A stretch of DNA of 64,000 nt from Mobula hypostoma (lineage: Eukaryota). The position numbers and the translations under genes are program-made. Shown piece by piece: positions 1-64,000 of this stretch (the first letter of the stretch is position 1; every line of letters begins with the position of its first letter). Under the pieces are notes generated by a model that had not been told where the DNA came from, searched no databases, and saw only the letters and a list, made by a program, of their open reading frames with translations. The stretch lies in contig NC_086108.1 of NCBI RefSeq assembly GCF_963921235.1, forward strand, positions 11,160,001 to 11,224,000, given 5' to 3'.

Positions 1-1149
1 ACGGCAGACGATCTCTCCCGATTGCCCACCTTGTGCAATCCAGAAGAGGTGGTGGGGGGAGGGTGTGATATGACAGACCAGGTAGGCAATGCTAATTCTC
101 CCTCTAACCTTGCCCCTTTACCTGGTTAGTCACTCCTTCTCATTCTGTCCCTGGTCCAGTTTCCCCAGTAGGTCACACACTTTGCCTTCCCATTCTGCAG
201 TTCTTGGGAGTTCACTATTTACACACCCCAACAGTAAAACAATCGCTAGCTTAGCTAATCAAAACAATCCCTTCTGTTAACATGCTCTACTGGTTTATAA
301 TTCATAAAAATAATGATTCTAGACACAGGCATTCCAAACAGTTTCATCTATTTTCACTCACACAGTGTCATCAGTTTGTAGACTGCAGAACAGCCCCAGA
401 AGTCCCAAGGGACAGTTTGGGTGTCCTAAACTAATGCCTGTGTTGGTGGGAGCAGGTGCACTACTCCCTATGTGGGCAGATTTAAACCCTCAGTTTGGCT
501 TTGCTGAGGAGTGTGGAGGCTGGGTTTGATGGTTGGTGAGTAGTTTTTTGGAAAGTTAACGATAAAGCGTGTCCTGGAAAAATCCTCTGTACATTTGTAA
601 ATGTTTGCTTTCATTTGTCTATTTATAAATATCCTTTTTCTTCACAACTTCTGGCTAGCTTTTGCTTTTTTCCACTTGGGGCTAAATAAGGCGTGACAGA
701 CCACGTCACTATTAGTGTTAGTATCTCTGATGATGATGAAGTCCCCGTCACTGTCCCTGACGTTAACGATGTCTGTGTTAGTGTGTCTGATGATGACAAA
801 AGCCCCATCACTGACAACTACCTGTGAGTGTGCTCTGAGACTGTGGTTGGTCTCTGAAGGAATTTGCAGAATGGGGATTTCAGGGAGGAATTTCATTCAT
901 GTTTACAGAACTTGTTAATAACCCGTTATGAATCACATTAAATGTTAACTAACTTCACGCAGCAGAGAGAATGGATTTATTAGAATATTGAACCACTGCC
1001 TCTTAGAGGCAAACAGATTAATTATCCCCAATCAAGTTTCTAATAATGGTAACTTCACAAAAATATGCATTTGCCAGGACTTTTGGCAAAAGGTCACGTG
1101 CTCTGGTGATGGCCTGGAATGGAAACACCGATCCCCATGTTTAGAAATA

Positions 1150-1605
1150 GAAAGTGTGTATTCAGCCCAGTCCATCATATGTAAAGACATCCCACCACTG
1201 AGCACATCTACAACGAGTGTCACCACAAGAAAGCAGGGACCCCACCACCCAGAAGGTACAGGAGCCTCAGGACTCTCACCACTAGGTTCAGGAGCAGTTA
1301 CTACCCCACAACTATCAGGCTCCTGAACAAAAGGTGCTACCTACACTCATCTATTGAGATGATCCCACAACTAGTGATCTCACTTTAAGGACTCTTTATC
1401 TCATTATCTCATGTTCTCATTATTTATTGCTGTTTATTTATATTTGTATTTGCATAGTTTGTTGTCTTCTGAACTCTGGTTAATTTTTCATAGATTTTGT
1501 TGTATTTCTTCATTCTACTGTGAATGCCTGTAAGAAAATGGATCTCAGGGTAGTATATGGTGTAATTCGTACCTTTTTTAATAAAGGTACCATTGCACTT
1601 TGAAC
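1150..1605 (+). mobile_element. Rex1/Babar-type LINE 3' end fragment
   Basis: Same 'aggtacaggagcctcaggact...accaggttcagg..cagttactacccc' ORF-end block and AT-rich 3'UTR as other copies in the window (8.5-9 kb, 45.7-46.3 kb). Confidence 0.75.
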
Positions 1606-1899
1606 CTCGAAGTTTGTTCCCTCAGCCACTCATACACATCTGCATCTCTCTATTATCCGAGCTTTATCCTGTAGGGTCTTCCAGTGGTGAGATTCATTAA
1701 TGAAGAGGTGGGGCAGAGGTTCCTCATGGCCTGGACGGTTGGAAGTCAAGTTCCCTTTCATGGTCAGAGGATGCTCAGCTGGGATCACTGAATGAATTGT
1801 GCGGTGGCTGCAAGAATGAAGTTTGTGATTGTGACTGTTGGTGGGCTGCCTCTGAATGTGGAGCTGTTGCAGATGGATCCCGAAGATATCTAAATGATA

Positions 1900-2135
1900 A
1901 ACATGAGAAAGTCTGCAGATGCTGGAAATCCAAAGCAACACACACCAAATGCTAGAGGAAATCAGCAGGTCAGGTAATATCTGTGGAAATGAGTAAACAG
2001 TTGACGTTTCGGGCCAAGATCCTTCTTCAGGACTGAAAAGAAAGGGGAAATCAAAAGATGGGTGGAGTGGAAAAAGGCTAGCAAGAAGGTGAAAGATAAA
2101 ACCAGGCCATTTGGAAAGGTCAAGAGCTGGAGAAG
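1900..2135 (-). mobile_element. Penelope-like element terminal repeat (pLTR) fragment, family A
   Basis: Reverse complement of the 'cctgctgagttcctccagcattttgtgtgtgttgc..tttccagcatctgcag' block that follows the GIY-YIG region at 9.8-10.5 kb. Confidence 0.75.
1998..2035 (-). ncRNA. Minimal type-I hammerhead ribozyme motif (PLE family A)
   Basis: Minus strand reads CAGTC-CTGAAGA-AGGATCTTGGCCC-GAAAC-GTC-AACTG: CUGANGA and GAAA core boxes, stem II, NUH=GUC, stem I CAGT/ACTG. Confidence 0.65.
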
Positions 2136-2540
2136 AATGAATCAGCATAGAAGGTTGAGGGGGGACTTGATAGAGGTATTTAAAATTATGAGGGAGATAG
2201 ATAGAGTTGACGTGGATAGGCTTTTTCCATTGAGGGTGGGGAAGATTCAAAAAAGAGGACATGAGTTGAGAGTTAAAGGGCAAAAGTTTAGGGGTAACAT
2301 GAGGGGGAACTTCTTTACTCAGAGAGTGGTAGCTGTGTGGAACGAGCTTTCAGAGAAATGGTTGAGGCAGGTTCGATGTTGTCATTTAAAGTTAAATTGG
2401 ACAGCTATATGGACAGGAAAGGAATGAAGGGTTATGGGCTGAGTGCAGATCGGTGGGACTAGGTGAGAGTAAGAGTTCTGCACAGACTAGAAGGGCCGAG
2501 ATGGCCTGTTTCCGTGCTGTAATTGTTATATGGTTATATG
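2135..2540 (+). mobile_element. CR1 LINE 3' end, inserted into the PLE fragment
   Basis: ORF 2062-2427 RRLRGDLIEVFKIM...RGNFFTQRVVAVWNEL is the CR1 ORF2 C-terminus; tandem 'tatggtta' tail. Confidence 0.9.
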
Positions 2541-3749
2541 ATAGTGGATCATAGGAGAGAGGGAAGGAGGAAGGGACCAGCAGGAAGTTTCCAGAGGATG
2601 ACTTCTCCCAGCTCATCAGTGAAGCAGTTAAATTCTTCCTCTTCTAATGTCCCAATTTTCCTTTTCAGAGTGGCTGGGGTCCTGTCAGGGTCTTTGATCT
2701 ACAGTGGCACTCAAACCGCGGTTCTGCGTGGCGACATGTTCCCATTCTTGGATCCCGCTGATTGGCTGCGTTTCAACATGTCCAGGTTCGGCCTGAAGTC
2801 CGGCACCTTTGAGTGTGCAGCTTTGCGAGGCCTTGTGGACACTATCTTTTTCTGATATCGCAAACTGAAGCGTAGCACTTACCAATACATCACAGATAGC
2901 GAGGGCGGCTGTCAGAGGTCTCTGTATTCGACGATTCATCACTCTCTCTCTCTTTCTCGGTGGTGATTCAAAAAGCTACACTTCAAAGTGACTGTAACAT
3001 TAAAATAGCAACCTAGAATCATTTTGTGGACACAGGGCAAAAGTGTGACATCTCTTGGGACAGGTGGGATGGGATTCCTCTCTCAGCTGTCCTCTCGGTC
3101 ACTGGAAGTATTCCTCCTTGCTGCTTCAGGACCAGGTGATGTGACCACATGGACAGTGCAGATAATCCAGAACAGACAGGGATCAGGTGCTCTCTGGAGG
3201 TTGAACATAAGCATTGTTGGGGGGCAATTTGTTCTGTGTAAGAATTCCAGCACACTCTGGCAGAAAAGGTCACTTCAGGTACCCTTCCTCTGTGACGCAG
3301 AACAAGGAGATTGTGTCCCCCACACAACTCATGTCACTGAGAGAGAATGACATCTCCTCAAACCTCACTGGTTTGTTACTGTCTTTACATAGTGGGATCC
3401 AGCAGGATTGTGGACCTGCTTTGTTGAACTTCCCTTATCCACTCCCTCTGAGTTAATCCCTCTTCACAGTGCCTGGACAAAAGACAGATATTCCGAAGGT
3501 GTTGTCTACTTGTGTGGTCATGGAGGGTGAATCTGCTGGATTGAAAACAAGCATCTGGGAGCTTGAAATTTAAATGTTACAGACTTGTGCACAATGTTTA
3601 TATGTTCAGATTCAGAACGAGTAAAGATCAATTCAAACTGATTAAGATTCAAGGTTTAAGATTCCAGATTGTTTACTGTCGTTTCCAGTACAGAAGTTTA
3701 AAGGAGAACAAAATAATTGTTACTCTGGATCCAATACCACACAAAAAGA

Positions 3750-3995
3750 AAGGCTGGGTAGGACTACAACCAGAGGTCATGGGTTAAGGATGAAAGGTGA
3801 AAAGTTTAAGGGGAACACGAGGGGAAACTTCTTCACTCAGAAGGTGATGAGAGTGTGGAACGAGCTGCCAGTGCAAGTGGTGCATGCAAGCTCGATTTCA
3901 ACATTTAAGCAAAGTTTGGATAGGTACATGGATGGTAGGGGTATGGAGGGTGATGGGCCTGCTTCTGTGCTGTACTTTTCTATAGCTCTCTGACA
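3750..3995 (+). mobile_element. CR1 LINE 3' fragment
   Basis: KGEKFKGNTRGNFFTQKVMRVWNELP motif. Confidence 0.85.
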
Positions 3996-4979
3996 ATAAG
4001 ATAATGGACATATTATTAATAAAAACACAATAAATGTAAATACATTAGATAGCTTAAATACGTAGACCGCTTCGTAAGTGACGCCAGACACGGGAGTACA
4101 TACATACGGTGACTCTGACAGGAAGTAGTTGTGGTTCGGGGTGTGGAGGGGTGGGTTAATAGCTGGAGGTGTTGATCAGCCTTACTGCTTGGGGAAAGGA
4201 ACTGTTTTTGAGTCTGGATAACTCCAATCAACTGCACGTGCCTCATTATTGAAATGTTTCCACAACCACCGGACTTACTTTCGACTGTTCATCTCATATT
4301 CTCGATATTTACTGCTTATTTGTTTATTGTTCATTTTTCTTCTTTTTGTATTTGCACAGTTTGTTGTCTTCTGCACTCTGGTTGATCATTCATTGATCCT
4401 GTTATAGTTACTATTCTATAGATTTATTGAGTATGCCCAGAAGAAAATGAACCTCAGTGTTGTATATAGTGACCTATATGTTGATGGCCTCCTCCCTGAT
4501 GGGAGTGGGACAAACCAAGAACTTGTAATGGCAGTGACACTATCAATAAAAATTTTTATTTCCAGAGCACCTGTCTAATTTTTTCATGTAACGTTCTCCC
4601 TCACCACGATCTCGTCAGCAGGTCATTGTCTGGTCTCTCAGGGATTAGATTGCAAAGCTTTTCTTACACATCCCAACACGACGCATTGTTCTATTGCTTA
4701 TGTCACATTCTCTCTTTCCTGAGTTTGATCACATGTACACACTGGACAAACACCCATTTTAGTCTCCAGGATTATTGGTAAAATGCTGTTGTGAGTGACC
4801 TTTACTTACATTACACTGTGATCTCAACCCAATCACAGCTTGTAGTTATTAATAATTGATTAAGATTCCTTGTTACAAAATTGACATTTCATGGAAGTAG
4901 TTTGAAGGTTGGTACTTGTAGCTATTGATCACTCTGTGTTGGCAATATAGATCTGACTATATTAACTATGTGCAACTGA

Positions 4980-5570
4980 TTCATCATCATCATTCTGTGC
5001 CGTGTCCTATGACGTGGGCGATCATGGTCTTTCCATGACCTTGATTGTTCTTGGTAAATATTTCTACAGAGGTGGTTTGCCGTTGCATTCTGGGCAGTGT
5101 CTCTGCCCCAGAAGGCCGTGGAGGCCAAGTCTCTGGATGCTTTCAAGAAAGAGATGGATAGAGCTCTTAAAGATAGCGGAATCAAAGGTTATGGGGATAA
5201 GGCAGGAACTGGATACTGATTGTGGATGATCAGCCATGATCACAGTGAATAGCGGTGCTGGCTCGAAGGGCTGAATGGCCGACTCCTGCACCTATTGTCT
5301 AGTGTCTATAAGATGGGTGACCCCAGCCATTATCAATACTCTTCAGAGACTGTCTGCCTGGCATCAGGGGTCACATAACCAGAACTTGTGATATGCACCA
5401 GCTGGTCATACAATCATCCACCGCTTGCACCCATCGCTTCATGTGACCATGACCGGGGGTGGTGGGGCAGGGGGATAAGTAGATGCTACACCTTGTCCAA
5501 AGGTGACCTGAGGGCTAGTGGAAGGAAAGAGTGCCTTACACCTCCTTTGGTAGAGATGTATCTCCACGCA
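4980..5570 (-). mobile_element. RTE-tailed non-autonomous element (SINE-like), interrupted by a CR1 3' end at ~5104-5308
   Basis: (ATG)n tail on the minus strand and an RTE/BovB-like 'aatgcaacggcaaaccacc' 3' block; an uninterrupted sister copy lies at 14600-14960. Confidence 0.65.
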
Positions 5571-5874
5571 CCAGAACTGATTTGGTTTGCTTACTCCTTC
5601 CCTAACAGAGGAGACCTCCAAAGAGCCAACACATATTCAATGGACCTACTGCCCTGCTCTGTCAGACATTCTCTGATTACTCCATCTTGTCCCACTGACC
5701 ATGTCAACACAACTTAGGATCAGGTCTTTCCCTACAACAACAAGCAGACTGCAGGAGGAATTCAACAGGTTGGGCAAGAATTTGTGGAGGGAAATGGACA
5801 GTCATAGAATCATAGAAAAGTACAGCATAGAAACAAGCCCTTTCACTCATCTAGTCCATGCTAAGCCATTTCAT

Positions 5875-7225
5875 TTCATTTTTAAATCTTTTTATTAATT
5901 ATTATTGAAAATTGATAACAAAAAATACATTAAAATAATCAAGTCGATATATCAATATGTATAATAAGAGTCAAACTATTAACCAAGCAAAACAGTATAT
6001 CAATAATAAAATTTTTAAAAAATGAAATGTTAAGGCTATTTTTTAAAAAAAAGAAAGAAAGAAAAAAGAACCCCTACTAACTAAAACAAAAAAAACCCCA
6101 GCTAACAAACAAAAAAAAAAGAGAAAAAAAACCCATTTGGAACACAAACCCAGAGCTATATGCCATACAAGCTTCTATTAAAAAAAAGACATCAATCCAC
6201 CAACTAAATCTGTTTACCCAAGAATCAGAAGGGAACCATCTTAATTAACTCAAATCAAATGATAGTAGCAGGCAAAAGAGCCCCACCTTTTCTCAAAGTC
6301 AAATCGAGGATCAAAAGTTTGACTTCTGACTTTTTCCAAACTAAGACATAACATCACCTGAGAGAACTATTGTATCAAAGTGGGAGCAGAGGCATCTTTC
6401 CATTTTAATAAAACAGCCCTTCTAGCCAACAATGTAACAAATGCAATTACATATTGGTCTGATATAAAAATACCATGAATATATTGAGGAATTATACCAA
6501 ACAAAACTGTCAATTTATTAGGTTGTAAATTAATTTTTAAAGCTTTAGAAATTGTAGAAAAAATAGATTTCCAAAACTGTTTCAGTACAGAACACGACCA
6601 AAATATGTGTCAATGTAGCTATCTCAGTTTTACATCTATCACACTGACTATTAATGTTAGGAAATATTTTAGACAGTCTCTCCTTTGTCAAATAATAACA
6701 ATGTACAATTTTAAATTGAATCAAAGAATGACTGGTGCAAATCGAAGAAGGGTTAACCAACTTCAAAATTCAAAACCAATCCTCTGTTATCAAGATCATG
6801 TTAAGCTCTCTTTCCCAATCTTGCTTAATCTTAAATAGACGATAATAATCCTGTTGTAATAGTAAATGATAAATTTTTCCAATAAAACCTTTCACTAAAG
6901 GGTTGATTTTTAAAATAGTGTCTAACAGGTCAGAATCTTGTATATATAGAAAACTACTTAAATATTCTTGTAAAAGATGTCTGTCCTGAAGATATTGCAA
7001 AAAGTGTGAGTATTTAGTTACTAATTTCTCAAAGGACATCAATAGGCCTACTTGAAACAAATCCATAAAGGAATAAATTCCTTTATTCCTCCAAAGAGAA
7101 AAGGTAGGATCACTAAGTGAAGGTTTAAATAAATGTTTCAATAAATTAAACTAAGAAGGTTAAATTTTTTAAGATTAAAAAACTTGGGAAACTTGTACCA
7201 AATTCATAATGACTGCACTAAATCA
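5875..7225 (-). mobile_element. L1-clade LINE, 5'-truncated ORF2 C-terminus and A-rich 3' end
   Basis: ORFs 6770-7141 (FSLWRNKGIYSFMDLF...HFLQYLQ) and 6545-6766 (KIVH..YLTKERLSKIFP...CDRCK..ATLTH, CCHC knuckle) are typical of fish-type L1 ORF2; AATAAA/A-rich end near 5880. Confidence 0.85.
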
Positions 7226-7830
7226 TTTAAACTGCCTACTCCCATTGACCTGCTCCAGGACCATAGCCCTCCACACCCCTACCATCCATGTACCTATCCA
7301 AACTTGTGTTAAATATTGAAGTTGAGTTCGTGTGCACCAGCTCATTCTGCTCATATTCTCCTAAAACTTCCCACCTTTCACCCTTAACGCATGACCTCTG
7401 GTTGTAGTCCCACCCAACCTCAGTAGAAAAAGCCTGCTTGCAGTTACCCTGTCTATACCACTCATAATCTTATATATCAAATCTTCCCTCAATCTTCTAC
7501 ATTCTAAGGAATACAGTCCTGACCTATGCAATCTTTCCTTATAAATCAGGTCCTCCAGGCCCAACAACATCCTTGTAAATTTTCCTGTACTATTTCAGTG
7601 GGCCAGCTGGTCCTAAGTTCAAACTCAGTTGGGTTCCGACCTGGACACGAGCAATATCTGCATGGAAAAAAGGCCTGGCAATCTACTTCCGTTTCTTGCC
7701 ATGAAAACCCTATGGACCCTATGGTCCATGAAGTCACAAAGAGTCGACACAATTCTTTCACCCTATTTACATCTTTCTTATAGGTGGGTGACCATATCTG
7801 CACACAATGCTCCTAATTATATATCCAGTC
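7222..7830 (-). mobile_element. CR1 LINE 3' fragment containing a short plus-strand RTE/BovB-tailed insertion (~7598-7750)
   Basis: GLYSLECRRLREDL CR1 motif; the insert ends 'atggtccatgaagtcacaaagagtcgacac', resembling the RTE-BovB 3' terminus. Confidence 0.75.
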
Positions 7831-8449
7831 CCTTACAATACCTTCCAATACTTTCTCACTACTGATGTCAGACTCACTGTCCTATATTTGATTTGACTAA
7901 TGATTGCAAGCTTTTGGGAGAAGGAATGCTCTTGATGTGAACAAGAACCTGGGTGTGAACCTGGTTGTGATTCATCAGCCATTTGATGGGGAAGAGTTAT
8001 GCATGACCTGGCATAATGTTCCCCTGTGTGGCTTCCGAACTCCATTTCAGAATGTAATTGTGAGTTTAACTGCTGCCTCACTCCACTTTAACACTTGGTT
8101 GCATATGACAAAGGAACTGAGAGCTCCATAAACTACTGAGTGTGGGCTTTTTTTTTGTCAATAAACTGTTATTGTTGGAGAGACACAGGCCTGTGAAACA
8201 ATGTAGAATGAATCATCTTTTTAGCAGTGGAGGACGTTTAATGTGTCTCTGATAGCAGTTCCAGCTCAGCAGCAAGGGTGATAAATTGGGCCTTGCTTTC
8301 TCATTCTCAATCGTCCTAATATACTTTATAGAGCTTGTAGGATACCACAGCTGCTGCAGACATTGTGGCAGACAGACAGTTCCTCACCAGCACACTACCC
8401 GATTCAGAGCAAAGCGCACACTTTGTAATGACACTTTGAAAGATTTGTC

Positions 8450-9060
8450 CAAGGCCAGCACGTAAATGCAATTACAAAGAAAGCATGACAGCACCTCGAC
8501 TTCCTGAGGAGTCTGCAGATATTCGGCATGACATTTAAAACTTCAAGAAACTTCTATAGATGTGTAGTGGAGACTGTATCGACTGGCTGCATCACAACCT
8601 GGTATGGAAACAGTAATGCCCTCGAATGGAAAATTCTACTAAAAGTAGTGGATATGAACCTGCCCATCGCGGATAAAACCCTCCTAACACTTGAGCAGAA
8701 CTACATGAAACACCATTGCAGGAAAGCAGCATCCATCATCAGGGACCTCCACCACCCAGGACATGCCCTCTTCTTACTGCTATTATCAAGAAGAAAGTAC
8801 AGGAGCCTCAGGACTCACATGCCCAGGTTCAGGAATGGTTATTACCCCTCAACCATCAGGCTCTTGAACAAAAGGACTCAACTTCACTTGCCCCATCACT
8901 GAAATGTTCCCACAACCAATGGACTCACTTTCAATGACTTTTCATGTCATATTCTCGCAAATTATTGCTTATGTATTTATTATTATTGTTTCTTTCTTTT
9001 GTATTTGCACTGTTTGTTGCCTTCTGCACTCTGGTCAAATGCCAAAATTGGGCAACGTTC
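8450..9060 (+). mobile_element. Rex1/Babar LINE 3' fragment
   Basis: ORF 8528-8902 NFYRCVVE...CITTWYGN...HPGHALF.LL.S.RKYRSLRTH..RFRNGYYP. Confidence 0.85.
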
Positions 9061-9519
9061 GTAAAATTCGTAGTTTTGCAGCAACAGAATGGTGCAAGAT
9101 ATAAAAAATGATTTCAATGCTTAAGAGAAAGTTGGATATGTACACGGGTGGGAGGGGGTATGGGGGGCTATGGTCCGGGTGCAGGTCGACGGGAGCAGGC
9201 AGAATAATAGTTTGGCTTCGACTAGATGGGCCAAAGGGCCTCTCTCTCTCTGTTCTGCAGCTCTCGAAAACTGTATGGCTCTACTGTAGGTTACACAACT
9301 AAATAAATGCTGTCGGTGACACGAGCCTCGTGTCAGTAACGGTGATTCTGAAACCATCAGCTTGTTGGAGAAACCCAAGAGGCTCTCTGATGTCCCCGGA
9401 GTAGGGACTCTGCTGTCCTTATCACCCTGTCTTCTATTCGACTTCCGACTCATAGATCATTACCCGTGTCTGACTGTAGTCAGGAAATAGTCCCTCCCTC
9501 TGCCCTCACCGACATCTCC

Positions 9520-10475
9520 TCCATTTCCTGAACATTCACCTCACCCCATCTTCCTGCCACCTTAACAGTGATAGAGTTCCTCTTGTCCTTACCTACCACC
9601 CGCTCGGCCTCCACAACCAAAGCATTATCCTCCGCAGCCTCTGCCATCTCCAAAGGGAAGGTACAATCAAACAGATACTTAACTCTCCCATCTCTTTATT
9701 TTCCACAGGGATCGCTCCCTTCTTGATCCCCTCTTACATTCATCTTTCCCCATTAACCTCTCCCCTGGCACTTATCCCTCCAACTGGCCAAAGTGCTACA
9801 CCTGCCCATTCACCTCCATTCAGAGCCCCAAACAGTCCTTCCAGGTGAGGCAACCCTTCACTAGCAAACCTACTGGGGTCATCGATTGTGTCCGGCGCTT
9901 TCGATGCAGTCTCTACATCGGTGAGACCCATCGACAACTGGGGGCACCACTTCGTCAGGCATCTCCACTCCATCCGCTACAAGTAGGACTTTCCGGTTGC
10001 CAAATTCTGATTCCCACTCCTGTTCCAGCATGTGGGCCCATGGCTTCCTTTTGCCCCAAGATGAGGTGACCCTTAGGGAGGAGGAGAAAAACCTATATTC
10101 CGTCTGGGTAGCCTCCAAACTGATGGTATGAATTTCAATTTCTCCTTCCAGTAAACTAATTTACCCCCTTCCCCACCTCTTTCTCTGTTCCTCACTCTGA
10201 CCTTTTACCTCTTCTTACCTGCCTATCACCTCCTCCTTCCCTTTCTTCCCTTCCACTCTCCTATCCTATCAGATTCCTCCTTATCCAGCTCTTGACCTTT
10301 CCCACCCACCCGTCTTGACCTATCACCTTCTAGCTCTCCTCCTTCCCCTCCTCCTGACTTTTTATTCTGGCATTTACTCCCTTCCTTCTCATTTCTGAAG
10401 AAGGGTCTTGGCCCGAAGTCCTTCATTCATTTCCATAGGTGCTGAGTTCCTCCAGCATTTTGTGTGTGTTGCTTG
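9520..10475 (+). mobile_element. Penelope-like retroelement: GIY-YIG endonuclease remnant plus pLTR
   Basis: ORF 9845 RQPFT..TGVIDCVRRFRC.LYIGETHRQLG (VIY...C..YIGET GIY-YIG signature), then a pyrimidine-rich tract and pLTR with a degenerate hammerhead core at ~10395-10418. Confidence 0.8.
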
Positions 10476-10899
10476 GGTGATGGGTCAGCTGATCTCATTT
10501 CGGGGTGGTAGATTTCGTGGGTTAAAAGTAGACAACGAGTCGGCCAGGATGTCTGGTACTGGGACATTGGTGAGGCAGTGAGATGGGAGTCTTCGTCAGG
10601 TTTGCCTTAGCCGCACGGTTATCAGCAGTCTCAGGGTCTGACTGAGCACACAGGAAGGCTGACACACCAGTGTCCTTGAAGCTACATCTTCTTGTTAGAC
10701 AGCAGAAAATTAGATTGAAGAGGAGGAGGGGCCATTAGTCATGAGGAAAGAGCACCTTCAAATTGTTAAAATATTTAATGGGCTCTGCTATTAGCTAACA
10801 CACAAGGAGAGGACAATAACTCTGTCACCCAGCTAACTGGATTGAGAGAAGCAGCCAGCATCAAGGATGTGACAGAAACTGGAAGCTCCATTGTCTTTG

Positions 10900-11830
10900 C
10901 TCAATGTGGCTAACTGGATCAGCAAATTTGCAGATTGCACCAAGATTGGGGATGTAGTGGACAGTGTGGAAGACTATCAGAGCTTGCAGCAGGATCTGGA
11001 CCAGCTGGAAAGATGGGCTGAAAAGGGCAGGTGGAATTTAATGCAGACAAGTGTGAGACGTTGCAGTTGGTAAGACCAACCAGGATAGATCTTACACAGT
11101 GAATGGTAGGGGACTGAGGAGTGTGATAGAACAGAGGAATCTGGAAATACAGGTCCATAAGCCATTGAAAGTGTTGCCACAGGTAGATGGTGTTGTAAAG
11201 AAATCTTTTTGCACATTGACCTTCACAGATTATTGTATTGTGTACAGGAGATGGGATGTTATGTTGAAGTTGTGTAAAATATTGGTGAGGACTAATTTGG
11301 AGTGCTGTGTGCAGTTTTGGTCATCTACCTACAGGAAAGATATAAATAAAGTTGAAAGAGTACAGAGAAAATTTATAAGAATGTTGCCAGGTCTGGAAAA
11401 ATGGTGTCATATGGTAGGACTTTATTCCTTGGAATGTAGATGATTGAGGGGAGATTTGATAGAGGTATACAAAATTATGAGGGGTATAGACAGAGTAAAT
11501 GCAAGCTGGTTTTTTCTACTGAGGTTGGGTGAGACTACAACTGGAGGTCATGGGTTAAGGGTGAAAGGTGAAAAGTTTAAGGGGAACATAAGGGAAACTT
11601 TTTCACTCAGAGGGTGGTGAGAGTGTGGAATGAGCTGCCAGCACAAGTGGTGCTTGTGTGCTTGATTTCAACGTTCAAGAGAGGTTTGGATAGGTACATG
11701 GATTGTAGGGGTATGGAGGGTATGGTCCTGGTGCAGGTCAATGGGAGTAGACAGTTTACATGGTTCAGCGCTGAATAGATGGGCTGAAGGCCTGTTTCTG
11801 TACTGTACTTTTCTATGACTCTATGACTCT
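10900..11830 (+). mobile_element. CR1 LINE, RT C-terminal part to 3' tail
   Basis: ISKFADCTKIG...LQQDLDQL..WAEK; LVRTNLECCVQFWS; (CTATGACT)n tail. Confidence 0.9.
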
Positions 11831-11839
11831 AAGAATAAA

Positions 11840-13665
11840 CTGCATTCTTACATTCATAGTCACCCTAATGGTATCTTCATTGTCGCTGGGGATTGTAACC
11901 ATGTGATCTCAAAACAGTCCTACCTAATTTCCACCAGCAGGTTGATTTTGGTACCAGAGGTGAAAACACACTCAACCAGGTTTATACTGACTAGCAGGTG
12001 TCCTGGGCCTGACATTGAGCTCTCTGATCACTTTCCTCTTATGCTAGTTCCAACAAACACAAATCACTGATCAAAAGGGTCGAACCAGCTGTAAAGGTGG
12101 TGAAAACCTGGCCTGAGTTGGCAACCACAGCATTTGAAAACACAAGCTGAGGTATGCTCAGAGAGTCCGCTACCTATGGCGACTGTGTAAACATTGAGGA
12201 ATATGGGGATTCTGTGCCCAGCTACGCACAGAAATGTACTGAGGATATGGGGGCAGATCAGAAGCCTCAGCTTACTGCCGAGGTCTGTGCACAGCTGAGG
12301 GATCGTGATGCTGCCTTTAGATCGGGAAATATGACAGCTCTCGAGGAAGCAAGAACTGTGTTTTCCCGCTCCATCAGGAAGGCTAAACTGGAGCATTCTC
12401 GGAGAATGTACAACCACTTCTGCACTACCAGAGACTCGAGGTGCATGTGGCAGGGAATTCAGAGGATTATGGACTACAAATGAACCCTGCGTGTCGGTGA
12501 CCAGGATGCCTCACTCTCCTACAGATGAAAGTCTTCTACATCCAGTTTGATGCTAGAATGAAGCGCTGGCGAGGAAGGCACCCCTCCCCCGGGGAACAGA
12601 CATTTTGTCTGGCTGAAGCTGAGGTGAGAAAGACCTTGGCCAAAGTCAACCGACACAAAGCTGCAGGGCCTGATAATATACCAGGAAAAGTTCTGAAAGA
12701 CTGTGCAGCCCAGCTGACAGAGGTGCTGACAGATATATTCAACATCTCCCTGAAACAATCCATTGTCCCCTTGGTTTTCAGGGTGGCAACCATTATTCCA
12801 GTGTCGAAGAAAACAACAGTAGCCTGCCTAAATGACTATCGTCCAGTGACATTAGCAAATGACACATCAGTGGTTGGCCTCATCAACGACGAGGATGTGG
12901 ACTGGTGTGGGAACAATGATCTAAGTCTCATTGTGGAGAAGACCAAGGGAATCATTATGGACTCAGGAAGGTGCAGACGAACCGTCCCCCTTTAAGTGCA
13001 CCAAGTTGCATGGGAGTTCTCATCATGGAAGACTCACCCCGACATCACCTCCCCAGTAGTACCTCCACTTCCCGAGGAGATTGAGGCAAACGAGTCTCCC
13101 CACCACCCCCCCAAACAACGCATCTTGTCTGAATTTTACAGGAGCACCACTGAGACGGTCCTGACACGCTGCATCTCCATCTGGTGTGGGAGCTGCCGAG
13201 CATCAGACCAGAAGTCCCTATGAAGGACGAGAAGATCATCGGGGTCTCCCTACTATCCATCAGGGACATTTATCAGGAGTGCTCATATGCAGGGCTCTTA
13301 GTATAATCAAAGATCCCACCCATCCATCCAGCATCCTCTTTGACTTTCTACCATCAGACAGGAAACTCCGATGCATAAAGACAAGAACGGTCAGAATGGG
13401 AAACAGCTTCTTCCCACAGGCCACTAGGCTTTTGAACTCCCTGCCACATCACATTCAAAATGTCACAGGATAATTTGTACTGTACCCTGCAATATTTAAC
13501 TTGTGCACTTTACTTTGTTTATCTCTGCATAATTCTTACTTTCCTAAGTTACTGTGTGTTATATGTGTGTTCTGTGTAGTACTGTGCTTTACACCGTGGT
13601 CGGGAGAAACTATGTCTCGCTTGGTGGTATACGTGTATATAGTTAGGTCACAATAAACTTGACTT
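11840..13665 (+). mobile_element. Rex1/Babar LINE, decayed, with internal deletion of the RT core
   Basis: KAAGPDNIPGKVLKDCAAQL..V.TDIFNISL...CLNDYRPVTL joins directly to ANDTSVVGLI (YADD region); 3' RMGNSFFPQA; 'aataaacttgacttga' tail. Confidence 0.85.
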
Positions 13666-14089
13666 GAAGGCTTTCTAGACTCTGCTGTACATTCATACAC
13701 ATCTATAAGATTCCTGCCACTCGCATGTCCCCTGGCCTAGTTCACAACTACAATAGTTGAGGGGTTTCCTCATCTAACACCCCCCACCCCAGTCACAGAA
13801 GAACCCTATACTGTGGTCCTTCCTCACCGAGCCCTTGCGTACAGGCTCGTTGTCATAACATTCTTCAGAACTTGTCTTCAGTTTGAGTTTGAGCTCTGAT
13901 GGATTCCGGCTGGTCAGCTGTGGTAGACTGGTGGTCCATGATGGTCAGGGCCACAGGTTTCTCACTCAGGGAAAAGCGTGTCACCATGACTGTGCTGTCC
14001 CATCACTGTGATGCAAAGACCAGCAATTAAATTCCACTTGTTACTGCACCACCTGACACTCACACAGTGCCACCTCTCCGAAAGTATAA

Positions 14090-14596
14090 CACTCCCTCAG
14101 TACTGTCCTTCTGAACTTGGGGTGCTCCCTCAGTACTGTCCCTCTGAACCTGGGATGCTCCCTCAGTACTATCCCACTGAATTTGGGATTCTCCCTCATC
14201 ATTGTCCCTCTAAAGATGATATACTCCTTCAGTACTGTCACTTTGAACTTGGGATGCTCCCTCAGTACTGTCCCATTGAACTTGGGGTGCTCCCTCAGTA
14301 CTGTCACATTGAACTTGGGGTGCTCCCTCAGTACTGTCCCTCTGAACTTGTGGTTCTCCTTCAGTACTGTCCCTCTGAACCAGGGATGCTCCCTCAGTTC
14401 TGTCCCTCTGAACCTGGGATGCTCCCTCAGTACTATCCCACTGAATTTGGGATTCTCCCTCATCATTGTCCCTCTAAAGATTATATACTCCTTCAGTACT
14501 GTCCTTTTGAAATTGGGATGCTCCCTCAGTACTGTCCCACTGAGTTTGGGATGCTCCCTCATCATTGTCCCTCTAAAGATGGTATACTCCCTCAGT
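14090..14596. repeat. 33-bp minisatellite (~15 copies), unit approximately CTCCCTCAGTACTGTCCCTCTGAACTTGGGATG
   Basis: Direct reading; the variant 'tactatccca' recurs at 14167 and 14431 (264 bp = 8 units). Confidence 0.95.
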
Positions 14597-14599
14597 TTG

Positions 14600-14960
14600 T
14601 TTGTTCATTATGTTCTGTGTCGTAAGACCAAGACCATGATTGTTCTTGGCAAATTTTTCTACAGAAGTGGTTTGCCATTGCCTTAGTCTGGGCAGTGTCT
14701 TTACAAGACGGGTGACTCCAGCCATTATCAATACTCTTCAGAGATTGTCTGCCTGGCGTCAGTGGTCACATAACCAGCAATTGTGATATGCACCAGCTGC
14801 TCATACAACTTTCTCCCATGTGTTCACGCGACCCTGATCCGGGGGAGGGGGCGGGGGCTAAGCAGGTGTCTCACCTCGCCCAAGGGTGACCTGCAGACTA
14901 GCGGAGGGAAGGAGAGCCTTACACCTCCTTTGGTAGAGACGTATCTTCACCCTGCCACCC
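14600..14960 (-). mobile_element. RTE-tailed non-autonomous element (same family as 4980-5570)
   Basis: Colinear with 4990-5570 ('ccagccattatcaatactcttcagaga...cacctcctttggtagaga'). Confidence 0.7.
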
Positions 14961-15739
14961 ACCACTCTGTCTACGCCTCTCATAATGTTATAAATCTCAA
15001 TCACATCTCCCCTCTGCCTCCGCTGCTCCTGAGGAAACATCACAGGGTTGTAGCCCACACGATCAGAAAAAGCCCCTGGGACTTATGTTCAGCAAGTGAC
15101 TGAGGCAGTGCTTCCTTCTCTGGAGGGAGAAACATTAAAATCTCTCGCTCCCATCGCTTTAGGAACATCAATTACACTCCAGTTTCCAATGCCAACATAT
15201 CCCAGGAAAGGCTAAAGATTTCCCAACTATCAGTGTTTCACTCTGGCCTTGAAAGGGTTAACAAGGACTGGAACCAGATCGAGGCAACAGTGAATTGTCA
15301 GTCTGAGAAAGCCAATTGTGCTTCTAAACTGAATTATAAGTTAACTCCGCTGGGACAGAAAAATACCTGGACATTTCTCGACCTCATCACAAGCACAGCT
15401 ACAGGAGAAGTTGATTCGCTCCCAGGAGACCTGAGGCAATCGCTTTTGCCTGTCTTCCCTGACAAGCTCTGATATGAAGAAGGGCAGGACACGTCTCATC
15501 CCAGTTAGGACTCTGAGTGATTCTGGATCCTGCTTTTTCTTATTAGCTGTGCTGCGGGTTATGTCTGCAGCCGGGGTGACGTTCAGAGAGCAGTGGAGAT
15601 CACCCACATCCCAACACCCACTGGTTCCTGAACCTTCAGTCTGGGCACAGGAGCCACTCCACACACCTCATTCTCACAATTCCCTCTGTACCACCCCTCC
15701 CACAATATGGCTATCCCTCACTGTCTGTCTCTCCCCCAG

Positions 15740-16175
15740 TACCAAAACTACTAAAGTTTATTTACACAAACATGCACAGAATACAAAGCATCAAGTATTT
15801 CCAAGACAGTAAATAAATTCAAATTAAGCTATGAGTACTACTGTTGATAAAACAGTCAATTCCCTGGTGGGCCCACCTCTCCCGGTAGCTCCCCACTGTA
15901 CCCATCGTGATCGCGTGCTCCCTCTCCAAGGACAGCCGGGCATGAACATATCCTCAGAAAAGAGGCAGGCAGTCAGCCTGGGCAGAGCCCTCGACTGTCT
16001 GCTGTCTAGACAGTGAATGGCAATCTTGGCCAGGCCCGGCACCAAGCCCACCAGCAGATCTTCCGAGTGACCCATTTTACCTCCTCTGTACTGGGTGCCG
16101 TATATGAGGAGCATATGAGGAGTATCTTTCAGATACTCAAACAAGGGCTGCAACCTCTCACACTCCAGATAACTG
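15740..16175 (-). mobile_element. Tx1-clade LINE 3' end
   Basis: ECERLQPLFEYLK...LLIYG...DLLVGL..GLAKIAIH; homologous to 41850-42320. Confidence 0.8.
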
Positions 16176-16574
16176 GCCACAGAATGGACAAGAGGACGGG
16201 TGGTTAGTGAACTGACTTTAAAAACCTGTTGTCAGTACCACCCCTCCCTCAGTACTACCTCTCCTGGAAGGTACCCCTCCCTCAGTACTGCCCCCTCCCA
16301 CAATATGACCCTCCCTCAGTACTGTCCCTCCTTTCTTTGTCCAGTGTGTCCAACCTTTCCTATCCCAGTGTCGGTTTGTATACCCCCCTCTCTGTCCCCC
16401 TGCAGGTCTCCGGATTTGGCCCTTAGCCAGTGCTGGTCTCTGGATCCGGCCCTGAACCAAGGGTTGAATCGTGTACACTCCCAGTACTTGCTTTTGAGAT
16501 AATTTGTTCAGTGACTACAGCAACAAAATGTCTTTGGGTGACACACCAACCCTCCTCGAACATGAAATGAAATA

Positions 16575-17060
16575 TAGTGACTGGTGTTCCTTCTTCATGA
16601 TGGCATAAATACGTTGGGGAGCACAAAGAGATCCCCTGAGATGTCGACATCCAGCAACTTGAAGATGCTCACCCTTTCCACTGCTAATCCCTTGATGAGG
16701 ACTTGCGTGTATTCTGTTGATTTCCCCTTCCTGAAGTCCACAATCAATTCCTTGGTCTTAGTAATGTTCAGTGCAAGGTTGTTGTTGTGAGGCCACTCAA
16801 CCAACTGATCTTTCTTGCTCTTGCACGTCTCCCTGCCACCATCGGAGATTCTGCCAGCAAAAGTGATGTAATTGGCAAATTTATAGGTGGTGTTTGAGCT
16901 GTGCCTAGCCACTCAGGCATGGGGGTAGAGAGACTAGCAAGGTGGGCTAGCAAGCATTCTTGAGATGTGTCTGTGTTGACTGTCACTGAGGAAGGGCTGT
17001 TATTACCGACCTGCTCTGACTGGTGTCCCGATGAGGAAGTCCAGGATCCAGCTGCAGAGG
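16575..17060 (-). mobile_element. Rex1/Babar LINE RT fragment
   Basis: YKFANY..F.GRISDG...LVEW..NNNLALNITKTKELIVDFRK. Confidence 0.85.
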
Positions 17061-17109
17061 GAGATACAAAGGCCCAGTTTGCTTTGAACTTCTCTAAATT
17101 GTCATCACT

Positions 17110-18690
17110 GCTTACAATGTCACCCAGCTTCTCAGTGAACTTCAAAGTATATTTATTATCAAAATACATACATGTCACCATGAGATTCATTTTCTTGCCA
17201 GCATACTGAATAAACTTATTGAATAACAACCATAACAGAATCAATGAAAAACCGCCCAATATGGGTGTTTAACCAGTGTGCAAAAGACAACAAACTGCAA
17301 ATACAAAACAAAGAAACAATAATAATAAATAAATGAACACTAAATATCAAGAACATGAGATGAAGAGTCCTTGAAAGTGAGTCCATTGGTTATGGAAACA
17401 TTTCAATGATGGGGCAAGTGAAGTTGAGTGAAGTTATACAGTCATAGAGTTATAGAAACATAGAAACATAGAAAATAGGTGCAGGAGTAGGCCATTCGGC
17501 CCTTCGAGCCTGCACCGCCATTTATTATGATCATGGCTGATCATCCTACTCAGAAGCCAGCCTTCCCTCCATACCCCCTGACCCCTGTAGCCACAAGGGC
17601 CATATCTAACTTCCTTTTAAACATAGCTAATGAACTGGCCTCAACAGTTTGCTGTGGCAGAGAATTCCACAGATTCACCACTCTCTGTGTGAAGAAGTTT
17701 TTCCTAACCTCGGTCCTAAAAGGCTTCCCCTCTATCCTCAAACTGTGACCCCTCGTTCTAGACCTCCCCAACATCGGGAACAATCTTCCCGCATCTAGCC
17801 TGTCCAATCCCTTTAGGATCTTATACGTTTCAATCAGATCCCCCCTCAATCTTCTAAATTCCAACGAGTACAAGCCCAGTTCATCCAGTCTTTCTTCATA
17901 TGAAAGTCCTGCCATCCCAGGAATCAATCTGGTGAACCTTCTTTGTACTCCCTCTATGGCAAAGATGTCTTTCCTCAGATTAGGGGACCAAAACTGCACA
18001 CAATACTCCAGGTGTGGTCTCACCAAGGCCATCCAGTCTGTACTGAGCCATTTAAACTGCTTACTCCCATTAATCTGCACCAGGACCATCGCCTGCCATA
18101 CCCCTACCACCCATATCCCTTTTTGTTCAAATGCCTGATGATTGTTCCTGAACCTGGTGGTGTGAGTCCTGAGGCCTCTGTAGCTGCTACCTGATGTTAT
18201 CAATGAGAAGTGATCGTGTCCCGGGTGGTAGGGGCAGGGCATGCTTACTGATGATGGATGCTGCTTTCTTGCGACACTGTTTCATGTAGATGTGTTCAAT
18301 GGTCGGCAGGAATTTACCCACGATTTACTGGGCCGAATCCACTACTTGTTGTGTGTTGCTTGAATTTCCAGCATCTGCAGAATTCCTGTTGTTTGCGTTT
18401 AAATCCACTACTTGTTGTGTGACTTTCCATTCAAGGGCAGCGTTTCCATACATGCTGTGTTGCAGCCAGTCTCCACTGCACATCTATAGAAGTTAGTTAA
18501 TGTTTTAGATGCCATACCAAATATCTGCAAACTCCTGAGGAAGTAGATGCACTGCCTTCTTTCTTCACAATTGCTTTTACGTGTTGGGCCCAGAACAAGT
18601 CCTCGGAAATAGTAACACCCAGGAATTTGATGTTGCTAATCCTCTCCACTTCTGATCCTCCAATGAGGACTGGCTCATGGACCTCCGGTT
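17110..18690 (-). mobile_element. Rex1/Babar 3' region interrupted by nested CR1 insertions (17440-18118)
   Basis: Rex1 3'UTR at 17110-17440 continues at ~18118 into the ORF end (RGLRTHTTRFRN). Confidence 0.7.
17452..18030 (-). mobile_element. Young CR1 LINE 3' end
   Basis: Uninterrupted ALVRPHLEYCVQFWSP...RRLRGDLIETYKIL...FFTQRVVNLWNSLP; (TTTCTATG)n tail; near identical to 38400-38985. Confidence 0.95.
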
Positions 18691-19129
18691 TCCTTCTCCT
18701 GCACGGAATATATTCAATCCCCTCATCTACATCTCACTGATGCAGACTGGAATGGCTGGGAATCGCACTCGGATCCCTGCATTTCCTCCCTGTCTGAACA
18801 TATCATGTTCATTCCTTACAAAGCGAGGGAGAAACTCAGCAGGACAGGCAACATCTATGGAGAGAAATACACAGTTTTGCACTAAGACCTTTCATCTGGA
18901 TTTACGGAGGTTATGGAGGACCATGGATTAAGACAGATTACCTGAGGGTCCGCATTCCCTCAGTACTTCAGTGAGAAGCCATTGTGCAATTGGCAGTATT
19001 CTGGTGTGTGACCTGATTTATCAGCCCCACGCTCAAGGAAACCAAGCGGCTGATGAGTTTGGGACCAACCACGAGCACAGCTCAACCTGGGAGTAGCGAA
19101 TAGAGGGAATGATCACAACGTTGTCACTG

Positions 19130-19875
19130 AGTCACAAAGTTATGCATGCTACAGGCCCCTCAGGCCATCTAGTACATTGCTAATTATTACTCTGCCTATT
19201 CCAATCAACCTGCACCAAGACCATCGCCTTCCATATCCCTCTCACCTACGTACTATCCACACTTACCTTAAACATTGAAATCAAACCTGCATCCAACGCT
19301 GATGCTGGCAGCTCGTTCCCCAATCTCACCACCCTCTGAGTGAGGAATCTTCCCCACATGTTTCCCTTTAAACTTTTCACCTTTCACCCCTAACCCATGA
19401 CCTCTGGTTCTAGTCCCACCCAAACTCAGTGGAAAAAACCTGCTTGCATTTGCCCTATCTACATCCCTCATAATTTTGTATACCTCGATCAAATCTCCCC
19501 TCATTCGCCTGCACTCTAGGAATAAAGTCCTAACCTATTCAGCCTTTCCCTACAACTAAGGTCCTCAAGCCCCGGCCACAGCCTTGTAAATTTTCTCTAT
19601 AAGCTTTCAAACTTATTTACATCTTTCCTGTAGGTAGTTGACCAGAACTACACACAATACTCCAAATTAGGCCTCACCAACTTTCAATACAGCTTCAACA
19701 TAACATCCCAACTCCTATAGTCAATACTTTGATTTATGGAGGCCAACGTGCATGTATTATGGACCTGTATTCCCAGATCCCTTTGTTCTACTGCACTCCT
19801 CAGCGTCCCCACCATTCACTGTGTAAGTCCTCCCCTAAAGTGCAACACCCAGCACTTGTCAGCATTGAATTCCAT
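19130..19875 (-). mobile_element. CR1 LINE 3' fragment
   Basis: MRGDLIEVYKIMR motif (ORF 19268-19504). Confidence 0.85.
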
Positions 19876-20229
19876 GTAAAATGAATACTATGGTGTCTGA
19901 ACTCAAACGCAAGACGAGAGGTACAGTGAAAATTTACAAGTATGTTGCTGGGTCTGGAGGACCAGAGTAATATAGAAAGATTGAATAAGTTAGGACTTTA
20001 TTCATTGAACGTAGAAGATTGAGAGGAGATTTGATAGAGGTATACAAAATTATGAGGGGTATAGATAGGGTAAATGCAACAGACTTTTTCCGTTGAGGTT
20101 GGGTGGGACTACAACTAGAGATCGTGGGTTAAGGGTCACGCTTGGCTGCATTAAATTCCACAAAAAGACAATCACTGCATTGCCTGAACTCAAATGTGAG
20201 ATGAGAGGTCAGTCTAGCCAATTGGCTTT

Positions 20230-21360
20230 AACTATGTAGGGCAATGAGGACTATGGTGGAACAAAGGGGTCTGGGAATACTAGTCCGTAATTCATTGACA
20301 GTCATGTCACAGATAGATAGGGTCATGAAGGAAGTTGTTAGCATGTTGACCTTCATAAATCCAAGCACTGAGTACAGGAAACACGAACAAAATGATGGAG
20401 GAACTCAGCAGGCCAGGCGGCATCTATGGAAAAGAGTACAGTCGACGTTTCAGGCCAAGACCCTACTCCAGCATTTTGTGCGTGTTGCTTGGATTTCCAT
20501 CATCTGCAGATTTTCTCCTGTTTGTTATAGGACTACTACACTATGAAGTCTCTTTCAGGGATCTCCACCCTGAAGAAGTTTAAATCTTCCCTTCAGTCCT
20601 GATGAAGGGTCATGGCCTGAAACATTGATTATACTCTCCTCCATAATGCTCCCTGGCCTGCTGAGTTCCTGCAGCATTTTGTGTGTGTTGCTTGGATTTC
20701 TTTTATTTGGTAATGAGTACAGGAGGGGGAATGTTCTGCTGAAGTTGTGTAAGAGATTGGTAAGGTCTAACAGAGTATTCTGTGCAGTTTTGGTCACCTA
20801 TCTGCAAGAAAGATATAAATCAGTTTGAAGGAATACAGAAAAAATTTACAAGGATGTTGCCGGGTCTGGAGGACCTGAGTTATAAAGATAGATCAAGTAG
20901 GTTAGAATTAGATTGAATAGGAAAAATTGAACATGATTGAACTGTATTCTTCAGAATGTAGAAAAATTGAGGGGAGGTTTGATAGAGGTACACAAAATTA
21001 TGATGGGGTATAGACAGGGTAAATGTAGGCAGGCTTCTTCTGCCGAGGTTGGGTGGGACTACAACTAGAGGTCATGGGTTAAGGGTGAAAGGTGAAAAGT
21101 TCAAGGAAACATGAGGGGAAACATCTTCAGTCAGAGGGTGATGAGAGTGTGAACTAACTGCCAGTAGAAGTGGGGCATGCCAGCTCGATTTCAACATTTA
21201 GGAGAAGTTTGGATAGATACATGGATGGTAGAGGTATGGAGGGCAATAGTCTTGCTGCAAGTCCAATGGAGTAGTCAGTTTAACTGGTTCAGCATGGATT
21301 AGATGGGTTGAATGGCCTTTTCTGTGCTGTATTTTTCTATGACTATGAATCTATGATTCC
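20230..21360 (+). mobile_element. CR1 LINE 3' part with PLE pLTR insertions at ~20380-20700
   Basis: CR1 RT C-terminal motifs on either side of pLTR blocks; one block carries CTGATGA...GAAAC at 20599-20623. Confidence 0.75.
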
Positions 21361-21879
21361 AGGACTCTATGAACTGGCTGCCTATATTTTGGGATCCTGC
21401 CATGCAGTGGAGCACATCTGGATGTTGTAGAACTGAAGGCAGAGGGATTGAGTGATCTGGACAGAGGGTGGAAGCGGAGGGAGTAGTGAGCTGGAGAGAG
21501 GGTGGGGTAAGAGGGAGTAGAGACAACTTCCCTCTGAGATGGCAGAAGCCGGGGAAGTGTGGAGAGCCTGTGGAGCGGATGCAGGCTTTAAATTTTATTC
21601 CACGGTAGATGAGTTAGATTAGTACAAATTGTCAGGTCACTTCATTTTCGAAAGGAACTGGAGATGTAATAAGGTGGTAAATGACAGGAAATAGATGGGA
21701 TTTTGCAGTGGCTGCTAACTGTCTTTTCACATGCAAAGGTTATTAATTTGTGTGAAAAATGAGCTGCAAAAATATTCAGGCCGGGAGATTAAAAATAACC
21801 CAAGATGCAGAGAGCAGCAGAATAGAATGGTTTTGGGAATAACTTAGAAGATGTGTAGCTGGGGTGGCTGATGGCTGGG

Positions 21880-22050
21880 TTGAGTTGTTCTCCGATCTTA
21901 GCAACATACGAGCAAACGTTTCATCACCATGTGGGAAGACATCGTCAGTGCTCTGTTGATTGTGCTGTGTCCTCCGAATGCTTGGAGCTGACTGGTCGTC
22001 ATTTTGGAAACTCAATAGTGATGTAGGGAGGAAATCTAGTTGTATGATGA
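21880..22050 (-). mobile_element. Penelope-like element terminal fragment, family B
   Basis: Shares 'gacatcgtcagtg' and flanking sequence with 59030-59170 and 24750-24830; the latter lies next to a GIY-YIG remnant at 25095-25295. Confidence 0.7.
21910..21953 (-). ncRNA. Minimal type-I hammerhead ribozyme motif (PLE family B), best-preserved copy
   Basis: Minus strand reads GAGCA-CTGACGA-TGTCTTCCCACATGGTGAT-GAAAC-GTT-TGCTC: perfect 5-bp stem I (GAGCA/TGCTC), CUGACGA and GAAA boxes, palindromic AAACGTTT stem III, NUH=GUU. Confidence 0.75.
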
Positions 22051-23049
22051 AGTTCGTGCTCTTGCTTGCATGGTGGGGGTCGGGGCGGGGGGAGGTTGGT
22101 GTTTCTGCTGATGAACGTGGGGAGAAGGAGAAGGTTGATGCATTTGCTACTGCCTATGCATGGGAGGGGGCGGATTTCAGGGTTTGAGTGTTTCTATCAT
22201 TCATTCTATGGGGTTTCTTGTTTCGTGGATGTCTGTGAAGAGTAAGAACTTCAGGTCGTATACTGTATGCATACTCTGATATTAAATGTACCATTAAAAT
22301 GTACCTTTGAATCTTTGTTTCGTCACATTTTACTGAGCAGAACAGCAGAATCTGTCAATGGCAGGGAGGGCCAGTGATGCACACAGTCTGGGCTTTAATC
22401 TGTGCTTCTGAGGGAGATCAGCGGACAGACACCTTCCCGGACTTTAAGCCCGCTCTGTGCAGAATGGTCTGGATGTTGTGTGGGCAGATGTTCACATTAC
22501 CAAGCCCAGCTCCCAGATTAGTACTCGTGTGACCAGCAGACACAGGCACTAACATGGTTTCCAACTACATCAACTTGAACAGAACCATACCCTGAGCTCT
22601 CTGTATTTAATTCCGGGTCTCATTATTTTTCTTCACGCTCAATTAGTCAGGGAATGAGAACTGATTCCTGTGCAATTAGCTACTTGTTTACCACACGCTG
22701 TAAATGAGGTGATGAAATTGTTTGGCTCGGTGAGTAAGTGCCTCATTGGTCAACAGGTTGGATCCAGGGAGCCCGTTACCACCCTTGGTATCTGTCAGGA
22801 CTAGTGGGTGACGTTGACACGAGCACCCATCTCAGAGGCAGAGAGGGAGGACGAGAGGTCCCTGTGACGGTAATGCACCATTAAGCTGGGTGCCAACCGC
22901 TGTAAAACAGGACGGAGAGGAAGAAGAAGAGGACGAGAGGCAGTCACCCATCTTGAGAACTGGCCCTGTGGACTCCATGGGCTCCTCCTTTTTCCTGTCA
23001 TATCCACTGAGATTGCTGACCCAGGCCTCTCTCCCCAGTCAAATCCCCT

Positions 23050-23640
23050 AAAGACAAGGATGTAACACTGAAGCTTTATAAAGCACTGGTGAGGGAGTAT
23101 TGTGAGCAGTTTTGGGCCCCCTACTTAAGGAAGGATGTGCTGACATTGGAGAGGGTTCAAAGGAGGCTCACAAAAATGATTCCTGGATTGAAAGGCTTTT
23201 CATATGACGAGTGTTTGATGGCTCTGGGACTGTACTCACTGGAACTCAGAAGAATGAGGCTGTCCTCATTGAAACCCATTGAATGTTGAAAGGCCTCAAT
23301 AAAGTGGATGTAGAGAGGATGTTTTCTGTGGTGGGGGAGTCTAAGACCAAAGGACACAGCCTCAGAATAGAGGGAATTCCTTTTAGAATGGAGATGAGGA
23401 GGAATTTCTTTAGCCAGAGGGTGGAGAATCTGTGGAATTTGTTGCCACAGGCAGCTGTGGAGGCCAAGTCATTGGGTATATTTAAGGCAGAAGTTGATAG
23501 ATTCTTGATTAGTCAGGGCTTGAAGGGATGTGGGGAGAAGGCAGGAAATTTGGGCTGAGAGGGAAATGGATCAATGATGAAATAGTAGAGCAGACTGGAT
23601 GGGCCAAATGGCTGAATTCTGCTCCTATGTCTTCTGGTCT
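23050..23640 (+). mobile_element. CR1 LINE 3' fragment
   Basis: QFWAPYLRKDVLTLERVQRR..KMIPG; RRNFFSQRVENLWNLLP. Confidence 0.9.
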
Positions 23641-23829
23641 TTCATTTTGTCTGTTCCCTTACACCTCTCTTTTCCTCTCTCTCCCTTTGATCTTTCTAAC
23701 CTCTCTTGTATTACCTCTCCAGCCTTTCTCCCTCAGTGGCTCTATCAAATCTTGAAACTTGTCACTTCTACACTTAATTCAGCAAAGTTTGAAATGTGTT
23801 CAGTTCTGATCGACTCATAATTGGAAGGT

Positions 23830-24660
23830 GTGAGAGCTTTAGAGAGGGTGCCTACCTAGACTGACCAGGAGGCTGCCTGGACTAGAGAGCATGTCTTATG
23901 AGGACAGGTTGAGCGAGAAAGGAGGACAAGAGATGACTTGATAGAGGTGTATAAGATGATAAGAGGCATGGATCAAGTAGACAGCCAGAGACTTTTCCCC
24001 AGGGCAGAAATGGCTAATACGAGAGTGTGTATTTTAAGGTGATTGGTGGAGAGTATGGGGGGTGGGGGTGGTGTCAGAGGTTGGTTTCTTACACGGAGAA
24101 TGGTAGATGCATGGAACGTACTGCTGAAGTCATGGTCAAGGGAGATACATTAGGGACATTTAAGAGATTGTTAGGTACATGGACGGAAGAAGGGCTTTGT
24201 GGGAGGGGAAATTAGAATCAGAATCAGGTTAATATTGGCATATGTCATGAAATTTGTTGTTATGCAGCAGCACTACATGGCAATGCTGGTGCAAAGTTAA
24301 AGGATAATAAAGTATAAGGTAGTGTTCATGGGTTCCATGTCCATTTAGGAATCGAATAGCAGAGGGGAAGAAGCTGTTCCTGAATCGTTGAGTGTGTGCC
24401 TTCAGGCTCCTGTACCTCCTCCCTGATGGTAGCAATGAGAAGAGGGCATGTCCTGGGTGATGGGGGTCCTTAATGATGGATGCCACCTTTTTGAGGCATC
24501 GCTCCTCAAAGATGTTTTGGGTGCAGGGGAGGCGAGTGCCCATGATGGATCTGACTGAGTTCACAGCCCCTTGTGGTTCAACTGATCGTGGAGTAGATTA
24601 AAGGGTCAGCAGAACCTTATGGGCTGAAGGGCCTGTACTGTACCGTTCCATGGTTTAAGC
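23830..24660 (+). mobile_element. CR1 3' fragment with antisense Rex1 3' end nested at ~24215-24565
   Basis: Rex1 ORF 24229-24564 (KDPHHPGHALFSLLPSGRRYRSL) with (CTGATT)n tail splits the CR1 3'UTR. Confidence 0.8.
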
Positions 24661-25094
24661 TATATGTTAGCATCAGAAACACTCAATCCATGTTCACAAA
24701 GACAAATTGAACAATGAATTCTTGTAATTTGTTTGTAGGGTTGTTCACCAAGGTCTGGAGGCTAGATCGCAAATGTTTTGTTATCAGTTGAGGTGACATC
24801 ATCAAAGCACAATTGAGTGTTGTTTCTATATTGATCCAACTTATGGTTCTGATCGACCAGCTGTCACATTGACCACTAGTCTCCGCTGGATCCTGGCCCA
24901 CCAGATAGCTGAGTGATCTCTGCTGGCCTGTATCCCTGGTTATTGGTCATTGCGAGTGTTGGTTCCTTGGGTGTCCACAGCTCATCCCCTCAGATCCGAA
25001 CCTACAGAATTACAATGTTCATGAATTGGATTCAGTTCAATATACTTGTGAATAGAGTCTTCCCTTAAGAACCAAACTTCTAAGATTCTCTTGA

Positions 25095-25295
25095 TTACTT
25101 GTTTCGTGCTTCATCCAGGATATTTGTAGTTTCCCAAACACACTTGTGTCCTTCTGGGTCTTTGTGTGCTGAGATGAGCGACAGCGGATTGTGCCTTCTC
25201 ATGGCCAGCTGATGTTCATATAGTCTCATGGGTAGTTTTCTCCTCATCTGTCCTACATAGAGTTTGGAGCAGTCTCCATATTGGATTTGGTATTC
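25095..25295 (-). mobile_element. Penelope-like GIY-YIG endonuclease remnant
   Basis: YQIQYGDCSKLYVGQMRRKLPMRLYEHQLA...SLISAH (YxI.C.DC...YVGQT.R.L..R..EH signature). Confidence 0.8.
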
Positions 25296-25299
25296 CATG

Positions 25300-25840
25300 T
25301 TCGTTACAGAGAACATAGAACAAAGACCAGTACAGCACAGGAACAGGCCATTCGGCCCTGAAAAGCAAATCAAAAACACTAATCCCTCCTACCTACACCA
25401 CGTCCACATCTCTCCTCCTTATATCTATGCACCTATCCAAACATCTCTTAAAAGTCTCTACCACCTTACCAGGTAGCACATTCCTAGTATCCACCACTCT
25501 CTGAATAAAAAACTTACCCCTCACATCCCCCTTGAACCTACCCTCTCTCATCTTCAATGCATGCCCTCTGGTATTAGACATTTCAACCCTGGGAGACAGT
25601 GAGTCCCTGTCTACTCTATCAGTGCCTCTCATAATCTTGTAAACTTCTATCAGATATCCCCACAGTCTCCGACTCTTCGGTAAAAAACAACCCAAGTTTA
25701 TCCAGCCTTTTGTGATAGCACGAGCCCTCTAAACCAGGCAGCATCCTGGTGAACCTCTTCTGCACCATCTCCGAAGCCTCAACGTCCGTCCTATGAGGGG
25801 GGCCACCAGAACACTTCACAATACAATGCTCCAGATGAGG
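25300..25840 (-). mobile_element. CR1 LINE 3' fragment
   Basis: VQKRFTRMLPGLE; YLIEVYKIMRG; RGKFFIQRVV. Confidence 0.85.
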
Positions 25841-26872
25841 GCTGTTGGATCTTCGGGTCTTGAAGCTCCTGTAGTCCCAGGTTTGAGATGACGAGCCAGC
25901 CGGTTGCTGAATCATCCCTGAGTCAGGGTCTGAGCACTGATCACACCGAAATGCATCCTTGCCTGCCACATTCAGTGCATCATGCCAGAAGGCAGGTCAT
26001 TGTCCGTGATAAATTAATTTCTGAAAACTGGGTAACTAATTGTTGCTATGTCAACATGAATCAGGTAGGAAACAGCATCTTGAGAGACTGCAATGAAAAT
26101 TAAATCTTTGAACCCCTCCTGCTACGAAATACCACCTCCCTGGGAGAAGTTTGAAATTAGCAGAATGATCAGAACTCGTATTTCACCACAGTGGCAGATA
26201 ATTATTAATTTAGAGACAATTACCCGCTTTCACACAAAGTAATCCACACAATTACCCCAATTACCGATTAACTGCTAAAGATGACAAGCAAATTACTTTC
26301 AAATTGGATCTCACCGGGGCTGTGGCAAGATTTCCCGGCTGAACGGGCAGAATGGGGAATTGTTTTCATCGGGCGACATCTCCGCAGTTAAAGCTTCCAC
26401 TGGGGCAGAGTTGTTCCTTCAGTGTGTTGGGGTGACAGACAGAACCAAACATCAGCGTGGAGCTGACAGTGACCACAGGGGAGGCCAAACAGTTCGAATG
26501 GTTCAACTTAATATCAGAGAAAGTTATACAGTATACAACCTGAAACTCTTACTCTTCACAGACACCCATGAAGCAGACAAGAACGAACGATGGAAAAACA
26601 TTAGAAGCCCCAAAGCACCCCCTCCCCCTCCAACAGGCACGTAGCAGCAAAAGCAATCAACCCCACCACTGCAAGCAATAGCAGAGCCCCCAGAGACCAT
26701 CAGACAGACTCTCTCTCTCTCTCACTAGCGAGAGTGAGAGAGATATCGCTCCTGCAGCAACGAGAGGGGAGAGCAGCAGCTCGCCATTTCAATGTTACAA
26801 TCTGCCATCGCATCGCTTGACCAAGTTTCCCTGGCTCAGGGACCAGCAGATTCACGATTCACACTCACCATT

Positions 26873-26874
<2 letters not shown>

Positions 26875-26925
<51 letters not shown>

Positions 26926-27045
26926 GGGGGGAGGGAGGGAGAGAGAGGGGAGAGAGGGGGGCGGGAGAAGGGGAGAGAGAGAATTGGAAGGAGAGGGGGG
27001 AGGGAGAAGGAGAGAATGAGAGAGAGAGAGAGTGAGGGAGAGGAA
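26875..27045. repeat. (GA)n / polypurine tract
   Basis: Direct reading. Confidence 0.95.
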
Positions 27046-27344
27046 GTGATCACTTGAGTACAGGGGCCTTCTATTAACAACCGCTGCCCGAAGGTGAATA
27101 TCTGCCAGTCTGTCCGAGTCTGTGACTTACAGCTGTAGCTAAACTACGGTTCTGTACGGGCGGTCGGTTCTCATTCTCAAACTCGATTCGTACCGGGGCG
27201 TTTTGGTATCTCCACGTGCAGCCTGGAAGGTGTGCGCCAGGGCGCGGCCCCGTGGAAGACCTGGTTCCTCCCTGATGTCGGCAACTGATGCATCATGGGA
27301 GACTGAAACATCGAGACAGCAGACAGTGTACGCTGCTGTTAAAA

Positions 27345-27860
27345 GAAGCCCCCTGTACCATGCTACGAGATCATCTACCTTATTCCGTATACAGTGTGCA
27401 TTCAATATAACACCTTCAGTCCTGTATTCGTTAGCCTTTTCAATGTTGTCCCCGTGTTACACTTCAACATCCCACTGACTGTAATTTTGCCCCACTATCC
27501 GCCCGCCCTTCCTCACAATCTCATTGCATACCGCATCTGTTGTTGTTCGTCCATTGTTGACGTCGATGAGGACCTTGACACCATTATGATGGTGTCGAGA
27601 CTAGCGCGTGATTTGGATTTAAGTGAGGGAGAGCTGCGCAGCGTCAGCCTCACTCTCTCTTCCCAATTCCCATCTGGATCCAGTGGCAAGAGAGAGTCGA
27701 AACGGCTGGAGATGGGACTAGGCGCAGTGGATGACCAGGACGTCATATCGCATCTAGTCGTATATCAAATGCCCCGTCCTCTACCCAGGCACTCTGGTTC
27801 CCATGACCCTGCCTAATTCGTTTAAACCCTCCCCAACAGCTCCAGCAAACCGGCCCACAT
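27345..27860 (-). mobile_element. CR1 ORF1/ORF2 junction fragment
   Basis: Homologous to 31400-31650 (LNAHCIRNKVDDL, start of the APE domain). Confidence 0.7.
27539..27743 (-). mobile_element. Short RTE-related insertion with (AAC)n tail and 12-bp target-site duplication
   Basis: Flanked by cataccgcatct (27527-27538) and catatcgcatct (27744-27755); begins gttgttgtt on the plus strand. Confidence 0.7.
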
Positions 27861-27879
27861 CATCAAGAGCTGTGTGTAT

Positions 27880-29640
27880 GAGTGTGTGCCTTTGAAAACA
27901 TGCTGGATGTACCCAAACCAAAAGTCATGGATGAACCAGGAGATTGGTAGTTTGCTGTGGCATTCAAAACTGCTAATGCAGAACTATACAAGAAGTCCAG
28001 GTACCATCTACAAGTGGCTATCTTAAGAGCTAAAAAAAATTCTAATTGAAGCTACACATCAAATTGGGTGCCAGTCAGCTCTGGTAGGATTTGAGGCCTA
28101 CAAAGTGAAACCTAACATCATGAATGACAGTGATGCTTCACTCCCAGATGAGCTCAACACCTTTTATGCTCGCTTTAAAAGGGAGAATAAAACTACACCG
28201 TCGCAAATCCCTGCCGCATCTGGTGACCCTGTGATCTCTGATCTCTGTGACAGAGGTCAACATTAGAACATCTTTCAAGAGGGTGAATCCTCGAAAGGTG
28301 TCAGGCTCTGATGGTGTACCTGGCAGGGCCCTGAAAACCTGAGCCAACCAACTGGTGGGAGTGTTGAAGGACGTCTTCAATCTCTCAGTCGGAAGTTCCC
28401 ACCTGCTTCGAAAGGGTGACGATTGTACCAGTGCCTCACAAGAACAGGGTGAGATGCCTCAATGCCTATCACCCAGTGACACTCACATTACTGTGATAAA
28501 GTGCTTTGTGAAGTCGCTCATGGCCAGGATCAGCTCCTACCGAAGCAAGGACTTGCACCCACTGTAATTTGCCTATTGCCACATTAGATGGAATTTCACT
28601 GGCTCTCCAATCAGCCCTGGGTCACCTGGACAATAGTAATACCTATGTCAGACTGCTGTTTAATGACTATAGCTCAGCATTCAACACAATCAGTTCTAAT
28701 CAAAATTCTCCAAAGCCTGGGCCCCCCTCTGCAACTGGGTCCTCAACTTTATCGTTGGAAGTCGGTGTGGATCAGAAATAACAACTCCACCTCACTGACG
28801 ATCAAGACTGGTGCACCTCAAGGATGCGTGCTTAGCCCACTGCTCTACTCCCTCTAAGCCCATGACTGTGTGGCTTGGCACAGCTCAAACATCATCTATG
28901 AATTTGTTGGCGATACAAGTACTGTTGGCAGAATTTCAGATGGAGGTGAGAAGGTGTACAGGAGTGAGATAGCTCAGCTGGTTGAGTGGTATTGCAACAA
29001 CAACATCACTAAGACCAAAGAACTGGATAAGATGGAGGAATGCAAACTGATACTCATAGAGGGATCAGAAGTGGAAAGCGTGAGGAATTTCAAATCCCTG
29101 GGTGTCAATATCTCTGAGAATCTAACGTGGGCCCAACGTGTTGATGCAGCTACAAAGAAGGCACAACAACGGCTATTTTTCATTCGGAGTTTGAGGAGAT
29201 TTGTGGAGATTTGGTATGTCACCAAAAACTCTCACAAAATTCTACAGGGGTACTGTGGAGAGCATTCTGACTGGCTGCATCACTGCCTGGTATGGGGTGG
29301 CGGTGAGGGGAGACGACTGCACAGGGTCGAAATAAGCTGCAGAATGTTGTGAACAAAGCTTGCTCCATCGTGGACACCAGCCCCCCCAATATCCAGGTCA
29401 TCTTCAAAAGATGATTCTGTAAAAAGGTGGCATTCGTCATTAAGGACCCCCACCACCCAGGACGTGTCCTCTTCCCATTGTTAGCATCAGGGAGGAGGTA
29501 CAGAAGCCTGAAGGCTCACACTCAGTGATTCAGGAACAACTTCTTCCCCTCTGTCCTCCAGTTTATGAATGGACATTGAACTCATGAACCCCACCTCAGT
29601 GTTTTTTGTTTTGTTTTTGCTCTACTTTTTATATTCTGTG
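27880..29640 (+). mobile_element. Rex1/Babar LINE RT region to 3' end, decayed
   Basis: [48 protein letters not shown]. Confidence 0.9.
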
Positions 29641-29779
29641 TAAATATGCATTTCTCACATACGGCCACGTCAGCAGAAGCCTGGCGACACTGGCAGGCGT
29701 CCCCCGGCATCACCGCAATGCAAGTGACACATTTCCCACAGCATGAACACAGGGCAAGCAAAGGCCATCTCTTTATCTT

Positions 29780-30086
29780 TAATAGGCATCCGTTAGTCTC
29801 ATGAGACCATGGATTTGTGCCTTGGAAGGTTTCCAGGGCGCAGGCCTGGGCAAGGTCGTATGGAAGACCAGCAGTTGCCCGTGCTGCAAGTCTCCCCTCT
29901 CCACGCCACCGACGTTGTCCAAGGGAAGGGTTCTCGGGCTGATACAGCTTGGCACTGGTGTCGTCACAGAGCAATGTGTGGTTAAGTGCTTTGCTCAAGG
30001 ACACAACACACTGCCTCGGCTGGGGCTCGAACTAGCGACCTTCAGATCACTAGACTGACTTTAACCACTTGGCCACGTGCCAACAC
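29780..30086 (-). mobile_element. tRNA-derived SINE (copy 1)
   Basis: Minus strand starts GTGTTGGCACGTGGCCAAGTGGTTAA (Pol III A box) ... AGTTCGAGCC (B box); near-identical copy at 60136-60440. Confidence 0.85.
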
Positions 30087-30525
30087 TTTAAGAAGCCAAA
30101 ATAAAACTGTAGGGTGGGGTGGGGTGGGAAGAGGAGTGACAGGTAAATCCAGATGAGGGAGGGATAAAACAGGTGGGCTGGGGTGAAAGGGATTCAAGTA
30201 AAAAGTCAGGGGGTGATTGGTGGAAGGGGTAAAGGGCTGAACAAGATGGAATTTGATTGGAGAGGACGAGGAAAATGGAATAAACCAGAGGGAGATGGTG
30301 GGCAGGTCATGAGGCCGGGAAGCTGACGAAAAAGGGTGAAAGTCCAGAGGGAGAGGGTTAAACTGAGGTGGTGGACCGGGGGGAAGGGGATTGGTTACCA
30401 GAGGTCAAGAAATAGCGTTAATACTAACCCTAGTTGTGTTTTTGGTGTTTTTTTTTAAACTTTGAAGTAAACTGCAGTTCTGGGTTTTTGGGACAGACAC
30501 CATCCTTTTCGGATAGTCATCTAAG

Positions 30526-30638
30526 GAGCGGTCATCGACGGAGTGGTCATCGACGGAGTGGTCATCGACGGAGCGGTCATCGACGGAGTGGTCATCGACG
30601 GAGTGGTCATCGACGGAGTGGTCATCGACGGAGTGGTC
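30526..30638 (+). repeat. 15-bp tandem repeat GAG(T/C)GGTCATCGACG, 7 full copies plus a partial, in the CR1 5'UTR
   Basis: Direct reading. Confidence 0.95.
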
Positions 30639-30727
30639 TGAGGCAGAGTGGTAGGACTTCGGCTCAATCAGACTTCTGCGAGGTAGGTGGGTAGGTAGAC
30701 TTCATTTTTTTCGGAGGAATAGAGAGC

Positions 30728-31420
30728 ATGTCTGTAGGGTCAATACTTTGCTCTGGGTGTCAGATGTGGGAATCCTGAGAATCTTCCCGTCTCCTAGATG
30801 GCCACATCTGCACCAGGTGCACCGAGATGCAGCTCCTGAGAGACTGTGTCAGGGATCTGGAGCCGTGGCTCGATGACCTACAGCTTATTAGGGACAGTGA
30901 GCAGGAGATAGAGAGGAGGTACAAGGGGTTAGTCACCCCAAGGCTGCAGGAGTTAGACAAGTGGGTGACTGTCAAAGAAGAGATACCCACATGGTGTGTT
31001 GCCTCCCAGGTGCCAGAGTACGGGATGTCTCGGATCGGCTCCAGAGTATTTTGTAGGGAGAGGGTGAACAGCCAGAAGTCTTGGTACACGTTGGTACCAA
31101 TGACACAGGTTGAAAAAGGGAGGAGGTACTGAAGAGAGAATTCAGGGAGTTGGGTAGGAAGCTGAAAGGCAGGACCTCCAGGATAGTAATCTCAGGATTA
31201 CTGCCTGTGCCATGAGCTAACGGGCGCAAGACTAGCACGGTCAGGCATATTAATGTGTGGCTGAGAGACTGGTGTAGGGGTCAGGGCTTCAGGTTCCTGG
31301 ATCATTGGGGCCTCTTCTGGAGGAGGTACGACCTGTACAAAAAGGACGGGTTACACCTGAACCCAAAGGGGTCCAATATCCCATTGGGCACATTTAATAG
31401 AACAGTTAGGGAGGGTTTAA
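30728..31420 (+). pseudogene. CR1 ORF1 (zinc finger + SGNH/GDSL esterase), disrupted
   Basis: Motifs as above; in-frame stops; the GDS catalytic block is missing between DKWVTVK and VCCLPGA. Confidence 0.8.
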
Positions 31421-32100
31421 ACTAATTTGGCAGGGGGATGGGAACTGTAGTGATAGGGCTGAGGAAGGGGGAAACAGAAATAAATCAAAGATAGTGTGCA
31501 ACAGAGATGATAGAAATGACAGGTAGGAAATGAGGCACAATCACAGCTGGTGGGACGAGTTACAGGGCAATAGAGGCGTGGTGCAGTTAAAACAGAAAAC
31601 ACCGGAATGAAAGTGTTATAATTGAATGCACACAGCATAAAAAATGGACGATCTTGAAATTCAGCTACAGATTGGCCATCTCTGAAACTTGGCTAAAGGA
31701 TGGCTGCCATTGGGAGCTGAACGTCCAAGGATATATGGTGTATCAGAAAGATAGGTTAGTAGGCAGAGGGGGTGGTGTGGCTCTGTGTATAAGAAATAAT
31801 ATTAAATCATTAGAAAGGGATGACATAGGATCGGAAGGTGTAGAGTCTCTATGGGTTGAGTTAAGAAATGGCAAGGGTAAAAGGACCCTAATGGTAGTTG
31901 TATACAGGCCTCCAAACAGCAGAAAAGGCATATCAGAAGGGCAATGTCATGATAATCGCTGGGGATTTTAATGTGAAAGTGGATTGGGAAATCCAGGCCA
32001 GTACTGGAGCTCAAGAGAGAGAATTTGTAGAATGTCTAAGGGATGGCTTTTTAGAACAGCCTGTTGTTGAGCCCATGAGGGGATCGGCTGTGCTGGATTT

Positions 32101-33085
32101 CTAGCACCTGGACAATCAGTACTGGTGACCCCCCCCCCCGGGATGTGTGCTCTCTCCACTGCTCTTCTCCCTTTACACTAATGACTACACCTCACAGGAT
32201 CCATCTGTTAAACTCCTGAAGTTTGCAGACGACACAACTGTCATTGGCCTTATCCGAGACGGTGGTGAGTCTGCATACAGATGGGTGGTGGAACTGCTGG
32301 CCCTCTGGTGTGGTCAGAACAATCTGGAGCTAAATACGCTCAAGACTGTGGAGATGATAGTGGACTTCAGGAGGAGCCCCCCAGTACCCCCCCCCCACTC
32401 ACTATACTCAACAGTATTGTGTCTGCTGTGGAGACCTTCAGGTTTCTGGGTGTCACAATCTCCCAGGACCTGAAGTGGACACCCAACACGGACACTCTTA
32501 TCAAAAAGGCTCAGCAGAGGTTGTATTTCCTACGTCAACTCAGGAAGTACAACCTGCCTCAGGAACTGCTGATTCAATTCTATTCAGGAATAATCCAGTC
32601 TGTTCTCTGTTTGTCCATCACTGTCTGGTTTGGATCAGCTACCAAACAAGACAAGAATAGACTCCAAAGAACCATCAGGGCTGCGGAAAGGATTATTGGT
32701 GTGAAGCTGCCCTCGATCCAGGACTTATATGCATCTAGAGTCAGGAAGTGAGCAAACAGCATCATTGTAGACCCATCACACCCCGGACATCACCTGTTCC
32801 AACTCCTTCCTTCTGGTAGGCGCTTTAGATCACTGTATACCAGGACAAATAGGTACAAGAACAGTTTCTTTCCATATGCCATCAGTCTTACTAACACTTG
32901 AATTTTAGTTTATTATAAACCAAGTCCACCTGTACATACACAGGTATACCTCATTGTATATAGTTCACGATTATTTGCACTATTGTTTTGTTTGCTTTTC
33001 GATTCTGTACAGCGAGAGCTCAGGGAAACCAGCATCAAATTCCCTGTATGTGTCCACACACTTGGCGATGATAAAGGATTCTGAT
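32101..33085 (+). mobile_element. Relatively young 5'-truncated Rex1/Babar LINE nested in CR1 ORF2
   Basis: LSPLLFSLYTND...LLKFADDTTVIGLI...LELNTLKTVEMIVDFRR; KKAQQRLYFLRQLRK; ends 'ataaaggattctgat'. Confidence 0.92.
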
Positions 33086-35944
33086 CTGGAGGTGATAAGA
33101 GAGCTTAAGGTTAAGGAACCCTTAGGGAAGAGTGATCACAATATGATTGAGTTCACTTTGAAATTTGAGAAGGAGAAACTAAATTCCAATGTGTCGGTAT
33201 TTCAGTGGAATAAAGGAAATTACAATGGCATGAGAGGGGAACTGGCCAAGGTTGACTGGAAAGGGACACTAGCAGGAAGGGCAGCAGAGCAGCAATGGCT
33301 GGAGCTTCTGCGAGAAATGAAGGAAATGCAAGACAGATATATTCCAAATAAGAAGAAATTTTCAAAACGGACGAAGGATACTACGTGGCTGACAAGTGAA
33401 GTCAGAGCCAAAGTAAAAGCAAAAGAGAGCACATGCAATGAAGCCAAAGCTAGTGGCAAGATAGAGGACTGGGAAGCTTTTAAAAACTTGCAGAAGGAAA
33501 CTAAGAAGGAGAAGATGGATTATGAAAGGAAGCTGGTGACTAATATCAAAGCAGCGACTAAAAGCTTTTTTAAGTATACAAAGGGTAAAAGAGAGTTGAG
33601 GGTAGATATAGGACCAATAGAAAATGACACTGGAGATATTGTAATGAGAGATGCAGAGATGGTAGAGGAACTGAATGCATATTTTGCATCAGTCTTCACA
33701 GCGGAAGACATCTGCAATATACCAGACATTCAAGAGTGTCAGGGAAGTGAAGTATGTGCAGTGAAAATTATGACTGAGAAGGTGCTCGGGAAGCTTAATG
33801 GTCTGAGGGTGGATAAATCTCCTGGACCTGATGGAATGCACCCTCGGGTTCTGAAGGAAGTAGCTGAAGAGATTGTGGAGGCATTAACAATGATCTTTCA
33901 ATAATCGATAGATTCTGGCATTGTACTGGATTAATGGAAAATTGCAAATGTTACTCCAATATTTAAGAAGGGTGGGAGGCAGCAGAAAGGAAACTATAGA
34001 CCTGTTAGTCTGACATCAGTGGTTGGGAAGTTGTTGGATTCGATCTTTAGGGATGAGATTACAGAATGCACATGATAAGATAGGCTAAAGCCTGCATGGT
34101 TTCCTGAAAAGAAAACCCTGCCTGACTAACCTACTGCAATTTTTTGAGGGAATTTCAAGCAGGGTAGACAAAGGAGATGCAGTAGACGTGGTGTACTTGG
34201 ATTTTCAGAAGGCCTTTGACAAGGTGCTGCACATGAGGCTGTTTAGCAAGATAAGAGCCTAAGGAATTACAGGGGAGTTACTAGCATGGTTGGAGCATTG
34301 GCTGGTCGGCAGAACACAGAGAGTGGGAATAAAGGGATCCTATTCTGACTGGCTGCCGGTTACCAGTGGAGTTCCACAGGGGTCGGTGTTGGGACCACTG
34401 CTTTTTACGATGTATGTCAATGATTTGGACTGTGGGATTAATGGATTTGTGATGAAATTTGCCGATGATACAAAGATAGGTGGAGGGACGGGTGGTGTTG
34501 AGGAAACAGAGAGCCTGCAGTTAGACTTATATAGTTTAGGGGAATGGGCAAAAAAGTGGCAAATGAAATACAATGTTGGAAAGTGTATGGTCATGCACTT
34601 TGGTGGAAGAAATAAATGGGCAGACTATTATCTAGATGGGGAGAGAATTCAAAATGCAGAGATGCAATGGGTCTTGGGAGTCCTTGTGCAGGATATCCTA
34701 AAGGTTAACCTCCATGTTGAGTCGGTGGTGAAGAAGGTGAATGCAATATTGGCATTCATTTCTAGAGGTCTAGAATATAAGAGCAGGGATGTGATGTTGA
34801 GGCTCTATAAGACACTTGTGAGGCCACACTTGGAGTATTGCGTGCAGTTTTGGCCTCCTTATTTTAGAAAGGATATACTGACATTGGAGAGGGTTCAGAG
34901 AAGATTCACGAGAATGATTCCAGGAATGAAAGGGTTACCGTATGAGGAACATCTGGCAGCTCCTGGGCTGTATTCCCTGGAGTTCAGAAGAATGACAGGG
35001 GGATCTCATAGAAACAATTGGAATGTTAAAAGCCCTGAACAGATTAGGTATGGCAAAGTTATTTCCTATGGTAGGGGAGTCTAGGACAAGAGGGCATGAA
35101 TTTAGGATTGAAGAACATCCATTTAGAACTGAGATGCGGAGAAATTACTTTACTCAGAGAGTGGTAAATCTGTGGAATTTTATGCCATGAGTGGCTGTGG
35201 AGGCCAAGTCATTGGGTGCATTTAAGGCAGAGATAGATAAGACATCAAAGGGTATGGGGAGAAGGCAGGGGAGTTGGGATGACTGCAAGAATTGGATCAG
35301 CCATGATTGAATGGCGGAGCAGACTCGATGGGCTGAATGGCCTAGATCTGCTCCTAAATCTCATGGTTTTATGGTCTTACCCTACGGAGCCCACCATCTC
35401 TAGAGGCCTATGGAGAGCCAGTGTTCCTGAGAATGTCCTGTGAGTGGATGCTCTCACAGGAAGTAAACTCTCACAATTGTTCAACTTTCAGAGGATGCCT
35501 GCAGAAATCCCAAACACTCTCACCTGTGATTGCCGGTTCTGAGTCAGGAGCGACGTGTCAGAAATAGTGATTGAGACAGCCATATTAGCAACGATTAAAA
35601 GCCATCCCAATAGGTATGCGGACAGGAGAGCTTCAGAGGCCAATGGGCCAAATATGAAAGCATGAAAACAGCAACAGACTGAGCCTAGGCTAGCTTTCTG
35701 ACATTTGGCTGAGATGTCTGCACAGGCATGAAGGCAATCAATATCCTCCCATCGCAGGGATACGACAGTAATGAACACTGACTTTGGGAGTGTTGGTGGG
35801 AAGATCCAGGGATTTGAAAACTACATGTAGCTCAGAAGAAGCATTCAGAAGGCATTGTAACCATAGAAATTGTCCTGTTACCTTTGTTCCTATACACACT
35901 GAGATGTGCTGAATGTTGAGTTGGAGAATCTCTGACCCTGTCTC

Positions 35945-36044
35945 TTGCCCTCTCCGTCTCCCTCTCCTTCTCTCTGTTCCCTCTCCCTCTCCTTCTCTCT
36001 GTTCCCTCTCCCTCTCTCTCTCTCTCTCTCCCTCCCTCTCTCTC

Positions 36045-36100
<56 letters not shown>

Positions 36101-36106
36101 TCTCCC

Positions 36107-36141
<35 letters not shown>

Positions 36142-36190
36142 TCCCCCCCCCCCCGCCTTTCTCTGACCCTCTCCCTCTCTCTTTCTCTCT
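35945..36190. repeat. (CT)n / polypyrimidine tract
   Basis: Direct reading. Confidence 0.95.
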
Positions 36191-36549
36191 GGAGTGACTC
36201 CAAAAGGCTGTCAGTTTATTTGCGTGTGTGTGTATCAAATTAGAGACTTCTTTTTTCTCTCCCAACCGCATCTCTCCACTCACTCCATGATCAAGTACAC
36301 TGGACAACCAGTTTTTTCAGAAGTGTTGTTCCCTCTGATTTTTTTTTGTTTATGATAGACCCCTTGAAGCTGAACACAAACATAATTTTAGACTACCTGT
36401 GTCACGTAGGAATTTGGAGAAACAAGAAATTAACTTTTATCAAATATAATGTGTTTGATTACATAATAGTGCTGACACTTTGCAATAGTTCAACTAAGTT
36501 AAAAATGTTTTGTTGATGATTTTCATTTGTACTCAGTGTCTGAGGCTTC

Positions 36550-36720
36550 TCACTTAAGTGTCCAACAATAATCAGCCAGCATTGACGGATTCCAGTTGCC
36601 CTGATACCATTTCTCCATGACTGCAATGTCCCTGTGAAACCATTCGTTGTGATCATCACTTACAACATCAAGACTTGCAGCAAAGAAGTCAAAACCGGAA
36701 TGCAGCAAATGAATCTTTAG
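36550..36720 (-). mobile_element. DNA transposase C-terminal remnant (tentatively Chapaev3/CMC-like)
   Basis: LKIHLLHSGFDFFAASLDVVSDDHNEWFHRDIAVMEKWYQGNWNPSMLADYCWTLK resembles the recalled motif LKIHFLHSHLDFF...VSDEHGERFHQDI..MEKRYQG.W...MLADYCW; family assignment from memory. Confidence 0.65.
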
Positions 36721-36852
36721 CAACTGTTTATTCCCTTCCATAGATGTTGCCTGATCTACTACCTTCCTCCAGCATTTTATGCTGTGGATTTTCAGCATCT
36801 GCAGAATCTCTTGTATTTTTGTTTGCAGCAATAGGTGTAAAACATGGACAAC

Positions 36853-36886
36853 GCTACCACCTCGTGGCCATAGTGTGATACTGCAG
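36853..36886 (-). promoter_or_regulatory. Candidate CTCF site (core + upstream motif)
   Basis: Minus strand CTGCAGTATC-ACACTA-TGGCCACGAGGTGGTAGC, compared with core TGGCCASYAGRKGGCRS and upstream TGCAG motif at the expected spacing. Confidence 0.55.
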
Positions 36887-37194
36887 GGAGTACTCGCTTG
36901 GGAACTTCGGAACGCAACAGTCGGAGGGCCTCTGCTTTATATAATTGTTAACCAATTATTCTTGGGTGTACAGAGCTCTGTCACTGAATCTGCAGACAAC
37001 ACACGCAATGCATTTGTCACTCCAGAGATTTCAGAGCTGCCAATTATACCTTCCCGTGTGACTGCGTAGGTTTCAAACTTCCAAGTTCAAAGTAAATGTT
37101 ATTATCAAAGTACATATAGTCACCATATACAATCCTGAGATTCATTTTCTTGTGAGAGTACTCAGTAAATCTACAGAATAATAATATCAGAATT

Positions 37195-37980
37195 GGTATG
37201 TCACCAAAAACACTCGCAAATTTCTACAGATGTACAGTGGAGAGCATTCTAACTGGCTGCATCACCGTCTGGTATCGGGGAGAGGGGAGTTATTGCACAG
37301 GATCCAGGTAAGCTGCAGAGAGTTGTAAATGTAGTCAGCTCCATCTTGGGCACCAGCCTCCGTAGTATCCAGGACATCTTCAAGGAGCGATGCCTCAAAA
37401 ATGCAGCGTCCAACATTAAGGACCCCCGTCACCCAGGACATGCCCGCTTCTTATTGTTACTGTCAGGAAGGAGGTACAGAAGCCTGAAGGCTCATACTCA
37501 GTGAATGGACATTGAACCATAAACACTTCCTCACTACTTCTAATTCTAGTTTTGCACTACTTATTTAATTTAACTTTATCAGACTTTATTTCTTGCAACA
37601 TAGAAGATTGAGAGGAGATTTGATAGAGGTATACAAAATTATGAGGGGTATAGATATGGTAAATGCAACCAGGCCTTTTCCACTGAGGCTGGGTGGGACA
37701 ACAACCAGAGGTCATAGGTTAGGGGTGAAAGGTGAAAGGATTAAGGGGAAATGAGGGGAAACTTCTTCACCCAAAGGGTGGTGGGAGTGTGAAACGAGCT
37801 GCCAGTGCAAGTGGTAGATGCCATTTTGTTTTCAACGTTCAAGAGGAGTTTGGATAGGCACATGGGTGGCAGGGGTATGGAGGGTTATCGTCCCATTGCA
37901 GGTAGATGGGAGTAGGCAGTTTAAATGGTTTGGCATGGACTAAGGACCTGTTTCCATGCTGTACTTTTCTATGACTCTAT
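37195..37980 (+). mobile_element. Adjacent Rex1 3' fragment (37195-37570) and CR1 3' fragment (37580-37980)
   Basis: Colinear with other copies in the window. Confidence 0.8.
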
Positions 37981-38104
37981 CAGTCTGTGATGTACCAATG
38001 ACAATTTGAAGGGGTCAGTGGGAACAGGCTGAATTTCTTTGGCCTGATAAGGAAGGGGAGGCAAATTTCCAAACAAATTTCACAACATGTGCCGGAGAAG
38101 TTGT

Positions 38105-38985
38105 GGCTCAGGTGACTTGGATAGGTTGGGTGAGTGGGCAAACTCATGGCAGATGCAATTTAATGTGGATAAATGTGAAGTTATCCACTTTGGTGGCAAA
38201 AATAGGAAAACAGATTATTATCTGAATGGTGGCCGATTAGGAAAAGGGGAGGTGCAACGAGACCTGGGTGTCATTATACACCAGTCATTGAAAGTGGGCA
38301 TGCAGGTACAGCAGGCGGTGAAAAAGGTGAATGGTATGCTGGCATTTATAGCGAGAGGATTCGAGTACAGGAGCAGGGAGGTACTACTGCAGTTGTACAA
38401 GGCCTTGGTGAGACCACACCTGGAGTATTGTGTGCAGTTTTGGTCCCCTAATCTGAGGAAAGACATCTTTGCCATAGAGGGAGTACAAAGAAGGTTCACC
38501 AGATTGATTCCTGGGATGGCAGGACTTTCATATGAAGAAAGACTGGATGAACTGGGCTTGTACTCGTTGGAATTTAGAAGATTGAGGGGGGATCTGATTG
38601 AAACGTATAAGATCCTAAAGGGATTGGACAGGCTAGATGCAGGAAGATTGTTCCCGATGTTGGGGAAGTCCAGAACGAGGGGTCACAGTTTGAGGATAAA
38701 GGGGAAGCCTTTTAGGACCGAGATTAGGAAAAACTTCTTCACACAGAGAGTGGTGAATCTGTGGAATTCTCTGCCACAGGAAACAGTTGAGGCCAGTTCA
38801 TTGGCTATGTTTAAGAGGGAGTTAGATATGGCCCTTGTGGCTACGGGGGTCAGGGGGTATGGAGGGAAGGCTGGGGCGGGGTTCTGAGTTGGATGATCAG
38901 CCATGATCATAATAAATGGCGGTGCAGGCTCGAAGGGCCGAATGGCCTACTCCTGCACCTATTTTCTATGTTTCTATGTTTCTAT
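38105..38985 (+). mobile_element. Young CR1 LINE 3' end
   Basis: Open 266-aa frame DLDRLGEWANSWQMQFNVDKCEVIHFG...LVRPHLEYCVQFWSP...; 3' hairpin and (TTTCTATG)n tail. Confidence 0.95.
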
Positions 38986-39251
38986 ATTCTGATTCAGATT
39001 GAGAATGCCACTTTAGAAGAGTTTCTGGGACCGCTGATGGATGGCTGCACGCCTGTGGTACATTGTACACCCCGAGTCCATTAATGAGAATTATACACCA
39101 CATTACACCAAACTGTCAGAGAAACAGCCATTAAGTGACCTTCACCAGCCTTAGGATAGCATGTGGCATTGTTACCCCACTCCCCCAAACACTGCGCACA
39201 ACTTAGCCAATTCACCCTCTTAAAGCCACTGTTAGGTCTTTCTGAGAACTA

Positions 39252-40141
39252 CACTCTGTGGCCACTTTATTAGGTACACCTGTACACCTGCTCGTTAATG
39301 GAAATATCTAATCAGCAAATCACGTGGCAGCAACTCAACTCATAAAAGCATGCAGACATGGTCAGAATATTCAGTTGTTGTTCAGACCAAACATCAGAAT
39401 GGGGAAGAAATATGATCCAAGTGATTTTTTGACCGTGGAATGATTGCTGGTGCCAGACAGGGTGGTTTGAGTATCTCTGGTTTAATATCACTGGCATATG
39501 TCATGAAATTTGTTGTTTTGTGGCAGCACCTCAATGCAATATATAATAAAAAACTGTAACTTACAATAAGAAGCATACAGTATATGTATACAGTATATAT
39601 GTATGTGTAAAATAAGTCAGTAGTGCAAAATGAGAGGGAAAGATACTGAGGTAGAATTCATGGGTTCAATGTCTATTCAGAAATTGGATGACAGAGGGGA
39701 AGAAGCTGTTCCTGAATCATTGAGTGTGTGTCGTCAGGCTCCCGTACCTGTTCCGACGGTAGCCGTGAGACGAGGACATGTCCTGGGGGATTGCTGCTGG
39801 CCTCCTGGTGCTCTCACACACAACAGTCTCTCGAGTTTACACTGAATGGTGCAAAAACAAAACAGAATAAAAAAATCCAGTGAGCAGCAGTTCTGTGGGC
39901 AAAAGCAGCTTGTTAATGAGAGAGGTCAGAGGAGAATGGCCAGACTGGTTCAAGCTGGCAGGAAGGCGACCGTAGCTCAAATAACCACACGTTACAACAG
40001 TGGTGTGCAGAAGAGGGTCTCTGAATGCACAACATGTCAAAGCTTGAAGTGTTCCGGCTACAGCAGCAGAAGACCACGAACATACCCTCAGTGGACATTT
40101 TACCAGGTCCAGGACGTCCCGAATCACGTGGCCACTGAACG
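39252..40141 (+). mobile_element. Internally deleted Tc1-like DNA transposon, interrupted by an antisense Rex1 3' end (~39478-39790)
   Basis: TA|CACTCTGTGGCCACTTTATTAGGTAC left TIR; degenerate right TIR GTGGCCACTGAACG; transposase N-terminus MGKK.D...DRGMI.GAR and NERGQRRMARLVQAGRKATVAQIT; no DDE domain. Confidence 0.8.
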
Positions 40142-40454
40142 GATTTGGAGTGGATTTATTCATTGAGAGGAATTCAGACAGCAGGAGTGATCCAGCAATT
40201 TACAGAGAAAAGCTGACAGAATTAACAGTGTTTTATTTCTCACAGTAGCATAGAGGGAGTGAACACAATGCGGATAATGTCGGAATAAGCAGCTTACAAG
40301 TGAGACTCTGATCACAACACACGGGAATTAGTAACATCCCAGCAAAGATTGGCACTGATTCGGCTCGACTCAGGCAGTTACAGCTGCAGTTTAATCCTCC
40401 ACTGAGTCTGTTAGCAGATATATTCGGCAGTCCTGCGGGAGAGTCACGCTGTGA

Positions 40455-42325
40455 GAGAGAAGGTGTTTGACGGGGTGACCAAGAGTAACTTATTGGGACT
40501 GCGAGCATTCGGGCTCGGGCCAGGTCTTGTCTCCTGCGTCCGACTGCTGTACACTGCTGCGGGGTGCCTTGTTAAGGTCAATGGGTCCTTGACAGCGCCT
40601 TTGTGCTTTGGGGGGTGGGGGGGGCGGGGGAGCCCCATGTCAGGACAGTTGTACTCGGTTTGCATGGAGCCCTCTCTGCAAGAGGTTAACGGGTTTGGTT
40701 CTACATGAACCAGACATGGAGGTCGTACTTTCGGCTTACGCCAATGACATCTTCCTCTTCGACCCAGTTGACCTGCAGAGGATGCGAGACTGCCAGCAGG
40801 TCTTCTCGGCTGCGTCCTCTGCAAGGGTCAACTGGGAGGAGAGTGCGGGCCTCTTGGTGGGTCAGTGGCTGGTGGATCCCTACCGGAGGGGTTGAGGCCA
40901 TTTGCGTGGAGCACCACACACCTCTTCTACTTGGGGGTCTACCTGAACTCGACGGAGGAGGCCTGGCCGGTGAACTGGTGGGATTTGGAGATGAAGATGT
41001 TTGCCCGGCTGGGGTGCTGGTCAGGCCTCCTTCGTGTGATCTTGTATGGAGGAAAGGTATTAGTGATAAATCAGCTGGTCACCTCTGTGGTGTGGTACCG
41101 GCTGATTGTATTGGTCCCACCCACGGTGTTTTATATCCAGGACCCAGAACAGGCTGGTGGATTTCTTCTGGGGCAACAGGAGGCACTGGGTCTCTGCAGC
41201 GGTCCTGAGTGTTCCGATCGCAGAGGGTGGTCAGTTCTTGATGTGTATCCGCGCCCAGCTGGTGGCTTTCCACCTCGGGACCCTGCAGAGATACGGGTAG
41301 TGTGACCACCCTCCGAGATGGCACGGGCTGGCGACGCACTTTCTCCGCCGGGGACTCTGCCTGCAGGAGGGCACACTAATCTCAGCGGGTGGCGTCTGCC
41401 GTGTGGCACTGAGGGAACTCTCTGCTGGGGGGGGGTCGGGGGGGCGTGCTGGTCCTGATCCTGTCACGGTGGGTGTCAGGGGGGCTCGGGGAAGTGGAGG
41501 GATTCCGTTTTTGCATCACCACCCGATGTGCTCGTCAGCCCCAGGCCTTGGGAGACCACGCGGGAGAGGGTCTCGCACAATGTGAACCGTCTCACGGGGA
41601 TGCCCACCGTGCCGTTCCTTGACGCTCCAAAACGTTTCTTGTACGGGCTGCTCCTGCACACCTTTCACTTCCCTGTCTTCGTCTGCCGACTGACCTCACC
41701 TTGGAGGTCCGTTTTACCATCTGACAGTGGATGAAGTCTCCAGTGAAAATCTCTTTACACAGGGGTCCTTCCGCTGTACATGGGGACCCGGGGAGGAAGG
41801 TGTTGCATCAGGCAGTACCGTACAACAGGTTCACTGACACCCCGTCCACCTGTCCATTCTGTGGCCGGGAGGAGTCAGTGTACCGTGCTTACACGGAATA
41901 TGAGAGGTTGTAGCCCCTGTTTTGAGTTTCTCAAGGGGCTGCTGCTCAGCTTCTGGCCGCACTTTAGCTCCCTGCTCCTCATATACGGGCCCCCAGTATG
42001 GAAGGGTGCGGGTCGCAAGGAGGATCTCCTGGTGGGTTTGCTCCTGGGCCTGGCCAAGATGGACATTCACGGATCTAGGTGGCGGAAAGTCGAGGGCGCT
42101 GCCCGGGCCGACGACCTGTCTCTTTTCTGAGGATGCGTTCATGCCCGGCTGTCCTTGGAGAGGGAGCATACAGTTGTAATGGGTACAGTGGGGAATTCTT
42201 GGAGTGGAGGGCCCCTCAGAGAATTGACTGTTTTACAGACAAAAGTAATCGTATTTTAATTTGATTCACCGTATTGTAAATATTTAATGTCTGTACTTTG
42301 TGTATTTGTTGTGTAAATAAACGGT
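40455..42325 (+). mobile_element. Tx1-clade LINE ORF2 (RT to zinc knuckle), 5'-truncated and decayed
   Basis: EKVFD...LRAFGLGP...VRLLY...VKVNGSLT; PMSGQLYS; LSAYANDI; GKVLVINQLV.S.VWYRL; CPFCGREESV; AATAAA at ~42316. Confidence 0.88.
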
Positions 42326-43062
42326 TATAGTTTTATTAACAACGAGGGAGGGTCTCACTGTGGGATGGACAGTGTTGGGTAAGCACTCAGGAAGAAGTCG
42401 ATTTATTTCAGGAATAGACCCTGAAGAACGGCGACGAGATCGGAAGAAGTTGCAGGAGAGACGACAGCATCTTTGGCACAGGACTAGAGCAGTTTTCTTC
42501 TCGGAGAAGGCTGCTTTGCAGAGTTTTATTGAGTCTGTGCTTGGGCATTGGCTAGCAGCTTGCTAAGGCTTGCATCTGCAACTTTTACTAGGTGTTGGAA
42601 TGGATTTCTCCGGCGTTTAACATTACTAAGCTTTCTCCCACGTGGAGGACTTGGCCTGGGACGAGCGGGTGAAGAATACTGTAGCAACCGCTTGACTTTC
42701 GATCAGACAGAGGAACATGGGAGTGGGCTGGCTGCACCCAGAATAGGAGGAGACTTCTATCCTTTCTCGCTACTCAGAACTGCTCTTTGAAAGACTGATA
42801 GGGTTGCAAATGAATTAATTCAGCAGCGTTTGATTTGTGACTGTGTGGGCCTTTGCTATGGGTGAGGTACAGCTCCAAAATGGCAAGACCTCATTCCTAC
42901 AAGAGCCTAGCTTCTGGTGAAAAAACTCCCGCAAAGCCACCACTTTTCAGACTGAGAACTCTGAAAACGGCGGTGTAGTGGGATATTGCTGTGCCTCTGA
43001 GTGTTAGCCATAAAGTCCACATCTGTGAATGGCACAAAAATCCCTTTTTACCTACAATCCGC

Positions 43063-43313
43063 TTGGCAATTCACGTGCGCGCGCCCCCCTCTGGCAGTTC
43101 ATGTGCGCGTGCCCCTCTGGCAGTTCACATTCACGTTCCCCCTATGGCAGTTCACGTGCGCGTGCCCCTCTGGTAGTTCACGTGCGCGTGCCCCCTCTGG
43201 CAGTTCACATTCACGTTCCCCCTATGGCAGTTCACGTGCGCGTGCCCCTCTGGTAGTTCACGTGCGTGTGCCCCCTCTGGCTGTTCACATGTGCGTGCCC
43301 CCACTGGCAGCTC
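43063..43313. repeat. 26-28-bp minisatellite (~9 copies), TGGCAGTTCACGTGCGCGTGCCCC(C)TC
   Basis: Direct reading; three-unit higher-order period. Confidence 0.95.
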
Positions 43314-43614
43314 ATTCCAGAATCCAACCTTGTGTGGAATATTAATCCTTCAGATTTTGATTAAACCTCCTTCATCTCACCTTTGCCCTATGCCCTTTGA
43401 TTGAAGACATCCCTGCCACTGAGAACAGATACTGTGTTTACCCAATCTGTACGTCTCCTCATTCCCCACCTCAAACGCTTCACCACTCAGCCTCCTTTGT
43501 TCTGGAGCACAAGATCCTCTTTATCCAATCCCTCCTGATACCTGGGCTCTTGAATCCTTGTGAATGTTCTCTGCATCTTTCCTCAGCTAATCTCATTTCC
43601 TGTCGTGTGGTGAC

Positions 43615-46345
43615 CAGAACCAGTACGGGAGCAACACAGGGATGTGTGTTTAGCCCCTTGCTCTACTCGTTTTACACTAATGTCTGCACAGATCCGATAT
43701 CATATCAAAGTTTGTTGATGACACCACTGTCTGGGCCAAATCAAAGGTGGTGATGGATCAGCATACAGGAGGGAGGTTGAAAATGTGGCTGAGTGGTGTC
43801 ATAACAACAAGCTCTCTCTCAATGTCAGCAAGACCAAGGAAATGATTGTAGAGTTCTGGAGAGGGAAACCAGAGGTCCACAAGGCATTCTTCAATTATGT
43901 GAAGAAAAAAAGGATGACAGGAGTGAAGGTAGGACCGATTAGAGATAAAGGTGGGAAGATGTGCCTGGAGACTGTGGAAGTGAGCGAGGTCCTCAATGAA
44001 TACTTCTCTTCGGTATTCACCAATGAGAGGGAACTTGATGATGGTGAGGACAATATGAGTGAGGTTGATGTTCTGGAGCATGTTGATATTAAGGGAGAGG
44101 AGGTGTTGGAGTTGTTAAAATACATTAGGACAGATAAGTCCCCGGGGCCTGACGGAATATTCCCCAGGCTGCTCCACGAGGCGAGAGAAGAGATTACTGA
44201 GCCTCTGGCTAGGATCTTTATGTACTCGTTGTCCACGGGAATGGTACCGGAGGATTGGAGGGAGGCGAATGTTGTTCCCTTGTTCAAAAAAGGTAGTAGG
44301 GATAGTTCGGGTAATTATAGACCAGTGAGCCTAACGTCTGTGGTGGGAAAGCTGTTGGAAAAGATTCTTAGAGATAGGATCTATAGGCATTTAGAGAATC
44401 ATGGTCTGATCAGGGACAGTCAGCATGGCTTTGTGAAGGGCAGATCATGTCTAACAAGCCTGATAGAGTTCTTTGAGGAGGTGGCCAGGCACATAGATGA
44501 GGGTAGTGCAGTGGATGTGATCTATATGGATTTTAGGAAGGCATTTGACAAGGTTCCACACGGTAGGCTTATTCAGAAAGTTAGAAGGCATGGGATCCAG
44601 GGAAGTTTGGCCAGGTAGATTCAGAATTGGTTTGCCTGCAGAAGGCAGAGGGTGGTGGTGGAGGGAGTACATTCAGATTGGAGGATTGTGACTAGTGGTG
44701 TCCCACAAGGATCTGTTCTGGGACCTCTACTTTTCGTGATTTTTATTAACGACCTGGATGTGGGGGTAGAAGGGTGGGTTGACAAGTTTGCAGATGACAC
44801 AAAGGTTGGTAGTGTTGTAGATAGTGTAGAGGATTGTCAAAGATTGCAGAGAGACATTGATAGAATGCAGAAGTAGGCTGAGAAGTGGCAGATGGAGTTC
44901 AACCCGGAGAAGTGTGAGGTGGTACACTTTGGAAGGACAAACTCCAAGGCAGAGTACAAAGTAAATGGCAGGATACTTGGTAGTGTGGAGGAGCAGAGGG
45001 ATCTCGGGGTACATGTCCACAGATCCCTGAAAGTTGCCTCACAGGTGGATAGGGTAGTTAAGAAAGTTTATGGGATGTTAGCTTTCATAAGTCGAGGGAT
45101 AGAGTTTAAGAGTCGCGATGTAATGATGCAGCTATATAAAACTCTGGTTAGGCCACACTTGGAGTACTGTGTCCAGTTCTGGTCACCTCACTATAGGAAG
45201 GATGTGGAAGCATTGGAAAGGGTACAGAGGAGATTTACCAGGATGCTGCCTGGTTTTGAACGTATGCATTATGATCAGAGATTAAGGGAGCTAGGGCTTT
45301 ACTCTTTGGAGAGAAGGAGGATGAGGAGACATGATAGGGGTGTACAAGATAATAAGAGGAATAGATAGAGTGGATAGCCAGCGCCTCTTCCCCAGGGCAC
45401 CACTGCTCAACACAAGAGGACATGGCTTTAAGGTAAGGGGTGGAAAGTTCAAAGGGGATATTAGAGGAAGGTTTTTTACTCAGAGAGTGGTTGGTGTGTG
45501 GAATGCACTGCCTGAGTCAGTGGTGGAGGCAGATACACTAGTGAAGTTTAAGAGACGACTAGACAGGTATATGGAGGAATCTAAGGTGGGGGCTTATATG
45601 GGAGGCAGGGTTTGAGGGTCAGCACAACATTGTGGGCCGAAGGGCCTGTACTGTGCTGTACTATTCTATGTTCTATGTTCTATGTACTCTACTTCCTTAC
45701 GAGTCTGCGGAAATTCAGCACGACATCAAAAACTTTAGACAGGTTTCTCCAGATGTGTAGTGGAGAATATATTGACTGGCTGCATCACAGCCTGGTATGG
45801 AAACACCAATACTTTTGCATGGAAAATGCTACAGAAAGTAGTTGATTTGGCTCAGTCCATCACAAGCAAAGTCTTTCCAACCATTGAGCACATCTACATG
45901 AAGCATAATCGCAGGAAAGCAGCATCCATCATCAGGGAACCCCATCACCCAGGACGTGCTCTCTTCTCACTGCTGCCATCAGGTAGAAGGTACAAGATCC
46001 TCAGGACTCACACCATCAGGTTCAGGAACAGTTACTACCCCTCAACCATCAGGCTCTGGAATAAATGGAGATAACTACTCTCACTTGCCCCATCATTGAG
46101 ATGTTCTCACGAACAAACATCTCACTTTAAGGACTCTTTATCTCATTATCTCATGTTCTTGTTATTTATTGCTATTTATTTATATTTGCATTTGCACAGT
46201 TTGTTGTCTTCTGCACTCTGGTTGATCTTTCATTGATCCTGTTATGGTTACTATTCTATAGATTTGCTGAGTATGCCCGCAGGAAAATGAATCTCAAGGG
46301 TGTATGTTGAGACATACATGTACTTCAATAATAAAATTTACTTTG
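43615..46345 (+). mobile_element. Rex1/Babar fragment (43615-43878 and 45686-46345) split by a CR1 insertion
   Basis: STGATQGCVFSPLLYS...EWCHNNKLSLNVSKTKEMIVEF, then CR1, then ENILTGCITAWYGN...RFRNSYYPSTIRL. Confidence 0.85.
43879..45686 (+). mobile_element. CR1 LINE, 5'-truncated, RT domain to 3' tail
   Basis: [59 protein letters not shown]; few stops; (TTCTATG)n tail. Confidence 0.95.
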
Positions 46346-46349
46346 AATG

Positions 46350-46435
46350 CGCGCGCACACGCACACAACACGCAGATCACACACACGTACTCAGGCACAC
46401 ACACACACATATATACACACACACTCACACACAGA

Positions 46436-46485
<50 letters not shown>

Positions 46486-46489
46486 CACA

Positions 46490-46530
<41 letters not shown>

Positions 46531-46642
46531 ACACATATATACACACACACTCACACACAGACCACACACACACACACACACTTACACATATATACACACA
46601 CACACTCACACACAGACCACACACACTTACACACACACACAG

Positions 46643-46673
<31 letters not shown>

Positions 46674-46706
46674 GACAGACACAGACACACAGACACACAC
46701 ACACAC
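46350..46706. repeat. Compound (CA)n microsatellite
   Basis: Direct reading. Confidence 0.95.
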
Positions 46707-47814
46707 GCAAACTCACTTCCCCAGATGAAAGGTCTTAGCCCAGAAACATGTCCTGTTCACAGATGCTGCCTGATCTGCTGAGGCCCTCCAGATTCTGTGT
46801 GGACCTTCCCAGGACTACCCACCCTTGGGTGTGAGTCTCTGTGATGGATGTTGGACTGACGGTGATGGAGCCTCTGCTCTCTTTGTCTGAGGTTGATCAG
46901 TCCTAATCTAGCAGGAACATCCAGGTCACGTCCCTCCGAGTCAGCGAGGACGACTAAAACCTTCTCACTCTCTGCTCTGGCATTGATTTCTTCATTTGTT
47001 TCAACACCGACCTGATCAATATCTCATTAGCCAGCTTTCGTAGCAATTACTCTGTCCCTGAACCAACGTTAAATACTTGGGTGACAAAACAGAATTGGAC
47101 ACTGCTCTAAGTGAAGCTTTCCATGCTTCAGTCTGCATCACCTGACATTGCTCGAGCGTTCTCCAATGCTGGGACCCCTCGGTGCTCCCAGCCCACCGTA
47201 TTCAGCTACTAGACACCAGAGAGGGTGATCACTGTGGACCCAAGTCACTCACTTACCCACGTCCAGCTGGCCTCTGGAAACTGACCTCCCACCACCACCC
47301 ACCCCCATCACCACTAATGCACATACACGCAACTCACCAAGCATTACTCTATGCACATACATTCAATGTATTATCAGTGGCCACTTTACTAGGTTGTTCT
47401 GCCCTTTGGGCGGTTGATCTATGTTTTTCCTGTGTGATTAAGCACATTCATTTTTTTCCCTTTCTGTGCACGTCGCGGTGTTCGACTGTCTTCTATTTCT
47501 ATGGGTCCTTCTGGGTTTCTTTATTCTGTGGCTGCCTGTAAGGAGACAAGTTTCAAGGTGGTAAACTGTATACCTACTTTGATAATCAATGTACTCCGAA
47601 CTTTGTTAAAAGTGTATCCATGTCACTTAATCTGCAGTTCAGGTCAAATCTGTTTTGTCACTCAGCTTGCGAGCTCGTTGGGTATACATGGACCCATCTC
47701 TCAACACGAGAACTAAAGGAGGACATTTTGGGCATCTGCAGTTTTAGCTTCAAAACAGATGCCAGTATTGAATATTCAAGTTTGGATATGCAGACATTGT
47801 AACTGTGCAATTCT

Positions 47815-48735
47815 GCCTCACTGGCACATTTAAGGATGTGAGCTTAGCCCACTGCTCTTCTCTCTACACCCATGACTGGGTGGCTGGGCACAGCTCAAAT
47901 GCCATCTATAAATTTGCTGATGATACAGCCTTCGTTGGTAGAGTTTCAGATGATGATGGAAGAGCATACAGGAGTGAGATAGATCAGCTCGTTGAGAGGG
48001 GTCGCAGCAACACCCTTGCAATCAACGTCAGTAAGACTAAAGAACTGATTGTGAACTTCAGAAAGGATAAGGTGAGGGACATAGAGGGATCAGAATTAGA
48101 GAGAGTGAGCGGTTTCAGCTTTCTGGGTGTTACAAGAGTTATAAAAAAGTCATGATAGTGGCTCTATTTCATTAGGAGTTTCAGGAGGTTTGTAATGTCA
48201 CCTAAAGCACTCGCAAGTTTCTACAGATGATCTGTGGAGAGCGTTCTAACTGGCTGCATCAACTCTAGTAATGAGGGTGGGGGGGGGGGAACTACTGCAC
48301 AGGATCAAAATGAACTGCAGAAAGTTGTAAACACAGTCAGCTCCATTATGGGCATTAGCCTCGGTAAAATTCAGGATATTTTCATGGAGCGATGCCTCAG
48401 AAAGGCAGCGTCCATCAATAAGGATCCCCATTACCCAGGTCATGCCCTCTTCTCATCGCTACCATCAGGGAGGAGGTAGAGGACCCTGAATGCACACACT
48501 CAACAATTCAGGAACAGCTTCTTCGCCTCCTCCATCAGATTTCTGAATGGGCATTGAACCCATGAACATACCTCAGTACTTTTTTTTACTTTCTCTTTTG
48601 TATTTGTTACTTAATTTAACTATTTAATATATATCTACTTACTGCAATTCACATTATTTCTGTTATTATGCATTGCATTGTACTGTTTCTGCAAAGTAAA
48701 CAAATTTCACAACATATTGAACTTGATTCTGATTC
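47815..48735 (+). mobile_element. Rex1/Babar LINE 3' part
   Basis: IYKFADDTAFVGRVSD; KDPHYPGHALFSSLPSGRR; 'gattctgatt' tail. Confidence 0.85.
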
Positions 48736-48784
48736 AGTCTCGAGCAGCATGCTCTAAAGCACCAGGTTGGGCCGCCCCCACCTT

Positions 48785-49640
48785 TAGATGGACTGCATCC
48801 CAAAGCCCTGAGAGAGGTTGCTGAAGGGAAACGACCGCATTAGTTATGATCTTTCAAGAATCACTTGATTCTTGCATGCTCCTGGATGATTGGAAGATTG
48901 CAAGTGTCACTCTGCTCTTTAAGAAGGGAGGAAGGCAAAAGAAAGGAAATTATAGGCCAGTTGACCTAACCTCAGTGGCTGGGAAAATGTTGGAGTCTAT
49001 CATTAAGGATGAGGTTTCAGGGTACTTGGAGACTAATGATAAAATAAGTCAAAGTCAGCATGTAAAGGGAAAGCTTGCCTGACAAATCTGTCAGAGGAAG
49101 TAACAAGCAGGGTGAATAATGGAGAGGCAGGGGATGTCATTTACTTGGACTTCCAAAAGGCATTTGATAAGTGCCACACATGAGGCTGCTTAACAAGTTA
49201 AAATCCTATGGTGTTACAGGAAAGATACTGGCAGGGGATGGCGGAATGGCTGACAGGCAGGAGGCAGTGAGTGGGAATAACAACGGCCTTTTCTGGTTGG
49301 CTGCCAGTGACTCGTGGTGTTCCTCAGGGTCAGTATTGGGACCACTGCTTTTCACATTGTTTGTCAGTGATTTGGATAATGAAATTGATGACTTTGTAGC
49401 AAAGTTTGAGGATGATACAAAGATAGGTGGAGGGGTAGGTAGTGCTGAGGAAGCAAAACGATTGCAGCAGGACTTAGACATGGAAGAATGGGCAAAAAAT
49501 TGGCAGATGGGATAAAGTGTTGGGAAATGTATGATAATGCGTTTTGGGTAAAGGAAACAATAGTGTAGACTATTATCTAAATGGGGAGAAGGTGCAAACA
49601 TCAGAGGTGCAGAGGGACTTAGAAATCCGGATGCAAGGCT
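48785..49640 (+). mobile_element. CR1 RT fragment
   Basis: DWKIASVTLLFKKG...[31 protein letters not shown]. Confidence 0.9.
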
Positions 49641-49964
49641 CCCAGATGAGTCCTGATGAATGGTCTTGGCCCAAAACATTGACTGCTCATTTCTCTATAG
49701 TTGCTGCCTGACCTACTGAGTTCATTCAACATACACTGTGTTCTGCAGAGTTACCAGACTATATTCAAAGTATTAAATTGGTGATTGTAGCAATTGAAGC
49801 TGTAATTAAGCACTCATTTGTTATTTTTGTGTAGAGAAGTATGAAATATTTTTATTTTATTGTATTTATTTAGAGATAAAGTACTGTAACAGGCCTTCCA
49901 GCCCAATGAGACTTCTGGCCCAGAGTAAGCAAATAGCATTCAGAACAGAAGTGAGTCCATAGGC

Positions 49965-50185
49965 ATGGAGTCTGGAGCAAATGGAGAAGGCCACAGGCTC
50001 AGCCTCAGTTCAGTGTGGAGCCGAGTAAACATTGCGGAGCCCCCAGACACGAGGCCTAGAGCAGGCCACAGCCTCGGCCTCAGATCGGCGCAGAGCAGAG
50101 TAGACATTGTGGAGCCCCCAGACAGGAGGCCTGGAGCAGGCCTCAGCCTCAGCCTCAGTTCAGCGCAGCGCTGAGTAAACTTCAC
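49965..50185. repeat. 75-bp tandem repeat, ~2.7 copies
   Basis: GAGTA(A/G)AC anchors at 50023, 50098 and 50173. Confidence 0.85.
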
Positions 50186-50934
50186 AGAGCAGCAAACAGA
50201 AGCTGCTCAATCCCTGCCTCCTGTCCTGACACCCTGCCTTTTCAATCCATCTGTCCTGTACAAACATTGGGACAGTTGTTGCTCTAAGATCCAGGCCCTG
50301 TCGCATCGATACCTGGGCCTGGACCACCCTGCTCTGTGGAGAACCCAAGGATTCTCTGGTCTACTCACCCCAACTTTGCCTCTTACCTCTATGCCTTGCC
50401 CCTCGACTCAGCCTCGCCTTTGCTCATCTCTTCATTGTCTGTGGTGATCGCTTACCCAAAATTTTACCAGAAAAAGTGTTATTAATGAAGTATTTAGTTG
50501 TATTCTTTGTTTTGTTTGCCGCCACTAAGTAAGTCACTGAGTTTCACCAGCGTCATCTTAAACTGGAAGCTACCTAGGTCTGCTCAGTAACACATTTTCT
50601 TCCTTCACAGCTTCTGCCTGACCCACTGAAGATCTCAGGCACTTTCTGTTGTTGTACCTGGTTCTCTAACATTCCTCAGGAATGAAAGTGTTCCCAGTCT
50701 GGACTAGGATTACAGCCAGTCCCAGAGACTGAGGAGTAACCTTGTCTGCAGTGGCTGCAAGTATCGTTCTCTTGTTCAGTTTGCCTTGGTCTTTTCACCA
50801 ACACATTCCTGTCCTTTATCCAGGCCAGACGCCATTATGTTGCCTTCAAAGTCCAAAGTGCATTCACTGTTAAAGTATGTATACATTACACATCCTTGAG
50901 AGTCATCTCCTTTCAGGCTGCCGCAAAACAAAGA

Positions 50935-51410
50935 AATTTACAAGGATGTTGCTGGGTCTGGAGGACCTGAGTTATAATGAAAGATTGAAATAGGTTAGGA
51001 CTTTATTCCTTGGAACATAGAAGACTGAGAGGAGATTTGATAGAGGTTTACAAAATTATGAGGGATATAGGTAGGATAAATGCAAGCAGGTTTTTTCCAC
51101 TTTGGGTGGGACTACAACCAGAGGTCATTGGTTAAGGGTGAAAGATGAAAAGTTTAAGGGGAACATGAGGGGAAACTTCTTCATTCAGAGGGTGGTGAGA
51201 GTGTGGGACAAGCTGCCAGAGCAAGTGGTGCATGGGAGCTCGATTTCAATGTTTAAGAGAAGTTTGGACGGGTACAAGGATGGAAGGGGTACGGAGGACT
51301 ATGGTTCAGGTGCTGGTCAGTAGGAGTAGGCAGTTTAAATGGTTTGGCATGGACTAGATGGGCCAAAGGGCCTGTTTCTGTGCATTAGTTTTCTAAGACT
51401 CTCTGACTTA
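50935..51410 (+). mobile_element. CR1 LINE 3' fragment
   Basis: KFKGNMRGNFFIQRVVRVWDKLP. Confidence 0.85.
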
Positions 51411-52644
51411 ATGACTGTAAGCTGTCAAAAAGACTGTTAAACACCCAACGTGCAAAGGTGTAAAAAGAATTCATGCAGACCACTGAGGTTAACTAAAGCA
51501 AGTCCACAACTGACACGACTGTTGTTGGAAGAATCTCAGATGGTGACGAGAAGCTGTGCGAGAATGAGATAGATCAGCTCACCGAGTGGTGCCACAACAT
51601 CAACCTGATACTCATCGTCAATACGAACATGGAATTAATTGTGAACTTCGGAAGGGGAAGTCGGAGGAACACATGCAGGTCCTCATCAGTGGTGGAAAGG
51701 ATGAGCTGTGTCAGCTTCCTGGGTGTCAACATCTCTGAAGATCTATCCATCTATCCCGGGCCAAGTGTATTGATGCAGCTACAGAGGAAGCATGCCAGCA
51801 GTGATATTTCATTGGGAGTTTGAGGAGCTTTAGTATGTTATATTTTTGCAATATTTATTTACTTTTCTCATATTTCTTATTGTAACTAATAGTAATAATG
51901 TTATCCATTGTACTGTACTGCTTCTGTGAAACAAGACATTTCACAGCATATGTTGGTGATAATATAAACCCCATTCCGATTTATTCTGTGTATTGAGGGA
52001 TGGATCCTGCCACTGGCGTGTTGTTTCCCCGCAGGACCCGCACTGTAAACAACAACAATGGCCAATACTGGGTGAGATTTTGTTCTGTTAATCCGATGGG
52101 AGTTCAAAGAAAGGGTGGGGGAAACCACAGTATCCCCAGAATGATCCCCACAGCTGTCGTGAGCCCTTTGCGCCTTCCTGCCGAGCCGAAGTGTCGGGCT
52201 CCGATGTTTCTGGAACATCTGTAGATTTAGTTGTTGTCATTAAGCCCTTGTGCTTCCTGTTCAATCCTGTCAACTTTATTTTGACTGGCACTGGGTTCTT
52301 CACCGGGTGTGATTATGTAAAGCAGGCTTCCGATCAGCGCTTACCGCAGGGTCTTTGTTGTGAGAACGATTTGTCTCACTGTGTCGCTCGGTGGAGCCAG
52401 CGGTATTCTGTTGGAATTCCTCTGTATAACCTCTCGTTTCCATCTCGACATGGGAGTCTGTCGTTCCTCTGGGCGTTGTTGCCAGCGCTCACTGTCACAC
52501 GAGGCTGTGCATGCTCCTGCCTGTGTCTGGGCGAGAGACAGTTGCTTTTCAGATTTCAGCCACTGGAGGGAGACAGTCACTAACGTTTCCACAGCCACTG
52601 CAGCAGACTGCGGGCAGAAACACGACTCACAGCACACAAACCTC

Positions 52645-52915
52645 CCAAACACAAAGAGATCCTGCAGATGCTGGAAATCCAGAGCAACATACACACGCAC
52701 ACACACACACAAATGCTTCGGGAACTCAGCAGGTCAGGCAGCATCAATGGAAATGAATAAACAGTCAGAGTTTCGGGCTGAAATCCTCCATCAGGACATT
52801 TACACTCTTAGTGAATTCCCAGTGAAGATTCTTGGCCCAAAATGCTGACAGTTTATTCCCCCCAGAGACGCTGTCCGACCCGCTGAGTTCCTCCAGAATT
52901 TTGTGTGTGTTGCAC
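52645..52915. mobile_element. Inverted pair of Penelope pLTR fragments
   Basis: Minus copy (52645-52798) followed by a plus copy (52820-52915), each with a degenerate hammerhead core. Confidence 0.7.
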
Positions 52916-54461
52916 ATGTCTGGCAGCGCGTTCACTGGGCAGAGGGAAATGCGGAACAGGAGTAGCCTTCACTTCACTGAGTTAGTAAATCTGTGACTGC
53001 AGGGTCAGAAATGCAAGTTTCCAGTGAGATCCAGCCCTCTCGTGGGAATGTTGTACTTCAATTGTCCTTGGGACCAGTGTAACACCAGCTCCAATCACTC
53101 ATTATAAATGTGGTTGGTAGCCCATTGTTTCCGGCAATGACAGGAAACCATGTGGGGAATTTGCACTGGGGCAGTTCCACTTTCTTGACCTCAGAAGTCC
53201 GGGTCTAGTGTTGCAAGCAGTCATCACTACTGGGGTCTTCCTTGGTTGCAGTGGATGACCATGACGTCATCTGCATCTTGTCATCCCCTCTGCTCTCCAC
53301 GGAGCATTGCAGATCTGGCTTCATGGCCACTGGATCTCACTGTAGATCTCATCTGCCCTGTCCGCCAGAGCTGACGTTGCATGATGGGACAGGAATGTCC
53401 CTATCTCACCAGGGTATGAGGCCCACAGCTGTCCTCACCTGGTTTAGCCCACCTGTCGAAGCGGTGTACTGGGGTGTGGCCACTGTCACATGCAAACAGC
53501 TACTTGGAGCCGCAGGTGAGGGCTGAGTGTCTGGTGGGGACCAAAGGTGACATTCACATCATAGAGTCAAAGCAGAGAAACAGGTTTTTCAGCACATCAA
53601 GTCTGGGCCAACCAACAGACACCCATTTACACAATTCCTGCACATTTTCCATATATTCCCATCAGATCCTCAGGGCCCCAGACAGCCCTTCTGGGCGATG
53701 CAAAACTTCACCTGTGAGTCTGTTACGGGTCATCCAGTGCTCTTGACGCGGCTACGTCGGCGAGACCTGGAGACCTTGCACAGATTGGAGGACTGCTACT
53801 TCAAGCATCTTTGCTCTCTCCACCGTAAAAGACAGCATTCCTGATAGCTACAGATTTCAATTGACTTCCCATTCCCATTCCTTGCAGGGCTTAGTGCTGA
53901 GAGGTAAATAAGTGGTAAATATCAAAGTCCAAAAGTTCAAAGGTCAAATTAAATTTATTATCAAGGTAGATGTATGTATATATATAATCCTGAGATTCTG
54001 CAGGCATATTCAATAAATCTATAATGGAATAATAGCCATAATGAAATCAATGAAAGACAGCATCAACTTTGCAGTTCATCCCGTGTACAAAAGATAATAA
54101 ACTGAGCAGATACAAGAAGAAAGAAATAATAATCATAAATAAATAAGCAATAAATGTTGAGAATATAAGATTAAAAGTCCTTGAAAGTGAGTCCATAGGT
54201 TGTGGGAACATTTCAATGATGGGGCGAGTTGAAGTTAGCCCCTTTGGTTTAAGAGCCTGATTGTTGAGGGGTGATACCTGTTCCTGAACCTGGGGACGCA
54301 AGTCCTAAGGCCTCTGTCCTTTCTTCTTGATGGCAGCAGTGAGAATAGAACATGTGATGTGTGAGCTGTCCCGTACACTCCATTTATTAAAAAAGCTCAC
54401 CTACATAAGTCACTCCACCCCTGAATGTTTGAGAGACTGTGTGAGCAAGGCTCCTAGTTGA

Positions 54462-54822
54462 ACAGCCTGGATCTGCCCATGGATTGGTTGGCTCCCTGTT
54501 CAACAGCCTGAATCTGTCCATGGATTGGTTGGCTCCCTGTTCAACAGCCTGAACCTGTCTGTGGATTGGTTGGCTCCTTGTTCAACAGCCTGAATCTGTC
54601 CATGGATTGGTTGGCTCCCTGTTCAACAGCCTGAATCTGTCTGTGGATTGGTTGGCTCCCTGTTCAACAGCCTGAACCTGTCTGTGGATTGGTTGGCTCC
54701 CTGTTGAGCAGCTTGGATCTGTTGGTGGATTGGTTGGCTCCCTGTTGAGCAGCTTGGATCTGTTGGTGGATTGGTTGGCTCTCTATTGAACAGCCTGGAT
54801 CTGTTGGTGGATTGGTTGGTTG
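54462..54822. repeat. 41-bp minisatellite, ~9 copies (GGATTGGTTGGCTCCCTGTTCAACAGCCTGAATCTGTCCAT)
   Basis: GGATTGGTTGG recurs every 41 bp from 54481. Confidence 0.95.
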
Positions 54823-54872
54823 ATTAAGCATGAAGGTAACATGATGGCCCCCGCCTACCAGTTTGTCCTCCT

Positions 54873-55460
54873 TATCGAGGGATAGAGTTTAAGAGTTGCA
54901 GGGTAATGATGCAGCTCTATAAAACTCTGGTTAGGCCACACTTGGAGTACTGTGTTCAGTTCTGGTCGCCTCACTATAGGAAGGATATGGAAGCATTGGA
55001 AAGGGTACAGAGGAGATTTACCAGGATGCTTCCTGGTTTAGAGAGTATGGATTATGATCAGAGATTAAGGGAGCTAGGGCTTTACTATTTGGAGAGAAGG
55101 AGGGTGAGAGGAGACATGATAGGGGTGTACAAGATAATAAGAGGAATAGTTAGAGTGGATAGCCAGTGCCTCTTCCTCAGGGCACCACTGCTCAAGGCAA
55201 GAGGACATGGCTTTAAGGTAAGGGGTGGGAAGTTCAAGGGGGATATTAGAGGAAGGTTTCTTACTCAGAGAGTGGTTGGTGCGTGGAATGCACTGCCTGA
55301 GTCAGTGGTGGAGGCAGATACACTAGTGAAGTTTAAGAGACTACTAGACAGGTATATGGAGGAATCTAAGGTGGGGGTTATATGGGAGGCAGGGTTTAAG
55401 GGTCAGCAATACATTGTGGGCTGAAGGGCCTGTACTGTACTGCACTGTTCTATGTTTTTA
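54873..55460 (+). mobile_element. CR1 3' end, same subfamily as 43879-45686
   Basis: ORF 54906-55424 is nearly identical to the protein encoded at 45120-45615. Confidence 0.93.
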
Positions 55461-56139
55461 TTCTGGCTTTCTCCCCCTTCCTTTCCAGTCCTGATCAAGC
55501 GTCTCAGCCCCAAAATGTCAACTCTTTATTTCTCTCCATGGATGCTGCCTGTCTGGGTCCAAGCCAAGTCACTTCCTCCTGTCTGAAGCCTCGCTGTACT
55601 GGTAAAGCAAAAAAGATTGTTGATCAGGAATATAAATTATCTTGATCACAAGTTGGATTAGTAATGATGCAATTAGACGAGCTTGCATTGAATAATGAAG
55701 CACTTCGTCAAATTTATTAGCCACTTAATGTCTGCAGATTCCTTCAAGCAATCAGCTTTGATTTAACTGAGTGTGGTGTGCAGCTATGACTACATCAGAG
55801 TTCAAATACTTTCGCAAAGGTTATGTAAGGTTAACATGAAAGATGGTTTGATTGCAGCTTGTTGCCTGCCTTTGAGGCCAGTGGTGCTACAAGGCAATCT
55901 GATCTGATAGAGGTTCACAAGATTATGAGACAGCAGTATCTTGTTCCCAGGGTTGAAATAATTAATACCAGAAGGCATGCATTTAAAGCGAGGGAGGTAA
56001 TTTCAAAAGAGATGTGAGGGGTAAATTTTTTATGCAGGTGCCTGGGGTGGAGGTAGAGACAGATACATTAGAGATTTTTAAGAGACGTTTAGGTAGGCAT
56101 ATGGACGTGAGGAAAATGGAGGGATATGGACAATGTTTC

Positions 56140-56470
56140 GGCGGGAGACCTCCAGGAGGACCACAACCTTGTCGCTGGGATTGGAGGCTTGCGTGCTTCA
56201 ATGACCCGGAAAGAGAAGTCTGCTGGAGTCAGGGGCTTGTGCTTTGACTCTTGTAGGTCACCCATGCCAAACAGATCAAAGGGGAAAGGCCTTTGAGGGG
56301 TCCACTGGTCCTCCAGGTCAGAGGGTTCAGCTCAGGGTTAACAACGTTGACTGGTCAAACACAATTGTCGCAGAAGGAGCAATAAGGAATCCGTCCATAT
56401 CTGAGTGCAATGGTATGGACAGACAGAGATGGAGCACGTTTATTACTGCCCTAAGTGCCAGGAAGTAAGT
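56140..56470 (+). mobile_element. RTE-related non-autonomous element nested in a CR1 3' end; antisense sister fragment at ~59450-59695
   Basis: Shared 'ctggagtcagg...gtcacccatgc.aaacag.tcaaag' block; 3' DRQRWSTFITAL and (AAGT)n tail. Confidence 0.6.
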
Positions 56471-57834
56471 AGGCAGAAGAGATTAGTTTGGCTGATCATT
56501 TGATGACTGATTTAACTGGTTCGGCACAACACTGCAGGCTGAAGAGCCTGTTCCTGTGTCTAAGGTTTAGCAGGTGCCTAATGGCACTCGGCTGAATTTC
56601 ACAGGGTTACATACAGCAGGCCTGAGACCAGCCCAGATGTTGGGAAATGAATGAACGGCTGTCGCACAGCTGGGGAGAGGACGTACTGGTGCTGCAGTGC
56701 ATGAACACCGAGGCTCCACTCATAAATCAAAGTGTTGAGATGGGATGTTATGTTGAAGTTGTATAAGACTTTGCTGAAGCCTAATTCAGAGTATTGTGTG
56801 TGCAGTTTTGGGCACCTGCCTACAGGAAAGATGTAAATAAGGTTGAAAGACTACAGAGAAAAATTACAAGGATGTTGCCGGCTCCGGAGGACCTGAGTTA
56901 CAGAGAAAGATTGAATAGGTGAGGACTTCATTCTTTGGAATGTAGGAATGAAAGGGGAAATGAGTCCATTTCAAACTCTTTGATCTGCACCAGAACCATA
57001 GCCCTCCATACCCCTACCATCCACATACTTGTCCAGACTACTCTTTAACGCTGAAATCAGGCACCGCTTGCACTGGCAGCTCACTCCACACATACAACCC
57101 TCTGAGTGAAGATCTTTCCCCTCATGTTCACCTTAAACCTTTCACATTTCACCCTTAACCCACCACCTCTAGGTCTAGTTTCACCCAGACTCAGTGGAAA
57201 AAGCCTGTTTGCATTTACCCCTCATAATTTTGTATACCTCTATCAAATCTCCTCCCATTCTTCTACGCTCCAGGGAATAAAGTCCTAACCTATTTAACCT
57301 TTCCTTATAACTCAGGTGCTCCAGACCTGGCAACATCGTTGTACTAATTAACATAAATTAACATAACTAATGTTAATTGAAGTTTTTGTTAACTGGTGCT
57401 TGTCTTGCGTGGTGCTCCTGTTGTATGAGGCTCATTTTCATGGGATTTATACTCGGATTGGGTATGACACTGACAAACTTGAATTATATATCTGCTATTT
57501 ATGGGCGAATTGTTAGTTTACACATCCTTAGTCAAACAATTCATTGTTCATAAATCCATCTGGTCAAAACAAGACTCTGGAAAATGCTGAATAAAACTGT
57601 CTGTTTCCTACAGGGGCAGACACCAGAAGCCCAGTGTTATCCATGCAGAGGACCAGGCAGGAATTCCATTTTGACTAGAATCACAATCAGAACCAGGTTT
57701 AATATCACCAACATATGTCATGAAATTTGTTGTCTTTGTGGCAGTGGTACAATGCAATACAATGACACTATTACTGCAAGTATATAATGGCAGAGGGAAA
57801 GAAGCTGTTGCTGAATCAGAAGGAAGCACCCTGC

Positions 57835-58138
57835 AGACCCACGACCACTACCTTCTAGAAGGACAGAACAGCAGATACCTGGGAACACCACCACTTGGAA
57901 ATCCCCCACCAACTCACTCACCATCCTGACATGGAAACATATTGCCGTTCCGTCATTGTCGCTGGGTCAAGATCATGGAATTCCCTCCCTAACAGCACTG
58001 TGGGTGTACTGACACCTCAGGGACTGCAGCAGTTCAAGAAGGCAGCTCATCACCACCTTCTCAAGGGCAACTAGGGATGGGCAATAAATGCTGGCTGAGC
58101 TGGTGATGCCCACATCCTGTAAATGAATAAATAAAAAA
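57835..58138 (+). mobile_element. CR1/L2-group LINE 3' end (distinct family)
   Basis: WNSLPNSTV...GLQQFKKAAHHHLLKGN* then 'agggatgggcaataaatgctgg' and an A-rich tail. Confidence 0.7.
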
Positions 58139-59029
58139 TTGAGTGTGTGCCCTCAGGCCTCTGCACCTCCTTCCTGATGGTTACAATGAGAACAGTCGTG
58201 ACCTGGATGATGGGGGGGTGGGGGGGTGGGGGGGGGTGTCCTTAAAGATGGATGTCGCCTTTTTGAGGCATCGCTCCTTGAAGATGTCCTATACTCGCAG
58301 GTTAAAAGGTCTATTTCATTCAAGGGCAGACGCCTGATGCCGCGTGTTATCCGTGCAGAGGACCAGACAGGTATTATTTCATTTTTGTCACCGCTCAAAC
58401 TGCAGAAATTGTCGTGGGGCCAGTTGATCACAGAGACGCTGCAACCGTGGAGGTTCGAGCACTAGCTGTACCACAAATCACAAAGAGAATTATTGCAGAA
58501 GTATCGATTAATCCTGAGCAATAGAGATGGAACATATGGTTGTGACCCATCCCTCTCCTCTGAGCTGCTCTGTGTGTTGTCCAGCAGAGCCCTTGGGAGA
58601 TGGAGGAATTGATTCCAAAGATTCCTTGCCTGCTTATGTGTGCTGACTGCAAACCTCAGCTACATTGGCCTTCGTCAGTCAGGCACCACCTGGATGAAAA
58701 ATACTAATCGATTCAACTGTGACAGGGGAAAAATATACTGCCCATCACCAAATAACCCTGCGCTGCGAGGTCACTGATCTTGTTGCGAGGTCAGTTTAAA
58801 TCCAGCCACATTACTTTCATATACAACTTCTGAGATAATGTGTGGAGTGCCCTGCCGGGGGGGTGGTAGAGGCAGCTAGGTATAGGACATTTAAGAAACT
58901 CCTGGATAGGCATGAGGGTGATGGAAAAAGTGAAGGTTATGGGAGAGGGAAGCATTAGATTGATTTTACTCACTGCTCATTACATTTCTGCTTGTCCACA
59001 GAAAGATTCTTCATTCCTGGCAATCCATT

Positions 59030-59450
59030 TACAGACATTTAATCGCCATGTGAGGAGACATCGTCAGTGTGTTGTTAATTGTAGTGTGTCCTCCGTGTGC
59101 TTGGCCTTTGTATACGTATCCATCAGCTGATTGGGCGTCATTACGGAAACTCAGTTGTGATGCGGGGAGGAAATCCCGTTGCCGATTGGTTGTATGGCAA
59201 ACTTCAAGTCTTGTGGTTTGGAAGTTTGCCCGCATTGCCTCATAAGTAAGATTGAGGTGTAAGTGTCTGTTTACAAAATTGTCTGAGGAAAATCTGGCGT
59301 CTGGGAATTCTCTTGCATACCGTCTGTTTGCTTGTGCCATGACTTTCACTGATGCCCATCGAATTTGTGCCCCTCTCACTCTTCATGGGTAGAGACCAGG
59401 GAGAGTTGGTCATGTCACTTTACAGCCAGTTGATTCTCCATTGTTGCTTC
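59030..59450 (-). mobile_element. Penelope-like fragment, family B
   Basis: QANRRYAREF..ARFS...NRHL.L...YE C-terminal motif, followed by a degenerate hammerhead (CTGACGATGTCTCC...). Confidence 0.65.
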
Positions 59451-60135
59451 TGTGACAGTCCTGTTTGATCAGCCTGGCTTGTTAGCCCTGAGCTTAAACT
59501 CCACCCTCCTCCCACCCCCACGATCTTGGAGGAGAAGTGGGCCACTCTTAGTCCTTTACTCTTTGACCTGTTTAGCATGGGTGACCCTACCGAGAGTTAA
59601 AGCGTAAAGACCCTGACTCCAGCCAGCATAGCTCTCTGGGTCACTGAGGCACGTGACCCTCCAAACCCATCATCAAAGTTATGGTCTTCTTGGAGGAGAT
59701 TGATCTCAGAGGAGCTTGTAAGGTCAGCATAACATTATGGGCCGAGGGGCCTGTATTCTACGCCCTGTTCACCCCTTAGCCTCCTCCACTCCAGGGGAAA
59801 CAAACTCTCCATTTTCTACATAAAACTGAAATGTCCATCCAGACAACATCCAGGTTTATTTTTTTACAGAGAGTAGTGAGGGTGTGGAACTGGTGGAGGC
59901 AAAATTCAAAGTTCAAAGTAAATTTTATTAACAAAGTACACATGTCACTATATGAAACCTGAGATTCACTTACTTGTGGGCATACTCAATAAATCTGTAG
60001 AATGATAACCACAACAGAATCAATGGAAGACCAATGAACTAGAACATTCAATCAGATTGCAGAAGACAACAAATTGTGTAAACGCTAAAAGAAGAAACAA
60101 TAATAATAAATAAATAAATAAATAAATAGATAAAC

Positions 60136-60440
60136 AGGCATCCGTCAGTCTCATGAGACCATGGATTTGCACCTTGGAAGGTTTCCAGGGCGCAGGTCTG
60201 GGCAAGGTTGTATGGAAGACCAGCAGTTGCCCATGCTGCAAGTCTCCCCTCTCCACGACACTGATGTTGTCCAAGGGAAGGACACTAGGGCCGATACAGC
60301 TTGGCACCGGTGTTGTCTCAGAACAATGTGTGGTTAAGTGCCTTGCTCAAGGACACAACACGCTGCCTCAGCCAAGGCTCGAACTAGCGACCTTCAGATC
60401 ACTAGACTAACGCCTTAACCACTTCGTCATGCGCCAACAC
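60136..60440 (-). mobile_element. tRNA-derived SINE (copy 2), nested in a Rex1 3'UTR
   Basis: Near identical to 29780-30086. Confidence 0.85.
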
Positions 60441-61806
60441 AATTTATTAATAAATAAATAAGCAGTAAATATCAAGAACATGAGATGAAGAGTCCTTGAA
60501 AATGAATGCATAGGTTGTAGGAACATTTCAATGGTGGGGCAAGTGAAGTTGAGTGAAGTTATTCCCTTTGTTCAGCAGCCTGATGGTTGAGGGGTAGCAG
60601 ATACATTAGGGACATTTAAGAAATTCTCAGATTGGCATGAGGATGATAGATAAATGGAGGGCAGGGTCAGACTGATCTTCAAGTAGGTTAAAAGTTGGCA
60701 CAGCATCATGGGTCAAGGGGCCTGCACTGTGCTGTAATGTTTGTGTTCTTAAACGGTGCATGTGACCAATCAGCTGACCAAGTGTTGGGATGGGACAGTG
60801 AATATCATAATCCACAGCACAGGGAGCTTTTGGGAAGTGCAGGTTGGTAAGCAGGGCAGGTCTAATCAGATATTATTTTGTAGCAGTGAATTTCACATTT
60901 TACAGAACGAAGATTCTGCATTGCACCATTCCAGGCAGTGGAGGATATATCTCTGCAATAAAACTGGGCATGTAAATGTATTGCTGTAATATCGATGCTG
61001 GGCTCAGGGTAAGGACAGAAAGCTTCATTCCCTGAAGGCCCCAATGAACAAAATAGAAGAGTCCAGTGCTCCACCAGAAAGACTCACATCTCATTTCCAA
61101 GACCGGCAGAAAATTAATTTAATATGTGGTGATCTTGTTGAAGTTTACAGCATTCAGAGTGTGGAGACCGAGGGATGTTTCCGCTGTCATAGAGTCGAAG
61201 TTGGAGAGCAAAGCACCACAGAAACAGGCCCATCCAGGCTATGCTTACCTTTCACTGCTGCCATCGGGCAGGAGGTACAGGAGCCTCAGGTCCCACACCA
61301 CCAGGTTCAGGAACAGTTATTACCCCACAACCATCAGGCTCCTGAACCAGTGTGGATAACTTCACTCACCACAATGAGCCTCAGGTCCCACACCACCAGG
61401 TTCAGGAACAGTTATTACCCCACAACCATCAGGCTCCTGAACCAGTGTGGATAATTTCACTCACCTCAACTCCGAATTGATTCCACAAACTATGGACTCA
61501 TGTTCAAGGATTCTACAACTCGTGTTCTCAAAATTATTTATTTATTTATTGTCATTTCATATTTGCACAATTTGTTGTCTTTTGTAAATTGGTTATTTGT
61601 CCACCTTTGTTTCATGGTTTTGACGTACATTTATTATGAAAGTATGTAGTATACAACCCTGAGACACCCAAAGCATGAAATAAAAATAACAAATCATGCA
61701 AACAGCACAATGCAGTGTTGGAGTGCAGTTTTTCATTGATTCTATGGCATTTCTTTATATCTACTGTGAATGCTCACAAGAAACTGAATCTCAGGTTGTA
61801 TATGGT

Positions 61807-61851
<45 letters not shown>

Positions 61852-62119
61852 TGATATTAAAATTTACTTTGAAATTTGAAGATCTAGGCCTAGTGTTTGG
61901 TGAGTGGCAGTTTTTATTGTACACAGAAAGCGGTGAGTGTGTGGAATGCCCTGCTAGGGCGGTGGGAGAGGGAGATGAGGGAGATACATTAGGGACACTT
62001 AAGAATCTCTTAGGCACATGGATGTTAGAAAAATGGAGGGCTATGTGGGAGAGAAGGGTTAGATTGAACTTGAAAGGATGGAATGACATTGTGGGGCCTG
62101 TACTGTGTTGTAAAATTCT

Positions 62120-62590
62120 GTTTTCTAAGTTCTATGTCCTGTTATGTGTTCTGTGTTCCATGTTCTGTGTTCTGTGTCCTATGTTCTATGTCCTGTGTTC
62201 CATGTCCCGTGTTCTACGTTCTGTGTTCTGTGTCCTATGTTCTATGTCCTGTGTTCCATGTCCCGTGTTCTACATTCTGTGTTCTGTGTCCTGTGTTCTA
62301 TGTCCTGTGTTCCATGTCCCGTGTTCTACGTTCTGTGTTCTGTGTCCTATGTTCTATGTCCTGTGTTCCATGTCCCGTGTTCTACGTTCTGTGTTCTGTG
62401 TCCTGTGTTCTATGTCCTGTGGTCCATGTCCCGTGTTCTACATTCTGTGTTCTGTGTCCTATGTTCTATGTCCTGTGTTCCATGTCCTGTGTTCTACGTT
62501 TTGTGTTCTGTGTCCTGTGTTCTATGTCCTGTGTTCCATGGCCCGTGTTCTACATTCTGTGTGTCTGTGTCCTGTGCTTTATGTTCTATG
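62120..62590 (+). repeat. Expanded CR1-tail 7-mer satellite with a 56-bp higher-order unit
   Basis: (TT/TC)CT(A/G)TG-type heptamers; 'tcccgtgttctac' recurs at 62205, 62261 and onward (56 bp). Confidence 0.9.
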
Positions 62591-64000
62591 CGCAGACAAA
62601 AGTTGAAGATGGGTCACCAACCCTTGAGCTTAGGCTGATCTTCTTTACAACTGTGTGGAACATATGGATGGTTTGCGGTTGGTGATAACTCCCCCTCTTC
62701 CCCCTCTGAGGCCTCCAACCTTAGAAATTCCAGCATCTGCTGATTTTCAACCAGCGAAACGCTTGAAGAAATCAGCCACGAATTACACATTAACAGAGGA
62801 ACTAATTGATTTAAAGAGCTTTATGCAAGGTTGTGTGTCTTTGGGCTACAGTGTGAATCAGTGGCCTTATTAATCTATTCTCCAATGCAACACTTTCCAA
62901 CAGAAGTTTTGTAATAGTATGTAAGGTTTTTTAGTAATTAACATTTTGTAACTCCAAGGATTACTTTGTAATTTGAACCAAGTGGTGTGTGTGTGTGTGT
63001 GTGTGTGTACATTTCACCTAGCCTGGCTGGAGGGACAGGGGAATGATCTTCGGCCATCAATGAGTGGAGGTTTGGTCCAGTGAGACGTAGACTTTGCAAA
63101 TCAATGTTCTTACAACTTCAGATAACCAGCTTGTCCTCTTTAGAGCATAGAACATATATCGGTACAGGCTAGAAACACACCCTTCAATACAATATGCTGT
63201 TCTGAATTATTTAGATCATAGGACAACACATTTCAGTACAGGCGCTTCAGCCCACAAAGTTGTGCCAACTTTTTAACCCACTCCAAAAATCATCTGACCC
63301 TTTCATCTTATATAGCCCTCCATTTTTCTATCACCCTCGTGCCTATCTAAGAGTTTCTTCTTTTTTGTCTTCTGCACTGTGGCTGAACGCTCTAGTGGGT
63401 GGTATTTCACTGATTCCATTACGGTTACTATTCTGGAGATTTATTGAGAATGCCCACAAGGAGATGAATCTCAGAGGTTGTATGTGGCAGCATATAAAAC
63501 TTACTTTGAACTTTGGCTCTGCCACCACCCCAGGCTGGGGGTTCCACACACCCTCTCTGACACCCCCCCCCCAATACTCTTCTACAAACACCTTAACATT
63601 GTGCCTGCTTGCACAGGCCATTTTCACCCTGGGTAAAAGAAATCTCTGACTATTCACTCGACCTGTGTCTCTAATGATCTGTGGGATTCGTTGAGGCAGC
63701 TGTGGAGGACAAGTCACTGGGTATATTTAAAGTGGAGGTTGATAGGTTCTTGATTAGTCAGGGCGTCAAAGATTGTGGGGAGAAAGGGATTGAGAGGGAT
63801 AATAAATCAGCCATGATAGAATGGTAGAGCAGGCTTGATGGCCTACTTCTGCTCCTATGTCTAAAGGTCTTAGGTTCTAATTAAATGCCTGAATAAAGTA
63901 TTCCCTTCTGCCTGTCCTCTCCTATTAGCTTCAACCCTCCCCACCTCCCTGTTTCACCTGTCACCTTGTGTTTCTTCCTTCCCTCCCCCCACTTTCTTAT

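What the first reader, a model, noticed from the sequence alone, without database searches (positions are those of the whole stretch)
21910..21953. Near-intact minimal hammerhead ribozyme in a Penelope terminal fragment (family B)
Seen: the minus strand reads GAGCA-CUGACGA-U-GUC(UUCCCACAUGGU)GAU-GAAAC-GUU/UGCUC. It has a perfect stem I, both catalytic boxes, one extra nt before stem II and a palindromic AAACGUUU where stem III should be. Established: PLEs carry minimal type-I hammerheads with a palindromic, almost absent stem III, which are thought to cleave as dimers. Inference: this copy, or its consensus (GAU>GAC reverses one CpG decay), could self-cleave any minus-strand transcript crossing it. 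Degenerate sisters lie at ~24765-24810 and ~59030-59072.
Basis: partly seen in the sequence, partly recalled or inferred. Interest (0 to 1): 0.72.

Follow-up and report, generated by a model that had tools for sequence, protein, structure and literature searches.

The report
Decayed Penelope-element minimal hammerhead copy
This is a real but aged copy of the small self-cutting "hammerhead" RNA motif that Penelope-like jumping genes are already known to carry; it sits in a dead, shortened copy of such an element and most likely no longer cuts anything.

Summary
The motif is real at 21910-21953 (minus strand); 1 of 1000 shuffled windows gives one. It lies in a ~235-bp, 5'-truncated end of a Penelope/Poseidon (Cercyon-like) element. 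Its ATG overlaps stem II and opens a frame matching the N-terminus of a full RT+GIY-YIG protein. The family ends about 110 nt after that ATG, as in anole PAc. A Clonorchis motif matching 34 of 40 letters is in print. GAU is the family's majority state, not a private CpG decay (GAC 14% of depth). Two of the five stem I pairs are private to this copy. A private change leaves stem II unstable (+0.9 against -3.4 kcal/mol). The copy is 11% diverged, no less in the motif than beside it, is predicted to fold with its core paired up, and both sisters have broken cores. The tested relative PAc cuts only with its protein. Cleavage of passing transcripts is unlikely (about 7%). The scan noted this kind before: 41 notes in this genome fit the words. 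Two untested leads remain: five concerted stem I changes, and closeness to fluke elements.

The parts
21833..22066 (-). 5'-truncated Penelope/Poseidon-type terminal fragment (copy A). The 5' edge is approximate; it lacks 11 nt at 22037/8 and 20 nt at 21985/6 relative to sister C
   Evidence: Loose ends of family contigs at 21833/21834, 21985/21986 and 22037; alignment to C
21910..21953 (-). Minimal type I hammerhead motif
21942..21948 (-). First catalytic box CUGACGA, intact
21923..21940 (-). Stem-loop II: G.U, U-A, C-G, U.U, U.G, C-G and a 6-nt loop. The U at 21936 is private to this copy and destabilises the stem
   Evidence: 91% of X2 depth has the pairing letter at 21936; +0.9 against -3.4 kcal/mol
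21915..21922 (-). Second box GAAA, ACGU dimer palindrome and GUU triplet; predicted cut between 21915 and 21914
   Evidence: numbering by the published descriptor
21902..21958 (-). Stem I of this copy: 5 bp, a 3-nt bulge, 5 bp. Five of its letters (21905, 21906, 21910, 21911, 21952) differ from the family majority, and all make Watson-Crick pairs
21833..21942 (-). Start of the element's ORF: ATG at 21942-21940 overlapping A9, the extra U and G10.1; a stop after 14 codons in this copy
   Evidence: 18 of 42 identities to the N-terminus of P0038, E 1e-05; P0038 has RVT_1 and the endonuclease match at 710-777
21833..21869 (-). Probable 30-40 bp optional 'tail' between two family end points, about +74/80 and +110 from the ATG
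   Evidence: Depth step near 21870 and loose ends at 21863-21872 and 21833-21834; offsets; PAc RT starts at +111 to +118
24765..24812 (-). Sister B, hammerhead relic with a broken core, from a different subfamily
24880..25310 (-). Sister B, decayed GIY-YIG endonuclease end
   Evidence: 272 proteins at E<=0.001, best 1.7e-15; Atlas GIY-YIG clusters at 0.95; tblastn
59025..59072 (-). Sister C, hammerhead relic with a broken second box; closest window relative of copy A
59149..59373 (-). Sister C, decayed GIY-YIG endonuclease end, linking copy A's family to an endonuclease-bearing element
   Evidence: tblastn with P0013, E 3e-13

Best explanation
An old, dead, 5'-truncated insertion of a high-copy Penelope/Poseidon (Cercyon-like) retroelement. 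Reverse transcription began about 110 nt into the ORF on the parent RNA and stopped after about 235 nt, so only the pseudo-LTR end was copied (the ends are shown; the mechanism is inferred from PAc). In the active parent, the motif is a minimal hammerhead overlapping the start codon. Two copies swap stem I arms and pair their ACGU palindromes, probably helped by the element's protein (inferred from the literature, not shown for this family). This copy has drifted neutrally since. Its boxes survive by chance, its stem II is weakened, its monomer locks into a rod, and it has no partner, so it does not cleave host RNA to any meaningful degree.
For: Element identity: ATG frame matches the N-terminus of an RT+GIY-YIG ORF; endonuclease remnants upstream of both sisters; shared family 3' end at +109/110 against +111-118 in PAc; 1303 related contigs in run X2. 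Neutral decay: 13 majority differences in 120 nt, 5 of 44 in the motif against 8 of 76 outside, Fisher p=1.0; the chance of an untouched 15-nt core at that rate is 0.18. Folding: P(first stem II pair) 0.05, P(G8 paired to C15.2) 0.96, open core 5.5 kcal/mol above the ensemble. A dimer with both sites open lies 10.7 kcal/mol above two monomers, against 7.7 for the family majority and 2.9-3.7 for L001/L002. Literature: the S. mansoni monomer is inactive and its dimers weak; PAc shows no cleavage without protein and no RNA-seq ends at the site; 1 of 9 Xenopus retrozyme dimers cleaved.
Against: All core nucleotides are intact, and GUU and G10.1.U11.1 are natural family states. Nearest-neighbour energies ignore Mg2+ and tertiary contacts. 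Measured against the free cofold minimum, copy A (16.7) is no worse than the family majority (16.8). The rod misfold is also predicted for the majority with C11.1 (P 0.8), so it is not unique to this copy. Five stem I changes that all pair are hard to put down to drift (cluster P about 0.004, post hoc). The family letters come from 40 of 68 table rows, depth-weighted, in other organisms and behind an 80% filter.
Confidence: 0.85

Rival explanations
1. One reading: this copy is still a competent ribozyme and cuts minus-strand transcripts, as a homodimer of two transcripts of the locus or with help from a Penelope protein or host chaperone.
For: Intact boxes and palindrome. A homodimer can use all ten stem I pairs across partners. 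PAc is protein-assisted. An earlier scan note (e1-7790562, unchecked) reports one insertion starting at a cleavage site.
Against: Stem II +0.9 kcal/mol and core paired in the monomer. No competent partner in the window. The heterodimer with a majority copy is worse still, 13.5 kcal/mol. The 8-bp palindromic duplex is 3.0 kcal/mol below the 4-bp form and takes up A13, A14 and N17.
Confidence: 0.07
2. Copy A descends from a minor subfamily whose master had a reinforced 10-bp stem I selected at the RNA level, so the five changes are true covariation; the copy itself may still be dead.
For: All five changes create Watson-Crick pairs, and one pair changed on both sides. Keeping the 3-nt bulge argues against a single template switch (inference).
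Against: No such subfamily is seen. At 21911 and 21952 all X1 depth carries other letters; in X2 at most 7% of depth can carry the copy's letter at 21952; the seven longest repeat-only X2 pieces listed differ at 19-24 letters in 110-137. Contigs drop rare variants, so this is weak.
Confidence: 0.2
3. The motif is a chance match, or only a by-product of amino-acid conservation at the ORF start.
For: The motif overlaps coding sequence. It fails the published descriptor as written and has no Rfam hit.
Against: 1 of 1000 shuffles. Across 6 distinct rows 75.8% of cells pair (1 of 500 shuffles; slid controls 27-44%), with 3 pairs changed on both sides, although that count alone is not significant (114 of 500). 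A near-identical motif is published.
Confidence: 0.02

Closest known systems
Clonorchis sinensis min-HHRs (1) and (2), Cervera and De la Pena 2014, PMC4209133, Fig. S3; (1) is typed 'Cercyon, partial' in Table S1
   Same: Counted by eye from the first stem I G to the end of the 3-bp stem (40 nt; the GAAA column was detached in the PDF text and is assumed): copy A matches motif (2) at 34 of 40, the X2 majority at 36 of 40, and the other four letters occur as X2 alternatives at 14-48%. Same GCA/UGC stem I, U.U mismatch, CGUU; motif (1) has the same G.U first pair.
   Different: Other host phylum. Copy A has five private stem I changes and a weakened stem II. I saw no assay of the Clonorchis motifs in the parts read.
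PAc, Poseidon of Anolis carolinensis (Frangieh et al. 2024, PMC11167929)
   Same: ORF starts at stem II; cut site 26 nt after the start codon there, +28 here; element end near +110; optional 30-40 bp tail.
   Different: PAc is full-length, expressed and assayed with its protein. Copy A is a lone ~235-bp relic with an early stop. I did not compare sequences.
Metazoan PLE min-HHR consensus (Xena, Poseidon, Neptune of fishes, coelacanth, Xenopus)
   Same: Type I, extra nucleotide after A9, longer stem II, palindromic 15.2-16.2, NUH.
   Different: The consensus has G10.1-C11.1 and a continuous stem II. No cartilaginous fish is among the 56 motifs of Fig. S3.
Non-LTR retrozymes (bioRxiv 10.64898/2026.07.22.740005)
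   Same: PLE-derived hammerheads, also in the one chondrichthyan sampled.
   Different: Those are tandem arrays of at least two units; copy A is single.

Membership tests
PLE minimal hammerhead (min-HHR) | CUGANGA and GAAA-N-N-U-H boxes in type I order | tested here: met
PLE minimal hammerhead (min-HHR) | One extra nucleotide between 9 and 10.1 | tested here: met
   U at 21941
PLE minimal hammerhead (min-HHR) | Palindromic 15.2-16.2, no stem III | tested here: met
   ACGU at 21919-21916
PLE minimal hammerhead (min-HHR) | Stem I of 3-7 bp | tested here: met
   5 bp in this copy, 3 bp in the family majority
PLE minimal hammerhead (min-HHR) | Published descriptor S7: unbroken stem II of 3-7 bp with a loop of at most 10 nt | tested here: not met
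   Fails on the U.U mismatch (3 bp plus 12 nt) and passes at loop 12. The authors list C. sinensis (2) with the same mismatch as a min-HHR, so this is a search setting and does not exclude the copy from the kind.
PLE minimal hammerhead (min-HHR) | G10.1-C11.1 pair (highly conserved, not universal) | tested here: not met
   G.U here and in the family majority; G.U also in published C. sinensis (1), S. mansoni (1), cichlid, X. tropicalis (1)
PLE minimal hammerhead (min-HHR) | Covariation of stems across copies | tested here: inconclusive
   6 distinct rows of 8: covariation score 0.248 (5 of 500 shuffles), 3 pairs changed on both sides (114 of 500); rows are few, related and partly decayed
PLE minimal hammerhead (min-HHR) | Self-cleavage as a dimer | not testable with these tools
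   Only folding energies
Penelope/Poseidon EN+ PLE | Single ORF with RT and C-terminal GIY-YIG | tested here: met
   Indirect: copy A's ATG frame matches P0038 (RVT_1 at 359-551, endonuclease match at 710-777) and its sisters carry GIY-YIG ends. No RT remnant is attached to copy A.
Penelope/Poseidon EN+ PLE | Hammerhead in the pseudo-LTR overlapping the ORF start; 5' truncation; 30-40 bp tail | tested here: met
Penelope/Poseidon EN+ PLE | Clade placement by RT phylogeny (Poseidon or Cercyon, not Neptune) | tested here: inconclusive
   No RT in the window's copies; a 75-column endonuclease tree left sister B in an open fork
Non-LTR retrozyme | Tandem units with at least two complete hammerheads | tested here: not met
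   Single copy; self-comparison shows no tandem unit

The most novel reading that the evidence does not exclude
The five concerted changes that turn a 3-bp stem I into a 10-bp bulged stem were selected. They mark an undescribed stem-I-reinforced variant of the Penelope minimal hammerhead that cleaves as a locus-specific homodimer, or with a chaperone, and now processes a host transcript, i.e. a domesticated minimal hammerhead in a cartilaginous fish.
Probability: 0.04. Interest if true: 0.6.

Novelty: new member of a known kind. Interest (0 to 1): 0.13.

Why it matters
As it stands it matters little: one more aged copy of a described motif that occurs in thousands per genome. Whether Penelope hammerheads cut in vivo, and what for, is an open question, but this copy is a poor test object; young tandem copies are better. 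It would matter if the copy proved active, because dispersed Penelope relics would then be latent RNA-processing sites in fish genomes. It would also matter if the likeness to liver-fluke elements proved to be horizontal transfer.

Tried and rejected
Rfam scan: no hammerhead family. No whole genome is held, so no genome-wide copy count, alignment or junction census. Pfam on six frames of the sisters' decayed ends: 0 of 6. Word-indexed protein search with sister B's remnant: 1 candidate, none significant. Pattern scan of viral contigs: 0. The metagenome scan gave 5 loci (L001-L005) of another family with no blastn or tblastx hit to the window; used only as folding comparators. Run search: no RNA holder listed. 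The four laid runs are contigs, RNA status is a guess, and no place with many molecule ends was listed, which says nothing on expression or cleavage. Host gene search: of 318 non-repeat frames the 150 longest were scanned; 5 hit Pfam (zf-RVT, Lipase_GDSL_2, RVT_1, ALKBH8_N, HTH_Tnp_Tc3_2), which I read as mobile-element remains from recall. Short exons would be missed, so whether a transcript crosses the site stays open. The bacterial promoter/terminator scan is irrelevant to this host and found 0. The endonuclease tree (43 rows; P0020, P0029, P0042 and hits 46-150 left out) did not resolve fluke against shark affinity. A read-through polyprotein, suggested by P0008/P0009, was set aside: they are Clonorchis gene models, probably spliced, and P0009 continues into unrelated sequence. 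Lunse et al. 2017 could not be read; known only from a review passage. No paper was found giving rates for G10.1.U11.1 (0 papers). That GUU cuts more slowly than GUC is recalled; only lists GUU among active triplets.

Full report
Observation. The minus strand at 21953-21910 reads as described. Numbered as a hammerhead: stem I arms 21953-21949 and 21914-21910, CUGACGA 21948-21942, an extra U at 21941, stem II from 21940 to 21923, GAAA 21922-21919, C15.2-G16.2-U16.1 and N17 = U at 21915. My pattern (both boxes, palindrome, stem I >=4 bp, stem II >=3 bp) finds only this site in 64 kb and hits 1 of 1000 dinucleotide shuffles. My re-implementation of the descriptor printed by Cervera and De la Pena misses it, because a U.U mismatch leaves 3 bp and a 12-nt loop. 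With the loop limit at 12 it is found, and 4 of 500 shuffles hit. Rfam has no hammerhead among 9 weak matches.

The element. Copy A aligns with sister C over 21913-22042 (71%, E 5e-19) and lacks 11 and 20 nt relative to it. Upstream of both sisters lie decayed GIY-YIG ends. B's remnant finds 272 proteins at E<=0.001 and GIY-YIG clusters in the Atlas. Of 12 hits scanned, 9 carry RVT_1 and 8 carry GIY-YIG. These proteins hit C at E 3e-13. In copy A the ATG at 21942 overlaps A9, the extra U and G10.1, and its frame matches the first 43 residues of P0038, an 832-residue RT plus endonuclease ORF (18 of 42 identical, E 1e-05). It also matches Clonorchis gene models at 50-55%, and another frame matches a bamboo-shark protein. 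Laying four runs on 21700-22200 placed 1303, 22, 110 and 44 contigs. Family contigs end at 21833/21834, 109-110 nt after the ATG, with a second step near 21863-21872. This fits anole PAc, where the ORF starts at stem II, the cut lies 26 nt after the start codon, reverse transcription starts at +111 to +118, and an optional 30-40 bp tail exists. So copy A is a lone, 5'-truncated pseudo-LTR end of about 235 bp. The host is probably a cartilaginous fish: this rests on the shark protein match, recalled repeat types and earlier scan notes, and was not tested.

How intact is it? In run X2 the majority letter differs from copy A at 13 of 120 positions: 5 of 44 in the motif and 8 of 76 outside (p=1.0). 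An untouched 15-nt core is expected in 18% of copies at that rate. These figures rest on the 40 of 68 rows shown, weighted by contig depth, from other organisms, behind an 80% filter that favours the copy's own letters. GAC at 21923 holds only 14%, 0%, 9% and 24% of depth in X2, X1, X4 and X3. A true CpG such as 21917/21918 keeps its letters in about 80% of X2 depth. Sister C has GAU too. So GAU is the state of this subfamily, although a GAC subfamily shows among the loose ends (47 contigs). The real lesion is the private U at 21936, where 91% of depth has the pairing letter: stem II evaluates to +0.9 kcal/mol, against -3.4 for the majority and -7.5 for L001. The 'perfect' stem I is also private: 90%, 84% and 93% of X2 depth differ at 21911, 21910 and 21952, and the family stem is 3 bp.

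Would it cut? Predicted as a monomer, the copy forms a rod in which GACG of the first box pairs with CGUU (P 0.96), stem II forms with P 0.05, and the open core lies 5.5 kcal/mol above the ensemble. Restoring C11.1 alone restores stem II (0.81) but leaves the first box paired. In the whole-element context stem I is not formed at all. In a type I dimer the partners must swap stem I arms (inferred from the dimer model). The dimer with both sites open is 10.7 kcal/mol above two monomers for A+A, 13.5 for A with a majority copy, 7.7 for the majority and 2.9-3.7 for L001/L002. Against this, the gap to the free cofold minimum is the same for A and the majority (16.7, 16.8), and such energies ignore Mg2+ and tertiary contacts. 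The 8-nt palindrome is not a point in favour: only ACGU is needed, and the 8-bp duplex is 3.0 kcal/mol more stable and occupies A13, A14 and N17. It is nevertheless a normal family trait. Both sisters have broken cores. Published tests point the same way: no monomer activity and low dimer activity for S. mansoni; no PAc cleavage without protein, no effect of ribozyme mutants on insertion, and no RNA-seq ends at the site; 1 of 9 Xenopus dimers active. I found no host exon (150 of 318 frames scanned) and have no usable expression data. I put cleavage of passing transcripts at about 7%.

Comparison with the known. The kind is described. Supplementary Fig. S3 lists two Clonorchis sinensis motifs with the same stem I, the same CGUU, a G.U first pair in one and the U.U mismatch in the other. 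By eye copy A matches motif (2) at 34 of 40 letters and the X2 majority at 36 of 40, plus 10 of 12 in the 3' flank. No shark or ray is in that alignment (supplementary file 1 could not be searched), but a 2026 preprint reports PLE-derived hammerheads in one chondrichthyan. Structure counts on 6 distinct rows support the fold modestly. The scan has noted this kind repeatedly: 41 of 178 notes in this genome fit the words 'hammerhead Penelope', and notes exist on other genomes. These are unchecked notes and are not counted as support.

Unexplained. (1) Five private changes (21905, 21906, 21910, 21911, 21952) all create Watson-Crick pairs and yield a 5+5 bp stem I around a 3-nt bulge. Four lie within 7 nt (P about 0.004, post hoc). 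A minor subfamily, hairpin-templated mutation or chance could explain it; no such subfamily is visible in the contigs. (2) One X2 contig runs from the unique flank into the element, with 3 listed differences in the 134-nt flank but 32 differences and 27 gap letters overall. (3) The closeness to fluke elements could be horizontal transfer (my guess 15%) or dual constraint by ribozyme and start codons on an old lineage. The endonuclease tree is unresolved. Two searches found no paper on it (0 papers; 2 papers, listing only, neither evidently on this).

Papers seen. PMC4209133: main text parts 1-2 of 4 and supplementary file 2 whole. PMC11167929: parts 1-2 of 4; supplements not opened, and they may hold the PAc alignment. 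PMC6765202, PMC8557442, PMC6155905, PMC3138052: passages. bioRxiv 10.64898/2026.07.22.740005: passages and section 15; its supplements are closed and may list chondrichthyan families. Lunse et al. 2017: not seen, cited through the review.

Verdict. A correct catch of a known kind; 'near-intact' overstates it and activity is unlikely. Interest 0.13; new member of a known kind.

Noticed in passing
window 21902-21958 (-): Five letters private to this copy all create Watson-Crick pairs, turning the family's 3-bp stem I into 5 bp, a 3-nt bulge and 5 bp; cause unknown.
   Followed up: partly
window 21878-21957 and 25098-25310 (-); proteins P0002, P0005, P0006, P0008, P0009, P0011: Six of the seven named proteins among the 14 hits looked up, and the published motif nearest to this family, come from liver flukes (Clonorchis, Opisthorchis); possible horizontal transfer, tree unresolved.
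   Followed up: partly
window 21700-22012, run X2 record 9: A contig joins the unique flank to the element, but the element part seems far more diverged than the flank (3 listed differences in 134 nt; 32 differences and 27 gap letters overall).
   Followed up: no
window 2003-2030 (-), 10395-10422 (+), 20444-20471 (-), 20599-20626 (+), 49653-49680 (+): A second, more abundant hammerhead-like repeat family; all five copies are decayed. The one at 20599 passes the published descriptor but has lost the palindrome.
   Followed up: partly
window 59029-59382 (-): Sister C keeps a 117-codon open frame running from the endonuclease end through the pseudo-LTR into the next start codon in frame. Copy A has a 125-codon open frame (21776-22153) in another phase. 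May be chance.
   Followed up: no
L001-L005: A metagenome assembly holds a minimal hammerhead family with a perfect 6-bp stem II, the same extra U and GUU site, and three near-identical copies; a better candidate for an activity test.
   Followed up: partly
window 56149-56391 and 59432-59696: A 70% inverted match between these two stretches, upstream of sister C's endonuclease remnant; identity not determined.
   Followed up: no
window 17451-18030 with 38401-38986; 45092-45672 with 54875-55456: Young CR1-like LINE ends, 97% and 94% identical; about 47% of the window is repeated within itself.
   Followed up: no
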